Part shown: piece after piece, positions 1-13,722 of the stretch
Layout of the letters: the number at the start of each line of letters is the position of its first letter
Position numbering within the stretch: the first letter of the stretch is position 1
Source of the DNA: a virus
Lineage: Duplodnaviria > Heunggongvirae > Uroviricota > Caudoviricetes
Strand: one strand, 5' to 3'
Virus record (IMG/VR): IMGVR_UViG_2778261570_000018
Coordinates: 1-13,722 of that record
DNA: 13,722 bases
The notes under the pieces: model-generated
Databases searched by the model: none
What the model was told of the DNA's origin: nothing
What the model saw: the letters and a program-made list of their open reading frames with translations, nothing else
Program-made: the position numbers and the translations under genes

Positions 1-215
1 GTGCTGCGGATGATTTCCTGTCGGTGATTAACCCGGAATCGCTGGTGATCAAACAAGGCTTTGCTGAACCGTCGCTGAAAGAAGCGGTAGCGGGTAAAGC
101 ATTCCAGTTTGAGCGTGAAGGTTATTTCTGCCTCGACAGCCGCCATTCTACGGCGGAAAAACCGGTATTTAACCGCACCGTTGGGCTGCGTGATACCTGG
201 GCGAAGTTAGGTTAA
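1..215 (+). CDS. glnS: Glutaminyl-tRNA synthetase, C-terminal fragment (5' end lies outside the window)
   Basis: Frame 3 is open from the window edge and reads [71 protein letters not shown] recognise this as the C-terminus of enterobacterial GlnRS. Stop TAA is at 213-215. Confidence 0.9.
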
Positions 216-240
216 TAGGTATTTCGCCACATGAAAAAGT

Positions 241-265
241 AAACGCCGCTACTGCGGCGTTTTTT
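241..265. terminator. Intrinsic terminator shared by convergent glnS and the Dam-like gene
   Basis: AAACGCCGC (241-249) / loop TACT / GCGGCGTTT (254-262), followed by a T-run to 265. The reverse strand also has T-rich sequence after the hairpin (TTTACTTTTT). The stop codon of the minus-strand gene (264-266) sits inside the T-run. Confidence 0.75.
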
Positions 266-1169
266 ACTTCATTATTGCAATTATATCGTTAGCAACTACA
301 CGTGTTGACGCCTTGCAGGAAACCGACCGTCTGGCTGCCATATGATGTACTTTAAACCCGTTTCCTTCATATAGCTCACGGATGTTTGGAGCACCACTAT
401 TTGTTATCACTACCTTAGCGCCGCGCTGGTGGGCATCCACCAACAGTGATACAAGCCGTTTTTGTTCATCGAAACGGAAGCTATTTCCTGAATAGCTGGT
501 AAATCCCTCTGTATCCGGAAGCGGTTCATACGGCGGATCACAAAAAATCACATCGTCTTCACCAGCCGCCTCGATGACGCTAGCAAAGTCTCCTGATACA
601 AAGGAAGTGTTTTTGAGTACGTCATCAGCCAAAAATGCCTCCATCTCTGCATGTGGGAAGTAGGGCGCTTTGTATTTGCCATACCCCACGTTGAACTCGC
701 CATTTTGGTTGTACCGCGTTACGCCATTAAAACAGTGACGATTAAGGTACAAAAATGCGGCAGCATGATGTAGCTGGTCATATTTTCCTCTGTTAAATGC
801 CTCACGCACTTCGAGGTAAGCGTCAGCGTTGTTGTAATTTTTGAAAAAACTATATGACAGCGTGACGAGCGAATGTCCTTCTCGCTGCAATGTCTGATAG
901 AAGTTAATCAGGTCACCGTTAATATCATTAAGCAGGTTGTGGCGAAATCCTGCATTCGTAAATACGGAACCGCCACCAACGAATGGTTCTATTAACCGCT
1001 TACCGTGTGGTAGATGCTCAAGCACTGTAGGCAATTCTGAGAATTTACCACCTACCCATTTGAATATCGGACGCTCATATTCATCCGGAGTCCGAATGGT
1101 GCGCATATAGCTAATTTCAGCCATCGTATCCTGTTTTTCTATGGCTATGCTTGCTATAGATTTACTCAT
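264..1169 (-). CDS. dam: Dam-family (D12 class) DNA N6-adenine methyltransferase
   Basis: Motifs FKWVGGK, IEPFVGGGSV (SAM site), FLYLNRHCFNG, GEFNV and catalytic DPPY, colinear with E. coli Dam by eye. Start set at ATG 1169 (MSKS...), with a GGGGG SD 6 nt upstream and an ATGAGTAA overlap with the upstream stop. ATG 1124 (MAEI...) is an alternative. The 333-aa form in the ORF track would run through the upstream gene. Confidence 0.85.
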   Translation of the reverse strand: MSKSIASIAIEKQDTMAEISYMRTIRTPDEYERPIFKWVGGKFSELPTVLEHLPHGKRLIEPFVGGGSVFTNAGFRHNLLNDINGDLINFYQTLQREGHSLVTLSYSFFKNYNNADAYLEVREAFNRGKYDQLHHAAAFLYLNRHCFNGVTRYNQNGEFNVGYGKYKAPYFPHAEMEAFLADDVLKNTSFVSGDFASVIEAAGEDDVIFCDPPYEPLPDTEGFTSYSGNSFRFDEQKRLVSLLVDAHQRGAKVVITNSGAPNIRELYEGNGFKVHHMAARRSVSCKASTRVVANDIIAIMK

Positions 1170-1842
1170 AGAGCACCCCCTTATTCGCTTCGAAAACTGC
1201 CTTTGCGAATCCATGTGGAGTAGCACTTCGAAAATTAGCCCTGTCAGGCCCTGGTGGCGCGGCATGGATTCTGTTATCTGGCTTGCCTAATGATTCGTCC
1301 ATTAGGGCATCAGGCATGACAAAGCCCTGGCCGCTCCAGAGGCATGTTTTTTTGGTGTAGTTATCTTCCTGACAATATGCAGTGAAGAAGTAAGGGTGAA
1401 AGATGTGATCTGGCTTACGCCAGAATGTCGATATTTTGCTGACCGGATTTTCAATCATGTACGGACAACCGATCATCTTTGCAATGTCATAACACTGCCA
1501 GACAACCTGCATTGCTTTGAACTGGAAAACCGGATCTTTATTAGCCTTGTCCGAAAACCAGCGCGCGCCGGAAACAGCCAGGTCAGTACACGGTGGGAAC
1601 CCGGCCAGAAACACGATGCGCTGCAAATTCTTACGGAGAAAAGCGTATACTTCATCGCTATCGATGATCGCACTAATACGCGTCAGAACGGCACCTGATT
1701 GCATCCGCTCGTCACTGGTCGATAAGTGCTGTGGATCGACGATAGCGGCATCGACACCGTATTCCAGCCAGGGGGCAACCATTGCCCCCGTAAAATCACA
1801 AAGACTCACAACAAGCGGTCGGTTATTATCGTTCTGCTTCAC
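1162..1842 (-). CDS. Compact C5-cytosine-methyltransferase-like protein (about 226 aa)
   Basis: Motif IV-like [19 protein letters not shown] (PC catalytic dipeptide), motif VI-like MIENP, degenerate motif [10 protein letters not shown], and C-terminal [15 protein letters not shown] resembling motif X. Start chosen at GTG 1842, with GGAGG 9 nt upstream and a 17-nt overlap with the rdgC-like stop. The ATG at 1914 would lie deep inside the upstream gene. Confidence 0.55.
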
Positions 1843-2731
1843 CGCCAATGGCCTCCACCAGCGCGTTAAACAGTGCAGATAATTCGCCCGTAAAGAGCAC
1901 GAAATCAGCATCAAATCGTTGTGCTACATCCTCCCGGTCGATATCGTCGTTCTGGTCATAGAGATCATCACAGAATGTCAGGGCTTTGATACTCATATCA
2001 TCGTTGACTCTGAACGACGCACGGTCCATCCAGTTAATTGCAACGGTCGTAGCTACTTTCCCCGCCTCAATGTGAGACATAATCTCGTCGGACTGTAGAT
2101 CAACTTTGTTGCAGCGAACGGCACCACCATTATCGAGCAGACCCTTTAATGTGGCGTCTTCACCTGCTGTAAATCCGGCAGGGAAGCCGCTTTTAAACCA
2201 CTCGGTCATTGTAATTTCCAGCGGTTCGCGTGGTGTGAATGGAATGACAGGCAGGCTGCCGAGCGACTTTCGCAATAAAGCCAGCTGGTCCTCTGCCTTT
2301 TTGGCGCTGCTTGCCTCAACGAATACCAGATGGTTGCTGCGGTCGATCAGGATTTTGGCGAGTGATTTTCTCGTGAACGCGCGAGGCAAAAGTGAATGCA
2401 GGACTTCATCTTTAAGACTGTCTCTTTCCGTTTTCTTCAGCTTGCGGGCTTGCTCTTCTTCGAGTTTCAGGACTTTTTTCTGCAACTCTTCCTTGAGCAC
2501 CTGCGAGGGGAGAATTTTTTCTTCTCGCTTATGCTGTATTAGCAGAAAACCCTGGTATTCATGGGTGAGGTTGTCACCAAGAACAGGTGTCCAACCGACT
2601 TTAGCTGTGTCCTGAGAACCGCAAGGAGTAAACACGAATTTGCTAAGAGCATCGGATACTTCTGCGGCACTCCAGTTAACTTCACGTGAAAGACGATAGA
2701 TGAAGATGTTTTTGAAAGCGACTGATCTCAT
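1826..2731 (-). CDS. rdgC: RdgC-family recombination-associated DNA-binding protein (mobile paralogue)
   Basis: 301 aa, colinear with E. coli RdgC as I recall it. Shared blocks: [100 protein letters not shown] and a GGEA.R C-terminus. Confidence 0.9.
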
Positions 2732-2737
2732 GTTTCA

Positions 2738-2781
2738 CCAATTGTGTTAGAAAATTCTATTCAATTATCTAACACAATTGG
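2738..2781 (-). promoter_or_regulatory. Perfect 14-bp inverted repeat flanking a TAGAAT hexamer, between the spike gene and rdgC
   Basis: CCAATTGTGTTAGA (2738-2751) and TCTAACACAATTGG (2768-2781) are exact reverse complements, separated by a 16-nt AT-rich spacer. On the minus strand the spacer contains TAGAAT. The downstream arm overlaps the weak GGTGA RBS of rdgC. Confidence 0.6.
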
Positions 2782-2790
2782 ATGTGTTTT

Positions 2791-3444
2791 CTATCCCTTC
2801 TTGAAATCAAAGTTGCTTGCGATAGCCTGGAAGGTGCCTCCAGCCTTGAAATCAATATTTTCGTCGGCTGTCACAGTAATGTTTTTGCCATTAACGCTGA
2901 TGTTATCGGCTGATTTGACGTTAACACTCCCTCCCGCATTCACTACTACATCAGCCGGACCAATGATGTATATCTGCCCTGATTCATTCATTCCAATCCT
3001 TGAGCCTGCTGCCGTATTCGCTATTTCATATCCACCGCCAGCCGTTCGCACTTCGAGCACATTGTTGCGGTGAATCACGAAATCTTTTGTCGCCGAAAAT
3101 TGCGGGCGGGGAGGCGCTCCGTCTACTTCTGGTGGCGTCCAGCCGCTACCATTGCCTGACGCCTCCGGCGCGACGTTTGGTACTCCGCCAGGCGCATCCT
3201 GAGCTGCGCCAACTATCATTGGGCGTCTGGTATCAATTCGACCATTAACATCCAGATAAGGAAACTCTACCCATACCAGGTCGCCTTTTACTGTAGGTAC
3301 AAAAGCGTTTCCGATGGGTAACAGGTATTCCGCCCAGGGTAGATCGTCATCAGGAACGCCATTCCAGTCAGGTAAAACACGGACTTGAGCACGCATAAGC
3401 CCTGCCGGGTGCACAGTTCCAACAATTTGCGCTCTACGCTTCAT
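2791..3444 (-). CDS. Phage baseplate/tail-tip central spike (gp5 / gpV / VgrG-OB-like)
   Basis: The N-terminal pattern GTVHPAGLMRAQVRVLPDWNGVPDDDLPWAEYLLPIGNAFVPTVKGDLVWVEFPYLD...RPMIVGAA fits the gp5/gpV OB-fold signature. The C-terminus is beta-helix-like repeats (VNAGGSVNVKSADNISVNGKNITVTADENIDFKAGG). ATGA start/stop overlap with the upstream gene at 3441-3444. Confidence 0.65.
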   Translation of the reverse strand: MKRRAQIVGTVHPAGLMRAQVRVLPDWNGVPDDDLPWAEYLLPIGNAFVPTVKGDLVWVEFPYLDVNGRIDTRRPMIVGAAQDAPGGVPNVAPEASGNGSGWTPPEVDGAPPRPQFSATKDFVIHRNNVLEVRTAGGGYEIANTAAGSRIGMNESGQIYIIGPADVVVNAGGSVNVKSADNISVNGKNITVTADENIDFKAGGTFQAIASNFDFKKG

Positions 3445-4421
3445 TTGTTCGGCACTCCCAATATCATTCGTGTTGTGTAGCCTACGCGGTCTTCAAAGTG
3501 CGCAACATTTTTTACTATCAGCTTACGGGGCATTGATTCATCAATGCGGTTTTCCTGGTCATAGCGGTATACGATAATCTCTATCACCATTCCCGGTTTT
3601 ATATCAGGATTGCCTGCGACTTCTATATCCATTTTGGGGACGAGAGACAGCTGCATATTGCGAAGAGTTTCCATATCAGAGTCGGATATATAACGCACTG
3701 GGAGTGAGCTATCGCCATATTCGACGTAGCCATCGGTCATGGAATACCCAACAAAACGATATTGATTCTTTGCTGTTGTCGCATGTTCCTGTTGGAGTAG
3801 GCGCATTTTGGACAAAGTGTATTCTGCTTTAGGGTTATTCCCCTCGTAGGTAAATGATGGCGTTTGCTTCATCAGATCAGCCAGGGTGTAAAAGTTAAAT
3901 TCCCCCCGGCATACCCAACATAATGCACCTTTGTCTCGCGCTATCTCCGAAAGCATTTTTGACGGTTTGTCACCGGCATTCAGATGATATGTAACTGCGC
4001 GTTTTAGCACGCTGCTGGTAATTTTAAGTTTGCCGGAATATGCCTTGAATATAGCGTCTGGTGTTTTGTTGGTATGTAAATTTGTGCGCGGGGAGGGGAT
4101 CTTAAACCTGCGCACGTCTTCACTGACAGCAATAACGGTAACAACATCACCAGCCAGCATTGCAGACGTAACAAAGAAATCTGTTTTAAAAGTGCCTGCA
4201 TTACCGTTTGGATCGCCCATTTCAGCCACCAGCGATGCACCGTATTTGGCTTTCCAGTCATCAATTACGGTGCCGGTAGCGTCATGAATTTCCAGTTTTA
4301 GCAAAGGGGCTTTGAGGCTGGTTTTTTCTACATATACTGCGGTAAAAATCCAGTCTCGTGGCACTTTGTTATCGTTAATGAGCACTGACTGTAGAAAATA
4401 TTGTTGTAACTCCTGGGCCAC
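3441..4421 (-). CDS. Probable tail/baseplate hub protein (gp27 / P2 gpD-like), 326 aa
   Basis: Position immediately upstream of, and coupled to, the spike gene. There is weak by-eye resemblance to the gpD/gp27 layout (LKLEIHDATG...GASLVAEMG...GTFKTDFFV...VTVIAVSED, then KPSKMLSEIARDKGALCWVCRGEFNFY). GTG start at 4421 lies 3 nt after the upstream stop (TGATAAGTG). Confidence 0.4.
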   Translation of the reverse strand: MAQELQQYFLQSVLINDNKVPRDWIFTAVYVEKTSLKAPLLKLEIHDATGTVIDDWKAKYGASLVAEMGDPNGNAGTFKTDFFVTSAMLAGDVVTVIAVSEDVRRFKIPSPRTNLHTNKTPDAIFKAYSGKLKITSSVLKRAVTYHLNAGDKPSKMLSEIARDKGALCWVCRGEFNFYTLADLMKQTPSFTYEGNNPKAEYTLSKMRLLQQEHATTAKNQYRFVGYSMTDGYVEYGDSSLPVRYISDSDMETLRNMQLSLVPKMDIEVAGNPDIKPGMVIEIIVYRYDQENRIDESMPRKLIVKNVAHFEDRVGYTTRMILGVPNK

Positions 4422-4424
4422 TTA

Positions 4425-5192
4425 TCACCCCATAGATATCGAGGTTTCGGTAATAATACGTTTTGCGTCCAACTCCCATGCTGTGATCACGTCTGCAATC
4501 ACACTTATCGGCGCTTGTGTGGCATAAATACGCTCTTCTCCAATTGGTGCTGAAACATCCGTAAAGCCGACTTCTTTGGCATCCTGTATCGAGCAAATCA
4601 ACGGGACCGGGACACGAACAAGGTGAGTGGTGGCTTCAAATTGTGTACCTGTCATCAGGCGAAGCCGTGCGCCCAGCGAATTACACATCAGACTCATGGT
4701 CGCTTTATCAGTTGCCATTAACGTAACGTCATACGTCAGAATGGCCTGGGTGTATTCCAGTTCTGCTAAAGGCATTCCGGTATCCGGTTCGCAAAAACTG
4801 GCTACTTTTTTGCGGTCAATCTGCTGATCATCGTTGATATAATTGATATCCATAGTGCGTGAGATATTGACCAGGGGGAGAGCATCCCGGTTAATGTTCT
4901 GGTTTTCAGGTTTTCTCCCTTGCCCGGCATTTGCGCGACGAACTGCTTTAAGAAACTCGATCGCATTGTCGAAACGGGCCACATAGACACGCTCTGCTGG
5001 TGGACGATTCAGGAATGACGCAAAGCGTTTTTCTTCCGGCGCGGGGGCCACCAGTAAGATATCAGAAAAAATGTTGCTGATTAGCGTCGCAAACGCGTTA
5101 TCCACGTTTTCAAAGCCCGTGGTCTGGAATTTTCCTGTGCGTGAGGTTTGCCATTCACCTGTTCGCGCCAGGAGGGTTTTATTTGAAGTCAT
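4425..5192 (-). CDS. Hypothetical protein, phage-associated (255 aa), possibly tail-tip component by position
   Basis: Long ORF with a GGAG SD 7 nt upstream of the ATG and an ATGA overlap with the upstream gene (5189-5192). I recognise no motifs. Confidence 0.6.
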   Translation of the reverse strand: MTSNKTLLARTGEWQTSRTGKFQTTGFENVDNAFATLISNIFSDILLVAPAPEEKRFASFLNRPPAERVYVARFDNAIEFLKAVRRANAGQGRKPENQNINRDALPLVNISRTMDINYINDDQQIDRKKVASFCEPDTGMPLAELEYTQAILTYDVTLMATDKATMSLMCNSLGARLRLMTGTQFEATTHLVRVPVPLICSIQDAKEVGFTDVSAPIGEERIYATQAPISVIADVITAWELDAKRIITETSISMG

Positions 5193-5980
5193 TCGATCAC
5201 TCCGTTTTGAGTCGTATCAAAATTCCTGGCAGGTATGCAGTAGTAAAGCGAACCAACATGTTGTGTGCCGTAGCTAAAAATACGGTGCACGTACCACCAG
5301 CGGCGGGCTACGCCGTTTACCATCTCTTCATTCCATTCAAGAATTGATCCGACGGGGACTTTATTTGCTGCAATACGCAGAATCAGAACATCATCGGTTA
5401 AGCCATCCTGCTCACCGTCTGCGTCAATCGCATGGAAAGAGTCACGCCCGTCCGGGTTATCCAGCACATAAACGATTTCAGGTTCCTGGTAAGTCAGTTC
5501 GCGCTGGTTGTTATCCAGTTCAGTGAATGACTCTTCTCCTGTTTCGTCGCTGACTACCCCATATGTGCCAACATCTGGTCGATATAAGAGAGCCTGAAAC
5601 GCGTCTGGGCTGGATTCAATAATCAGCATCCAGTCTGCGCGGATTTGGTCGTTAAAGGCTTTATGCCCGTTATAGCGTGCTTTTAACTGTGGAGTCGGTT
5701 CTCTGCCAGCCAGGGAAGATGGAAGTATGGCTATATCTGATTCGCCAGCATCCGGAGTAAGGCCACCGTTGCTATCAGCAAAATTATCATGGCTATCAGC
5801 TTTGGCGGCGGGTTGCTCTTCCAGAATGCTGAATGAATCCGAACCGGTATTGCCATGTTCCGGCGCGCCTCCTGCATTCGCTTCAATCGGCGCTGGCGTT
5901 TCTCTCTGCGTGCTGTCATGTTCTGACTCCTTACTTGCCAGGTTTGCATCGTCAGCAAACCATTCGTCAAAACGGCCCAT
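5189..5980 (-). CDS. Hypothetical protein with acidic, low-complexity N-terminal region (about 263 aa)
   Basis: Long ORF. Start set at ATG 5980 (MGRFDEW...) because GAGGA lies 5 nt upstream. The track start at 5992 is a TTG. The N-terminal ~100 aa are D/E/S/P/A-rich and the C-terminal part looks globular (..RRWWYVHRIFSYGTQHVGSLYYCIPARNFD). Confidence 0.6.
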   Translation of the reverse strand: MGRFDEWFADDANLASKESEHDSTQRETPAPIEANAGGAPEHGNTGSDSFSILEEQPAAKADSHDNFADSNGGLTPDAGESDIAILPSSLAGREPTPQLKARYNGHKAFNDQIRADWMLIIESSPDAFQALLYRPDVGTYGVVSDETGEESFTELDNNQRELTYQEPEIVYVLDNPDGRDSFHAIDADGEQDGLTDDVLILRIAANKVPVGSILEWNEEMVNGVARRWWYVHRIFSYGTQHVGSLYYCIPARNFDTTQNGVIE

Positions 5981-6074
5981 AAGCATCCTCAAAGGTCGAT
6001 CTGTCAGGTATCGAAAGGAAGATTTTCGGGAGATTGTGATTTTGGATGAAGGAGGGGGAATTCATAAAATGCAC

Positions 6075-6103
6075 TTGCGCACAGTGCAACGGTGCGCTAT
6101 AGT
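6075..6103 (+). promoter_or_regulatory. Candidate sigma70 promoter and operator of higBA-1
   Basis: TTGCGC (6075-6080), 17-nt spacer, TATAGT (6098-6103). The spacer carries nested inverted repeats GCGCAC(6077-6082)/GTGCGC(6092-6097) and TGCAC(6070-6074)/GTGCA(6084-6088), typical of an autoregulated TA operator. Confidence 0.55.
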
Positions 6104-6142
6104 TATGGCATTCAGTAATCCTCACGGAGGATCAAATGGCTA

Positions 6143-6445
6143 ATGACCAAAAAAATTAACATAAAGGATTTCAGGGATGCGTGGCTTGATGATTTTTTTG
6201 AATTTTCAACACCACATAGAAAGATACCTCCTGATATTCATATGACATTGTCACGGAAGTTGGACATTATCAATGCCGCAACTACCTGTAATGATTTAAG
6301 ATCACCACCAGGTAATCGGTATGAGGAACTGTCAGGGAAGCTAAATGGCTATTCATCAGTAAGGGTGAATAAGCAATATAGGTTAATTTTTAAGTGGGTT
6401 AACGGAAAGGCCGAGGACTTGTATCTCGACCCTCACAAATACTAA
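6143..6445 (+). CDS. higB: HigB-family (RelE/ParE superfamily, 'killer protein') type II toxin
   Basis: 100 aa. Contains RSPPGNRYEELSGKLNGYSSVRVNKQYRLIFKWVNGKAEDLYLDPHKY, characteristic of HigB toxins. It is followed by a cognate HTH antitoxin (toxin-first order typical of hig loci). Confidence 0.8.
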   Translation: MTKKINIKDFRDAWLDDFFEFSTPHRKIPPDIHMTLSRKLDIINAATTCNDLRSPPGNRYEELSGKLNGYSSVRVNKQYRLIFKWVNGKAEDLYLDPHKY

Positions 6446-6452
6446 AACAGAT

Positions 6453-6471
6453 ACCCGGTTACGAACCGGGT
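6453..6471 (+). promoter_or_regulatory. Intercistronic hairpin between higB-1 and higA-1
   Basis: ACCCGGT (6453-6459) / loop TACGA / ACCGGGT (6465-6471), a perfect 7-bp stem within an unusually long 70-nt toxin-antitoxin spacer. No T-run follows. Confidence 0.45.
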
Positions 6472-6515
6472 TCTGACCAGAGTCCACTTAATACGCACGC
6501 TAGTAAGGGCAAAAA

Positions 6516-6854
6516 ATGAAACAGGCAACCAGAAAACCGACGACCGTAGGTGATATCCTGCTGTACGAATACCTGGAGCCGTTAGAGCTGAAGATCAACG
6601 AGTTAGCAGAAATACTTCATGTTCATCGTAACACCGTAAGTGCTCTTGTTAATAATAATCGTAAGCTAACGATGGATATGGCATATCGCCTGGCAAAAGC
6701 ATTCGATACTTCTGTAGATTTTTGGATTAATCTTCAGACCGCAGTAGATCTGTGGGAAGTCGAAAATGATATGCGCGTTCAGGAAGAGTTAAGTCGTATC
6801 AATACTGCTGAAAAATTTATTTCTCAGCGGAACCTGAATAAAAAAGCAGCCTGA
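6516..6854 (+). CDS. higA: HigA-family (VapI/XRE HTH) antitoxin
   Basis: 112 aa. TVGDILLYEYLEPLELKINELAEILHVHRNTVSALVNNNRKLTMDMAYRLAKAFDTSVDFWINLQTAVDLW is the classic HigA/VapI HTH pattern. AAGGG SD lies 6 nt upstream. Confidence 0.85.
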   Translation: MKQATRKPTTVGDILLYEYLEPLELKINELAEILHVHRNTVSALVNNNRKLTMDMAYRLAKAFDTSVDFWINLQTAVDLWEVENDMRVQEELSRINTAEKFISQRNLNKKAA

Positions 6855-6873
6855 TATAGTAAAACACATACAA

Positions 6874-6905
6874 AAAGCCCACTTAGCAAGTGGGCTTTCC
6901 TTTGT
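6874..6905. terminator. Intrinsic terminator after higBA-1 (bidirectional shape)
   Basis: AAAGCCCACT (6874-6883) / loop TAGCA / AGTGGGCTTT (6889-6898), followed by CCTTTG. The A-run upstream supplies a U-run for the opposite strand. Confidence 0.75.
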
Positions 6906-6910
6906 AATTA

Positions 6911-7270
6911 ATGAACATTAAACCCATCCGTACAGAACAAGATTATGAGGCCGCACTGCGTGCGGTCGAACCGATGTTCGATAACGAACCGGAAATGAAT
7001 ACTCCGGAAGGTGATTTCTTTGAGGTTATGAGTCTTCTCATTGAGGAGTACGAGAAAAAACATTACCCAATTGAGCCACCATCACCTATTGAGGCCATTA
7101 AATTCCGTATGGAACAGCAAGGGCTGACCGTGAAGGATCTGGAACCGGCAATTGGTAAGTCAAACCGTGTTTACGAAGTGCTTAATGGGACACGAAATTT
7201 GACGTTACCTATGATTCGTCGTTTACATGCCCAGTTTGGTATTCCACTGGAAAGCCTGGTTGGCGTTTGA
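6911..7270 (+). CDS. Orphan HigA(YgjM)/COG5499-type HTH antitoxin-like regulator
   Basis: 119 aa. The N-terminal domain is MNIKPIRTEQDYEAALRAVEPMFDNEPEMNTPEGDFFEVMSLLIEEYEKKHYPI. The C-terminal HTH is IEAIKFRMEQQGLTVKDLEPAIGKSNRVYEVLNGTRNLTLPMIRRLHAQFGIPLESLV. This is the same architecture as E. coli HigA (YgjM) as I recall it. No partner toxin of the matching family is adjacent. Confidence 0.75.
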   Translation: MNIKPIRTEQDYEAALRAVEPMFDNEPEMNTPEGDFFEVMSLLIEEYEKKHYPIEPPSPIEAIKFRMEQQGLTVKDLEPAIGKSNRVYEVLNGTRNLTLPMIRRLHAQFGIPLESLVGV

Positions 7271-7275
7271 GTTTT

Positions 7276-7300
7276 GCGGTCTGGATGACCGCTGTTTTTA
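7276..7300 (+). terminator. Intrinsic terminator after the orphan HTH gene
   Basis: GCGGTC (7276-7281) / loop TGGAT / GACCGC (7287-7292), followed by TGTTTTTA. Confidence 0.65.
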
Positions 7301-7333
7301 TAAAAAATAGATACTAGAAATTTGGTAGCATAT

Positions 7334-8113
7334 ATGAGTACAGATTCATCAGTAAAGAAGACATCTGAATCAGATAAAGAAAATGAGTCCGTTGTTGATT
7401 CCGTCAAGAATACAATGGAATATGTTATAAAAGACAAAGTATTTAATAAGCTTTTTGCATATATTTTTATATCTTTTCTGGTTGTTAACTGGAGAGATAT
7501 ATTAATTTTGTTCAAATCAAAAGAAGATGTTCTATATACTCTGTCAATAGTTTTTACCGGTGAAAAAATACAATTTCTTGATGGCGAGATTTTACCTCCT
7601 TGGTTTGCCCACTTTTTCTTGCCGTTTTTCTATGGTGTGATTGCGTCGATTGTGGCACCAGTAATTACACTTGCGGTATCTTGCATTACAACTAAGGTGT
7701 ACTATAAAATAAAAATTTTGGACAATAAAACAGACGAAAACGAGAAAGAGAAATTAGCAAAAAGAGCCAAGAAAAGAGCTGAGCGTGAAATAGAGGCTAG
7801 CTATAGCCAACAAAAGCTGGATGAAAGAAAAAAAGAACTGGAAGACATTTTAAACAAAATAGAAGATGAAAAAGAAAAATATGATAAAATGAAAGAAAGG
7901 TTTGATGATGCCATAACGCTTACATATAAAAATATTCACATTTTGCCTACTCTGTATGAGAATAGGAAATGTAAAATTGAAACTCCGCAGGATTTATATG
8001 ATTTTATTGCAGCAATAAAGAAAACATCATTCTATAGTACTGATTTTAATGAATTGTTCTCTGATATTTCTCGATTGTATTCTGAAATGCAAACTGATTT
8101 ATCAGAAAAGTGA
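7334..8113 (+). CDS. Hypothetical membrane-anchored coiled-coil protein (about 259 aa), no recognised family
   Basis: Uninterrupted ORF in very AT-rich DNA. ATG 7334 is preferred; the track start at 7322 is a TTG. It has hydrophobic segments LFAYIFISFLVVNWRDILILF and WFAHFFLPFFYGVIASIVAPVITLAVSCI. These are followed by a K/E/R-rich heptad-like stretch (KEKLAKRAKKRAEREIEASYSQQKLDERKKELEDILNKIEDEKEKYDKMKERF) and a ~65-aa C-terminal region. Confidence 0.6.
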   Translation: MSTDSSVKKTSESDKENESVVDSVKNTMEYVIKDKVFNKLFAYIFISFLVVNWRDILILFKSKEDVLYTLSIVFTGEKIQFLDGEILPPWFAHFFLPFFYGVIASIVAPVITLAVSCITTKVYYKIKILDNKTDENEKEKLAKRAKKRAEREIEASYSQQKLDERKKELEDILNKIEDEKEKYDKMKERFDDAITLTYKNIHILPTLYENRKCKIETPQDLYDFIAAIKKTSFYSTDFNELFSDISRLYSEMQTDLSEK

Positions 8114-8114
8114 A

Positions 8115-8137
8115 AGCCTGGCATAGACCACCAGGCT
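8115..8137. terminator. Hairpin shared by convergent genes 7334-8113 (+) and 8149-9342 (-)
   Basis: AGCCTGG (8115-8121) / 9-nt loop / CCAGGCT (8131-8137). T-rich sequence follows on the minus strand (TTCACTTTTCT) and more weakly on the plus strand. Confidence 0.5.
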
Positions 8138-8148
8138 ATATGTGTGGT

Positions 8149-9342
8149 TTATGCTTTTTTTACATACGCCATAAACATTTTTTCAGCATGTTCTTGTGGC
8201 GTTCCTGCCATGACAAGCGCATCAATGAACGCCTGCTTCTTCAGTGCGAACTGATCGGCCAGGCGTTGCTGAAGCTCCTTGTTTTTCTGTTTCTCACGTT
8301 GCAACGCCGCTTCTTTTGCTGCCGCCCGTTTTTTCTGTGCGTCTGACAACTTTCTGGCCTTGGTCAGTTGGTCACGTAGCTTGTCAATCTTGCCGTTGTC
8401 CTTTGCCAGTTTTGTGCTTAAAGCGGCCTGGCGCTTCTGATAGAGCCTCCATTCTCGCTTGGCAGCGTCAACGTTCGTTTTACTGCTACGATTGCGATTA
8501 AACTCCTTCTCGTCTTCTTTTGAGAAGTGTTTGGTTGTACGGCGGCGATCGTCACCAAATGCAATTTGCGTTGCAGCCTTTTGTAGCGCACGAGCAATAC
8601 TCATTTGCCAACTGGCGGACTGTAACCGCGTCATTGAGTGGATCACGTGTTTACAGGCGACGCCTTGCAGCTTCGGGTTGCGAACTTTTGGATAGGCGTA
8701 TTCTTTTGGCGGTGCCAGGGCAAAGTTACCCGCAGTGGCGATGTAACGATACCAGTATTGATGACGACCACAGTCACAATCGAAAGACACTCGCCCGGCG
8801 CACAGTGATTTAGTGATTTTGAGAGCTGATTTATCGTCTTCTGCGATGTCATCAACCATCTGATCCCATTCTTCAAAGCGTATCCGGACGATATGGTGCT
8901 GGTGGACGGATATATCCGATGCTTCTACGCGGATATTAATCACATTGTGGCGAAGAGATACGGGTGTAGCTCTTTTGATACCAGATCCGTCATCCACGGC
9001 GTTATTTGCACGCTTAATATCGATAGCCTGGCTGGATGCCACCAGCTGGGCGTATGTGATGCCAGCCGTCTTGCTGTCATATTTTTCGCGCGTTTTACTC
9101 CGTAGCTTTTCGAAGCCTTTCAGATCGTCTCGCGTAAAGAACGTGCCGCCTTTTTTCTTCCCTAACTTGAGAATATCTTCGACGGATTTGTTCCTAAGTC
9201 TGCCTGGCGTCAGCGTCCGGTGAGCTTGTCGGCGCTTACGGGTTTGTTCTTTCCTGATAAGGTCGAATAAACGCGTGAAGTCCTTAGAGGACAGACCGTC
9301 AGTGATATAGCGCCCGTCCTGGTTTTTCAGGAAATCAGGCAT
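8149..9342 (-). CDS. Phage-associated protein with SWIM-like CxC...CxH zinc-finger motif and lysine-rich coiled-coil C-terminus (397 aa)
   Basis: FDCDCGRHQYW...(38 residues)...GVACKHVIH resembles a SWIM finger with an expanded linker. The C-terminal ~110 aa are K/R/Q/A-rich heptad-like. GGAG SD lies 7 nt upstream, and there is an 8-nt overlap (ATGCCTGA) with the upstream gene. Confidence 0.5.
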   Translation of the reverse strand: MPDFLKNQDGRYITDGLSSKDFTRLFDLIRKEQTRKRRQAHRTLTPGRLRNKSVEDILKLGKKKGGTFFTRDDLKGFEKLRSKTREKYDSKTAGITYAQLVASSQAIDIKRANNAVDDGSGIKRATPVSLRHNVINIRVEASDISVHQHHIVRIRFEEWDQMVDDIAEDDKSALKITKSLCAGRVSFDCDCGRHQYWYRYIATAGNFALAPPKEYAYPKVRNPKLQGVACKHVIHSMTRLQSASWQMSIARALQKAATQIAFGDDRRRTTKHFSKEDEKEFNRNRSSKTNVDAAKREWRLYQKRQAALSTKLAKDNGKIDKLRDQLTKARKLSDAQKKRAAAKEAALQREKQKNKELQQRLADQFALKKQAFIDALVMAGTPQEHAEKMFMAYVKKA

Positions 9343-9664
9343 TTTCTATCTCCGGTTCCGCGCTCGCGTAATCACGGATCTTGTTCCTCAGCCATGCCAC
9401 ATCAGGAAGAGTTAACGTGGTCCCGGCGGGCATTTCTTCCATTTCTGACTCATGGCCCACCAGCACCCGGAATACCCAGCGCAAATCTGCATTGCCATAC
9501 GCCCTGTAGGCTGCAAGGTCTGAACGATATACTTCATCAATCTTTATCGTGTACTGGAAATTATCAGAGTGATACTCCGATACCCGCTTAATCATTTCCT
9601 GGTGAAACAGCGCACGAAAAATATCGTCTTCAATGTACCTATCGTCGAGTCTGCTATAGCCCAT
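9335..9664 (-). CDS. Hypothetical protein (109 aa), coupled to the SWIM-like gene
   Basis: ORF with a GAGGGG SD 7 nt upstream of ATG 9664. It overlaps the start of the downstream gene. I recognise no motifs. Confidence 0.55.
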   Translation of the reverse strand: MGYSRLDDRYIEDDIFRALFHQEMIKRVSEYHSDNFQYTIKIDEVYRSDLAAYRAYGNADLRWVFRVLVGHESEMEEMPAGTTLTLPDVAWLRNKIRDYASAEPEIENA

Positions 9665-9726
9665 AACAAAGCCCCTCAGTCATAACCTGGGGGAAACTGT
9701 ATGTAGGGTGTGAAATGCGAGAAAGC

Positions 9727-9750
9727 AGCGTCACCGGGCCTGGTGACGCT
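9727..9750 (-). terminator. Hairpin/terminator after higBA-2
   Basis: AGCGTCACC (9727-9735) / loop GGGCCT / GGTGACGCT (9742-9750), a 9-bp stem. On the minus strand it is followed by GCTTTCTCGCATTTC (moderately U-rich). Confidence 0.5.
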
Positions 9751-9756
9751 GTGAAG

Positions 9757-10038
9757 TTATGCGTGGAAAAATAATGGACGGATGTTTGGGCGAGCGGTTT
9801 GCGAAGCAACCCAAAGCTCATACTGAGATTGCATACCGGTCCACATTTCGGCACTGGTTCCAAGAGCGGACTCCAGACGAAGTGCCATATCAGCAGAAAT
9901 GCCTGCTTTTTCGTTCAGAATTCGGGAAAGTGCCGTGCGAGTAATGCCTAATGCAGCAGCGGCGTCTGTGACTGACATGTCTCCCAAATATTCACGAAGA
10001 ACCGCGCCAGGATGCGCGGGATTATGCATACGACTCAT
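9757..10038 (-). CDS. higA: HigA-family (VapI/XRE HTH) antitoxin, second copy
   Basis: [76 protein letters not shown] is the canonical HigA/VapI pattern. ATG 10038 has an AGGA SD 5 nt upstream. The track start at 10050 is a TTG overlapping the toxin stop. Confidence 0.85.
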
Positions 10039-10046
10039 AGTGTTCC

Positions 10047-10328
10047 TCAATGATAATCCTGATAGTCAACTAGAATTGCGTCTTCTCCTTCAAATCGGAA
10101 GGTAAGTCGCCAGTTACCGTTTACCGATATTGCCCAGTGACCTTTAAGGTCCGCCCCCTTTAGAGGGTGCAATTCCCATCCAGGCGCAGACATATCGTCC
10201 GGGCGTTTAGCTGTATTAAGAGCAGTCAATTGAATGCGTAGCTTAACCGCATGTTTGGCCTGAATGCCTGCGGTTGAACCTGTCTTGAAAAAGCGTTCAA
10301 GCCCTTTATGGCGAAATGACTTAATCAA
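10047..10328 (-). CDS. higB: HigB-family type II toxin, second copy
   Basis: (L/M)[39 protein letters not shown]...[40 protein letters not shown] matches the HigB 'killer protein' pattern, which normally begins MIKSF. I therefore place the start at TTG 10328 (GGATGGA upstream) rather than at the track start 10391, which lies in the promoter. Confidence 0.8.
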
Positions 10329-10354
10329 AATAATTCCATCCGTGCGCGTAACCT

Positions 10355-10391
10355 GTGTATATACACTACACGCAGAGGGAGCGAAATGCAA
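10355..10391 (-). promoter_or_regulatory. Candidate higBA-2 promoter with perfect 12-bp palindromic operator
   Basis: Minus strand: TTGCAT (10391-10386), 17-nt spacer, TAGTGT (10368-10363). The perfect palindrome GTGTATATACAC (10355-10366) overlaps the -10 hexamer. Confidence 0.5.
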
Positions 10392-10529
10392 GCACTATCC
10401 GTATAGACAGAGTTTCTTCGCCGCCCTGGAATTTATTGACTGTCAACAAGTGACTTTCATTAATCTTAAGGCATGGACCAGCTCGATAGTGAGCTGGGTG
10501 TTATTTACCGATCGAATGGATTCGAAAAG

Positions 10530-10664
10530 ATGAATATTTTTAATAAGCTGATTGATTTATTGAATAAATTCATTAGTGCTTCTTTAACTCAGCAGGTATC
10601 CACGTCAGTGTTTTTGTTACTCTTCTACCTGGTATTGAGGGAGTTAACAAAGCTACTAATGTGA
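10530..10664 (+). CDS. Possible small hydrophobic peptide (44 aa; 63 aa if started at 10473)
   Basis: MNIFNKLIDLLNKFISASLTQQVSTSVFLLLFYLVLRELTKLLM has a C-terminal hydrophobic helix. The DNA is AT-rich, the SD is weak, and the stop abuts the stop of the convergent 217-aa gene. It could be a chance ORF. Confidence 0.2.
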   Translation: MNIFNKLIDLLNKFISASLTQQVSTSVFLLLFYLVLRELTKLLM

Positions 10665-11318
10665 TCAAAGTATCACGGTATCTTCATCAACTTCTTTCCC
10701 AGCCAGTGACTTTGGCTGGGAACTGCCTGCTTTAACTTTTTCATGCCCAATAATGGAAAGGAACGAAGTGAGTATGCCTGTTTTTTGCTCTTTCTCGACT
10801 GTACCGGTCATCTGCTCTACGTAATCCGCACTGGCAACGTTGTGGTATACGGTCGCGTAGCAACACAGGATCATCAGAATATGCTCCGGCCTGATATCCT
10901 GCCAGTTCACCCTGTAGACTTCTTCTCCGTTACCGTTGTATTCGGTATCAACGATAGAGTCGGGGATTTCGAAAGCACCTTTGTTATTTTGCGGCAGGGA
11001 TAATAGCTTCTGGAGTTTTAACTCTCTGTATCTTTCCATCCCGACGATGATTGCTGCTCTGCCATCGGCATGACGGGTCTTGAGAGTCACCTGGCTTGCT
11101 CCGGTGCCAGCGGAGATCGTTGGCGTAATTTCGTCTACCAGTACCTTAAATTTGCTTTTCCGCAGGGCTGCTATAGCTGGAGGAATTTTTTGCTTTTGCT
11201 CCAATGCTGACGCGGGAAGGGGTTTTACTTCGTTAATAATGAGAGCACCGTCTTTCAGTATTGCAGTGAGCATTTGAGGCTTGCTGGTGGTCAGGCTGAA
11301 TATTGCGATCTTTTCCAT
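10665..11318 (-). CDS. Hypothetical phage-associated protein (217 aa)
   Basis: Start set at ATG 11318 (MEKIAIFSL...), with GGAGAAAGGA immediately upstream. The track start at 11360 lies inside the upstream terminator. I recognise no motifs. Confidence 0.6.
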   Translation of the reverse strand: MEKIAIFSLTTSKPQMLTAILKDGALIINEVKPLPASALEQKQKIPPAIAALRKSKFKVLVDEITPTISAGTGASQVTLKTRHADGRAAIIVGMERYRELKLQKLLSLPQNNKGAFEIPDSIVDTEYNGNGEEVYRVNWQDIRPEHILMILCCYATVYHNVASADYVEQMTGTVEKEQKTGILTSFLSIIGHEKVKAGSSQPKSLAGKEVDEDTVIL

Positions 11319-11344
11319 TGTCCTTTCTCCACGGATGACGGATA

Positions 11345-11370
11345 CAAAAAAAGGCCGCACATGGCGGCCT
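11345..11370 (-). terminator. Intrinsic terminator reading on the minus strand, directly upstream of the 217-aa gene
   Basis: GGCCGC (11353-11358) / loop ACATG / GCGGCC (11364-11369). On the minus strand it is followed by seven U (A-run 11346-11352 on plus). Confidence 0.7.
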
Positions 11371-11392
11371 GCTTTGGCGTTATGACTCCCTA

Positions 11393-11450
11393 CCGCGCTT
11401 CGGCTGAAAGTTAATCGTCAAAAGAACCTTCAACGGGAGCCGTTAGCGCG
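11393..11450. repeat. Imperfect long-range inverted repeat (13-nt arms, 32-nt spacer)
   Basis: CCGCGCTTCGGCT (11393-11405) against AGCCGTTAGCGCG (11438-11450). The CGCGCT/AGCGCG and CGGCT/AGCCG blocks pair, with a 2-nt internal mismatch. Confidence 0.5.
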
Positions 11451-11586
11451 ATGGATTATGTGCAGTTTGTGATTTCCAAAATAGTGTCAACTACTTTTTG
11501 TGGATTTTATTTTTTGTCCGAAATTTGGCCTAAATCATGTTGATTTGGCTGATTATTTTTATAACATAAAACTTCATTTTGTTTAC

Positions 11587-12216
11587 ATGAAGGACGGTGT
11601 AGTGAAGTTAAGGGTTTTAGGGACCGCGCTCGCGGCTATGTTGGGATGCGTATCTGTTAATACTGCCAATGCAACTGCGTTACCTGCAAAGTATTGGGCT
11701 GGTGTGAAAGTGTTGCGGAACGCTGAAAAAGGCAATACAGCTGATGATATTTTCAAGTTTTGCCAAAAAGAAAATATCCCTCTGCACCCGGTTGAGCCGT
11801 ACTTTACAGGAAAGAATGATTTCTGTGTGTTTGCGTATACCGCAGACCAAACAGATAAGGCTATACGCAAGACAGGGTATTCTACTCAAGACACTATGGC
11901 GTCCTTAAGTAAAAACTGGTTGCAGTTTGAGGTTTACCGTAGTGAAGGAATGGGAGAGCTATTGCAGCCACTGTATATGCTGGCGTTAGTTCCGGAAGGG
12001 CAGCAGTTCCTTATTCGAAAAGGAATGCTTCGGAAAAGCGATGTAACCGGATTCAATAACACGATGGAGCTTGAACGCTCAATGAAGCAAAAGCAAGCGC
12101 CTAAGCAGCCAACAGCCGAATGTATTAGCAGCGAGATACAAAAGGCATTAAGCGAGCAGCCTTACATTGATCGTGGTGTGGCGGAAATGGCTGCCAAAAT
12201 GAAGTGTTCCAATTAA
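11587..12216 (+). CDS. Secreted protein or lipoprotein of unknown function (about 209 aa)
   Basis: Signal peptide (M)KLRVLGTALAAMLGCVSVNTANA, with a possible lipobox MLGC or SPase I site ANA-T. Start is ATG 11587 or GTG 11602 (AAGGA 7 nt upstream). The track start GTG 11500 adds an implausible AT-rich leader. Confidence 0.6.
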   Translation: MKDGVVKLRVLGTALAAMLGCVSVNTANATALPAKYWAGVKVLRNAEKGNTADDIFKFCQKENIPLHPVEPYFTGKNDFCVFAYTADQTDKAIRKTGYSTQDTMASLSKNWLQFEVYRSEGMGELLQPLYMLALVPEGQQFLIRKGMLRKSDVTGFNNTMELERSMKQKQAPKQPTAECISSEIQKALSEQPYIDRGVAEMAAKMKCSN

Positions 12217-12259
12217 CGTCAAATAGAATAACAAGATAGTAAATTTTGGAGTTAATGAA

Positions 12260-13081
12260 ATGTTCTTTATGAAAAATGGAAAAAGATTTTCCGCAACAAT
12301 GCTTGCTACTATTGTCGCTCTTTTCGTTCCCACATTCACCTTTGCTTATGATTTTAGCAAAATTGACTGCAATGCCCCTAAAACCAGGCAGATGTTAATC
12401 GATGATTATAATGAACTACTCAAGGACGATCAGGAAGCAATCACTGTAATTGATGCTTATAATCAGATTAATGAAATAAGCGAAAAAAGTAAGCTCCAAT
12501 GTTTAGGCACGTATGAGTTCTCAGATGGAAGTGCGCTTAGAGTTAGATATAAGTTATATTTAAATAGCCTCGGCACACCCATATATGAATTTGCTCCAGT
12601 TGAGGAATTAACGCAGGATGATGTAAGCGCATCTATTCAAAATATCCCTGCAACCACAGCGAGTAGGACTGGGGGGAATGAAGAAACGTATGCCTGCAAG
12701 GTGGCTGTAACTTACAAGGGGGAGCGTTCTAACTATATGGGGGATTCCGGAACATGGGATCGTGTGATTACTGACTATGGCACTTATTTTTCATGGGATT
12801 TACCACGCGGAAACCGAGGCAACAGCACAGGTCAGGATGCTTTTAGTGGCATGGACGAATCAAAGCCTGTATTAGAAAATCAGCTAGTGAGAAAGGAAAC
12901 TGAAAAAGATGGTAGCGTGGTTGATGAGTTTAGGACAGAAGTGAGTTATGGAGATAAACAACCGGTACATAAGTTTGTATATGCCCGTAGAATAAAACCT
13001 ACAGGAACGAGAGAATATTATGTCACTGATTTGACGGACAAGCGGGCATTTATGTTTCTGAATTGCCAGCAAGATTCGTAA
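12260..13081 (+). CDS. Secreted protein of unknown function (273 aa)
   Basis: GGAG lies 8 nt upstream of ATG 12260. Signal peptide MFFMKNGKRFSATMLATIVALFVPTFTFA-YD. I recognise no family. Confidence 0.6.
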   Translation: MFFMKNGKRFSATMLATIVALFVPTFTFAYDFSKIDCNAPKTRQMLIDDYNELLKDDQEAITVIDAYNQINEISEKSKLQCLGTYEFSDGSALRVRYKLYLNSLGTPIYEFAPVEELTQDDVSASIQNIPATTASRTGGNEETYACKVAVTYKGERSNYMGDSGTWDRVITDYGTYFSWDLPRGNRGNSTGQDAFSGMDESKPVLENQLVRKETEKDGSVVDEFRTEVSYGDKQPVHKFVYARRIKPTGTREYYVTDLTDKRAFMFLNCQQDS

Positions 13082-13086
13082 TTGAT

Positions 13087-13117
13087 AAAGCAGGCTTAAC
13101 GACTAAGCCTGCTTTTT
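13087..13117. terminator. Strong intrinsic terminator between convergent genes
   Basis: 12-bp stem AAAGCAGGCTTA (13087-13098) / loop ACGAC / TAAGCCTGCTTT (13104-13115), with the T-run continuing to 13117. Confidence 0.8.
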
Positions 13118-13122
13118 GAATT

Positions 13123-13473
13123 TTACTCGGTAATAGTTTTGCAGTTGTTTTGGTTTAAGACCAATCCAAGTTTGCTGGCGGCCAACTCATTTTCTGTGTG
13201 AGAGCCAGCAAATACAAATCCTTGTTTTATCTTATTTACGGTGAAATATTTATTGTATATAAATGCCCAGACAAGTGAAGCTACCCAAGGACCAATTCCT
13301 GCAGTGAGGAATGCCAGGATTAGCATCACAACGAACACCCCGATGAAAGTTATAAAGTCTTTCCTGAACAAAGCCGGGAAGGCACCAAAAAAGAACGTAG
13401 TCCAGGAGAATCCATAAAAGCCTGAGATGGACTCGCCTGTCCGAGGATTTTCTAAGTTAATTTTAGTAGCCAA
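13123..13473 (-). CDS. Small inner-membrane protein (116 aa, two hydrophobic helices; DUF2628-like impression)
   Basis: GFYGFSWTTFFFGAFPALFRKDFITFIGVFVVMLILAFLTAGIGPWVASLVWAFIY. TTG start at 13473 has an AAGGA SD 9 nt upstream. The family call is only an impression. Confidence 0.55.
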   Translation of the reverse strand: MATKINLENPRTGESISGFYGFSWTTFFFGAFPALFRKDFITFIGVFVVMLILAFLTAGIGPWVASLVWAFIYNKYFTVNKIKQGFVFAGSHTENELAASKLGLVLNQNNCKTITE

Positions 13474-13530
13474 AGTTATTCATCCTTTAACGTAAAAAAA
13501 CAAATAATTATAAAGCTGTGTGAGTGTGCT

Positions 13531-13559
13531 ATTTTACTAATCTACACTATGTTATGCAA
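13531..13559 (-). promoter_or_regulatory. Near-consensus sigma70 promoter for the small membrane protein gene
   Basis: Minus strand: TTGCAT (13559-13554), exactly 17 nt, TAAAAT (13536-13531). Confidence 0.6.
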
Positions 13560-13600
13560 TTTATTGGTATCATGCCCCGGCCTGACCGGGGCAAAAGCTA

Positions 13601-13722
13601 TTAACTAACAATCCAGTCCGTAGCAACAACATCCTCTGGAGCTAAATCAATAGCATGGATTTTCCCATCCCGGATAGTGCGCCAGTGCTTTCGTGATCCA
13701 CCTTCGGGCCACACCCATATAC
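13601..13722 (-). CDS. 3' end of an ORF continuing beyond the window (39 codons seen); C-terminus reminiscent of DUF2829
   Basis: The minus strand reads ...IWVWPEGGSRKHWRTIRDGKIHAIDLAPEDVVATDWIVS*, open to the window edge. The ending LAP.D..A.DW.IV resembles the DUF2829 C-terminal pattern (..W.PS..D.LADDWEIV). This fragment is too short to be sure. Confidence 0.3.
   Translation of the reverse strand, partial: IWVWPEGGSRKHWRTIRDGKIHAIDLAPEDVVATDWIVS

Follow-up and report, generated by a model that had tools for sequence, protein, structure and literature searches.

A putative stand-alone Dcm-like cytosine-C5 methyltransferase encoded between rdgC and dam in a D6-type P1-family plasmid prophage

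A Dcm-like C5 cytosine methyltransferase of the phage K42/Warwickvirus type has been reported as the trigger of retron Ec86 (bioRxiv 10.1101/2023.08.16.553469). When the K42 dcm gene was expressed alone in E. coli, LC-MS showed that 5mC increased in Ec86 msDNA, no such rise was obtained with the C82A/E128A/K175A/K176A mutant, and the product was identified as 5mC against a standard; the CCWGG specificity given in that study was assumed from the host Dcm and is backed only by msDNA mutations (bioRxiv 10.1101/2023.08.16.553469). Another phage-encoded enzyme, CmoX of Synechococcus phage S-B43 (PDB 8yf3), is a DNA cytosine C5-carboxymethyltransferase, and candidates for this type are defined by the motif SPPC, together with the carboxylate-binding R350 and CmoA/CmoY neighbours (PMC12783734). 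In phage P1, hrdC is followed by dmt, whose product combines a PF00145 domain and Dam in one 754-aa protein, the cytosine module being a canonical representative of PF00145 (E 1.6e-35).

The window analysed here (the whole stretch of DNA, 13,722 nucleotides) shows 96.7% nucleotide identity to phage D6 over positions 1-6000. It contains an ORF that is 100% identical to D6 orf64, there annotated as 'putative DNA-cytosine methylase'; since the two ORFs are identical, the comparison with D6 is uninformative on purifying selection. The organization of the locus is as follows, the two Shine-Dalgarno motifs having been read from the sequence:

1826..2731, minus strand: rdgC/hrdC homologue, upstream gene of the operon (PF04381, E 5e-103; D6 orf65, 'similar to P1 hrdC')
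1852..1856, minus strand: Shine-Dalgarno motif GGAGG, within the end of rdgC, 9 nt upstream of the methylase GTG
1162..1842, minus strand: probable small Dcm-like C5-cytosine methyltransferase gene, 226 aa, GTG start (D6 orf64)
1176-1182: Shine-Dalgarno motif AAGGGGG of dam, 6 nt before the dam ATG
264..1169, minus strand: Dam-family N6-adenine methyltransferase, downstream gene (PF02086, E 7e-57; TIGR00571, E 2e-74)
241..262, T-runs on both strands: GC-rich hairpin of 9 pairs (6 GC), directly after the dam stop

Translation of the minus strand at 1162-1842 yields 226 aa uninterrupted by a stop codon. An earlier, sequence-only reading of this DNA had placed a GTG start 17 nt inside rdgC and an overlap with dam at the other end of the gene, and both were found: the last 17 nt of rdgC overlap the methylase start (GTG, 1842-1840), which has GGAGG upstream, and the TAA stop (1164-1162) overlaps the dam ATG (1169-1167) as ATGAGTAA, an 8-nt stop/start overlap. 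The strand of the gene had been left unmentioned in that reading. The coordinates of dam are those of D6 orf63. The mechanical ORF extends further upstream, to a TTG at 1914 (250 aa), but the GTG is the more probable start in view of the D6 annotation, the spacing of GGAGG and the N-termini found in homologues. Translational coupling of the methylase to both rdgC and dam is supported. As a match to a consensus, the hairpin at 241..262 is likely to be the end of an rdgC-methylase-dam transcription unit, and a search upstream of the operon for the P1 C1 operator consensus gave no match at three or fewer mismatches.

The protein belongs to a large and widespread family. Residues 2-224 match positions 8-222 (of 247) of the phrog_757 profile with an E value of 4.3e-78, and the protein is typical of PHROG 757 in being single-domain, 226 aa long and present in phage and prophage contexts. 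Homologues at E<=1e-3 comprised 7,924 of the 8,000 candidates scored (best E 5.5e-145), and tblastn matches were present in 1,580 phage records, numbers well beyond what chance would give. Clustered at 50% identity, the family forms 2,627 clusters, and nearly all of the best 150 are 200-280 aa in length; the exact protein was found on at least 1000 contigs of E. coli, Salmonella and Shigella. The description of the protein as 'unusually small' is thus not tenable: small size is the norm across a family of thousands, and the identical gene is annotated in D6. The gene is real but ordinary, and the value of the finding lies in annotation and follow-up rather than in discovery. Pfam, NCBIfam and PADLOC all miss this common family, which leaves an annotation gap: the RefSeq label, and the name given by the NCBI pipeline to the exact protein, is 'hypothetical protein'. 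Moreover, RefSeq often picks a start giving a 206-aa product, thereby removing strand beta-1 and motif I.

Our interpretation builds on the structure of the gene, its family, and the fold, conservation and synteny observed. According to it, the ORF, orf64 of a D6-type P1-family plasmid prophage, is likely to specify a stand-alone DNA cytosine-C5 methyltransferase with a single domain, a member of the phage small Dcm-like family (PHROG 757). The following segments of the protein were aligned with the motifs of canonical enzymes, and conservation was counted among 103 relatives with 33-52% identity to the query:

1780..1806, minus strand: motif I region S13-M21 (SLCDFTGAM), following strand beta-1; of FxGxG only the second Gly is kept
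1735..1737, minus strand: Asp36 at the end of strand beta-2 (model strand E31-35), motif II-type acidic residue, conserved in 102/103
1564..1602, minus strand: motif IV, G81-A93, with FPPC; codon of the catalytic Cys85 at 1588-1590
1444..1452, minus strand: motif VI, E131-N132-P133 (IENP, 130-133; ENP for ENV), aligned with ENV of M.HhaI
1336..1353, minus strand: K164-K165-T-C-L-W169 on strand beta-7, at the position of motif VIII
1183..1242, minus strand: C-terminal R201-N220, conserved R-S-x-T-P-x-G-F-A followed by the terminal helix

Motif IV with its catalytic Cys was correctly recognized by the sequence-only reading: Cys85 is invariant (103/103), aligns with the FPC of M.HhaI and Dcm, and corresponds to C82 of the K42-type Dcm. 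In a relative (P0217) an intein directly precedes this residue. The extra Pro pointed out there is no oddity, since CmoX, a bona fide C5-family enzyme, has SPPC. The ENP version of motif VI is likewise present as described, with E131 (E128 of the K42-type Dcm) and P133 invariant, N132 found in 98 of the 103 relatives, and the Val of the canonical ENV replaced by the invariant Pro. Motif I, quoted as a degenerate DFTGAM, does lie at residues 13-21, where hhalign pairs it with DLFAGLGG of M.HhaI, and its C-D-F-T-G departs from the canonical F-x-G-x-G SAM loop. Its non-canonical form is not unusual, however, but a norm of the family, which follows S-L-[FCY]-D-x-[TS]-G; a first Gly, where the D6-type protein has Phe, occurs in a single relative out of 103 and the second Gly in 82. 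In the same alignment Asp36 falls adjacent to E40 of M.HhaI, and it would be expected to bind the SAM ribose.

In the C-terminal half, YTKKTCLW and RS.TP.GFA stand where motifs VIII and IX-X, respectively, would be expected. K164, T166 and W169 are invariant, K164/K165 correspond to the K175/K176 mutated in the retron study, and the K164-W169 segment may be the equivalent of QxRxR. Within the C-terminal motif, R205, S206, T208, P209, G211, F212 and A215 are each conserved in at least 90% of the relatives; the conserved Arg205 may lie close to where the motif X Asn would be. The C-terminus had been called motif-X-like: the quoted letters are there (201-220), but the likeness was not seen by sequence (aligned alone to canonical motifs VIII-X, the C-terminal half showed no detectable sequence similarity) and comes from the C-terminal helix of the structural model (residues 210-224). 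Because only about 25-35 residues separate strand beta-7 (166-171) from the C-terminal motif (201-220), a separate target-recognition domain (TRD) is absent, in agreement with the earlier remark that almost no room is left for one.

The AF2 model (pLDDT 87.4, pTM 0.86) has a seven-strand Rossmann-like core, and the top 13 matches in a Foldseek search of the PDB were all DNMT3 or DNMT1; the fold is therefore of the class I methyltransferase type, closest to the catalytic domains of C5-methyltransferases. Profile searches gave a different picture. The sequence-only reading had named the lack of a profile hit to C5-methyltransferases as evidence against itself, and the PF00145 scan of the protein indeed gave no hit at E<=1, and hence none at the gathering threshold; scans with NCBIfam and PADLOC gave no match, and among the 103 relatives only one reached PF00145 (E 0.0039). 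Searches of PDB sequences (phmmer and two family-profile searches) produced chance hits or none, and no solved structure was found. In a profile-profile comparison (hhalign), the family profile aligned with a small canonical alignment (M.HhaI relatives, Dcm and the N-terminal half of P1 Dmt) with motifs I-VI colinear, albeit at a weak E value of 0.013, and with E. coli Dcm alone at E 0.56. Despite the missing PF00145 hit, a link between the family and the C5-methyltransferases is supported by structure and profile-profile comparison, which agree with the conserved catalytic Cys and motif VI Glu in upholding the original description of the protein as C5-methyltransferase-like.

SAM use, 5mC as the product, DNA as the substrate and the biological role are, for the D6-type clade, properties that we infer, and the mechanism is drawn from established C5-methyltransferase chemistry. 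The beta-1 loop (S13-G19) would hold SAM together with Asp36, which ends beta-2, the target cytosine would be flipped into the pocket, its C6 attacked by Cys85 of motif IV (FPPC) and its N3 protonated by Glu131 of motif VI (ENP), and the methyl group would then be transferred to C5. Since there is no separate TRD, DNA would be contacted by the catalytic loop and by the conserved basic residues K99, R142, K164 and R205 of the core and the short C-terminal segment, and the specificity is expected to be short or relaxed. The rdgC, methylase and dam genes would be translated as a unit via their overlapping stop and start codons, so that cytosine methylation would be placed on the DNA of the phage or plasmid along with methylation of adenine in GATC. 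Such modification would most plausibly serve to shield this DNA from restriction when a new host is entered.

Other interpretations of the same protein have to be weighed against a methylase acting alone. The sequence-only reading had listed, besides a minimal orphan cytosine methylase, a subunit needing a partner, in which the C5 chemistry alone would be contributed by the small protein, and the targeting by the downstream Dam or by some other phage or host protein. The missing TRD, with its 25-35 residues in place of a domain, and the 8-nt overlap with dam would suit such a division of labour, as would a natural fusion of the small Dcm-like family to Dam (P0121) and P1 Dmt, which has both modules, C5 and Dam, in a single polypeptide. 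DNMT3B, the best structural match, works as an oligomer. A required partner nevertheless seems unlikely to us, as the gene has neither Dam nor another conserved neighbour in most relatives (this applies to the T1-like gene and to copies in a Pseudomonas prophage and on a phage contig, the latter two being stand-alone), the K42-type Dcm raised msDNA 5mC when expressed alone, and other fusions in the family involve unrelated modules (HNH in P0172, a helicase in the BFVD entry A0A6J5SE15). If, on the other hand, the degenerate motif I had cost the protein its SAM binding, it might be an inactive pseudo-enzyme kept for DNA binding, regulation or as a decoy. The bulky Phe at the first Gly of FxGxG, the failure of any Pfam or NCBIfam methyltransferase model to recognise the protein and its pipeline name would all be compatible with this, yet we regard it as highly improbable: an invariant catalytic Cys and Glu, and a beta-2 Asp retained in 102/103 relatives at 33-52% identity, would be difficult to account for if the protein neither catalysed a reaction nor bound a cofactor, the bulky motif I residue is a family-wide norm and not recent decay, and the intein in a relative targets the very site of the catalytic Cys.

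E. coli makes Cx-SAM with CmoA, and the covalent-Cys chemistry could in principle install a non-methyl group (e.g. carboxymethyl from Cx-SAM) or act on ssDNA, hairpins or RNA. No positive evidence was found for the 'different base modification' that had been proposed earlier, and we consider this interpretation very unlikely: the product of the relative is 5mC against a standard, the protein has FPPC and not the SPPC that defines CmoX candidates, the window holds no CmoA, CmoY, TET, glycosyltransferase or other hypermodification gene, and the corresponding genomic slot in P1 is filled by an ordinary C5 methylase domain. A similarly low probability attaches to the idea that the D6-type majority, which lacks both the TRD and the first Gly of motif I, consists of context-directed enzymes of single-stranded, hairpin or replicating DNA, or of enzymes using a non-SAM donor such as host Cx-SAM. 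The orphan cytosine methylase is the interpretation that agrees with the fold matches, the conservation within the family and the reported formation of 5mC by a relative at 37% identity.

This relative provides the closest comparison. The Dcm of phage FritzSarasin (bas04_0049) aligns end-to-end with the D6-type protein at 37% identity (E 1e-41), and its 236-aa form has C82/E128/K175/K176, as reported for the 711-bp dcm of phage K42; these residues correspond to C85/E131/K164/K165 of the D6-type protein. Both types are phage-borne orphans of similar size (236 vs 226 aa) and share RS.TP.GFA.AVFE.N and an 18-letter motif. The T1-like protein, however, has a canonical motif I (LFDGSG; FDGSG) in contrast to LCDFTG, carries a 14-residue insertion before KKT, and is encoded alone among small early or hypothetical genes, whereas the D6-type gene lies between rdgC and dam. 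Experimental support applies to the T1-like protein only; since this one member carries the canonical FDGSG, an activity in the D6-type clade is extrapolated across 37% identity. Searches of the literature turned up nothing specific on methylomes linked to Drexlerviridae or to D6-type Dcm-like genes. Biochemically, the family is represented by a single datum, 5mC in hairpin msDNA, which comes from the atypical T1-like clade with its canonical motif I. As the relative is a reported retron Ec86 trigger, prophage carriage of such genes matters for predictions of phage defence and host range.

Among cellular enzymes, M.HhaI and E. coli Dcm show no significant HMMER similarity to the D6-type protein, which is about 100-250 residues shorter, has no TRD and no QxRxR or GN motif X detectable by sequence. 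The catalytic domains of DNMT3A and DNMT3B (PDB 6u8p, 4u7t) share only 8-13% sequence identity with it; they belong to eukaryotic, multidomain, CpG-specific enzymes that act as oligomers, while the phage protein is shorter still, with no motifs IX-X detectable by sequence. A CmoX-type identity finds no support (FPPC instead of SPPC; no CmoA- or CmoY-like gene within the window). Orthology to P1 Dmt was rejected, because BLASTP against the N-terminal cytosine-methylase half of Dmt gave a best E of 2.9 and only the hrdC-X-dam synteny is shared; D6-type elements therefore carry a non-orthologous replacement of this module, as a separate gene. According to the P1 record, Dmt methylates adenine in GATC and 'perhaps' also cytosine at C5. 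The RdgC-X-Dam order recurs in another P1-like plasmid (63% identity), and P1 and the D6-type locus use the same slot, with a cytosine-methylase module coming after hrdC/rdgC and before Dam.

The open reading frame at 1162-1842 (minus strand) is translated without internal stops into a protein of 226 aa, which contains all of the motif strings quoted in the sequence-only reading. The GTG start within rdgC and the stop overlapping dam, also described there, hold at the following positions.

Features of the methylase gene, its product and its surroundings
1826-2731, minus strand: rdgC (hrdC), the upstream gene, whose end overlaps the methylase start
1842-1840, minus strand: GTG start of the methylase gene, 17 nt inside the end of rdgC
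9 nt upstream of this GTG, minus strand: GGAGG, read from the sequence
Residues 13-21 of the protein: SLCDFTGAM, motif I region
Residues 81-93: motif IV string (13 residues)
Residues 130-133: IENP, motif VI
Residues 201-220: C-terminal string (20 residues)
1164-1162, minus strand: TAA stop of the methylase gene, overlapping the dam ATG as ATGAGTAA
1169-1167, minus strand: ATG of the downstream gene dam (Dam-family adenine methylase), with AAGGGGG 6 nt before it
241-262: bidirectional terminator-like hairpin beyond dam

The mechanical reading frame extends to a TTG at 1914; the GTG is preferred because of the phage D6 annotation, the Shine-Dalgarno spacing and the N-termini of homologues, which start a few residues ahead of the conserved S-L-x-D. 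Public annotations place the start differently (226-, 216-, 212- and 206-aa versions), and the common 206-aa version, starting at Met21 (1162-1782), would remove strand beta-1 and motif I, both conserved in homologues. In the longest dam frame (264-1265, minus strand; ATG at 1265, 333 aa), 104 nt would be shared with the methylase gene. The 301-aa form called in D6 and by PGAP (ATG 1169) is more likely, since it has a good Shine-Dalgarno sequence and the Pfam match in the 333-aa form starts only at residue 70. At its start, the window holds the 3' end of a phage glutaminyl-tRNA synthetase gene (1-215, plus strand; D6 orf62, glnS; anticodon-binding domain PF20974), which converges on dam at the hairpin.

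The first 6000 nt of the window are 96.7% identical to Escherichia phage D6, which is a plasmid prophage of the P1-like type, and the whole window matches E. coli and Salmonella plasmids of roughly 90 kb at 96-98%. The methylase frame corresponds to D6 orf64 (same coordinates, same GTG start, 0 differences in 681 nt), annotated as "putative DNA-cytosine methylase" in GenBank and "DNA methyltransferase" in RefSeq. It lies in a tract of 1,178 nt (843-2020) that is 100% identical to D6 and runs from the dam end through the whole methylase gene into the 3' portion of rdgC, flanked by segments up to about 18% diverged (32-37 differences per 200 nt in 2400-3200). Such a pattern is ordinary phage mosaicism, and the tract has the look of a patch acquired by recent recombination. 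At least 1000 contigs carry the exact protein, mostly as "hypothetical protein" at NCBI and as "DNA cytosine methyltransferase" in UniRef. Its 90%-identity cluster also holds unrelated 301-aa Dam proteins and has a representative of 301 aa; this is presumably a clustering artefact, caused by gene calls that read through or were fused over the overlap of 8 nt.

Among P1-type tail genes of the window lie two HigB-like toxin/HTH antitoxin pairs (6143-6854, plus strand; 9757-10391, minus strand), whose toxins match PF05015 (E 2e-35 and 1e-20) and each adjoin a PF01381 partner, and a third HTH gene (6911-7270). Accessory regions between the tail-gene blocks hold frames without family assignment (7322-8113 and 11500-13081, plus strand; 13123-13473, minus strand), including those for a 263-aa membrane/coiled-coil-like protein, a membrane protein of 116 aa and two proteins (238 and 273 aa) that appear to be secreted.

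The methylase frame is not a chance one, since 7,924 of 8,000 scored candidates are homologues at E<=1e-3 and tblastn found matches in 1,580 phage records. PHROG 757 ("DNA methyltransferase") matches along the whole protein (E 4.3e-78). An exhaustive profile search yielded 2,627 clusters at 50% identity, the best 150 of which nearly all have representatives of 200-280 aa; the small size, previously considered unusual, is thus the norm of the family. The PF00145 profile search that had been proposed gave no match, nor did NCBIfam and PADLOC scans, and only one of 103 diverse relatives reached PF00145 (E 0.0039). HMMER-level methods therefore give no connection to canonical C5 methyltransferases, and no solved structure was found by sequence or family profile.

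In an alignment of 103 sequences (33-52% identical to the protein, including one added T1-like protein), Cys85, Glu131, Pro133, Lys164, Thr166 and Trp169 are invariant, in agreement with the catalytic Cys of motif IV and the ENP version of motif VI recognised earlier. Asp36, where beta-2 ends, occurs in 102 of them, and F82, P83, G92, K99, N132, R205, S206, T208, P209, G211, F212 and A215 each exceed 90%. The catalytic pair and the beta-2 Asp speak for retained catalysis and cofactor binding. The family pattern of motif I is S-L-[FCY]-D-x-[TS]-G, and the canonical FxGxG has its first Gly only in the added T1-like protein; the other sequences have Tyr, Arg, Leu, Lys or Phe there. Although non-canonical, the "degenerate" SAM motif is a stable character of the family rather than decay in this gene, as 102 of 103 sequences lack this Gly. 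Between beta-7 and the conserved C-terminal motif lie only about 25-35 residues, so the protein has no target-recognition domain, just as the scarcity of room had suggested. The structural observations of the sequence-only reading were correct, but concern family-wide traits. In one homologue of 548 aa (P0217), motif IV is interrupted by an intein (Hint and LAGLIDADG domains), which sits exactly after the two prolines and before the catalytic Cys (FGFPP / CFTGDTLV...IVHN / CTNLSVSGARWF); the same Cys is therefore also the +1 extein nucleophile.

AlphaFold2, run with 54 homologues, gave a confident model (pLDDT 87.4, pTM 0.86) with a seven-strand Rossmann-like core followed by a C-terminal helix, the loop after the PPC motif being its sole poorly predicted stretch. 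M.HhaI and M.HaeIII score about 9.5, the level of generic Rossmann proteins. The top 13 Foldseek matches in the PDB are all DNMT3/DNMT1. Compared by profile with a small canonical alignment (M.HhaI relatives, E. coli Dcm and the N-terminal half of P1 Dmt), the family aligns colinearly over motifs I to VI, at an E value of only 0.013. The C-terminal half has no sequence similarity to motifs VIII-X, and of the proposed motif-X-like C-terminus only the helix is recovered.

In established C5-methyltransferase chemistry, a Cys attacks C6 of a flipped cytosine, a Glu protonates N3 and C5 is methylated. The protein is quite probably a SAM-dependent, stand-alone DNA cytosine-C5 methyltransferase; following this scheme, Cys85 would attack C6, Glu131 would protonate N3 and C5 would receive the methyl group. 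It would be translated in coupling with rdgC and dam as one unit and, together with Dam methylation, probably shields phage or plasmid DNA from restriction. A subunit dependent on a partner, for instance for targeting, is improbable: elsewhere the gene is found by itself, among small early genes of T1-like phages, in a Pseudomonas prophage and on a phage contig, which indicates no obligatory partner. Slightly less probable still is an enzyme forming an alternative adduct or using a non-duplex substrate. An inactive pseudo-enzyme, to which the altered motif I might point, is the least likely of these, given that this motif is a family trait and that the catalytic pair is invariant and the beta-2 Asp nearly so. 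The identical gene already carries an annotation in D6; a PHROG exists for the family, and one member has been studied experimentally. In phage genomes, "Dcm-like" is a routine label for small methylases of this family.

P1 has dmt after hrdC; Dmt joins a canonical PF00145 domain (E 1.6e-35) to a Dam domain, and the P1 record gives GATC methylation and "perhaps" C5-cytosine methylation. D6-type elements retain the order rdgC, cytosine-methylase-like gene, dam, which also occurs in another P1-like plasmid with a 63% identical methylase, but the sequence of their middle module shows no relation to the P1 domain (BLASTP E 2.9). Orthology was rejected on this basis, and the D6-type methylase is a non-orthologous replacement occupying that slot. 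In P0121 (563 aa), the small methylase is naturally fused to Dam, which recreates the Dmt architecture. The domain is also fused to an HNH endonuclease (P0172, 348 aa) and, in a very large protein (BFVD A0A6J5SE15, 1397 aa), to a helicase.

The experimentally studied relative comes from phage K42, whose mutants escaping retron Ec86 had a disrupted 711-bp dcm (preprint 10.1101/2023.08.16.553469, later titled "DNA methylation activates retron Ec86 filaments..."). Expressed alone, K42 dcm was toxic together with the retron, and LC-MS of purified msDNA revealed increased C5-methylcytosine, which did not rise with a C82A/E128A/K175A/K176A mutant; CCWGG specificity was assumed by reference to the host Dcm, the only support being mutations in msDNA (10.1101/2023.08.16.553469). 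Read from an internal Met, the FritzSarasin "Dcm-like C5 cytosine methyltransferase" has 236 aa and carries Cys82, Glu128, Lys175 and Lys176 at exactly the numbers of the preprint. It aligns end to end with the 226-aa protein (37% identical, E 1e-41), in which Cys85, Glu131, Lys164 and Lys165 correspond to these four residues. Unlike the 226-aa protein, the T1-like clade has a canonical FDGSG motif I.

Follow-up and report, generated by a model that had tools for sequence, protein, structure and literature searches.

The rdgC gene on the minus strand of the window (the whole 13,722-nt stretch of DNA analyzed here) is best explained, taken as a whole, as the D6-type counterpart of P1 hrdC and as a gene proper to plasmid-prophages of the P1/D6 family. 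We put the probability of this reading at about 0.6. That the gene encodes a bona fide member of the RdgC family is itself practically certain. The protein is intact and under purifying selection, with the RdgC fold of base, center and tip/finger domains, and its gene is the first of a three-gene unit (rdgC, a C5-like methyltransferase gene and dam) with overlapping stops and starts that ends at a bidirectional terminator (Table 1). The gene was already known: it is annotated in phage D6, its P1 counterpart bears the name hrdC in the record of that phage, and mobile copies of rdgC are nothing out of the ordinary.

Table 1. Features of the rdgC region, with positions in the window and the basis of each assignment.
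Feature	Position	Strand	Basis and remarks
G+C-rich hairpin with T-runs on both strands, bidirectional terminator	241..262	.	Terminator scan; between convergent dam and glnS, at the operon 3' end
Dam-type N6-adenine DNA methyltransferase, 301 aa	264..1169	-	PF02086 (D12 class), E 7e-57; TIGR00571 dam
Middle gene, small C5-cytosine-methyltransferase-like protein, 226 aa	1162..1842	-	PHROG 757; GTG 1842 start
rdgC/hrdC-type gene, RdgC-family ring-forming DNA-binding protein	1826..2731	-	Pfam, NCBIfam, PDB 2OWL, AF2; equivalent to D6 orf65
Recombination patch relative to phage D6	2300..3300	.	100-nt windows at 75-92% identity, flanks at ~99-100%
Perfect 12-bp inverted repeat AATTGTGTTAGA-N16-TCTAACACAATT, putative bivalent C1-repressor operator	2740..2779	.	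Motif recurrence and P1 analogy
Promoter-like site TAGAAA-18-GATAAT, overlapped by the palindrome	2793..2764	-	Weak -35 element

Family, fold and key residues of the protein

The rdgC reading frame encodes 301 aa, from an ATG at 2731 to a TAA at 1826-1828. A reading made from the sequence only had recognized a full-length RdgC homolog here, and all family searches agreed with it. The Pfam RdgC profile PF04381 was matched from end to end (E 5.1e-103; 344.9 bits against a cut-off of 25 bits; residues 6-298 covering positions 3-298 of 298), and PHROG 724 (E 1e-124) and the E. coli RdgC structure 2OWL (E 1.4e-110) were matched as well. The NCBIfam models NF001462 and NF001464 scored 381 and 303 bits (cut-offs of 330 and 227), while the enterobacterial equivalog NF001460 gave 409.5 bits, under its cut-off of 501. 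A dN/dS of 0.06-0.14 indicated purifying selection on rdgC and, together with the intact reading frame across many contigs, excluded a pseudogene or decaying copy.

The protein is in the same length class as chromosomal E. coli RdgC, and its overall identity to the K-12 protein is 59%. Its AF2 model, built as a monomer with pLDDT of 30-65 at residues 166-300 (the C-terminal or base domain), is predicted to adopt the same fold, with TM values of 0.86 to 2OWL_B and 0.84 to 2OWY_A over ~306 columns. The RdgC structures 2OWL and 2OWY were the sole Foldseek matches in the PDB at E <= 0.001. The finger helices were predicted at residues 76-94 and 100-117.

Nine of the ten key residues defined by experiment in E. 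coli RdgC are kept. The basic fingertip R97, K98, K100 and K101, which E. coli RdgC requires for loading onto circular DNA (PMC2965237), corresponds to R96, K97, K99 and K100 in the window protein, and the RKLKK motif is identical. The gate-interface residues R118 and F120, whose importance in E. coli RdgC was shown by mutagenesis (PMC2965237), correspond to R117 and F119; they are invariant across 51 aligned sequences, and PRAF is identical. At the horseshoe interface, E218, H222 and K227 are conserved as E216, H220 and K225. The exception is Q212, which is replaced by Val210. This Val is shared by the window protein, D6 and three close relatives (5 of the 18 members of the D6-type clade), while all 33 other aligned sequences have Gln, 13 of them in the D6-type clade and 20+ outside it. 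In E. coli, Q212A abolishes function in vivo and leaves DNA binding normal (PMC2965237). Because the phage allele has Val at a residue whose change to Ala inactivates E. coli RdgC in vivo, the phage protein may differ from host RdgC in its action.

Conservation relative to K-12 RdgC was uneven along the chain. In 20-residue bins, identity was 75-95% at E. coli residues 81-120, 141-160 and 261-280, and 35-55% at residues 1-80, 121-140 and 161-240. The near-identical blocks quoted in the first reading were confirmed by alignment, AQRFDADF and the further quoted runs all being identical in the two proteins. Strong divergence had been ascribed to the N-terminus and to residues 170-250; the N-terminus is moderately diverged (35-55% in 1-80). 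Divergence is greatest in the C-terminal base domain, which over ~161-240 departs further from E. coli RdgC than it does in other phage copies.

The D6-like element and the origin of its rdgC

The window belongs to a D6-like phage-plasmid of the P1 family (~90 kb). The DNA is phage-derived, as had been proposed, and the element is a plasmid-prophage of D6 type rather than an integrated chromosomal prophage. The window matched phage D6 over 84% of its length at 95.9% identity, and its best-matching record was pAPEC201603 (96% coverage, 97.8% identity). It also matched ~78-98-kb non-mobilizable plasmids of E. coli and Salmonella, and all full-length matches were plasmids of this size or D6. Around rdgC lie tail and baseplate genes of P1 type together with toxin-antitoxin genes and genes for plasmid partition, and the element, a plasmid of low copy number, has a Cre/rox system. 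In D6, the same gene lies at the same position on the same type of element as orf65, annotated "RdgC family; similar to P1 gene hrdC", and its product is 95% identical to the window protein.

A second copy of rdgC on a mobile element had been anticipated, and this was upheld. Among 5426 complete E. coli genomes, all but one (5425) had the chromosomal rdgC (at least 95% nucleotide identity to K-12), and 99 carried the D6-type gene in addition. The idea that the window gene is the genome's own housekeeping rdgC, for lack of any other copy, can accordingly be given next to no credence. It conflicts with the flanking phage and plasmid genes, with full-length matches confined to plasmids and D6, with the separate chromosomal copy, with the NF001460 score under cut-off and with a position outside the chromosomal clade on a plasmid-prophage. 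The premise that RdgC is normally a single chromosomal gene did not hold either, since homologs were found in 295 phage records and 1209 plasmid records, and the P1 copy had already been named. They were also common on large non-phage plasmids, and the exact window protein was indexed in 2531 blocks of an assembly collection.

The uneven conservation had been taken as a sign of capture from the host followed by adaptation. Recent capture of a chromosomal rdgC with patchwise adaptive divergence would agree with the long identical peptide runs shared with E. coli RdgC, and with the window protein being closer to that protein (59%) than to P1 HrdC (52%). However, positions identical between the window protein and E. 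coli RdgC tended to be identical in independent homologs too, with odds ratios of 5.0-7.6 for P1 HrdC, KpF5 and AVIO78A, and of 2.4 for P. aeruginosa RdgC in the same test. The sliding-window identity profiles were likewise correlated (r 0.62-0.70). Since the identical positions coincide with those conserved in the family, the mosaic pattern carries no special information. As judged from these alignments, what looks like a "mosaic" beside the host protein is simply how conservation is distributed throughout the family, the same blocks being conserved in P1 HrdC, in further phage copies and in RdgC of Pseudomonas.

Distance and phylogeny also argued against capture. The window protein is equidistant (58-60%) from the chromosomal RdgCs of Escherichia, Salmonella, Yersinia, Photorhabdus and Dickeya, which share 77-95% identity among themselves. 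In the tree of phage and chromosomal RdgCs that had been suggested as a check, the D6-type clade (bootstrap 100) fell outside the chromosomal Enterobacterales clade (bootstrap 96). The D6-type clade, made up of 301-aa proteins, has 59-100% internal identity and occurs on phage-plasmid-sized contigs in several genera. At the DNA level, blastn against the 5426 E. coli genomes gave a match to host rdgC limited to nt 207-358 (~150 nt) at ~72%, whereas the element's glnS and its host counterpart share 96-98% identity. On this search we rejected gene conversion by the host or recent capture, and we regard the capture scenario as highly improbable. On this comparative evidence, rdgC has long resided in the genomes of phages and phage-plasmids.

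Real mosaicism was seen solely between alleles of phage-plasmids. In comparison with D6, the 3' half of rdgC and the downstream methyltransferase genes are ~100% identical in DNA, whereas a different allele (75-92%) is present in the 5' half of rdgC, in the spacer of the operator and in the neighboring baseplate gene. The exchanged patch of ~1 kb spans the rdgC 5' half, the operator region and most of the gene-5 baseplate homolog. Accordingly, dS between the two rdgC genes was 0.44-0.61 in codons 1-160 and 0.00-0.02 in codons 161-301. These comparisons indicate that rdgC diversifies by exchange among related phage-plasmids.

The three-gene unit and its upstream region

Translational coupling of rdgC to two methyltransferase-like genes had been noticed from the letters, and the gene boundaries agree with it. 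The GTG start of the middle gene, with GGAGG 8 nt upstream, lies within the 3' end of rdgC (17-nt overlap). The Dam ATG at 1169, preceded by GGGGG, overlaps the middle-gene stop by 8 nt in ATGAGTAA. We therefore consider it very probable that the three genes form a translationally coupled operon.

The middle gene matched PHROG 757 'DNA methyltransferase' at E 3e-78 in an alignment beginning exactly at the GTG-1842 codon, and D6 orf64, annotated 'putative DNA-cytosine methylase', has the same coordinates and start. Pfam and NCBIfam searches of this gene gave no match. Its methyltransferase label is putative, drawn from PHROG 757 and resemblance to the motifs F-x-G, P-C and E-N-P/V. We also considered it as a homolog of the N-terminal half of P1 Dmt, and rejected this for lack of BLASTP similarity and of any Pfam or NCBIfam match. 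The Dam protein and the C-terminal half of P1 Dmt share 69% identity. In a PADLOC search of the three genes, Dam matched generic methyltransferase models only, and RdgC matched none.

The arrangement recalls that of P1 and P7, in which HrdC is likewise an RdgC-family protein of a P1-family plasmid-prophage with an overlapping Dam-containing methyltransferase gene just downstream; in P7, hrdC is directly upstream of dam and paired with it. The P1 operon uhr-hrdC-dmt has an annotated C1 operator (Odmt) and promoter (Pdmt), and a candidate operator of repressor type lies upstream of the window genes. There are also clear differences. The P1 and window proteins are only 52% identical. P1 has a small uhr in front and one fused 754-aa Dmt, whereas the window has no uhr and two separate methyltransferase genes, the first unrelated to the Dmt N-terminal half. 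An rdgC allele of 86% identity shares the tail-rdgC-dmt-glnS context, but the gene after it encodes a fused Dmt of 762 aa. Furthermore, P1 hrdC adjoins the plasmid replicon, while the window gene lies behind tail gene 5, next to glnS.

The palindrome upstream of rdgC contains two TTGTGTTAGAWAAT half-sites, at 2742-2755 (+) and 2764-2777 (-). This 14-nt motif occurs 10 times in phage D6 against ~1.5 expected, mostly between genes, and the copies adjoin the c1, lpa, icd/ant, ref, cre and rdgC genes. Between alleles the half-sites are conserved and the spacer varies. Recurrence of the motif and analogy with P1 suggest that the palindrome is a pair of C1 operators, and C1 control of the unit seems somewhat more probable than its absence. 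A terminator was also considered for the palindrome; it has no T-run and was not called by the terminator scan, and paired operator half-sites fit it better. The P1 C1 operator consensus ATTGCTCTAATAAATTT had no good match in the window or D6 (best 13 of 17 positions), which implies that D6 uses a different operator sequence, if the TTGTGTTAGAWAAT motif is its operator.

Proposed function and its alternatives

If the gene acts as its family membership suggests, the phage RdgC would form a toroidal dimer around double-stranded DNA without sequence preference. The promoter overlapped by the putative operator pair would drive the unit, so that RdgC would be switched on together with the methyltransferases at infection or induction, as in the C1-controlled uhr-hrdC-dmt operon of P1. 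Some late expression may be contributed by transcription that runs on from the tail genes upstream. As a coat on phage or host duplex DNA, RdgC would limit strand exchange driven by RecA/RecFOR, and possibly RecA-dependent signaling, while the element replicates and is methylated. In biochemical work, RdgC inhibits the strand exchange and ATPase of RecA as well as the cleavage of LexA (PMC11077077, PMC2965237), and at forks the host protein opposes the loading of RecA by RecFOR (PMC2965237). Infection by P1vir induces hrdC and dmt (bioRxiv 10.64898/2025.12.28.696737), and P1 hrdC was non-essential for lytic growth or plaque formation in a CRISPRi screen (PMC10695390). PsiB of conjugative plasmids is a functional analogy, a mobile-element protein that restrains RecA while incoming DNA establishes itself (PMC2965237). 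It is unrelated to RdgC in protein and mechanism; PsiB binds free RecA, while RdgC competes for DNA.

Our literature search found no experiment on any phage RdgC and no phage RdgC described as an anti-defence factor. The P1-family phages rely on host RecA for cyclization and good bursts, and they carry Ref, a RecA-dependent nuclease, which is orf87 in D6. Blanket inhibition of RecA would therefore not obviously be of benefit. RecA antagonism as the selected function is plausible by homology, and we hold it tentatively, at somewhat less than even odds.

A more specific proposal is that the unit is an establishment or anti-defence operon. In the absence of C1, RdgC would blunt RecA-dependent SOS and immunity triggered by RecA or recombination intermediates, either by coating DNA or by forming mixed, non-closing rings with host RdgC, while the methyltransferases would protect the DNA. 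Such mixed rings could be imagined, given a gate interface identical to that of the host protein and a horseshoe interface that has diverged, including Q212V. Conversely, the pair might be sensed by some retron-type systems; the over-expression triggers of retron-Sen2 include host rdgC and dam. We consider this proposal unlikely.

Maintenance of the plasmid-prophage is another unlikely function, on a par with the anti-defence proposal. Small amounts of RdgC made in the lysogen would cover the plasmid and hold down RecA-mediated dimer formation, or toxic RecFOR-dependent recombination at stalled plasmid forks, complementing Cre-lox. Such a role would suit a low-copy plasmid with Cre/rox and partition genes, the opposition of host RdgC to RecFOR at forks (PMC2965237) and the frequency of RdgC homologs on large non-phage plasmids. 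On the other hand, the putative operator pair and the C1-controlled Pdmt of P1 predict repression in the lysogen, and the host supplies its own RdgC.

The protein might instead act like λ RexA, a phage non-specific DNA binder, biasing the lysis-lysogeny decision or excluding other phages. RexA has the center and base folds of RdgC (PMC11077077), Casjens and colleagues raise the idea for lambdoid RdgC homologs (PMC12315714), and Q212V with the diverged base domain could mean an altered function. However, RexA has only these two domains in common with RdgC and was crystallized closed, without a central pore, whereas the window protein retains the full architecture, including the finger/tip and gate, which are not listed among the shared domains (PMC11077077). 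We found no sequence similarity and no significant Foldseek match between RexA and the window protein, whose PDB fold search returned RdgC structures alone at E <= 0.001 and which had no PADLOC match. The gene also sits with DNA-modification genes behind a candidate operator of repressor type and not in an immunity region, and no RexB-like gene was found nearby among the window ORFs or in the D6 annotation. A RexA-like role appears less likely still than the two preceding proposals.

RdgC homologs are routine in phage and plasmid annotation, and the gene has little weight as a discovery. The analysis adds three points to what was known, namely the Q212V replacement at a position required for the function of E. 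coli RdgC in vivo, a likely pair of repressor operators upstream, and evidence for the shuffling of alleles between phage-plasmids within the gene. The D6/P1 family offers a tractable test bed for phage RdgC, with a non-essential gene, available genetics and a host paralog of known structure and mutant phenotypes.

Identity and conservation of the RdgC homologue

The rdgC reading frame is real and, as the sequence-only reading had claimed, encodes a full-length RdgC homologue. The Pfam RdgC family (PF04381) covered the protein end to end (E = 5.1e-103), PHROG 724 was matched at E = 1e-124, and both solved RdgC structures were recovered, from E. coli (2OWL, E = 1.4e-110) and P. aeruginosa (2OWY, E = 1.4e-61). 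The AlphaFold2 model, which had low confidence over the C-terminal 135 residues, gave a TM score of 0.86 against 2OWL, and a fold search with this model returned no significant score for other fold families. Overall identity to K-12 RdgC was 59%, and the peptide blocks cited in the earlier reading were found and were identical to K-12 RdgC.

Nine of the ten residues tested by Briggs et al. in E. coli RdgC were kept (R97, K98, K100, K101, R118, F120, E218, H222 and K227). At Q212 the window protein, D6 and three close relatives have Val; every other sequence examined has Gln. The Q212A mutant of E. coli RdgC lost in vivo function, with DNA binding at the wild-type level (PMC2965237). Judged by homology, the window RdgC should assemble into a dimeric ring and bind duplex DNA non-specifically.

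The alternation of conserved and diverged regions had been read as a sign of capture and adaptation. When identity to E. coli RdgC was scored in bins of 20 residues, it peaked at residues 81-120, 141-160 and 261-280, and the same peaks were seen with P1 HrdC, with the copies of phages KpF5 and AVIO78A, and with P. aeruginosa RdgC. Positions identical between the window protein and E. coli were strongly enriched among those at which independent homologues, too, have the E. coli residue; the odds ratio was 5.0-7.6 with the phage copies and 2.4 with Pseudomonas. The sliding-window identity profiles correlated with those of independent homologues (r = 0.62-0.70). Since independent homologues share the profile, the pattern is uninformative. 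The conserved blocks correspond to the basic-tipped finger domain (tip RKLKK), the PRAF gate and the helix following the gate, all of them functionally defined elements (PMC2965237). The sole lineage-specific feature was extra divergence at E. coli residues ~161-240, including the alpha-6 helix of the horseshoe interface, where identity was 40-55% in the D6-type clade versus 60-85% in other enterobacterial phage copies.

Source element and origin of the gene

The source element is a D6-like member of the P1 family of plasmid-prophages. The window matched Escherichia phage D6 with 84% coverage and 95.9% identity, and also many non-mobilizable E. coli, Salmonella and Shigella plasmids of ~78-98 kb; it is not a chromosomal prophage. 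D6 carries the rdgC gene as orf65, annotated as an RdgC-family member resembling P1 hrdC. The ORFs around rdgC comprise P1-type baseplate/tail genes 5, 6, 24, 7, 25 and 26, mat, and HigB/HigA modules. The element carries a complete glnS of its own, which D6-like genomes are known for (PMC6799933); the GlnRS-like peptide at 24-215 comes from the 3' end of this gene.

In a neighbour-joining tree of 51 RdgC sequences (200 bootstraps), 25 chromosomal Enterobacterales RdgCs, 77-95% identical to E. coli, formed a tight clade (bootstrap 96). The 301-aa D6-type proteins made up a clade of their own (bootstrap 100) with identities of 59-100%; they are encoded on contigs of phage-plasmid size from Escherichia, Salmonella, Shigella, Klebsiella, Raoultella and Enterobacter. 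P1 HrdC likewise lay outside the chromosomal clade, as did three other enterobacterial phage copies. The window protein was 58-60% identical to each chromosomal Enterobacterales RdgC regardless of genus, and scored 409 bits against the NCBIfam equivalog for the enterobacterial housekeeping RdgC, under the cut-off of 501. Similarity to chromosomal rdgC at the DNA level was limited to nt 207-358, at about 72%. The element's glnS served as an internal control for recent host acquisition; judged by its 96-98% DNA identity to chromosomal glnS, it is evidently a recent host-derived cargo gene. The position in the tree and the restricted DNA match argue against the host-gene capture proposed for rdgC.

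The real mosaicism is between phage-plasmids. Window regions ~900-2300 and 3300-4900 were 99-100% identical to D6, compared with only 75-92% for 2300-3300. The breakpoint lies inside rdgC, with dS between the window and D6 of 0.44-0.61 over codons 1-160 and about 0-0.02 over codons 161-301; D6 and plasmid pRHB39-C20_3 showed the reverse pattern. Overall dN/dS for rdgC was 0.06-0.14, so the protein is maintained by selection.

RdgC had been described as normally a single chromosomal gene. Mobile copies turned out not to be unusual: tblastn recovered homologues from 1209 plasmid records and 295 phage records. Among the phages are P1, P7, D6, lambdoid Klebsiella/Salmonella phages, a Nonanavirus, Pseudomonas F116-like phages and Vibrio ICP1. 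A 2025 study notes RdgC homologues in the early-left operons of lambdoid phages (PMC12315714). Chromosomal rdgC was present in 5425 of 5426 complete E. coli genomes and the D6-type gene in 99 E. coli genomes; these carriers therefore have two paralogues, and the window gene is not merely the housekeeping copy. Xenorhabdus hominickii DSM 17903 has rdgC on each of two large contigs, and these copies cluster in the tree.

Several other features were also observed. In an 822-kb contig of GCA_900604155.1 (locus L095, 12517-14400), a D6-like element with an identical RdgC adjoins chromosomal nagE-nagBACD; plasmid-type sequence changes to chromosome-type at ~13130, inside glnS, and indels disrupt the reading frame. 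Either the element integrated via glnS by homologous recombination, or the assembly joined the two sequences at their shared repeat. Within the window, 6143-7270 (+) carries genes for a HigB-like toxin (PF05015) and two HTH proteins, the first of HigA type. All 119 residues of the second HTH protein match positions 1-119 of the 402 in PADLOC model PD-Lambda-2_B (E = 4e-43), which may point to a truncated or split relative of this defence system inserted among tail genes. A second HigB-like toxin/HigA antitoxin pair at 9757-10391 (-) also occurs in pAPEC201603 and is missing at this position from phage D6. Beside toxin-antitoxin genes and between two tail-gene blocks, an ORF of 263 aa (7322-8113, +) in DNA of markedly low GC (33-38%) had no family match; by eye its N-terminal half is hydrophobic and its C-terminal half Lys/Glu-rich, possibly coiled-coil. 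Compared with D6 and related plasmids, the window varies most at 11500-13473 (88% identity or absent), where the P1 simB-like superimmunity gene would be. This region holds two ORFs of 238 and 273 aa (+) and one of 116 aa (-), with N-termini hydrophobic by eye and neither Pfam nor PADLOC matches.

The rdgC-methyltransferase unit and its upstream region

Features of the rdgC unit and its flanks (window positions)
Feature	Position	Strand	Description
glnS 3' end	1-215	+	D6 orf62; followed by terminator 241-262
Bidirectional terminator	241-262		Closes the unit against convergent glnS
dam	264-1169	-	301 aa; start ATG 1169, within ATGAGTAA; G-rich Shine-Dalgarno upstream; 8-nt overlap with middle gene
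Middle gene	1162-1842	-	226 aa; start GTG 1842; GGAGG 8 nt upstream; 17-nt overlap with rdgC
rdgC	1826-2731	-	301 aa; stop TAA 1828-1826
Perfect 12-bp inverted repeat	2740-2779		In rdgC upstream gap; each arm contains TTGTGTTAGAWAAT
Promoter-like site			TAGAAA-18-GATAAT upstream of rdgC; -10 element inside left arm of repeat

The proposed translational coupling to methyltransferase-like genes was borne out by the two overlaps and the Shine-Dalgarno-like sequence before each gene. GTG 1842 is the exact first codon of the PHROG 757 alignment and the start of D6 orf64; ATG 1782, preferred by PGAP and some gene callers, would cost the middle gene its F-x-G motif-I-like segment. Dam shares 69% identity with the C-terminal half of P1 Dmt. 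The middle gene had no detectable similarity to the N-terminal half of P1 Dmt and no Pfam or NCBIfam match. The P1 homologue is hrdC, which stands second in the uhr-hrdC-dmt operon; for this operon the P1 record annotates a promoter (Pdmt) and an operator under C1 control (Odmt). There hrdC is accompanied by dmt, and here rdgC by a separate middle gene and dam. In pRHB39-C20_3 (3890-6178 of the examined locus), an 86%-identical RdgC is followed in the same place by one fused 762-aa Dmt-type gene overlapping rdgC. The methyltransferase module is therefore exchangeable, with rdgC retained.

A 59-nt gap separates rdgC from the baseplate gene (stop 2791). The window contains three copies of TTGTGTTAGAWAAT versus 0.23 expected, and phage D6 ten versus about 1.5, eight of them intergenic and adjoining c1, lpa, icd/ant, ref, cre, orf52 and rdgC (twice). 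P1 C1 operators are found at such kinds of sites; in the P1 stretch examined, this placement was confirmed for dmt and ban only. Between alleles the half-sites are kept and the spacer differs. We infer that the repeat is a putative bivalent C1-type operator of D6 specificity. The upstream tail genes are not separated from rdgC by a terminator, and rdgC could thus also be reached by late read-through.

Possible function of the unit

E. coli RdgC competes for DNA and thereby inhibits RecA strand exchange, RecA ATPase and LexA cleavage (PMC11077077; PMC2965237). In P1, hrdC is not needed for lytic growth (PMC10695390), and hrdC and dmt are induced together post-infection (bioRxiv 10.64898/2025.12.28.696737). 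Our leading reading, to which we assign a probability of about 0.4, is an early DNA-handling unit under repressor control. The unit would be switched on early, and RdgC would restrain RecA/RecFOR on replicating DNA while the methyltransferases would modify DNA. The element also encodes Ref, a RecA-dependent nuclease, and a UmuD' homologue, so antagonism alone does not describe how it relates to RecA. Alternatively, RdgC might serve plasmid maintenance, or might interfere with host RdgC through mixed dimers. It might also play a RexA-like role, as raised for lambdoid RdgC homologues (PMC12315714) and in keeping with the likeness of RexA to RdgC (PMC11077077).

Neither PADLOC nor the literature provided an applicable defence or anti-defence annotation for the unit. 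A Salmonella screen of the retron-Sen2 toxin/antitoxin listed host dam and host rdgC, when over-expressed, among the triggers (bioRxiv 10.1101/2020.06.22.160242); the unit (264-2731) encodes both activities together.

Taken together, the window rdgC is a known and already annotated representative of an established family, in an established type of phage. The analysis does not support reading it as a remarkable host-gene capture with adaptive mosaicism. What value remains lies in the function that phage RdgCs may have.

Follow-up and report, generated by a model that had tools for sequence, protein, structure and literature searches.

The analysed region is almost certainly one late morphogenesis operon of a D6-like temperate myophage of the P1 family, whose genome is a circular plasmid of about 90 kb. 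Its four coupled genes are ordinary neck-stopper, tail-terminator, baseplate-hub and spike genes of the P1/D6 type and as such already known. The window, which is the whole stretch of 13,722 nucleotides (13.7 kb) that was analysed, shows 95.9% identity to Escherichia phage D6 over 84% of its length, and positions 1-7351 are 96.9% identical to D6 DNA. D6 (MF356679 / NC_050154) is a P1-like plasmid prophage of 91 kb. Positions 1-11638 are 99.0% identical to the 93.8-kb E. coli plasmid pAPEC201603, and the spike sequence of the window was found unchanged on many contigs of 88-93 kb. Judging by these relatives, the source replicon would be complete beyond the 13.7 kb. Rfam at gathering thresholds and ARAGORN gave no matches in the window.

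The four minus-strand genes (Table 1) are joined by ATGA overlaps at 5192-5189 and 3444-3441, as had been described in an earlier note made from the sequence alone. At the third junction, between the genes of the 255-aa and the 326-aa protein, TGATAAGTG is located at 4427-4419, for which the earlier note had 4421-4427. Through the overlap of stop and start codons, translation of these low-copy parts is probably coupled; gp7, gp24, gp6 and gp5 are present in P1 in 6:6:3:3 copies per virion, a stoichiometry that would be expected here as well. With two further genes upstream, the order is 26-25-[cargo]-7-24-6-5, on the same strand as in P1. Blastp of the four proteins against P1 gp7, gp24, gp6 and gp5 gave E-values of 2e-47, 3e-18, 2e-83 and 4e-63, and across the operon the protein identity is 92-100% to D6 and 22-56% to P1. 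In addition, all four proteins and gp26 match solved P1 chains in phmmer, while neither Pfam nor NCBIfam gave a significant match to any of the four, to gp25, to gp26 or to Mat. The roles of the P1 orthologues are described from cryo-EM (PMC12810830; bioRxiv 10.1101/2025.07.21.665459) and from proteomics with HHpred assignments (PMC9024508), and P1 requires genes 5, 6, 24 and 7 to form plaques (PMC10695390).

Table 1. Features of the window, with positions counted from its first nucleotide.
Feature	Position	Strand	Basis or remark
Dam	264-1265		in hrdC unit
Cytosine methylase	1162-1914		in hrdC unit
hrdC (RdgC family), first gene of the DNA-metabolism unit	1826..2731	-	Pfam RdgC 5.1e-103
19-nt inverted repeat, arms AATT(T/A)TCTAACACAATTG	2738..2781	.	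between spike stop and hrdC start
P1 gene 5 orthologue, 217 aa, trimeric spike without lysozyme domain	2791..3444	-	homology to P1 gp5
P1 gene 6 orthologue, 326 aa, trimeric baseplate hub (gp27/gp44/gpD class)	3441..4421	-	homology and predicted fold
P1 gene 24 orthologue, 255 aa, tail terminator	4425..5192	-	homology to P1 gp24
P1 gene 7 orthologue, 263 aa, head-tail connector stopper	5189..5980	-	homology to P1 gp7
Candidate late-promoter motif AAATCACAATCTCCCGAAAAT (AAATCACA-N7-xAnnnT)	6022..6042	-	42 nt upstream of gene 7 ATG
P1 gene 25 orthologue, 397 aa, "tail stability" protein	8149..9342	-	homology
P1 gene 26 orthologue, 109 aa, six-fold baseplate plug	9335..9664	-	homology
Second candidate late-promoter copy ATTTCACACCCTACATACAGT	9696..9716	-	upstream of gene 26

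The 326-aa protein is 100% identical to D6 orf67 (blastp) and shares 37.7% identity with P1 gp6 over the full length, and phmmer against the P1 Gp6 chain 9vzk_1 gave 7.6e-72. Its AF2 model (pLDDT 87.2, pTM 0.84) was matched by Foldseek to the P1 baseplate hub 9vzk_1 with a TM of 0.90, followed by T4 gp27 (1k28_D, 1.5e-15), Mu gp44 (1wru, 4e-14) and VgrG, and the pyocin R2 hub 6u5h was matched as well. The gp27/gpD-like hub that had been proposed from the sequence is borne out by these matches, and in the model the protein has the hub fold of tandem tube-like beta-barrel domains and a C-terminal domain. No match was obtained in Pfam and NCBIfam at E-values up to 0.1, and PHROG 1390 was the sole profile family found; the missing Pfam and NCBIfam match reflects the sensitivity of the profiles and is no argument against the fold. 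In P1, cryo-EM places a gp6 trimer under the tube-initiator ring, bound to the spike (PMC12810830; bioRxiv 10.1101/2025.07.21.665459), and the 38% full-length identity suggests that the hub of the window may likewise form a trimer and bind its spike. The gp6 trimer would mediate the change from the six-fold symmetry of the tube-initiator rings (Tub, PmgG) to a three-fold one. In public records this hub is named "tail length tape measure protein", a misnomer that goes back to the phenotype once described for P1 gene 6.

The gp5/gpV-like spike was also correctly recognised. The 217-aa protein is 92% identical to D6 orf66 and 46% to P1 gp5, and it matches the P1 Gp5 chain 9vzk_q (5.4e-54, residues 2-202 against 7-203) and PHROG 430 (7.5e-42), with weak matches of its C-terminal part to DUF2345 and TssI/VgrG. 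Single-sequence AF2 prediction reached a pLDDT of 37; by homology to the solved P1 Gp5, the spike would consist of an N-terminal OB-fold and a C-terminal beta-helix. A lysozyme domain is absent from the 217-aa protein, whose alignment with P1 gp5 (210 aa and likewise without this domain) extends over almost its whole length (PMC12810830; PMC9024508). In the P1/D6 lineage, the muralytic activity would instead reside on the tape-measure protein Sit and not on the needle. No gene for a PAAR-type tip was found within the window. In D6, pAPEC201603 and contigs with the same spike, a PAAR-domain gene homologous to P1 upfC is located 4.5 kb leftward of the window position. The gp5 needle would carry a PAAR-like UpfC tip encoded elsewhere. 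The C-terminal half of the spike and the N-terminal half of HrdC diverge from D6 more than the neighbouring segments.

The other two proteins of the four-gene unit belong to the head-proximal end of the tail. The 263-aa protein, whose ATG at 5980 is preceded by GAGGA and whose length is that annotated in D6, is 98.5% identical to D6 orf69 and 45% to P1 gp7 over residues 99-255. It matches Gp7 in PDB 9ums_B with its C-terminal 160 aa (phmmer 4.8e-42) and PHROG 1906 over residues 1-263 (1.6e-115), and the N-terminal part of about 95 aa, which does not align with P1 gp7, is acidic and of low complexity. P1 gp7 is a hexameric stopper that docks on the terminator (PMC12810830), and here the gp7 hexamer would close the portal-adaptor connector and dock onto the tail. 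The 255-aa protein is 100% identical to D6 orf68 and shares just 22% identity with P1 gp24 (E 3e-18); matches were obtained to Gp24 in 8jan_y (phmmer 1.6e-14, residues 13-235 of 255) and to PHROG 1767 (4e-113). P1 gp24 is a hexameric tail terminator (PMC12810830), described as T4 gp15-like by HHpred (PMC9024508), and its hexamer would cap tube and sheath. The earlier suggestion that the 263-aa and 255-aa proteins might be unrecognised virion parts was thus right, but not their placement at the tail tip.

Further upstream, the 397-aa protein is 98% identical to D6 orf74 and 56% to P1 gp25 and matches PHROG 1722 (2e-196). For P1 gp25, LC-MS/MS of virions detected a weak signal (PMC9024508), by which it may be virion-associated, and the models built in the P1 cryo-EM maps do not include it. 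The 109-aa protein is 100% identical to D6 orf75 and 41% to P1 gp26, with matches to Gp26 in 9ay5_S/9vzk (phmmer 1e-16) and to PHROG 1269 (2.3e-36). P1 gp26 is the six-fold plug joining hub and wedges (PMC12810830; bioRxiv 10.1101/2025.07.21.665459).

It had been stated that the hub and spike stand without other recognisable virion genes. Indeed, genes for a tube, a sheath, a tape measure, a fibre, a capsid, a portal or a terminase are missing from the 13.7-kb window, but gp7, gp24, gp25 and gp26 are encoded there, and since Pfam and NCBIfam miss these four, a reader without tools could not recognise them. The module is not isolated either, because D6 and the closest plasmids carry the remaining virion genes outside the interval, at distances of 4.5 to 60 kb. 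In D6, a plasmid prophage with a full set of virion, lysis, replication and partition genes, the PAAR gene upfC, tube, sheath and capsid sit 4.5-14 kb to the left, and wedge, fibre, the Sit tape measure, portal, protease, terminase and lpa further round the genome; in pAPEC201603, tail, capsid and PAAR clusters are present in the 49-kb stretch inspected. The proteins named in the earlier note thus turned out to be P1-type virion proteins and the morphogenesis genes to lie outside the window in D6, the very finding that the note itself regarded as contrary to isolation. P1-type genomes distribute their morphogenesis genes over at least five separate clusters (PMC9024508), and the module looks isolated because these genes are scattered and the window covers just 13.7 kb.

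One of the earlier explanations was a degraded prophage; the module would then be what is left of a D6-like prophage or plasmid, kept without the remaining virion genes. The absence of tube, sheath, capsid, portal and terminase genes from the window would fit such a remnant, and truncated D6-like plasmids are known: a 75-kb variant is without baseplate and fibre genes (PMC6799933), and records of 74.5-78 kb are among the matches. The closest complete plasmid, pAPEC201603, has several pseudogenes and a gene 24 annotated as two ORFs, from which it follows that some members of the group are defective. However, degradation is very improbable. The ten P1/D6-type genes in the window all have their full length, with 92-100% identity to their counterparts in the viable, plaque-forming D6. 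The regulatory motifs are intact, D6 itself has precisely the absent gene classes outside this interval, and the identical spike protein is found mostly on contigs of 50-200 kb. Least credible of all, and hardly worth considering, is a hub-spike pair retained for a non-virion role (interference with phage assembly, hijacking by a satellite, a tailocin or a T6SS-like device): the hub fold is common to VgrG, eCIS and pyocin hubs and toxin-antitoxin cargo flanks the operon, but in both structure and sequence the P1 virion baseplate is matched best, the hub and spike genes share an operon with those of the neck stopper and the tail terminator, in the same synteny as in P1, D6 has one copy each of genes 7, 24, 6 and 5 and thus no other hub or spike, the P1 orthologues are essential virion genes (PMC10695390), and no hallmark genes of satellites, T6SS or tailocins are nearby. 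On these grounds, a degraded remnant, interference by a satellite, a tailocin and a T6SS were all rejected as readings of the module.

For the P1/D6-type late operon, candidate regulatory sites can be proposed. The AAATCACA motif occurs in three copies in the window as opposed to 0.15 expected, and D6 has nine copies, all pointing in the same direction as the morphogenesis, lysis or dar gene that immediately follows. In relatives with other upstream cargo the homology stops exactly at the 5' edge of the gene 7 motif, and D6 homology starts at 9728, just upstream of the gene 26 motif. The -10 of the gene 7 motif is weak (GAAAAT), and the motif is best described as a candidate promoter. Transcription of the four genes would most likely start from the motif at 6042-6022 during late lytic growth, and the D6 homologue of the P1 late-promoter activator Lpa may act there. 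Identification of the motif with the P1 Lpa box was rejected, as the sequence differs and the distance to the -10 is off by 2 nt, with a P1 late-promoter consensus that rests on only three annotated examples; the P1 locus (L004) contains no match to the AAATCACA motif. A generic sigma-70 and terminator scan of the window yielded sites no commoner than in shuffled sequence.

The spike gene is directly followed by DNA-metabolism genes, as the earlier note had read, namely RdgC (5e-103) and then DNA methylases (MethyltransfD12, 7.4e-57). The hrdC product is 95% identical to D6 orf65 and 51% to P1 HrdC. A promoter-like TAGAAA-18-GATAAT at 2793-2764 on the minus strand overlaps the inverted repeat, whose half-site is present again ahead of D6 lpa and close to repL/icd, with 0.04-0.09 occurrences expected. 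The palindrome at 2738-2781 resembles a bivalent repressor operator and may function as one. The hrdC-methylase genes would form a separate unit, probably repressor-controlled behind this operator-like palindrome. Relatives differ from one another in the accessory slots between the operons.

An evenly balanced proposal is that the ancestral P1-type six-gene late operon was split in the D6 lineage. The gap between 25 and 7 would have become an exchangeable toxin-antitoxin and accessory slot, 7-24-6-5 would have kept late expression through their own copy of a lineage-specific AAATCACA-N7-TAnnnT motif, unlike the P1 Lpa box, and the spike gene would abut a repressor-controlled early rdgC-methylase unit. 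If true, the proposal would describe how cargo hotspots are accommodated within essential morphogenesis operons of a phage-plasmid, which concerns the architecture of the genome and is no new system. For P1/D6-type phage-plasmids, with virion genes that are spread out and missed by Pfam and NCBIfam, an orphan-looking hub-spike pair is the expected picture, and the result matters little beyond correct annotation. The P1 cryo-EM structures of 2025-2026 allow the homologues of gp7, gp24, gp6, gp5 and gp26 to be named precisely across hundreds of enterobacterial plasmids.

Among known systems, D6 is the closest. Its orf69-orf66, orf65-63 and orf74-75 agree with the window in gene order, orientation, overlaps and lengths, its annotation lists genes similar to P1 7, 24, 6 and 5, then hrdC and dmt, and both have hrdC and methylases downstream with the same promoter-like and operator-like motifs. 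In contrast to D6, the window has a different variant of the cargo ORF at 7352-8040, an extra higB/higA pair at 9729-10602 and an extra segment with a 238-aa ORF at 11639-12232, and pmgF is missing. The P1 late operon 26-25-7-24-6-5 (NC_005856 78455-73704) contains the six orthologues in the same order; cryo-EM structures exist for its products (9vzk, 9ums, 8jan, 9ay5), and the P1 roles (plug, gp25, stopper, terminator, hub and lysozyme-less spike) have been established from structures and from genetics. The six P1 genes form an uninterrupted series behind the late promoter LP26, with the convergent dbn-ban genes next in line, whereas in the window plus-strand toxin-antitoxin and accessory genes, about 2.1 kb in all, stand between 25 and 7, gene 7 is preceded by a separate copy of the motif, and gene 5 is followed by hrdC-dmt. 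The P1 -22 box (AAGTTACTT, AAATGACTA) differs from the AAATCACA motif in both sequence and register.

The more distant T4 gp27 (1k28_D) and Mu gp44 (1wru) share the hub fold (Foldseek probability 1.0, TM 0.61-0.67). The likeness of the spike to T4 gp27-gp5-gp5.4, Mu gp44-gp45 and P2 gpD-gpV would be that of an OB-fold and a beta-helix with a PAAR-type tip (PMC12810830, PMC9024508), without the lysozyme domain of T4 gp5. Sequence identity to these systems is 12-14% or less, with no Pfam family detected, and unlike in these phages, the hub and spike genes are not located beside wedge genes but are co-operonic with the neck stopper and the tail terminator.

By megablast, the whole window matched Escherichia phage D6, a circular P1-like plasmid prophage of 91,159 bp, with 95.9% identity and 84% of the window covered. 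Among complete records, the 93.8-kb plasmid pAPEC201603 comes closest, with 99.0% identity across positions 1-11638, and partial or full matches to the window occur in 300 plasmid records, from Escherichia, Klebsiella, Salmonella and other hosts. An identical spike protein was found in 3,750 blocks of the assembly collection, mostly on contigs of at least 10 kb, 914 of them on contigs of 50-200 kb. The D6 depositors annotated the four genes of the hub-spike module as similar to P1 genes 7, 24, 6 and 5, with genes 25, 26 and mat upstream and hrdC (RdgC), a cytosine methylase and dmt downstream. Compared with D6, the protein identity is 98.5% for gp7, 92% for gp5, 98% for gp25 and 100% for gp24 (terminator), gp6 (hub) and gp26 (plug); compared with P1, it is 45% for gp7, 22% for gp24, 38% for gp6, 46% for gp5, 56% for gp25 and 41% for gp26.

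The four ORFs are real genes, and the gene and junction coordinates proposed earlier were right to within a few bases (see table). Homologues of the 326-aa protein with 44-94% identity are found on contigs of 70-110 kb, and all four proteins match large PHROG tail families (E 7.5e-42 to 2.6e-144). ATGA junctions link the genes for the 263- and 255-aa proteins (5192-5189) and the 326- and 217-aa proteins (3444-3441), and the 255/326-aa junction reads TGATAAGTG at 4427-4419; these overlapping stop and start codons suggest that the synthesis of low-copy virion parts may be translationally coupled. A TTG four codons 5' of the ATG of the 263-aa gene is a less likely start, because GAGGA lies 5 nt before the ATG. 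In pAPEC201603, gene 24 is annotated as two ORFs of 429 and 321 nt (plasmid locus 22425-23191), in contrast to the intact gene in the window; several genes nearby are pseudogenes, and this element may be defective.

Features of the window with their coordinates and closest structural match or location
Feature	Position	Strand	Match or location
Gene 7 orthologue, 263 aa counted from ATG	5980-5189	-	Gp7 9ums_B, 4.8e-42
Gene 24 orthologue, 255 aa	5192-4425	-	Gp24 8jan_y, 1.6e-14 (residues 13-235)
Gene 6 orthologue, 326 aa, GTG start	4421-3441	-	Gp6 9vzk_1, 7.6e-72
Gene 5 orthologue, 217 aa	3444-2791	-	Gp5 9vzk_q, 5.4e-54 (residues 2-202)
Gene 26 orthologue, 109 aa			Gp26 9ay5/9vzk, 1e-16
HigB-like toxin	6143-6445	+	Gene 25-7 slot
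HTH antitoxin	6516-6854	+	Gene 25-7 slot
Second HTH protein	6911-7270	+	Gene 25-7 slot
Coiled-coil/membrane ORF, 263 aa	7322-8113	+	Gene 25-7 slot
Motif AAATCACA-N7-(T/C/G)AnnnT	6022-6042	-	Upstream of gene 7
Motif AAATCACA-N7-(T/C/G)AnnnT	9696-9716	-	Upstream of gene 26
Motif AAATCACA-N7-(T/C/G)AnnnT	11455-11475	-	Upstream of mat

Pfam and NCBIfam gave no match for the tail proteins of the window, which explains why they were difficult to recognise, and P1 cryo-EM chains in the PDB match each of five proteins (263, 255, 326, 217 and 109 aa). In P1, the portal-adaptor-stopper connector has a hexameric gp7 stopper, the tail terminator is a gp24 hexamer, a gp6 trimer forms the hub, gp26 is a six-fold plug joining hub and wedges, and the spike complex consists of gp5 and monomeric UpfC, resembling T4 gp5/gp5.4 but without the lysozyme domain (PMC12810830). 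An independent preprint concurs on gp6, gp5, UpfC and gp26 (bioRxiv 10.1101/2025.07.21.665459), and earlier proteomics with HHpred gave the same hub, terminator and spike assignments (PMC9024508). The 326-aa protein, already called a hub from the sequence, was modelled with AF2 from an alignment of 24 sequences (pLDDT 87.2), and the top Foldseek match was the P1 baseplate hub (TM 0.90, E 4.6e-41), followed by eCIS/PVC spikes, T4 gp27, Mu gp44, VgrG and the pyocin R2 hub; fold and Gp6 chain match thus bear out the call. The spike call likewise holds through the Gp5 chain, although the single-sequence model (pLDDT 37) was unusable, so that the predicted fold is taken from the homologous P1 chain of known structure. 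Public records of hub homologues (proteins P0002, P0003, P0006, P0008, P0010, P0027, P0029 and P0033, and plasmids) carry the name "tail length tape measure protein". This is a misannotation from the tail-length phenotype of P1 gene 6, as fold and cryo-EM show these proteins to be baseplate hubs; the P1 tape measure is Sit (PMC9024508). The first 95 residues of gp7 (window 5696-5980) are acidic, with many Pro, Ala, Gly and Ser residues, and this N-terminal part of about 95 aa did not align to P1 gp7, in which an N-terminal helical domain caps the adaptor.

Contrary to the earlier note, the module is not isolated; it is an ordinary, already described gene set. The 263-, 255- and 109-aa proteins, among which no virion protein had been recognised, are stopper, terminator and baseplate plug, and the 397-aa protein is gp25, linked by P1 genetics to "tail stability" and weakly detected in P1 virions (PMC9024508), though absent from the P1 cryo-EM models. 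In the gp25 homologue (8149-9342), a CxC...CxH pattern (FDCDCG...ACKHVIH) recalls a SWIM zinc finger, a domain that a Pfam search of this protein did not detect, and the C-terminus is a lysine-rich coiled coil. In D6 the rest of the set is found beyond the window: upfC and upfB, of PAAR type, at 4.5 kb on its left side; capsid 23, sheath 22, gene 21, pmgG, tube bplB, pmgC and tub on the same side at 7-14 kb; and elsewhere pmgB, the sit tape measure, pmgA, bplA, 16, R, S, U, the invertible fibre segment, lysis and dar genes, portal, protease, terminase pacAB and lpa. The layout of pAPEC201603 is the same, and scattered morphogenesis genes are a hallmark of P1 (PMC9024508). This is the outcome, standard virion proteins with the others just outside, that the earlier note had set against its own reading; its view of the module as isolated arose from the window size and from proteins that standard profile libraries do not pick up. 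A degraded remnant of a D6-like element is possible in principle, since truncated D6-like plasmids exist (PMC6799933); however, the window has no damaged gene, and precisely the gene classes that it lacks are located elsewhere in D6. A non-virion or satellite role, or one as tailocin or T6SS, has no supporting feature: the best matches are P1 virion parts, the operon of hub and spike also encodes neck proteins, and the phage has no other copies. D6 has one copy of each of the four genes, and amber mutations and CRISPRi show P1 genes 5, 6, 24 and 7 to be essential (PMC10695390).

The element varies in several places. The spike differs from its D6 counterpart at 17 positions, all of them within residues 88-210 and concentrated in the beta-helix tip (2791-3180), and the 14 differences in HrdC all lie within residues 19-181 (2450-2731); this looks like a recombination patch across the gene 5/hrdC junction. 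The segment 11639-12232 is additional to D6 and lengthens a 238-aa ORF (PHROG 12786), and D6 pmgF (27248-27623 of the D6 locus) is replaced by 12 nt at 13562-13573; one related contig (L011) has both changes. On an 822-kb contig (UWNL01000002.1, 13230-20607 of locus L008), a D6-like element with the identical spike adjoins chromosomal nagE-nagBAC at a fragmented glnS, which points either to integration through recombination of the element's glnS with that of the host or to a chimeric assembly.

The stretch that separates the spike stop from the start of hrdC holds a 19-nt inverted repeat (2738-2781), which overlaps a sigma-70-like TAGAAA-18-GATAAT. The half-site of the repeat is found again 5' of D6 lpa and close to repL/icd, where 0.04-0.09 occurrences would be expected. 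The repeat resembles the P1 C1 operator. The simplest reading is a candidate bivalent C1-type repressor operator with a promoter for a separate hrdC-methylase unit, in which case the adjacency of spike and DNA-metabolism genes would reflect a mosaic genome layout, with no functional link between them.

P1 has genes 26-25-7-24-6-5 in one uninterrupted block that follows the late promoter LP26 and a sigma-70 promoter under C1 control, whereas in D6 and the window about 2.1 kb of plus-strand cargo part gene 25 from gene 7. This slot (6143-8113) is a cargo hotspot within a gene set that forms a single operon in P1. In relatives (L006-L011, about 5300-7320), it holds a PF09907 instead of a PF05015 toxin family, and the extra ORFs are different or absent. 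A second HigB-like/HTH toxin-antitoxin pair lies between gene 26 and mat (9729-10602; ORFs 9757-10050 and 10047-10391, minus strand), present in pAPEC201603 and absent from D6 and L006-L011, and a GC-rich hairpin at about 9751-9727 adjoins the promoter-like motif of gene 26. Directly 5' of gene 7 stands AAATCACAATCTCCCGAAAAT (6042-6022, minus strand), and the window has three copies of the pattern AWWTCACA-N8-A-N3-T versus 0.15 expected. The two D6 loci (L001, L005) carry nine copies, every one directly 5' of and co-oriented with a gene (23, 7, 26, mat, prt, ddrB of the dar cluster, 16, pmgB and the orf16 hydrolase). In relatives with other cargo between genes 25 and 7, homology stops precisely at the 5' boundary of the motif, and the same holds upstream of gene 26. 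Since D6 carries an lpa homologue, the motif is read as a likely D6-type late promoter. It differs in sequence and register from the P1 -22 boxes AAGTTACTT and AAATGACTA, and a scan of the P1 locus (L004) gave no match to it. On CRISPRi knockdown, P1 genes 26 and 25 scored as non-essential, with an EOP of about 0.1 (PMC10695390, Table 2), although their annotated operon continues downstream into the essential genes 7, 24, 6 and 5. This hints at an internal promoter 5' of gene 7 in P1 as well.

What the first reader, a model, noticed from the sequence alone, without database searches (positions are those of the whole stretch)
5981..8140. Opposite-strand accessory cassette splitting a minus-strand phage gene series, bounded by bidirectional terminators
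The genes at 8149-9664 and 264-5980 all read leftward. The four genes between them (higB, higA, the orphan HTH and the membrane/coiled-coil gene) read rightward and have visibly lower GC. The cassette contains three hairpin terminators, and at least the one at 6874-6905 has A/T runs on both sides. Leftward read-through from the 8149-9342 gene into the hub/spike operon would therefore be blocked. This looks like a cargo (moron or defence) hotspot inserted into a phage operon. The left block must then use its own weak promoter in 5981-6075 or be silent.
Basis: partly seen in the sequence, partly recalled or inferred. Interest (0 to 1): 0.55.

Follow-up and report, generated by a model that had tools for sequence, protein, structure and literature searches.

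The report
Cargo slot splitting phage baseplate operon
This is a swap-in/swap-out slot for accessory genes (toxin-antitoxin genes plus a fast-evolving membrane protein) lodged inside the tail/baseplate operon of a D6-like (P1-family) plasmid prophage; it is a clear but ordinary example of a phage "moron" hotspot, and the phage genes downstream of it have their own late promoter.

Summary
Four rightward genes with GC 0.38 sit between leftward phage genes with GC 0.50, and stable hairpins with U-tracts punctuate the interval.

The window is a D6-like, P1-family phage-plasmid. In P1, genes 26-25-7-24-6-5 are contiguous behind one late promoter. Here about 2.1 kb (6043-8148) is inserted between genes 25 and 7.

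Across 39 related intervals (window included), the 25|7 interval runs from 0 to 2902 bp, with at least 13 gene architectures. The hotspot reading is therefore supported.

The cargo is a mosaic of three modules that are exchanged independently:
- HigB/HigA (PF05015 toxin, TIGR02607 antitoxin).
- An orphan HigA. In sister plasmids its cognate PF09907 HigB toxin occupies the position where higBA now sits. The orphan has lost its promoter and ribosome-binding site, and it is truncated in most E. coli relatives.
- A hypervariable two-segment membrane/coiled-coil protein (phrog_8191, function unknown). A homolog sits antisense in the S-V slot of P2-like prophages.

A perfect copy of a motif I derived, AAATCACA-N7-(-10), lies at 6042-6022. 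It occurs 8 times in D6 against 0.25 expected, always upstream of late genes. It is conserved upstream of gene 7 in every occupied variant among the close D6-like relatives.

Known kind, new member.

The parts
5189..5980 (-). P1 gene 7 homolog (tail protein). First gene of the left late block 7-24-6-5.
   Evidence: The D6 annotation reads 'similar to P1 gene 7'. tblastn identity across loci is 48-100%. The ATG at 5980 has a GAGGA upstream.
5981..6042 (-). Conserved backbone leader of gene 7. It is not cargo.
   Evidence: It aligns across all cargo variants, including those with 318-, 573- and 928-bp intervals. Homology between the window and L018 ends exactly at 6042.
6022..6042 (-). LP7: predicted D6-type late promoter, AAATCACA-atctccc-GAAAAT. 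The expected transcription start is about 6015, roughly 35 nt upstream of the gene 7 ATG.
   Evidence: The motif has 8 perfect copies in D6 against 0.25 in shuffles (maximum 2). All are intergenic and co-oriented with late genes. It is present upstream of gene 7 in every occupied variant examined, with one mismatch in the Citrobacter locus L005. No experiment supports this.
6043..6903 (+). higBA module: promoter/operator, toxin, spacer hairpin, antitoxin and terminator. It is swapped as one unit.
   Evidence: Breakpoints against L018-type relatives fall at 6042/6043 and 6903/6904. The module occurs in 76 complete E. coli genomes, always on plasmids.
6070..6103 (+). Predicted sigma-70 promoter TTGCGC (6075-6080)-N17-TATAGT (6098-6103). 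It is overlapped by the inverted repeats TGCACTTGCGCACAGTGCA and GCGCAC..GTGCGC, which are a candidate HigA operator.
   Evidence: Read directly from the sequence. These elements are found only in higBA-bearing variants. This is inference; the consensus promoter scan did not list this site.
6143..6445 (+). HigB-type RelE-fold toxin (100 aa).
   Evidence: PF05015, 2.2e-35, 121 bits against a cut-off of 27. phrog_3066 'toxin of TA system', 4.9e-37. PDB chain 6F8S_B 'Putative Killer protein', 5.5e-14, and Proteus HigB at about 1e-3.
6453..6471 (.). Stable hairpin in the 70-nt toxin-antitoxin spacer. It has no U-tract on the plus strand and a U-rich tail on the minus strand.
   Evidence: -16.5 kcal/mol with z = -3.45 on the plus strand; -16.1 kcal/mol with z = -4.35 on the minus strand.
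6516..6854 (+). HigA antitoxin (112 aa, XRE helix-turn-helix).
   Evidence: TIGR02607 antidote_HigA, 102.5 bits against a cut-off of 47.7. PF01381. PDB 2EBY E. coli YbaQ, 1e-53.
6874..6898 (.). Bidirectional intrinsic terminator at the right end of the higBA module.
   Evidence: 11-13 bp stem, -17.9 kcal/mol (plus) and -18.7 kcal/mol (minus), with U-tracts on both strands.
6911..7270 (+). Orphan HigA-type antitoxin (119 aa) of the E. coli K-12 HigA / PD-lambda-2B N-domain type. It is a relic of a PF09907-HigB/HigA pair.
   Evidence: PADLOC PD-Lambda-2_B, 3.8e-43, but covering only profile positions 1-119 of 402. PDB 5IFG E. coli HigA, 1.2e-7. In L018-23, L029 and L030 it follows a PF09907 HigB (3.3e-34) with a GGAG ribosome-binding site inside the toxin's 3' end. 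In the window that DNA is replaced up to about 5 nt from its ATG. It is full length in only 42 of 93 E. coli plasmids that carry it.
7276..7292 (+). Plus-strand intrinsic terminator after the orphan antitoxin.
   Evidence: GCGGTCTGGATGACCGC followed by TGTTTTT, -11.3 kcal/mol, z = -3.54. The same hairpin ends the cassette in L021/L022, which lack the membrane gene.
7334..8113 (+). Hypervariable membrane/coiled-coil protein (259 aa from the ATG at 7334; 263 aa from the TTG at 7322). Function unknown.
   Evidence: phrog_8191, 7.5e-91, 'unknown function'. No hit above the Pfam or NCBIfam cut-offs and no PADLOC hit. Hydrophobic segments lie at about residues 40-60 and 90-122, and a 30-residue stretch is 73% charged. 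Alleles are 18-64% identical between elements, including ones whose flanks are 98-100% identical. This allele is in only 3 of 5426 E. coli genomes.
8115..8162 (.). Convergent terminator region between the membrane gene and gene 25.
   Evidence: A minus-strand hairpin at 8115-8137 is followed by UUUCACUUUU. A plus-strand alternative hairpin at 8120-8155 is followed by U7. Most cargo variants have some GC-rich hairpin at this edge; L026 and L033 show no obvious one.
8149..9664 (-). P1 gene 25 (8149-9342) and gene 26 (9335-9664) homologs. Together they form the right late block.
   Evidence: D6 annotation. tblastn to P1 gene 25 gives 57% identity.
9696..9716 (-). LP26-like late promoter, ATTTCACA-ccctaca-TACAGT.
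   Evidence: When the box is relaxed to A[AT][AT]TCACA, this is the only additional genome-wide match in D6, and it falls exactly upstream of gene 26 (9 copies against 0.92 expected).

Best explanation
The window is part of a D6-like, P1-family phage-plasmid. The P1 baseplate/tail late operon 26-25-7-24-6-5 has been split here, between genes 25 and 7, by a cargo (moron) slot.

The slot in this element (6043 to about 8148) holds three modules that are exchanged independently by recombination:
1. A self-contained higB-higA type II toxin-antitoxin unit. It has its own predicted promoter/operator and a bidirectional terminator. It most likely serves plasmid-prophage maintenance (post-segregational killing).
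2. An orphan HigA antitoxin. It was left behind when the higBA unit replaced the PF09907-type HigB toxin gene that precedes it in sister plasmids. It has lost its promoter and ribosome-binding site and is decaying in most relatives.
3. A prophage-expressed inner-membrane/coiled-coil protein that is always placed next to gene 25. It evolves, or is swapped, far faster than the backbone. Its most likely role is superinfection exclusion or another conflict function. That role is inferred only.

The phage tolerates the split because the two halves of the old operon are separate late transcription units. An LP26-like promoter would drive genes 26 and 25 up to the convergent terminator at 8115-8137. 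A dedicated late promoter, LP7 (6042-6022), lies in the conserved 62-bp leader and would drive genes 7-24-6-5.

Shown here: the variability of the slot, the module boundaries, the family assignments, the hairpins, and the motif enrichment and conservation.

Inferred: that the motif is an activator-dependent late promoter, that the hairpins terminate transcription in vivo, and what the TA pair and the membrane protein do.
For: Identity of the element:
- 97.8% identity to E. coli plasmid pAPEC201603, and 95.9% to phage D6 over 84% of the window.

Ancestral state:
- In P1, genes 25 and 7 are 3 bp apart, and LP26 is the only late promoter annotated for the block.
- The interval is 17 bp in an Enterobacter relative and 0 bp in three metagenomic relatives.

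Variability:
- 32 distinct interval sequences from 17 to 2902 bp, plus three loci with no interval. GC is 0.36-0.49 in the intervals, always below the flanks (0.49-0.58).
- Contents include nothing, a higB remnant, an AlpA-like helix-turn-helix protein, PF09907-HigB+HigA, a 179-aa unknown protein, the membrane gene alone, various combinations of these, and umuDC plus the membrane gene in a Klebsiella remnant.

Module boundaries:
- Against L018: 6042/6043, 6903/6904 and 7351.
- Against D6: 7351/7352 and 8040/8041.

Counts in 5426 complete E. coli genomes:
- Gene 25 in 124, higBA in 76, PF09907 higB in 19, orphan HigA in 93 (42 full length), and this membrane allele in 3.

Family assignments.

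Late promoter:
- AAATCACA-N7-NANNNT occurs 8 times in D6 (shuffle mean 0.25, maximum 2). Every copy lies 50-157 nt upstream of a late gene: orf16 (a peptidoglycan hydrolase), prt, ddrB, R, pmgB, 23, 7 and mat.
- The relaxed box adds only the site before gene 26.
- LP7 is conserved in all occupied variants, including relatives with only 72-82% identical gp25.

Hairpins.

Membrane-protein family in mobile elements:
- A homolog lies antisense between gpV and gpS of P2-like prophages.
- Others lie in a phage-plasmid-like contig and in accessory islands.
Against: - There are no transcript data. The late-promoter motif is my own derivation, and it differs from the P1 consensus AAGTNACTT-N4-TANNNT. 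The LP7 -10 element (GAAAAT/GACAAT) starts with G, unlike most other copies, so LP7 could be weak.
- Some read-through or antitermination from LP26 across the slot cannot be excluded. The P1 literature suspects antiterminators (PMC10695390).
- The membrane protein is present in most lineages with an occupied slot, including distant ones. It may be an old semi-core gene rather than cargo.
- The direction of the toxin replacement is inferred by parsimony: the orphan decays only when it is unpaired.
- No function was tested. The AlphaFold model of the membrane protein was too poor to use (pLDDT 57.7).
Confidence: 0.8

Rival explanations
1. The four rightward genes form one multi-component anti-phage defence system. 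One candidate is a PD-lambda-2-like tripartite HigB / HigA-fusion / accessory system, in which the membrane protein acts as effector or sensor.
For: The orphan HigA matches PADLOC PD-Lambda-2_B at 3.8e-43. The toxin that pairs with it in sister plasmids matches PD-Lambda-2_A at 1e-41. PD-lambda-2 is an experimentally validated three-gene abortive-infection system (PMC9519451). The membrane gene often follows the HigA gene.
Against: - The PD-Lambda-2_B match covers only profile positions 1-119 of 402. The C-terminal peptidase domain, which is the toxic part of PD-lambda-2B (PMC9519451), is absent.
- The window has no PD-Lambda-2_A gene and no PD-lambda-2C-like gene. The membrane protein has no PADLOC hit.
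- The modules occur independently: the membrane gene alone (L034/L035), PF09907-HigB+HigA alone (L021/L022, L005), and higBA with no membrane gene (L003).
- The orphan HigA is truncated or frameshifted in most higBA-bearing relatives while the other genes stay intact.
Confidence: 0.07
2. The terminators isolate the left block, so genes 7-24-6-5 are silent or only weakly expressed and the element is a defective prophage.
For: Strong hairpins with U-tracts face leftward transcription at 8137-8115, 6900-6872 and 6471-6453. No high-scoring sigma-70 promoter lies in 5981-6142 on the minus strand. The closest relative, pAPEC201603, has a disrupted gene 24.
Against: - Phage D6, deposited as a phage genome with host E. 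coli C600, has the same insertion and the same leader.
- All four genes are intact in the window.
- The leader holds a perfect copy of the motif that precedes the other late operons, and that copy is conserved across cargo variants.
- P1-family late promoters are activator-dependent and lack a -35 element, so a sigma-70 consensus scan would not detect them (P1 annotation).
Confidence: 0.05
3. The membrane/coiled-coil gene is not cargo. It is a conserved phage gene with a role in the phage's own cycle (for example lysis timing, tail assembly or DNA entry), and only the TA genes are inserted cargo.
For: It always abuts gene 25. It is present in most D6-like elements and in relatives whose gp25 is only 72-82% identical (L032, L034, L035), where it can be the sole occupant. 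Its N-terminal two-segment hydrophobic region is well conserved (17 invariant columns).
Against: - It is absent from P1, L004, L005, L021/L022, L024, L031, L033 and L003. Several of these are long contigs with otherwise intact late genes.
- It lies on the opposite strand from the late genes, has GC 0.31-0.33, and has no late-promoter motif on its strand.
- It is split into two ORFs in L019.
- It is retained intact in a degraded Klebsiella remnant whose gene 25 is frameshifted and which shows no gene 7 match in the 6 kb of flank examined. That pattern fits a host- or lysogen-beneficial gene.
Confidence: 0.12

Closest known systems
Phage morons, in the sense described for lambdoid phages HK97/HK022: extra genes inserted between genes that are adjacent in related phages. 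This definition is from my own knowledge; no paper was read for it.
   Same: The DNA is inserted between two genes (25 and 7) that are adjacent in P1. Its base composition differs from the flanks. It carries its own predicted promoter and terminators. It sits inside a late structural operon and is dispensable in relatives.
   Different: It is not a single gene but a mosaic of three exchangeable modules. The interrupted operon has acquired, or retains, a second late promoter immediately downstream of the slot. The host element is a plasmid prophage, so addiction modules are plausible cargo.
Plastic regions and hotspots of P1-like phage-plasmids (Pfeifer and Rocha; bioRxiv 10.1101/2022.06.24.497495, PMC10879196).
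   Same: Conserved phage genes flank loci where accessory genes turn over among closely related phage-plasmids.
   Different: That work reports that few hotspots flank highly conserved phage functions. This slot lies inside the baseplate/tail operon. In the loci examined it holds TA and membrane genes rather than resistance genes.
HigBA type II toxin-antitoxin systems (Proteus Rts1 HigBA; the PDB 6F8S pair, which from my own knowledge is Pseudomonas putida GraTA). The D6 higA-higB pair has been noted as a second post-segregational killing system (PMC6799933).
   Same: The toxin lies upstream of the antitoxin. The toxin is a PF05015 RelE-fold protein and the antitoxin is a TIGR02607 XRE-HTH protein. 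Palindromes overlap the predicted promoter.
   Different: A 70-nt spacer with a stable hairpin separates toxin and antitoxin. The pair sits inside a phage structural operon. A second, unrelated HigA without a toxin follows it.
PD-lambda-2 defence system (Vassallo et al. 2022, PMC9519451).
   Same: The orphan HigA, and the PF09907 HigB present in sister plasmids, are close sequence relatives of PD-lambda-2B (N-terminal domain) and PD-lambda-2A.
   Different: There is no peptidase domain, no third component and, in this window, no toxin. It is a plain HigBA relative reduced to its antitoxin.
The non-essential S-V ('orf30') slot of P2-like phages, and prophage inner-membrane superinfection-exclusion morons such as HK97 gp15. 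Both are from my own knowledge; no paper was read for either.
   Same: A homolog of the membrane/coiled-coil protein lies on the opposite strand between gpS and gpV in P2-like prophages. It is a small inner-membrane protein encoded inside a tail operon.
   Different: There is no sequence similarity to any characterised exclusion protein, and no phenotype is known for this family (phrog_8191, 'unknown function').

Membership tests
Phage moron / cargo hotspot | The insertion lies between genes that are adjacent in related phages. | tested here: met
   In P1, genes 25 and 7 are 3 bp apart. L004 has 17 bp and L038-40 have 0 bp.
Phage moron / cargo hotspot | Content varies among close relatives that share conserved flanks. 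| tested here: met
   There are 32 distinct interval sequences and at least 13 architectures, with flanks 92-100% identical within the D6 group.
Phage moron / cargo hotspot | Base composition differs from the flanks. | tested here: met
   GC is 0.38 in the interval against 0.50 in the flanks.
Phage moron / cargo hotspot | The insert has its own promoter and terminator and is expressed from the prophage. | tested here: inconclusive
   The terminators are well supported. The promoter TTGCGC-N17-TATAGT was read from the sequence only. Expression cannot be tested with these tools.
HigBA type II toxin-antitoxin (6143-6854) | The toxin belongs to the HigB/RelE-fold family. | tested here: met
   PF05015, 121 bits against a cut-off of 27. 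PDB 6F8S_B and the Proteus HigB chains also match.
HigBA type II toxin-antitoxin (6143-6854) | The antitoxin is a HigA-type XRE helix-turn-helix protein. | tested here: met
   TIGR02607 equivalog, 102.5 bits against a cut-off of 47.7.
HigBA type II toxin-antitoxin (6143-6854) | Reversed gene order: the toxin gene lies upstream of the antitoxin gene in one operon. | tested here: met
   The toxin is at 6143-6445 and the antitoxin at 6516-6854, on the same strand. The hairpin between them has no plus-strand U-tract.
HigBA type II toxin-antitoxin (6143-6854) | The toxin is toxic and is neutralised by the antitoxin; the pair stabilises the plasmid. | not testable with these tools
   This needs expression and plasmid-loss assays.
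PD-lambda-2 defence system | Component A: a HigB-like toxin. | tested here: not met
   No PD-Lambda-2_A match exists in the window. Only sister plasmids carry one, at 1e-41.
PD-lambda-2 defence system | Component B: a HigA-like helix-turn-helix domain fused to a C-terminal peptidase. | tested here: not met
   The 119-aa protein matches only profile positions 1-119 of 402.
PD-lambda-2 defence system | Component C: an accessory protein related to a phage P4 antitoxin. | tested here: not met
   No PADLOC hit was found for the fourth gene or for any neighbour tested.
P1-family activator-dependent late promoter | A conserved box at fixed spacing upstream of a -10 hexamer, with no -35 element, repeated in front of the late operons. 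| tested here: met
   P1 uses a 9-bp box, N4, then the -10 hexamer, in 6 annotated promoters. D6 uses an 8-bp box AAATCACA, N7, then the -10 hexamer: 8-9 copies against 0.25-0.92 expected, all before late genes.
P1-family activator-dependent late promoter | The P1 box sequence AAGTNACTT. | tested here: not met
   There are 42 copies with at most 1 mismatch in D6 against 42.3 expected, and none lies before gene 7. The D6 group therefore uses a different box.
P1-family activator-dependent late promoter | Dependence on Lpa, with transcription late in infection. | not testable with these tools
   D6 encodes an lpa homolog (orf4). No transcript data exist.

The most novel reading that the evidence does not exclude
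The 25|7 junction may be an evolved, transcriptionally insulated docking site: a convergent terminator on one side and a dedicated late promoter on the other. Its anchor occupant would be a member of an unrecognised, rapidly diversifying family of prophage inner-membrane/coiled-coil conflict proteins (superinfection exclusion or abortive infection). That family would be recurrently placed antisense inside the tail/baseplate operons of unrelated myoviruses (P1-like and P2-like). In addition, the retained orphan HigA could act as an anti-addiction gene, letting this plasmid displace incompatible sister plasmids that carry the PF09907 HigB toxin.
Probability: 0.25. Interest if true: 0.6.

Novelty: new member of a known kind. 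Interest (0 to 1): 0.38.

Why it matters
D6-like and P1-like phage-plasmids are common in E. coli and Salmonella and are known to move accessory genes. This analysis adds four things:

1. A precisely delimited cargo slot inside an essential structural operon, together with the regulatory arrangement that makes it tolerable. This shows how phages accommodate morons without losing late-gene expression.
2. A defined neutral insertion site for engineering P1/D6-type vectors.
3. A clean natural example of toxin-antitoxin turnover. A toxin gene is replaced by a complete new pair, and the old antitoxin is left to decay.
4. A small, fast-evolving family of membrane proteins (phrog_8191) worth testing for phage exclusion.

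None of this overturns current ideas.

Tried and rejected
1. I first suspected that the inverted repeat at 6070-6088 was a P1-type late promoter. I rejected this. The annotated P1 late promoters give AAGTNACTT-N4-TANNNT. The repeat occurs only in higBA-bearing variants. It fits a HigA operator overlapping a sigma-70 promoter better.
2. Scanning with the P1 late box showed no enrichment in D6 (42 copies against 42.3 expected) and no site before gene 7. A different motif then had to be derived from the D6 upstream regions.
3. The P1 C1 operator consensus has no match in the window with up to 3 mismatches. There is therefore no evidence that the cargo is under immunity control.
4. The AlphaFold2 model of the membrane protein, built from a 7-sequence alignment, had mean pLDDT 57.7 and pTM 0.25. 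That is too poor to use, so I ran no fold search.
5. Pfam, NCBIfam and PADLOC gave nothing above cut-off for the membrane protein. The word-indexed homolog search found only 9 proteins. The exhaustive profile search found 87 cluster representatives, and none carries an annotation.
6. The contexts of more distant family members lie in accessory regions but say nothing about function.
7. The P1 genome paper (PMC523184) and the D6 genome paper (PMC5800970) are not held. I could not check whether the D6 authors already described the late-promoter motif or this variable interval.

Full report
**What the window is**

Megablast places the whole window on about 90-kb E. coli plasmids. The best match is pAPEC201603 (97.8% identity over 96% of the window). 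Phage D6 matches at 95.9% over 84%.

The annotations of those records and of P1 give the following gene map:
- The 3' end of a plasmid-borne glnS (24-215, plus strand).
- Then, all on the minus strand: dmt, a cytosine methylase, hrdC/rdgC, and P1 genes 5, 6, 24 and 7 (down from 5980).
- Four plus-strand genes (6143-8113).
- Then, on the minus strand: P1 genes 25 (8149-9342) and 26 (9335-9664), a second higA/higB pair, and mat.

The element is therefore a D6-like member of the P1 family of phage-plasmids.

**Check of the observation**

The strand switch is real.

The interval between the gene 7 start and the gene 25 stop has GC 0.380. The two flanking genes have GC 0.496. The membrane gene falls to 0.31-0.33.

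There are four stable hairpins rather than three:
- 6453-6471: -16.5 kcal/mol, with a U-rich tail on the minus strand only.
- 6874-6898: -17.9 kcal/mol (plus) and -18.7 kcal/mol (minus), with U-tracts on both strands.
- 7276-7292: -11.3 kcal/mol, plus strand only.
- 8115-8162: a convergent site. A minus-strand hairpin followed by UUUCACUUUU lies immediately after the gene 25 stop. An alternative plus-strand hairpin followed by U7 lies after the membrane gene.

**Is it a variable hotspot?**

Yes. In P1, genes 25 and 7 are 3 bp apart, and the block 26-25-7-24-6-5 has one annotated late promoter, LP26.

I fetched 40 related loci through the gene 25 protein and measured the 25|7 interval. There were 32 distinct interval sequences, plus three loci with no interval. 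Interval GC was always below flank GC.

The arrangements found were:

| Interval | Loci | Content |
|---|---|---|
| 0 bp | L038-40 | none |
| 17 bp | L004 (Enterobacter) | none |
| 318 bp | L031 | remnant of a higB 5' end |
| 573 bp | L024 | AlpA-like helix-turn-helix protein |
| 848 bp | L021/22 | PF09907 HigB plus the 119-aa HigA |
| 876-885 bp | L034/35 | membrane gene alone |
| 928 bp | L033 | 179-aa unknown protein |
| 950 bp | L005/37 | another PF09907 HigB/HigA pair |
| about 1640 bp | L018, L019, L023, L029, L030 | PF09907 HigB, HigA and membrane gene |
| 1697 bp | L032 | PF09907-type HigB, long HigA and membrane gene |
| 1817 bp | L003 | higBA, frameshifted HigA and a 98-aa unknown protein |
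| 1914 bp | nine loci | higBA, HigA truncated to 66 aa, and membrane gene |
| 2099-2168 bp | D6 and the window type | higBA, HigA and membrane gene |
| 2902 bp | L026 | higBA, frameshifted HigA, membrane gene and the unknown protein of L033 |

A degraded P1-like remnant in Klebsiella grimontii has umuDC plus the membrane gene at the same place.

**Anatomy of the cargo**

BLAST breakpoints show three modules:
- Against L018-type plasmids, homology runs 5189-6042, 6904-7351 and 8154-9342.
- Against D6 it runs 5189-7351 and 8041-9342.

*Module 1 (6043-6903): a complete higBA unit.*
- The toxin is PF05015 (121 bits).
- The antitoxin is TIGR02607 (102.5 bits). It is close to E. coli YbaQ.
- The toxin's best solved relative is PDB chain 6F8S_B. 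From my own knowledge, this is the GraT toxin.
- Upstream I read a TTGCGC-N17-TATAGT promoter overlapped by palindromes. These are present only in higBA-bearing variants.
- The unit ends with the bidirectional terminator at 6874-6898.

*Module 2 (6904 to about 7300): the 'orphan HTH'.*
- It is a HigA of the E. coli K-12 HigA type (PDB 5IFG).
- It also matches the N-terminal 119 positions of the 402-position PADLOC model for PD-lambda-2B.
- In sister plasmids it is preceded by a PF09907 HigB (3.3e-34; PD-Lambda-2_A 1e-41), with a GGAG ribosome-binding site inside the toxin's 3' end.
- In the window that DNA is replaced up to about 5 nt from the HigA ATG. The gene now follows a terminator and has no Shine-Dalgarno sequence.
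- In complete E. coli genomes, higBA occurs in 76 plasmids and the PF09907 toxin in 19. The HigA occurs in 93, of which only 42 are full length.
- Truncated or frameshifted copies occur only where the cognate toxin is missing.
- The simplest history is that a toxin gene was replaced by a whole new TA pair. That is a viable route, whereas losing the antitoxin first would not be. The old antitoxin is now decaying.

*Module 3 (about 7300-8148): the membrane/coiled-coil protein.*
- It has two hydrophobic segments and a stretch that is 73% charged.
- It matches only phrog_8191, 'unknown function'.
- Its alleles are 18-64% identical to the window's, even in elements whose flanking genes are 98-100% identical.
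- The window allele is in 3 of 5426 E. coli genomes.
- An exhaustive profile search finds only 87 cluster representatives.
- One homolog lies on the opposite strand between gpS and gpV in P2-like prophages. From my own knowledge, that junction is a known non-essential slot in P2.
- The AlphaFold model was unusable (pLDDT 57.7).

**How the phage lives with the split operon**

The annotated P1 late promoters give the consensus AAGTNACTT-N4-TANNNT. That box is not enriched in D6.

Comparing the upstream regions of the D6 late operons revealed a different motif, AAATCACA-N7-NANNNT.
- It has 8 perfect copies in the 91-kb D6 genome, against 0.25 expected (maximum 2 in 100 shuffles).
- Every copy lies 50-157 nt upstream of, and co-oriented with, a late gene: orf16 (a peptidoglycan hydrolase), prt, ddrB, R, pmgB-sit, 23, 7 and mat.
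- Relaxing the box to A[AT][AT]TCACA adds one site in the whole genome, exactly upstream of gene 26.

In the window, the gene 7 copy is at 6042-6022 on the minus strand. It is present in every occupied variant examined, including relatives with 72-82% identical gp25, and with one mismatch in the Citrobacter locus. Relatives with no slot (P1, L004) have no room for it.

I therefore infer two late transcription units:
- LP26 (9716-9696) to genes 26 and 25, ending at the terminator at 8137-8115.
- LP7 to genes 7-24-6-5.

This is inference from motif statistics, position and analogy with P1. No transcript data exist, and the LP7 -10 element (GAAAAT) is atypical.

It is also hard to reconcile with D6, which is deposited as a phage genome and carries the same arrangement.

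**What it is not**

It is not a PD-lambda-2 system. It has no A component, no peptidase domain and no C component (PMC9519451). The four genes are not one system either, because the modules occur separately.

No P1-type C1 operator is present.

**Comparison with known systems, and novelty**

The arrangement fits the phage moron concept (from my own knowledge). It also fits the plastic regions already described for P1-like phage-plasmids (bioRxiv 10.1101/2022.06.24.497495). The D6 higBA pair has already been noted as a second addiction system (PMC6799933).

What I could not find described:
- The delimitation of this slot.
- Its insulation by a dedicated late-promoter motif.
- The toxin-replacement history of the orphan antitoxin.
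- The recurrence of the hypervariable membrane protein in P2-like tail operons.

I could not read the D6 genome paper to check whether it covers any of this.

Verdict: a well-supported new member of a known kind, of moderate interest.

Noticed in passing
window 9717-10664 (higA2 9757-10050, higB2 10047-10328, minus strand): There is a second cargo slot between mat and the LP26-like promoter. The window carries a second HigB (PF05015, 5.8e-21) and HigA pair that phage D6 lacks. The mat-to-gene-26 gap is 331 bp in most D6-like loci. It is 1002-1003 bp with this pair in 5 loci, 1125 bp in L026 and 1667 bp in L019. The genes are contiguous in distant relatives. A Klebsiella remnant has hicAB there.
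   Followed up: partly
D6 genome (L045/L046); window 6042-6022, 9716-9696, 11475-11455: The D6-type late-promoter motif A[AT][AT]TCACA-N7-NANNNT has 9 copies in D6 against 0.92 expected. It differs from the P1 box AAGTNACTT-N4-TANNNT. This implies that the late activators of the two phages recognise different boxes.
   Followed up: yes
window 10448-10456: A perfect P1-type late box, AAGTGACTT, sits at the same relative position as the shared LP26/LPpmgL box of P1. It is conserved in D6 at 71096. However, the box is not enriched genome-wide in D6, and no good -10 element follows it on the minus strand. It could be a relic or a functional site.
   Followed up: partly
window 6446-6515: An unusually long 70-nt spacer separates the higB stop from the higA start. 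It contains a -16.5 kcal/mol hairpin with no plus-strand U-tract. It might tune the toxin:antitoxin ratio or mRNA stability.
   Followed up: no
L047 (Klebsiella grimontii CP067380) 4232-8345: This chromosomal P1-like remnant keeps an intact umuDC and an intact membrane/coiled-coil gene next to a frameshifted gene 25. No gene 7 match was found in the 6 kb of flank examined. A Cap4-nuclease gene lies nearby.
   Followed up: partly
window 8149-9342 (gp25): The tail protein gp25 contains a CxC...CxH motif (FDCDCGRHQ...GVACKHVIH) that resembles a SWIM zinc finger. No Pfam or NCBIfam family is detected.
   Followed up: no
window 24-215 and upstream in L001/L002: The phage-plasmid carries a full-length glutaminyl-tRNA synthetase gene. 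This caused the 5438 chromosomal hits in the first search. It is already noted in the D6 literature (PMC6799933).
   Followed up: no
L033 interval 152-691; L026 interval 2186-2665; L003 interval 1478-1774: Alternative cargo proteins of 179/159 aa and 98 aa have no Pfam, PHROG or PADLOC match at all.
   Followed up: partly

Follow-up and report, generated by a model that had tools for sequence, protein, structure and literature searches.

The gene at 6911–7270 (+ strand) of the window, by which we mean the whole 13,722-nt stretch of D6-like (P1-family) E. coli phage-plasmid DNA analysed here, is likely to be the surviving antitoxin half of a toxin–antitoxin (TA) module native to this slot of D6-like elements: a PF09907-HigB/YgjM-type-HigA pair whose toxin was removed when another TA cassette was swapped in. 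The orphan left by this exchange probably has no required function.

The gene is intact in the window, starts with ATG and encodes a 119-aa YgjM-type HigA antitoxin (phrog_1373). The whole protein (aa 6–112) resembles residues 21–132 of E. coli K-12 HigA/YgjM (PDB 5IFG_B and 5YCL_A; phmmer against PDB, E ~1e-7), and this direct sequence match to a solved HigA settles the question of the fold. The C-terminal HTH_3 (XRE-type) DNA-binding domain (aa 63–115; 7097–7255, + strand; Pfam PF01381, 24.1 bits for a cut-off of 23) aligns with the HTH of E. coli HigA, which is likewise C-terminal (PMC7984235), while the N-terminal domain (about aa 1–61; 6911–7093, + strand) is the sole part kept in most related plasmids (state C, see below), as a 66-codon stump. 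With NCBIfam, neither the orphan nor the PF09907 toxin of its relatives gave a match. Judged by homology, the orphan is a YgjM/COG5499-type HigA by descent whose module is incomplete here. The initial annotation had made the same two-domain call, and the homology to E. coli HigA does extend across both domains; of the span it proposed, 6911–7300, the start is that of the ORF, but the ORF ends at 7270 and the rest includes a downstream hairpin and T-run. In D6 the gene is already annotated as 'HigA family antitoxin'; RefSeq names its product 'helix-turn-helix domain-containing protein' or classes the gene as a pseudogene.

No cognate toxin accompanies the orphan: a PF09907 toxin gave only chance-level matches in the window (tblastn, E <= 10; short-word blastn, window and D6 locus) and no match in the complete 91-kb D6 genome (tblastn, E <= 1e-3). 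The toxin is nevertheless the usual partner of this antitoxin. Indeed, in the sibling locus L002 a PF09907 toxin (E 3e-34; state-A toxin accession WP_021551810.1) ends 3 nt before a 99%-identical antitoxin, C41S being the sole difference between the orphan and the state-A protein. Across 63 IMG/VR loci, relatives at 47–94% identity have the toxin directly upstream, with the exception of L059, L060, L066 and L068 (46–52% identical), where none was detected (tblastn, E <= 1e-5). Relatives of the antitoxin, too, come from phage records (Stx, Riemerella and Bacteroides) in which the toxin was found (44 toxin records) and in which the two genes adjoin; the exceptions are D6 and some metagenomic matches that are weak or partial (MT839815, LR745208, LR756502). 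The absence of a cognate toxin, already pointed out in the initial annotation, thus holds for the window and, after the whole-genome PF09907 search that was run on D6, for the D6 genome; the rule that a PF09907 HigB normally precedes such an antitoxin is borne out by the sibling-plasmid alleles and by most distant relatives.

The slot that houses the orphan lies between two conserved tail genes, a P1 gene-7-like gene on the left (5189–5992, − strand; D6_69, 'similar to P1 gene 7'; 79–100% aa identity in all D6-context loci) and a P1 gene-25-like gene on the right (8149–9342, − strand; D6_74; 95–98% aa identity across full-length matches in D6-context loci), and it occurs in three states in relatives. 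In state A, a near-identical antitoxin gene is preceded by a PF09907 HigB toxin gene that has a promoter and palindromes of its own and whose stop codon lies 3 nt from the antitoxin gene. In state B, that of this window and of D6, a RelE-type higBA cassette and a hairpin stand in place of the promoter and the toxin, up to the toxin stop codon. In state C, the antitoxin gene breaks off beyond codon ~61. The region was matched in 93 of 5,426 complete E. coli genomes (~17 in state A, 25 in state B and ~51 in state C), and the incoming cassette was present in 76, being plasmid-borne in all of them; no chromosomal home for it was found in the complete E. coli genomes, and most of the plasmids measure ~75–100 kb, with two of 129 and 216 kb. 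In PLSDB, the orphan matched 109 plasmids, 36 of them over its full length (~70 matches end at query nt 182), and the PF09907 toxin was found in 21. State-A and state-B plasmids have replicon cluster 1704 in common.

The exchange has a breakpoint on either side. On the left, the window is collinear with the state-A locus L002 up to ...GGAGATTGTGATTT, then diverges (breakpoint ~6042). The 5' end of the incoming cassette (6043–6142, + strand) contains a promoter-like TTGCGC-17 nt-TATAGT (6075–6103) that overlaps the inverted repeat GCGCAC/GTGCGC (this promoter was recognized by eye only and was not listed by the consensus scan), and a mini-ORF (6136–6159) lies ahead of higB. Then come a HigB-like RelE-family toxin gene (6143–6445, + strand; D6_70; Pfam PF05015, E 2.2e-35) and its HigA antitoxin gene (6516–6854, + strand; D6_71; NCBIfam TIGR02607, E 7.9e-30; Pfam HTH_3), confirming the different, complete higBA pair that had been described upstream of the orphan. 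On the right, an in-frame TAA 3 nt before the orphan ATG (6905–6907, + strand) matches the stop codon with which the lost PF09907 toxin gene ended (...CTGGAGTAAATCATG in state A, ...CCTTTGTAATTAATG in the window), and megablast homology to L002 begins at 6904, which puts the right breakpoint at 6904–6907. This cassette/orphan junction is common to all state-B and state-C loci, in which it is identical apart from two SNPs, and so indicates a single recombination event, by which an unrelated, self-contained cassette took the place of the promoter, the palindromes that are putative operators, and the whole toxin ORF up to its stop.

As the orphan is always directly 3' of the PF05015 cassette in states B and C, it could be imagined to be a functional third component of the upstream higBA module, either a second antitoxin or a co-regulator. 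We consider this highly improbable: the cassette brings along a TIGR02607 HigA and a terminator-like hairpin, as well as what looks by eye like a promoter; it persists with a truncated orphan in ~51 E. coli genomes and with a pseudogenized one in others; and the relatives of the orphan pair with PF09907 toxins, not PF05015 toxins.

The signals that flank the orphan are those of two different modules. The first, a terminator-like hairpin with an interrupted T-tract (6874–6905, + strand; stem 6874–6898), closes the incoming cassette at its 3' end and recurs in every state-B and state-C locus; its 11-bp stem (−17.9 kcal/mol, z −5.8) is followed by CCTTTGTAAT. The hairpin described by the initial annotation as a strong terminator 5 nt before the ATG is therefore present, but 'strong' is an overstatement on the + strand because the T-tract is interrupted. 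The second, 3' of the antitoxin gene (7276–7300, + strand), is native to the old TA module, the same sequence being found in state-A L002 (3375–3400); it consists of a hairpin (7276–7292, −11.3 kcal/mol) and a T-run, TGTTTTTATA, in agreement with the downstream terminator previously ascribed to the gene. The scan returned nine terminator-like sites in the region, for 1.7 expected. As also noted before, no Shine–Dalgarno (SD) sequence precedes the orphan ATG (upstream sequence GGGCTTTCCTTTGTAATTA), and the consensus scan listed no promoter within ~250 nt of the gene. By contrast, the antitoxin gene of state-A L002 has a GGAG at −11 to −8, and the upstream region of this locus contains two palindromes, TCCCAACATGGGAC and GTCCCATATTGGGA (L002 2627–2670), which are putative operators. 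Matching the state-A operator palindrome to the window gave a single 1-mismatch occurrence, at 4474 (0.32 expected by chance). In E. coli higBA, one promoter lies 5' of the toxin gene and there is no transcription start before the second gene (PMC2814082).

The terminator-like hairpin 3' of the orphan also bears on the proposal that the HTH protein regulates the next gene, a hypervariable cargo gene encoding a membrane and coiled-coil protein (7322–8113, + strand; phrog_8191; at least eight allele clusters; no PADLOC match). The two genes are adjacent and on the same strand, and the protein does have a DNA-binding HTH. However, states A and B both keep the hairpin between them, 7260–7340 contains no inverted repeat, and nowhere in the window does the state-A operator motif find a credible match. 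Moreover, each gene occurs without the other, which contradicts this option of the initial annotation: the downstream gene is absent from some alleles that keep the HTH gene (L014 and L015 in state A, L071 and L073 in state B), and state C, from which the HTH domain is missing, has another allele of it. Upstream state and downstream allele in fact reassort freely, downstream clusters 1, 3 and 4 each being found with both A and B. We therefore consider regulation of this gene by the orphan very unlikely, and treat the gene as a neighbour rather than as part of the module.

The origin of the orphan as a relic would be explained as follows. A cell would survive the loss of the toxin with the antitoxin left in place, but not the reverse, and for this reason an orphan antitoxin would be the expected scar of a cassette exchange. 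With the exchange the orphan lost its promoter and operators, and also its ribosome-binding site, a GGAG that formerly lay inside the 3' end of the toxin gene. Its expression would now depend on transcription reading through the hairpin and on initiation without an SD, and is probably weak. The antitoxin would no longer be needed; constraint on it is relaxed, and copies carry a nonsense mutation, a frameshift or, in the commonest lineage, a deletion of the HTH half. In addition, the 360-bp gene is the sole conserved DNA between two variable cassettes and would act as a homology arm, with orphan alleles being repeatedly overwritten by recombination with the selected, paired state-A alleles; this would be why many orphan copies still look intact. 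Two features of the leader were counted against the relic: the T-tract of the hairpin is interrupted, and an A/U-rich leader could permit SD-independent initiation.

Decay of the orphan is readily observed. L038 and L070 carry Q69stop together with five private nonsynonymous changes, the L070 copy being flagged by PGAP as a pseudogene ('internal stop'), and the L058 copy has a +1 frameshift. In state C, where the breakpoint lies at ~7092 of the window, the gene is reduced to a 66-aa stump (phrog_10398) described by PGAP as 'incomplete; missing C-terminus'; the HTH half has been lost in this way in about two thirds of the cassette-bearing plasmids. A decaying remnant was one of the options of the initial annotation, and it is the one favoured by the evidence: disabling mutations in related strains, which that annotation had named as grounds for refuting its proposal, are indeed present (stop, frameshift and truncation).

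Polymorphism points in the same direction. The ratio of nonsynonymous to synonymous polymorphisms is 1:28 in state A and 14:34 in state B (Fisher p = 0.0065, for a small sample and a test that is not phylogeny-aware), and the private variants of the stump are three nonsynonymous and none synonymous. Judged from these counts, the paired copies are under strong purifying selection and the orphan copies under relaxed constraint. Against the relic, the variants private to state B (12 nonsynonymous for 279 sites, 15 synonymous for 78 sites) give a pN/pS of ~0.2, not 1, although unsampled A alleles and recombination both push this value down; the contrast between states B and A was not significant when restricted to private variants (p = 0.11). 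It also counts against the relic that 9 of the 11 distinct state-B alleles are intact, and that the window, too, has an intact copy, a single conservative change (C41S) away from the paired protein. The intact alleles, however, are mosaic: the state-B allele of L071 is identical to those of L014 and L015 (state A), those of L008 and L010 (state B) are 2 nt from that of L002 (state A), and the 3' halves of antitoxin alleles follow the downstream cluster. The orphan alleles are thus mosaics of paired alleles, and recombination can keep orphans looking intact. Taken with the 14:34 against 1:28 contrast and the nonsense, frameshift and truncated alleles, this mosaicism argues against purifying selection maintaining the orphan.

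The most serious alternative is that the old antitoxin was kept as an antidote to PF09907 HigB toxins made elsewhere, in anti-addiction, plasmid competition or anti-defence; we hold it to be distinctly less probable than the relic, although worth considering. Its targets could be incompatible state-A siblings, which would be displaced without post-segregational killing, or a lambdoid-prophage HigB/HigA pair that might abort infection; for these targets, too, our estimate remains low. Candidate toxins do exist, and the fact that close ones circulate in the same host species was counted against the relic. Cognate toxins occur within the plasmid family itself (the 21 PLSDB plasmids, with the replicon cluster shared by A and B). 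A chromosomal pair with 89–90% (toxin; prophage accession WP_000692026.1) and 93–94% (antitoxin) aa identity is present in 148 of the 5,426 complete E. coli genomes; its surroundings were examined at a single locus, L069, where it belongs to the early region of a lambdoid prophage. In strain FWSEC0003 this pair, on the chromosome, coexists with a state-B plasmid whose orphan is intact. The majority of state-B alleles are intact, and what state C retains as an ORF is precisely the N-terminal domain, another observation that counts against the relic. In modular antitoxins of the HigA type, toxin neutralization can reside in this domain. Work by Yang et al. in 2016 is said to have identified the N-terminal part as the toxin-neutralizing part of E. 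coli HigA. In VcHigA2, the N-terminal segment alone neutralizes the toxin (PMC5416850). There are, moreover, precedents for orphan antitoxins acting as anti-addiction or phage counter-defence factors (PMC7354431; bioRxiv 10.1101/2024.07.11.602962).

Against an antidote stand the lack of a visible promoter, operator or SD and the hairpin directly upstream, the nonsense and frameshift alleles and the loss of the HTH half in about two thirds of cassette-bearing plasmids, the relaxed constraint relative to paired copies, which extends to the stump-private variants, and the mosaic alleles, which account for intactness without selection. Nor do state-B plasmids and the chromosomal toxin occur together more often than chance predicts: the pair was found in at least one of the 25 state-B genomes, among the ~85 of 148 pair genomes listed, for ~0.7 expected over the 148. 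The anti-addiction or anti-defence option of the initial annotation thus keeps its candidate target toxins but has neither expression signals nor co-occurrence in its favour. In a more elaborate and slightly less probable version, the orphan would be half of a one-sided weapon: a state-B plasmid would carry a pair that state A cannot counter together with the antidote to the poison of state A, and could thereby displace siblings or infect hosts with the prophage pair, while the stump might suffice as a minimal antidote. If this were true, the A to B to C series would illustrate, in nature, how phage-plasmids compete by means of TA modules.

Like the antitoxin of the E. coli K-12 type II module HigB/HigA (YgjN/YgjM; Christensen-Dalsgaard et al. 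2010, PMC2814082), the orphan is a two-domain protein with a C-terminal HTH, and its orthologous alleles are preceded by a PF09907 toxin gene that abuts the antitoxin gene, with palindromes in the promoter region; unlike E. coli HigA, from which it is distant (35 bits), it has 119 aa instead of 138 and comes, in the window, without toxin, promoter or palindromes. The PADLOC profiles PD-Lambda-2_A and PD-Lambda-2_B match the state-A toxin (E 1e-41) and the orphan (E 4e-43), respectively. In PD-lambda-2, component B consists of a HigA-like HTH and a C-terminal ImmA/IrrE-type peptidase, and a third, P4-antitoxin-related gene is required for defence (Vassallo et al. 2022, PMC9519451). We rejected this defence system as a candidate, the orphan covering only positions 1–119 of the 402 of the profile, with both the peptidase domain and the third gene missing.

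Orphan antitoxins from degraded TA modules are common, and have been surveyed in Klebsiella and E. coli (PMC7192599, as cited in PMC7354431; PMC10790755). Like such remnants, the orphan is a toxin-less gene at a former TA locus and is decaying in related genomes; it differs from them in that the toxin was precisely replaced by a different, complete TA cassette rather than simply eroded, and in that the paired, orphan and truncated stages co-circulate in one plasmid family. An example of anti-addiction, reviewed in PMC7354431, is the chromosomal CcdA of Erwinia chrysanthemi, which neutralizes CcdB of the F plasmid. The orphan is similarly an antitoxin homologue set apart from a toxin it might neutralize, close toxins being found on sibling plasmids and prophages; the Erwinia case, however, involves a full chromosomal pair and demonstrated cross-neutralization, whereas the orphan is only a candidate, with missing expression signals and many broken copies. 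Phage counter-defence by orphan antitoxins is exemplified by AdfN against DarTG1 (bioRxiv 10.1101/2024.07.11.602962) and by T4 Dmd against RnlA/LsoA (via PMC7354431). The orphan shares with them the presence of an antitoxin-like gene without toxin in a phage genome, but AdfN and Dmd are genes of lytic phages with demonstrated activity and expression, whereas the orphan belongs to a temperate phage-plasmid and is the traceable half of its own TA module. Broken or truncated in most related plasmids, the orphan is best regarded as an ordinary relic, not a new system.

What the case contributes is an unusually complete natural series within one phage-plasmid family, in which an antitoxin is found paired, orphaned by a precise cassette exchange and truncated. 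The series shows TA modules replacing one another at a fixed cargo slot, and why it is the antitoxin half that survives. If the orphan were instead retained as an antidote, it would bear on TA-mediated competition between related phage-plasmids. Because a relic that recombines with paired alleles can go on looking intact, the integrity of an ORF says little about function, and the case is mainly a caution and a clean example.

The orphan antitoxin gene is a real feature, and the initial annotation was right both in its observation and in its family call. The ORF (6911–7270, + strand) encodes 119 aa with a Pfam HTH_3 domain at aa 63–115, and phmmer against the PDB aligned aa 6–112 with E. coli K-12 HigA/YgjM (5IFG_B and 5YCL_A, E about 1e-7). 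It is the counterpart of orf72 of Escherichia phage D6, a P1-family phage-plasmid 95.9% identical to the window across 84% of its 13.7 kb; orf72 is annotated 'HigA family addiction module anti-toxin', is preceded by orf70 and orf71 (a RelE-family toxin and HigA) and is flanked by tail genes resembling P1 genes 7 and 25. The different, complete higBA pair described upstream of the orphan was recovered as a PF05015 HigB-like toxin (E 2e-35) and a TIGR02607 HigA (E 8e-30). By descent the protein belongs to YgjM-type HigA, but the adjacent PF09907 toxin that defines this module is missing: it was undetectable within the window and across the complete D6 genome, in keeping with the description of the gene as toxin-less. 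An in-frame TAA (6905–6907) closes the ORF on the upstream side and, as initially noted for the Shine–Dalgarno (SD) sequence, no purine-rich ribosome-binding site was seen upstream of the ATG. Terminator-like hairpins do stand on both sides, at 6874–6898 (−17.9 kcal/mol, z −5.8) and 7276–7292 (−11.3 kcal/mol), and nine terminator-like sites were found in the region against 1.7 expected; however, the upstream hairpin had been called strong, and its strength on the + strand is uncertain because the T-tract behind it is broken up (TTTCCTTTGTAATT).

In related plasmids, the same slot exists in three forms. In state A, exemplified by pZ1323HEC0010-2 (locus L002), a 100-aa PF09907 HigB toxin (E 3e-34) stops 3 nt ahead of an antitoxin gene that is 97.8% identical to the orphan in DNA and 99% in protein. 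This antitoxin gene has a GGAG at −11 to −8, within the toxin 3' end, and the region upstream of the pair holds two palindromes (TCCCAACATGGGAC and GTCCCATATTGGGA), one of which falls between −35-like and −10-like hexamers read by eye. In state B (the window, D6 and others), a PF05015 higBA cassette occupies the place of the state-A promoter and toxin. State C, as in pE2863-2, has the same cassette and junction, but its antitoxin gene matches the orphan through nt 182 only and then runs into five foreign codons and a stop; the resulting 66-codon stump, annotated by PGAP as a pseudogene ('missing C-terminus'), is followed by a different downstream gene. In PLSDB, the orphan gene was matched in 109 plasmids (36 full length, about 70 over nt 1–182 only) and the PF09907 toxin in 21. 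Among 5,426 complete E. coli genomes, the region was matched in 93, plasmid-borne in all (roughly 17 in state A, 25 in state B and 51 in state C); the cassette occurs in 76, none of them chromosomal, and in 25 it is found together with the hairpin and an orphan of full length.

The window aligns collinearly with L002 as far as about 6042 (...GGAGATTGTGATTT), beyond which the two diverge, homology being back at 6904–6907 with the TAA, the counterpart of the lost toxin's stop codon. The segment 6043–6904, which contains higB, higA, the hairpin and a promoter-like element (TTGCGC-17 nt-TATAGT, 6075–6103, by eye, overlapping an inverted repeat), has thus taken the exact place of the former promoter, palindromes and toxin ORF. 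This alignment shows a precise swap of promoter and toxin for another TA cassette, with loss of the ribosome-binding site and of the palindromes, which have no credible match in the window. The junction is identical across all state-B and state-C loci except for two SNPs, which argues for a single origin. In three state-B loci (L011, L038 and L058), the relic TAA has become GAA (TTTGGAATTAATG; junction 5 nt before the ATG) and the hairpin loop bears a second SNP; this sub-lineage includes both pseudogenised alleles. Within the cassette, a GGAGG (6123–6127) sits, by eye, 8 nt from an ATG at 6136 opening a 7-codon mini-ORF (MANDQKN, then stop) that overlaps the higB start at 6143 (region 6123–6159). 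From this SD to the ATG of the toxin itself, the distance is 15 nt, and the mini-ORF could be a device holding toxin translation low.

As to the direction of the change, antitoxin relatives in other contexts (47–94% identity; lambdoid prophages, Stx phages, Riemerella and Bacteroides phages) have a PF09907 toxin directly upstream in almost all cases. In deposited phages, records with an antitoxin relative also have the toxin adjoining; D6 is an exception, as are a few metagenomic hits that are weak or partial. No toxin was found at tblastn E ≤ 1e-5 in four IMG/VR loci (L059, L060, L066 and L068, 46–52% identical). This pairing elsewhere indicates that the paired state is ancestral and the orphan derived, by descent from a PF09907/YgjM-type pair.

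The coding sequences bear on the fate of the orphan. Eight state-A alleles show 1 nonsynonymous and 28 synonymous variants, compared to 14 (Q69stop included) and 34 in nine state-B alleles (Fisher p = 0.0065). B-private variants comprise 12 nonsynonymous and 15 synonymous changes, a pN/pS of about 0.2 into which unsampled state-A alleles bring a bias; taken alone, the contrast between B and A in private variants is not significant (p = 0.11). By these counts, constraint is down by roughly an order of magnitude but not visibly absent. Two of the 11 distinct state-B alleles are disrupted: L038, identical to pGF60-C (L070, flagged 'internal stop' by PGAP), has the stop and five private amino-acid changes, and in L058 codon 52/53 is hit by a +1 insertion, a change of the single-frameshift kind that needs read-level confirmation. 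A reminder is L046 (2501–2856), where an antitoxin gene beside an intact toxin is shifted by −1 within a stretch of eight A; this probably reflects a faulty assembly and not a genotype that could survive. With the stop, the frameshift, the truncation of all state-C copies and the relaxed constraint, we prefer, among the readings initially offered, that of a decaying remnant.

The variable-site table further revealed that orphan alleles are mosaic, which shows recombination within the gene. State-B allele L071 is identical to state-A L014/L015, and L008/L010 (B) are 2 nt apart from L002. A shared 'old B' 5' haplotype, which carries C41S and occurs in state C too, continues into 3' halves matching the state-A alleles that go with the same cluster of the downstream gene; clusters 1, 3 and 4 are each found alongside A as well as B. 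Between two variable cassettes, the sole conserved DNA is this 360-bp gene, which clearly acts as a recombination arm. The window protein differs from the paired protein by C41S only; orphan copies are repeatedly refreshed from selected, paired copies, and intactness in the window is therefore weak evidence for function.

The proposal that the orphan regulates the downstream gene is contradicted by the conserved hairpin between them and by their occurrence apart both ways: L014, L015, L071 and L073 retain the HTH gene but lack the downstream gene, which in turn occurs in state C although the HTH domain is gone there. Moreover, no inverted repeat was found in 7260–7340, and nothing in the window is a credible match to the operator motif. 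The downstream gene (7322–8113, + strand; L002 3382–4209, L003 4134–4862, L005 4333–5070; phrog_8191) encodes a product with a hydrophobic N-terminal half and a K/E-rich coiled-coil tail, assigned to no Pfam or PADLOC family. It is hypervariable among otherwise near-identical plasmids (at least eight allele clusters, 36–65% aa identity) and frameshifted in L008 and L010; its position resembles a cargo site with rapid turnover, perhaps one serving exclusion or defence. A role of the orphan as third component of the upstream higBA conflicts with the cassette being self-contained and persisting without an intact orphan. A second complete higBA pair lies at 9757–10391 (− strand), with a PF05015 HigB-like toxin (10047–10391, E 1e-20) and an HTH_3 HigA-like antitoxin (9757–10050) whose genes overlap by 4 nt; it is flanked by P1 gene-26-like and mat-like genes, where D6 has two tiny ORFs only. 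Besides the orphan, the window therefore holds two full PF05015 higBA modules.

PADLOC gave strong hits to PD-Lambda-2_A and _B, with only the HigB-like and HigA-like domains in common. PD-lambda-2B has a peptidase domain and the system requires a third gene (PMC9519451); both are absent, so PD-lambda-2 was ruled out. Orphan antitoxins are abundant in E. coli and Klebsiella (PMC10790755; PMC7354431), the Klebsiella survey mostly putting them down to degraded modules (PMC7354431). Functional phage orphan antitoxins exist, e.g. AdfN (bioRxiv 10.1101/2024.07.11.602962), activity having been demonstrated for those proteins.

It is unlikely that the orphan is such an anti-addiction or anti-defence antitoxin, retained to neutralise PF09907 HigB toxins from elsewhere. 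Candidate targets do exist: B plasmids have replicon cluster 1704 in common with their state-A siblings, a related pair (toxin 89–90%, antitoxin 93–94% identical) is present on 148 of 5,426 E. coli chromosomes, and strain FWSEC0003 has both this pair and a state-B plasmid. However, among the matches listed (roughly 85 of the 148), one of the 25 state-B genomes has the chromosomal pair, with about 0.7 expected over all 148; expression signals are absent, and the gene is lost or broken in most lineages. The state-C stump keeps exactly the N-terminal domain, which in E. coli HigA reportedly binds HigB, a result attributed to Yang et al. in 2016. In VcHigA2, an N-terminal segment by itself neutralises the toxin (PMC5416850). 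Note that the chromosomal pair in the one locus examined (L069 9001–9665, E. coli O45:H2 FWSEC0003) belongs to the early region of a lambdoid prophage, with dicB/ydfC on one side and a divergent HTH-protein gene on the other. Carriers of this PF09907 HigB/YgjM-type HigA pair (L069, L016–L037) are often Shiga-toxin-producing serotypes (O26, O45, O103, O121), and Stx phages, among them H-19B and BP-4795, have a 42–44%-identical version in their immunity region.

For the decaying remnant, we infer weak expression and no required role; E. coli higBA relies on one promoter, ahead of the toxin, and its antitoxin gene is not preceded by a start of its own (PMC2814082). The orphan would have survived because losing the antitoxin with the toxin kept would be lethal, because the swap would be recent, and through gene conversion from paired copies. 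The orphan is an ordinary TA relic whose history is well resolved, and a role as retained antidote in competition between plasmids is rather improbable.

Follow-up and report, generated by a model that had tools for sequence, protein, structure and literature searches.

We will use the term window for the whole stretch of 13,722 nucleotides that was analysed. Its region 6000-9500 is up to 99.9% identical to E. coli plasmids of about 90 kb (pAPEC201603), and these matching plasmids encode P1-type tail, baseplate, mat, icd and ref genes. The Escherichia phage D6 has the same gene order, and the flanks of the gene that concerns us here are annotated in D6 as similar to the P1 genes 7 and 25. On sequence grounds, we assign the window to a D6-like, P1-related E. 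coli phage-plasmid, because of both the plasmid matches with their P1-type genes and the gene order held in common with D6. Elements of this D6-like kind occur commonly in E. coli from clinical and animal sources, and the D6-type gene 25 is carried by about 115 plasmids (PLSDB).

The locus is framed by two conserved genes of the minus strand, the homologues of the P1 tail genes 7 (5189..5992, on the left) and 25 (8149..9342, on the right). Between them lies an accessory cassette on the plus strand (6143-8113), which carries a gene for a HigB-like toxin (PF05015; 6143-6445), one for a HigA antitoxin (6516-6854), one for a HigA-type antitoxin-like HTH protein of 119 aa with a C-terminal HTH_3 domain (6911..7270) and, last, a gene for a membrane coiled-coil protein that we term TMcc (7334..8113). 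A second toxin-antitoxin (TA) module, a RelE/HigA pair of the minus strand (9757-10391), lies further to the right. The original prediction had set the TMcc gene in an accessory cassette next to TA modules, at the point where the transcription of the two strands converges, and this is indeed the arrangement found, as the plus-strand cassette meets the minus-strand gene 25 homologue head-on. The TMcc gene is antisense to the phage late genes. No lysis gene adjoins it in the window, and a search of the window for known RNA families returned none. Judged by its sequence, the HTH protein of the window is an orphaned HigA-type antitoxin, because it pairs with a HigB elsewhere and is 29% identical to the HigA partner found in an Enterobacter phage-plasmid. 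In the D6-like elements that do not have the first HigB/HigA pair, the HTH protein comes directly after a K-12-type HigB-like gene, and the promoter of that gene bears palindromes of its own.

Two hairpins enclose the TMcc gene, as had been claimed. The one between the HTH gene and TMcc (7276..7292, plus strand) is GC-rich, reads GCGGTC-N5-GACCGC and is followed by TGTTTTTAT, so that it resembles an intrinsic terminator; its 6-bp stem has 5 GC pairs (dG -11.9, z -3.1). The other (8115..8137) has a 9-bp stem, is common to the converging transcripts of TMcc and gene 25, and makes the better terminator on the minus strand. They mark, respectively, the left and the right edge of a variable segment that will be described below. 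The signals for the expression of TMcc are modest: no promoter rises above chance in the 40-nt leader, the count of promoter-like sequences in the region is that expected by chance, the best candidate that could be read by eye upstream of the gene is TTGCGG-N18-TATAAA, and the ribosome-binding site is weak. We also considered the left hairpin as an operator through which the HTH protein would control TMcc, and rejected it, as the palindromes of the cognate higB promoter (architecture B) are different.

The open reading frame runs from 7322 to 8113 on the plus strand, and 7322, where the start had first been placed, is an in-frame TTG. We moved the start to the ATG at 7334, which is backed by the RefSeq protein WP_032323278.1 (hypothetical protein) and by the N-terminus MSTDSS, which is conserved in other alleles; the gene then encodes 259 aa followed by a stop. 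Its GC content is 30.9% (27% at third codon positions), against 45.2% for the window and 49-50% for the flanking genes 7 and 25. The sliding windows over 7200-8200 have GC fractions of 0.31-0.33, the lowest of the window, which bears out the original description of this gene as the most AT-rich stretch of the sequence. All the TMcc alleles have 29-34% GC, and the composition of the gene is foreign and AT-rich with respect to the phage genes that surround it. At the gene-wide level dN/dS is about 0.2, and it stays at about 0.1-0.5 in all comparisons, close pairs included. This purifying selection argues for a genuine coding gene rather than a chance open reading frame in AT-rich DNA. No gene-wide positive selection was seen.

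The architecture of the protein is as had been described, and with it every element of the original observation is confirmed. The residues 1-30 are rich in Ser, Asp and Glu, the two hydrophobic segments announced are found at 40-60 and 89-122, and the charged stretch (residues 123-200, with 22 K+R and 21 D+E among 78) is followed by a C-terminal region of about 55-60 aa. When nine allele groups are compared, three parts can be told apart. A predicted membrane module (codons 33-125; 7430..7708) is the conserved one, with 59% mean pairwise identity; the charged, putative coiled-coil helix (codons 126-205; 7709..7948) is the most variable, with 24%; and a small C-terminal helical domain (codons 206-259; 7949..8110) stands at 35%. 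The membrane module is made of a helix (39-61) that contains N52, a KSK motif (61-63), a short helix (66-75) and the hydrophobic helix 89-122. N52, P97 and P109 are invariant in 32 sequences, S47 and G101 nearly so, and N52 heads a polar motif, NW[QRKE][NDEH], halfway along the first hydrophobic helix.

The AlphaFold2 model was built from the 32-sequence alignment, which gave a pLDDT of 80, and not from 5 sequences, with which it was 55.7. It has helices at 19-36, 39-51, 53-61 and 66-75, a small hairpin at 79-87, and then a single unbroken helix from 89 to 210 with a pLDDT of 92-98 over the residues 110-190, so that the second membrane helix, as modelled, runs straight into the coiled coil. 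The protein ends in a bundle (218-253) of the helices 218-230, 232-235 and 238-253. The gene product had been described as a membrane-anchored coiled coil. We keep the membrane protein and the coiled coil, but not the mere anchor, since the membrane part is the most conserved of all. Indeed, because the most conserved region is also the one that holds the invariant polar and proline residues, the membrane module is probably the working end of the protein and more than an anchor. As for topology, positive-inside counts weakly favour an N-in/C-in arrangement: on average, K+R number 3.6 over the last 20 N-terminal residues and 4.0 over the 20 residues that follow the second membrane helix, against 2.4 for the loop. 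Asn residues can drive the association of membrane helices, and the buried N52 together with the long coiled coil suggests that TMcc may form oligomers.

TMcc had been presented as an orphan that could be placed in no family. It is true that no functionally annotated family contains it, but it is not an orphan in the strict sense. It matches PHROG 8191 over its full length (E=7e-91) and is a member of that family, as are all 32 aligned relatives; weaker matches are to PHROGs 13369 and 4780. None of the three has an assigned function, so this membership provides a name and no mechanism. An exhaustive HMM search of 1.84 billion cluster representatives recovered only 51 proteins at E<=1e-3, which makes the family a small one; most of them are 205-270 aa long and of the same architecture. 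The 32 aligned relatives are 17-63% identical to the window protein, and every relative that bears a name is called "hypothetical". The named clusters that were looked up come from E. coli, Salmonella, Klebsiella, Enterobacter and Citrobacter, all of them Enterobacteriaceae, and a scan of species-representative genomes with a family pattern returned no relative. Likewise, the literature, searched by accessions, by PHROG identifier and for third genes of HigBA systems, returned no experiment or paper on the family.

Comparisons with functional databases gave little. No family match was found in Pfam, NCBIfam, PADLOC, PDB or BFVD, and the Pfam scan of the 32 relatives returned coiled-coil or hydrophobic noise only. 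The proposal that the gene encodes an abortive-infection (Abi) or exclusion effector gained nothing from PADLOC-DB 2.0, in which no match to a defence protein was significant (the best was AbiLii, E=0.74, 8.4 bits), nor from Foldseek, which gave no confident fold. The top Foldseek matches were 2TM P-loop cation channels (E=3-8, probability <=0.08), and a channel of the NaK/KcsA/Kcv type was rejected on TM-scores of 0.12-0.25 and on a loop (61-88) with no GYG/GFG. Phage_holin_6_1 was also discarded, its match (E=0.011) reaching 16.6 bits for a cut-off of 24.9; nor does it rank with the families that the 32 relatives hit most frequently. The TMcc family is an uncharacterised one, absent from Pfam and from the defence databases.

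We then come to the variability of the locus. When the window is compared with D6 and with two further loci (L008 and L023) in sliding windows, the flanks are 98-100% identical in DNA, and identity falls to 30-80% over about 7300-8150, between the two hairpins. Nowhere else in the stretch examined is there so sharp a hotspot of diversity. The D6-like TMcc alleles fall into at least nine groups that have 30-79% protein identity, and dS between alleles is 0.7-1.4. Together with a dN/dS of about 0.2, such values indicate that the alleles are old, functional and swapped by recombination, and that they are neither junk nor the product of a recent burst of hypermutation. The allele carried by the window is a rare one, present in 3 genomes out of 5,426 complete ones of E. 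coli and always plasmid-borne.

The gene can also be missing or broken. It is absent from the P1-group elements, as well as from pF719-4, where the remainder of the cassette, HTH gene included, is present; 98 plasmid records have a full-length TMcc, compared with 115 plasmids for the D6-type gene 25. In Klebsiella IncFIB plasmids it is split by a transposase of the IS5 family and HigBA is intact; it is frameshifted in two loci (L010 and L027), and many of its database entries are truncated. TMcc has the marks of a moron: it is present or absent between the conserved genes 7 and 25, and its composition differs from that of its surroundings.

The relationship of TMcc with the TA genes was addressed by comparing loci, using tblastn of the cassette proteins against 29 of them. 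TMcc is invariably flanked by the homologues of genes 7 and 25 and stands directly 3' of a HigA-type gene, and at least three arrangements of the genes upstream of it exist. The TMcc allele met most often is intact in 11 loci in which the HTH gene encodes a truncated protein of 65 aa, so that the DNA-binding domain (residues 63-115) is lost. On the strength of the truncated-HTH and the IS-disrupted configurations, we rejected the idea that the orphan HigA has its toxin partner in TMcc. TMcc and the TA genes do not co-occur obligatorily: TMcc can be intact beside a truncated HTH gene, the HTH gene and HigBA can be intact when TMcc is missing or split, and distant relatives of TMcc have no TA neighbours.

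These relatives are found in a variety of contexts. In P2-like prophages of Klebsiella, the interval between gpV and gpS holds a relative as its sole plus-strand gene; this S|V (orf30) site is one of the three canonical moron sites of P2 (PMC6823313). Another relative, found in a lambdoid prophage, occupies the nin region and runs antisense to the phage genes. Others are found in an island with a DNA methylase, DUF4942 and H-NS, beside a WYL regulator, in a chromosomal islet of Enterobacter, and downstream of TacAT on plasmid-like contigs of Citrobacter/Salmonella. One more lies 11 nt downstream of a gene for a DUF4145 protein that matches the defence model PD-T7-4 of PADLOC (E=4.8e-13), with adjoining resolvases. 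A recognised defence gene adjoins a TMcc relative in only this one of seven independent contexts. Nor is there a partner gene common to these neighbourhoods: the scanned neighbours share no Pfam family, and the two 149-aa downstream genes that were candidates for a conserved partner (in the loci L034 and L036) are unrelated to each other. As no conserved partner gene was found, and as relatives occur without HigBA, it is reasonable to speak of a single gene, as originally proposed.

A prophage moron that encodes a candidate exclusion membrane protein is a familiar kind of thing, and several known systems can be set beside TMcc. Like the SieB proteins of lambda and P22, TMcc is a small prophage protein with N-terminal membrane helices, a basic cytoplasmic region and a C-terminal domain, and, like lambda sieB, its gene stands alone on the strand opposite to its neighbours. 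Unlike SieB, it includes a coiled coil some 80 residues long, and its set of conserved motifs is different. Homology to SieB was rejected, as Pfam SieB gave no match at E<=10 and hhalign of the 32-sequence profile with lambda SieB (one target sequence) returned a probability of 0.2%. Morons in tail clusters often encode exclusion proteins, among which are HK97 gp15, Cor of phi80/N15 and P2 Fun/Z. From what is established about them, these are, like TMcc, accessory envelope proteins encoded in tail clusters and patchily distributed in relatives; unlike TMcc, they are much smaller or are lipoproteins, and they do not have the long coiled coil. The PADLOC and PHROG scans gave no link between TMcc and any of them. 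Finally, the anti-phage hotspots of P2-like phages and P4 satellites, where membrane proteins are interpreted as Abi effectors (Rousset et al. 2022, PMC9122126), are also small loci of high turnover between two conserved phage genes. These hotspots swap unrelated systems, whereas the TMcc locus keeps one family in the form of divergent alleles, and within P2-like prophages the TMcc relative occupies the S|V (orf30) moron site rather than the cos-adjacent hotspot.

Considering all of the above, we are confident that TMcc is a genuine, selected, stand-alone moron for an inner-membrane coiled-coil protein. What this protein does is a different matter, and here we favour, tentatively, phage exclusion or abortive infection. 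We favour it because the family occupies moron sites of three temperate phage types and is polymorphic for presence and absence, because its deep allelic diversity is confined to one gene, because a conserved membrane module is joined to a variable part that is presumably cytoplasmic, and because TA modules and one defence gene are its company. Membrane proteins are, besides, common Abi effectors. Several observations speak against this function: TMcc has no homology to a known defence or exclusion protein, no promoter above chance precedes it, a terminator lies upstream of it, a recognised defence neighbour was met in a single context of the seven, the positive-inside signal from which its topology is drawn is weak, and a dN/dS of about 0.2 bears no signature of an arms race. 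Coiled coils can, moreover, diverge fast simply by tolerating substitution.

The evidence that makes TMcc an accessory moron would also fit a membrane protein of lysogenic conversion, exchanged between elements for a benefit that has nothing to do with phages. Envelope-stress tolerance, tolerance to colicins or antimicrobials, and colonisation were considered as such benefits. That defence-family homology is missing, that most neighbourhoods have no recognised defence gene and that the family is restricted to gut Enterobacteriaceae are all in keeping with it. Yet nine divergent alleles in near-identical backbones are more typical of the specificity determinants of a conflict, and the moron sites, the TA neighbours and the PD-T7-4-like neighbour also lean towards conflicts between elements; we thus hold such a benefit to be possible but rather unlikely. 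A closer tie with the TA genes, in which TMcc would be a third component of HigBA/HigA (a membrane toxin, or an output under the control of the HigA-type HTH protein), could be read from its position directly 3' of a same-strand HigA-type HTH gene in every D6-like element and in the Enterobacter and Klebsiella cassettes, an arrangement that spans two different HigB/HigA pairs, and from the relative just downstream of TacAT. This tie is quite improbable, since TMcc stays intact in the 11 loci with a truncated HTH gene, the HTH gene remains in pF719-4 without TMcc, and HigBA is intact where an IS splits TMcc. Moreover, the P2-like, lambdoid and island relatives have neither an HTH nor a TA neighbour, and the palindrome between the HTH gene and TMcc differs from the operators of the cognate higB promoter.

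The location in a tail/baseplate cluster, in D6-like as in P2-like phages, and the faint Phage_holin_6_1 match could point instead to an accessory of the phage life cycle: a holin, an antiholin, a protein for lysis timing, or a helper of injection or assembly. We consider this highly improbable, given that the holin match is below its cut-off and is not recurrent among the 32 relatives, that TMcc is antisense to the late genes with no adjacent lysis genes in the window, that viable relatives and all the P1-group elements do without it, and that other members of the family reside in non-phage islands and in a chromosomal islet. There is also the view of TMcc as a decaying or selfish passenger without any selected function, to which the frequent pseudogenes (two frameshifts, an IS insertion, the many truncated entries), the weak ribosome-binding site and the unclear promoter lend some colour. 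It is extremely improbable in the face of a dN/dS that stays at about 0.1-0.5 everywhere, even in close pairs, of intact open reading frames of the same length across alleles that are saturated at synonymous sites, and of invariant residues that are kept in proteins 17-63% identical to that of the window.

If we return to phage exclusion or abortive infection, the functioning of the system may be pictured as follows. TMcc is an accessory gene of foreign, AT-rich composition, inserted antisense between two tail genes, and its expression while the element persists as a plasmid-prophage is probably low. Its transcription could come from read-through of the weak terminator behind a constitutive HigBA/HigA unit, or from a weak promoter of its own; because a terminator lies upstream of the gene, its expression in the lysogen is something that we infer. 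The protein would enter the inner membrane through its conserved two-helix module, leaving the long charged helix and the C-terminal domain most likely in the cytoplasm, and it would probably oligomerise by means of the coiled coil and of the invariant Asn of the first membrane helix. It would then protect the lysogen from other phages, the membrane module acting as the effector, either by blocking genome entry at the inner membrane or by opening a leak that aborts the infection, and the hypervariable coiled coil and C-terminal domain setting which phage is recognised. Taken to its full extent, this picture would make TMcc a new family of single-protein, allele-specific anti-phage systems housed at the moron sites of P1/D6-like, P2-like and lambdoid prophages of Enterobacteriaceae, in which an oligomeric membrane pore or entry block, with the invariant N52, P97 and P109, is gated by a variable cytoplasmic sensor and the nine alleles represent phage specificities under balancing selection. 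We regard this full version as speculative, and unlikely to hold in all its parts.

Because the allelic series is so sharply bounded, the exclusion hypothesis is directly testable. If TMcc does exclude phages, it would represent a new family of membrane effectors, absent from current defence databases, and its alleles would provide a compact natural series in which to map how specificity is encoded. This would also bear on the prediction of host range in phage therapy and on the competition between mobile elements. If it does otherwise, TMcc would still represent a conserved and selected function of lysogenic conversion that carries no annotation.

The plus-strand cassette, which runs from HigB (6143-6445) and HigA (6516-6854) through an HTH gene (6911-7270) to TMcc (7334-8113), the gene for the membrane coiled-coil protein, looks as if it had been put together from separate gene-plus-terminator units. 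Each of its genes is followed on the 3' side by its own GC-rich hairpin (6453-6471, 6874-6898, 7276-7292 and 8115-8137, respectively), and terminator-like sites number 14 over the 6000-9500 interval, where shuffled sequence would give 3.2. The third of these genes encodes a 119-aa HTH protein, which is a HigA-type antitoxin orphaned in the window. In five D6-like elements (L023-L025, L027 and L028), a K-12-type HigB-like toxin gene lies immediately 5' of it and the first HigB/HigA pair is missing; in the window, this toxin has been replaced by the unrelated PF05015 HigB/HigA pair. The HTH gene is shortened to 65 aa in 11 loci.

Accessory genes are also found elsewhere in the window. A second toxin-antitoxin pair on the minus strand (9757-10391), made of a RelE/ParE-type toxin (about 10047-10391) and a HigA-family antitoxin (9757-10050), is placed between gene 26 and mat. 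As D6 shows no more than two tiny ORFs there, this is another variable accessory site. The second low-GC patch of the window (about 0.35-0.40) holds two uncharacterised plus-strand genes, at 12260-13081 (PHROG 13054) and 11500-12216 (PHROG 12786). The counterpart position in D6, which likewise comes after mat, is taken up by a gene of the same orientation whose annotation notes a similarity to P1 simB (superimmunity). The patch is possibly another exclusion-related moron.

Concerning the closest RefSeq plasmid, pAPEC201603, its homologue of P1 gene 24 is annotated as two genes of 142 and 106 aa (L001, 6427-7193), whereas that of the window is a single intact 255-aa ORF (4425-5192, minus strand). 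The ORF coordinates of the two are moreover out of register beyond 9500, and the window therefore comes from another member of the group.

The distant relatives of TMcc have neighbours of their own. In Klebsiella P2-like prophages, one relative adjoins, within the P2 S|V moron site, a 247-aa gene (L031, 5833-6576, minus strand) whose single Pfam signal is HNH_5, below threshold, and which is perhaps the equivalent of ORF16 (741 bp) of phage R18C (PMC6823313). Another starts 11 nt downstream of a DUF4145 gene (L042, 4309-4989, plus strand; PADLOC model PD-T7-4, E=4.8e-13); both are carried by a resolvase-flanked element and could form a two-gene unit in this lineage.

Finally, a HigB-HigA-TMcc cassette is found in Klebsiella pneumoniae p3IncF (L006, 6013-7809) and in about 55 IncFIB plasmids like it. 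These replicons are large non-phage Klebsiella plasmids, and TMcc is broken on them by an IS5-family insertion. The cassette proteins are 95-99% identical to those of an Enterobacter D6-like phage-plasmid, and this cassette is an example of gene flow from phage-plasmid to plasmid.

Follow-up and report, generated by a model that had tools for sequence, protein, structure and literature searches.

The mat locus

The 13,722-nt stretch of viral DNA analysed here (the window) is, judged by its sequence, part of a D6-like, P1-related phage-plasmid. Around the element described below, 1.7 kb is 99.8% identical to the E. coli plasmid pF719-4, and phage D6 matches 0.5 kb at 97% identity. Phage-plasmids of the D6 type, relatives of the model phage P1, occur commonly in E. 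coli, Salmonella, Shigella and Enterobacter. The element occupies a divergent intergenic region of ~270 bp preceding mat (10665..11318, minus strand; ATG at 11318, stop at 10665), whose Shine-Dalgarno (SD) sequence GGAG lies at 11330-11327. The 217-aa product has 33% identity to P1 Mat and is annotated as a maturation control protein; structure prediction and comparison indicate a fold resembling the nuclease domain of large terminases. On the upstream side, the nearest gene is simB-like (phrog_12786) and lies on the plus strand, divergent from mat, in agreement with the remark of the initial annotation that the terminator found here has no minus-strand gene to serve. All features listed in that annotation were recovered at their minus-strand coordinates when the sequence was rechecked.

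Genes 26 and 25, downstream of mat, have their own late box. A search with the P1 C1-operator consensus ATTGCTCTAATAAATTT, allowing up to three mismatches, returned no site in the window or in D6; a P1-type Omat is thus not detectable.

A D6-type late promoter upstream of mat

The hexamer CATAAT (11455..11460, minus strand) is the -10 of the promoter referred to here as LPmat. It lies 3 nt downstream of AATCACAAACT (11464..11474, minus strand), a D6-type late-promoter box and the presumed site of an Lpa homologue. Further upstream, a TTGACA motif (11485..11490, minus strand) is found 24 nt from the -10 and is not its -35; a sigma-70 promoter scan of positions 10500-12400 found no canonical promoter. 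The TTGACA-CATAAT spacing had been named as the weak point of the proposed promoter. The distance of 24 nt is correct, but the view of a defective sigma-70 promoter is not upheld: the spacing is harmless because CATAAT is the -10 of a D6-type late promoter, served by the box at 11474-11464. Five of six LPmat lineages (A-E) retain TTGAC(A/C) at 24-27 nt on the upstream side of the -10. In relatives the -10 itself reads CAAAAT or AATACT, the second base being always A and the sixth always T.

A search of the D6 genome found AATCACAAACT, followed after 3 nt by a -10-like hexamer, in the correct orientation and with at most one mismatch, ahead of nine late units, namely the R/S tail-fibre operon, lyz (lysozyme), prt (portal-protease), lydA, pmgB-sit, 23, 7, upfC and mat. 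The resulting D6 late-box consensus is AATCACAnACT. The window holds two further copies of the box, one before the gene 7 homologue and one, a variant, before the gene 26 homologue. Among the nine D6 late units, LPmat is the only late promoter followed by a terminator. From lineage to lineage the box varies, and it does so in parallel at LPmat and LP23, which suggests that their two RNAs are produced jointly.

In P1, an Lpa-dependent LPmat is annotated at the corresponding place. The box at LPmat and LP23 of P1 is AAGTGACTT, 4 nt from the -10, whereas the D6-type box AATCACAAACT is 3 nt from it. Lpa homologues are encoded by D6 (orf4) and by an Enterobacter relative plasmid. By its architecture and placement, LPmat appears to be the D6 counterpart of the P1 Lpa-dependent late promoters. 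Activation of D6-type late promoters by an Lpa homologue would follow by analogy only, because the D6 late box differs from P1 AAGTGACTT.

A predicted short RNA bounded by a strong terminator

In relatives, the sequence varies from the -10 up to GCGCUAACGG and conservation resumes at the first G of the latter, which places the predicted start at ~11449 and gives an RNA of ~104 nt. This predicted mat leader or small RNA (sRNA; 11346..11449, minus strand) would begin at G 11449 and end in the U run at 11352-11346. An imperfect inverted repeat, GCGCU../..AGCGC, extends from 11449 to 11394 on the minus strand. The 3' part is an intrinsic terminator (11346..11370, minus strand) formed by AGGCCGCCAUGUGCGGCCU (11370-11352) and seven U, with a stem AGGCCGC/GCGGCCU and a loop CAUGU; the terminator scan scored it at seven pairs (six G-C) and a 5-nt loop. 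Between the U tract and the mat ATG there are just 28 nt.

Four terminator-like sites were found in 1.9 kb where 2.2 were expected, and one such site is not significant alone; the reality of the element is therefore decided by conservation. The GGCCGC/GCGGCC core is unchanged in 15 of 16 distinct homologues, the exception being a lineage whose outermost core pair, of six, is A-U. The outer terminator pairs covary. In two relatives (L030 and L035), G-C is replaced by A-U. Furthermore, a 116-nt stretch folds better than all of 200 dinucleotide shuffles (z = -3.05), and the covariance model R1 scores 130 bits on 11344-11449. Rfam 15, searched with the whole window at gathering thresholds, returned no family; at E<=10 the only matches were isrK (14.7 bits against a gathering value of 50, terminator only) and rli28 (16.6 bits against 45).

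Coding potential within the RNA comprises only three unconserved ORFs (23, 34 and 46 aa) and an overlap with a GTG-extended mat frame. A small-protein reading was rejected, given that the overlapping short ORFs are unconserved. As looked for in a base-pairing sRNA, the predicted transcript is non-coding, falls within 50-300 nt and is bounded by a promoter and a terminator. The best reading of the sequence is a discrete minus-strand RNA of ~100 nt so bounded. The initial annotation had offered either such an RNA or an attenuator controlled by antitermination; the bounded RNA is supported, and the D6 annotation gave no sign of a lambda-Q-type antiterminator.

Conservation and linkage to mat

Divergent homologues were obtained by protein-guided retrieval of the locus. 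A scan of genome contigs gave two loci, a metagenome scan gave mostly near-identical copies, and a loose-pattern scan of viral contigs gave mostly irrelevant loci among the matches listed. About 120 plasmid-collection records carry the element. The initial annotation had made its proposal depend on conservation of the hairpin and repeat in relatives, and this region is kept. The block from TTGACA to the U tract remains intact where the upstream DNA has been replaced (L008, L016, L021, H80, H81 and H82).

The covariance model finds the element once per genome and, in 35 of the 37 sources searched, directly upstream of mat. This linkage reaches lineages with only ~40-55% Mat identity and includes elements of the Raoultella, Salmonella and Enterobacter types. 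One remnant, L038, has kept the promoter, the RNA and the terminator, and mat is replaced there by an IS and tail-fibre debris. P1 lacks the element; its mat and gene 23 leaders are short and different, with no homologous RNA.

Fold and covariation of the RNA

The RNA was folded as a single sequence from the predicted +1 and, with RNAalifold, as a consensus of eight distinct close relatives, and both gave the same fold. This consists of a closing stem, hairpin 1, hairpin 2 and the terminator. In the closing stem, the 5' end pairs with UAACGC and GGCUCCC (11435..11441, minus strand) pairs with GGGAGUC (11384..11390, minus strand). The latter helix (b) has 98% of cells paired and two compensatory pairs among nine sequences, and double changes in five of its seven pairs among 16 distinct sequences. 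Pairing of GGCUCCC with GGGAG, suspected from the single sequence, has thus turned out to be the best-supported helix of the RNA. Hairpin 1 (11406..11431, minus strand; RNAalifold consensus) has a stem GAAGGUU/AACUUUC and a 12-nt loop, CUUUUGACGAUU, with a high unpaired probability in folding; its stem pair 26-39 changes from U-A to A-U in eight of 16 sequences. Hairpin 2 (GCCG-AAGCG-CGGU; 11392..11404, minus strand) is 84% paired, with double changes in two pairs.

The folding and covariation check proposed in the initial annotation thus supports the fold: across 16 distinct homologues, pairing extends to 90.3% of cells, and double changes occur in 19 of the 35 pairs, counts that are inflated towards the structure by the fitting of the structural alignment (A7) to the model. 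None of 500 shuffles attained these values, and slid controls gave 2-8 double-change pairs. At the 5' end, helix a (GCGCU/AGCGC) and helix e (with UAACGC) are alternatives with one or two supporting changes each. For the inverted repeat GCGCU/AGCGC, which may be an alternative or pseudoknotted partner, a single compensatory change (U-A to A-U) was seen.

No antiterminator fold competing with the terminator was seen in the minimum-energy, centroid or consensus folds, no upstream complement to AGGCCGC was found, and the terminator hairpin is independent in all folds. Inspection likewise found no pairing with the mat ribosome-binding site.

The capsid mRNA as a candidate target

The most conserved part of the RNA is the seed UGAAGGUUCUUUUGACG (11416..11432, minus strand), made up of the 5' arm and loop of hairpin 1. 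This is a 17-nt exact complement of D6 54102-54118, a site that directly follows the gene 23 late promoter. Gene 23, the major capsid gene, is encoded ~18 kb from the element and outside the window. The 17-nt complement is also present in pF719-4. In the gene 23 upstream regions of relatives, the segment from the -10 to GUCAAAAG is variable and conservation begins at the G of GUCAAAAG, the predicted +1, which makes the complement of the seed the extreme 5' end of the capsid mRNA.

A genome-wide RNAduplex scan of D6 gave no discrimination, with long gapped duplexes dominating, and was replaced by exact-complement statistics and a comparison of late leaders. A 17-nt complement anywhere in D6 was reached by one in 1000 dinucleotide shuffles of the RNA. 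Among the nine D6 late leaders, a contiguous duplex with the sRNA is formed by gene 23 only, at -26.9 kcal/mol compared with -10 to -18 kcal/mol for the seven other non-self leaders.

The regions upstream of mat and of gene 23 were then paired from the same contigs in six lineages, which are few and related. Lineage A, that of D6 and the window, served as the reference, with seed GGUUCUUUUGACG and capsid mRNA 5' end CGUCAAAAGAACC. Compared with it, lineage B (seed GGGUACUUUUGAC; capsid mRNA 5' end GUCAAAAGUAACC) has one A-U pair changed to U-A, and lineage C (GGAAUUUUUGAC; GUCAAAAGUUCC) has two. A U-A pair has become C-G in both lineage D (GAGGUUUUUUGGCG; CGCCAAAAAACCUC) and lineage E (GGGUACUUUUGGCG; UGCCAAAAGUAUU), accompanied by G-C to A-U in D and by A-U to U-A in E. 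Lineage F (AGCUUUUUCGACG; CGUCGAAAAGCU) carries a compensating insertion. Mean duplex energy is -20.9 kcal/mol for cognate and -12.8 kcal/mol for non-cognate combinations, and the cognate assignment is the best of the 720 permutations of the six lineage representatives. One sRNA position covaries with both its hairpin 1 partner and the mRNA. Transition differences between the two sites always give G·U and never A·C (at least nine position/lineage cases), which favours RNA pairing over a shared DNA site. An accessible conserved seed and compensatory evolution of the target, as looked for in a base-pairing sRNA, are both present. The RNA is therefore assigned, from these comparisons, a putative co-evolving trans target in the 5' end of the capsid mRNA, which was absent from the initial annotation. 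A blastn search of phage records with the D6 gene 23 leader returned only D6 matches.

Structure of the capsid leader

In nine of ten lineage representatives, the gene 23 leader begins, in its minimum-energy fold, with 12 unpaired nt, and the stem that comes next holds the GUG start codon in paired form; the weak SD of gene 23 is masked by an inner GCCC/GGGC hairpin. The start-codon stem shows compensatory changes (UUCACG/CGUGAA to CUCGCA/UGUGAG). The stretch complementary to the sRNA spans the tail and, in lineages A-C, extends 3-4 nt into the 5' arm of this ~6-pair stem; in lineage D it takes in about 1 nt of the arm.

In anti-antisense activation (DsrA/RprA/ArcZ-rpoS, RNAIII-hla, GlmZ-glmS) and in synthetic toehold switches, the start codon and SD are sequestered in a stem, and the regulator is complementary to unpaired RNA lying 5' of that stem and to some of the stem's 5' arm. 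The gene 23 leader resembles these systems in its stem-sequestered start and in the position of the regulator's complement 5' of the stem. It differs from them in that pairing occurs at the extreme 5' end of the mRNA and invades 3-4 pairs in lineages A-C and ~1 in D. In B. subtilis, the sRNA RoxS pairs with the extreme 5' end of the yflS mRNA and protects it from 5'-end-dependent decay. The duplex predicted here likewise includes the first nucleotides of the mRNA, although RoxS-yflS is a precedent for the stabilisation variant only and belongs to another organism with another set of RNases.

Activation or 5'-end protection is favoured because the leader has the layout of an anti-antisense activator or toehold switch, and the direction of the effect is probably activation, going by the modelled structures. 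Opening of the stem is not compelled, because the D6 co-fold retains the start-codon stem and pairs only the 12-nt tail, and the lineage D duplex merely abuts the stem. Stabilisation, or repression by coaxial stacking, would fit the models equally well.

Proposed mechanism and alternative explanations

The reading preferred here, to which we assign a probability of roughly 70%, is that of a late unit with two products, in which a trans-acting late sRNA pairs with the capsid mRNA and mat is attenuated. During lytic growth, the D6-type late promoter, presumably activated by an Lpa homologue, would start transcription at ~11449. Most transcripts would end at the terminator at 11370-11346, releasing the ~104-nt RNA, and a minority would read through to give mat mRNA, with the terminase-nuclease-like Mat being kept low. 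Transcription of mat by read-through is expected because 28 nt leave no room for a promoter of its own, and the element would in consequence also act as an attenuator. Constitutive partial read-through into mat is the simplest reading, because no competing fold was found and D6 has no annotated Q-like gene; factor-dependent antitermination is a less simple possibility. The hairpin 1 loop and 5' arm of the released RNA would pair with the 12-17 unpaired nt that open the gene 23 late mRNA, which is made from a second late promoter ~18 kb away. With the 12-nt tail as a toehold, the sRNA would unzip the stem from its base, breaking 3-4 of the ~6 pairs in lineages A-C, and capsid translation would be switched on or boosted, or the 5' end would be protected from decay. 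Sequence comparison can be regarded as having established what kind of promoter this is, how the RNA folds, that the element is linked to mat and that its complementarity to the second RNA has co-evolved. Where the transcript begins and ends, how efficient the terminator is, whether the effect is positive or negative, and whether Hfq or RNases take part are inferences.

A more specific version is put forward tentatively, as a possibility that we hold to be somewhat doubtful. The element and its target may form a natural toehold switch on the capsid gene, in which the sRNA, itself the terminated leader of mat, would pair with the 12-nt tail, unlock the start-codon hairpin and act as an RNA-based feed-forward timer or stoichiometry control of head protein to DNA-maturation nuclease. 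Such a switch, lacking in P1 but conserved and co-evolving in a broad group of Enterobacterales phage-plasmids, is an equally tentative proposal.

The two-product unit has to be weighed against a purely cis-acting one, an attenuator or antitermination unit of the lambda PR'-6S RNA-tR' type or a put-like RNA, in which the short RNA is a by-product. The linkage of the element to mat in 35 of 37 sources, and the fact that mat can be transcribed only through the terminator given the 28 nt from U tract to ATG, are what such a unit would show, and antiterminators yet to be found are suspected in P1 (PMC10695390). However, the D6 annotation contains no Q- or N-like gene, inspection of the folds gave no structure competing with the terminator, and P1 expresses mat without such a leader. 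A cis unit, in the put-like form as well, would also leave the joint evolution of the hairpin 1 loop and the start of an unlinked mRNA unexplained, and it does not account for L038, in which promoter, RNA and terminator persist without mat; we consider it unlikely. Regulation in the reverse direction, in which the abundant 5' end of the capsid mRNA titrates the mat leader or alters mat read-through or translation and so couples nuclease supply to capsid, would draw on the same symmetrical complementarity and the same conserved linkage to mat. Coupling to capsid synthesis would be sensible for a protein resembling a packaging nuclease. By inspection, though, sequestering hairpin 1 frees nothing for the terminator or the mat ribosome-binding site, and the terminator is an independent stem ~45 nt downstream of the seed, which leaves this direction improbable.

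The shared 17 bp could instead be a DNA site for a lineage-specific binding protein, placed in opposite orientation past both late promoters and involving no RNA pairing. Identical double-stranded DNA at two loci that change together would mimic complementarity of transcripts, and both sites lie within about +1 to +37 of their late promoters. A DNA site would nevertheless show A·C as well as G·U combinations at transition differences, of which only G·U occurs. In the sRNA the sequence forms a hairpin loop and arm, with the opposite arm covarying (pair 26-39), and in the capsid leader it is exactly the unpaired 5' tail. The insertion in lineage F leaves a bulge of a kind that RNA duplexes tolerate. 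A protein-binding site is on this evidence improbable, and base pairing of the sRNA with the capsid mRNA remains the preferred explanation.

If this is true, the main structural gene of a phage would be regulated by a late sRNA of that same phage, acting at the very first nucleotides of the mRNA, and two unlinked loci have visibly co-evolved. The pairing would offer a testable handle on capsid expression and a reason for the odd terminator before mat. As a by-product of the analysis, the terminase-nuclease-like predicted fold suggests a function for the long-enigmatic Mat of P1.

Comparison with known systems

To our knowledge, the targets of known phage sRNAs are mostly immunity genes or host mRNAs. 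A 2025 review of phage-derived sRNAs describes none that acts on a capsid gene and none from phage-plasmids (PMC12197685). A full-text literature search by seed sequence and by phage sRNA and capsid terms, beyond whose reach lay the D6 and P1 genome papers, found no description of the element.

Among late promoters, that of P1 mat is the closest counterpart. It stands in the same place before mat and likewise has a box a few nt upstream of the -10 and no canonically spaced -35. The D6-type promoters share with the P1 type a box near the -10, its repetition before late operons and an Lpa gene, but do not have the box AAGTGACTT. P1 also differs in having 19 nt from the -10 to the mat start codon, without a structured leader or terminator.

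The initial annotation had likened the arrangement to lambda PR'-tR'. The likeness is architectural only, given that the D6 annotation provides no evidence of a Q-type antiterminator and the promoter has a D6 late box. As in a lambda-type unit, a short terminated RNA would be made immediately before a late gene, here 28 nt before the mat ATG, but no Q-family antiterminator gene is present in the D6 annotation. The antiterminator overlapping the 5' arm of the terminator that defines a riboswitch or classical attenuator was likewise absent from the predicted folds. As whole arrangements, the late-promoter/terminator RNAs of lambdoid phages (6S RNA, StxS) come nearest to the element, ahead of the leader-derived antisense RNAs of P1 and P4 and, in third place, anti-antisense activators such as DsrA. 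StxS is a trans-acting, base-pairing RNA that activates rpoS (PMC12197685). StxS and lambda 6S RNA share with the element a late promoter, a strong terminator within ~100 nt and a position directly upstream of late gene(s), and in both the terminated leader is itself a stable RNA, as is predicted here. Their PR' promoters are constitutive, however, and read-through requires Q, whereas the present promoter has an activator-type late box and D6 has no annotated Q; neither sequence nor Rfam links them to the element. The mRNAs on which StxS acts are those of host and toxin, in lysogens, whereas the present RNA is predicted to act late, on the phage's own capsid mRNA.

The c4 RNA of P1 and P7 and the CI RNA of P4 (Rfam C4/isrK) are, like the element, small structured RNAs of P1-type phage-plasmids, derived from the leader of the operon that follows them, with loops complementary to mRNA. 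The target of c4, in contrast, is the operon to which it belongs (icd-ant); its role is in immunity control, and RNase P excises it. The element is not a member of the C4/isrK family, the isrK match noted above being confined to the terminator and far below the gathering threshold. By sequence or by defining features the element stands outside all of the families compared, and its predicted mode of action is that of a leader-derived, trans-acting base-pairing sRNA.

Late-promoter boxes and junctions downstream of mat

D6-type late boxes, in which an 11-nt box is followed by 3 nt and a -10 hexamer, are also found on the minus strand of the window before two other genes. The gene 7 tail homologue is preceded by one of them (AATCACAATCT-ccc-GAAAAT, at position 6041), and the gene 26 baseplate homologue by a variant (ATTTCACACCCT-aca-TACAGT, at 9716-9696). 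Given this second box, genes 26 and 25 are therefore independent of read-through from LPmat, the predicted late promoter of mat. Just 5' of the gene 26 box is a terminator-like hairpin on the same strand (GCGUCACC-AGGCCC-GGUGACGC, then UGCUUUC; 9725-9750), which is probably the end point of the toxin-antitoxin/mat transcripts.

Two toxin-antitoxin modules of the RelE/ParE-HigA type are inserted amid the tail and baseplate genes of the window (~9757-10391, minus strand, and ~6140-7270, plus strand), with one positioned between mat and gene 26. The insert at this junction is different or absent in D6 and in the Enterobacter relative, so the junction is a variable cargo spot.

Variation around mat in related elements

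In Enterobacter hormaechei p60214CZ_1 (locus L187, 41950-42010), there is a late box at the stop codon of mat; transcription from it is predicted to begin within the 5' arm of a terminator hairpin (AGGCCGCATTCTGCGGTCTTTTT). This hairpin could stop transcripts of mat, yet be missing from those begun at the mat-stop late promoter. In a Raoultella-type element (L219, 1133-1200), ~70 nt separate mat from the terminator of the sRNA, the short RNA predicted directly upstream of it, and this gap contains a possible second late-type box (TTTCACACTT); mat may have gained its own promoter in this lineage. The sRNA is also kept, along with a promoter-like region and the terminator, in a degraded prophage remnant on a 319-kb contig of Enterobacteriaceae bacterium RIT691 (L038, 1550-2010), where mat has given way to a fragment of an IS3 transposase together with tail-fibre debris.

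The TTGAC(A/C) motif upstream of LPmat

A TTGAC(A/C) motif is present upstream of the LPmat -10 in the window (11485-11490) and at the equivalent position in loci L244-L278. Its distance from the -10 is too great for a canonical -35. The motif is kept 24-27 nt 5' of the -10 in five of the six lineages compared (A-E, lineage A being that of D6 and the window); in the Enterobacter/L030 type the spacing to the -10 is 18 nt, and in P1 it is 19 nt.
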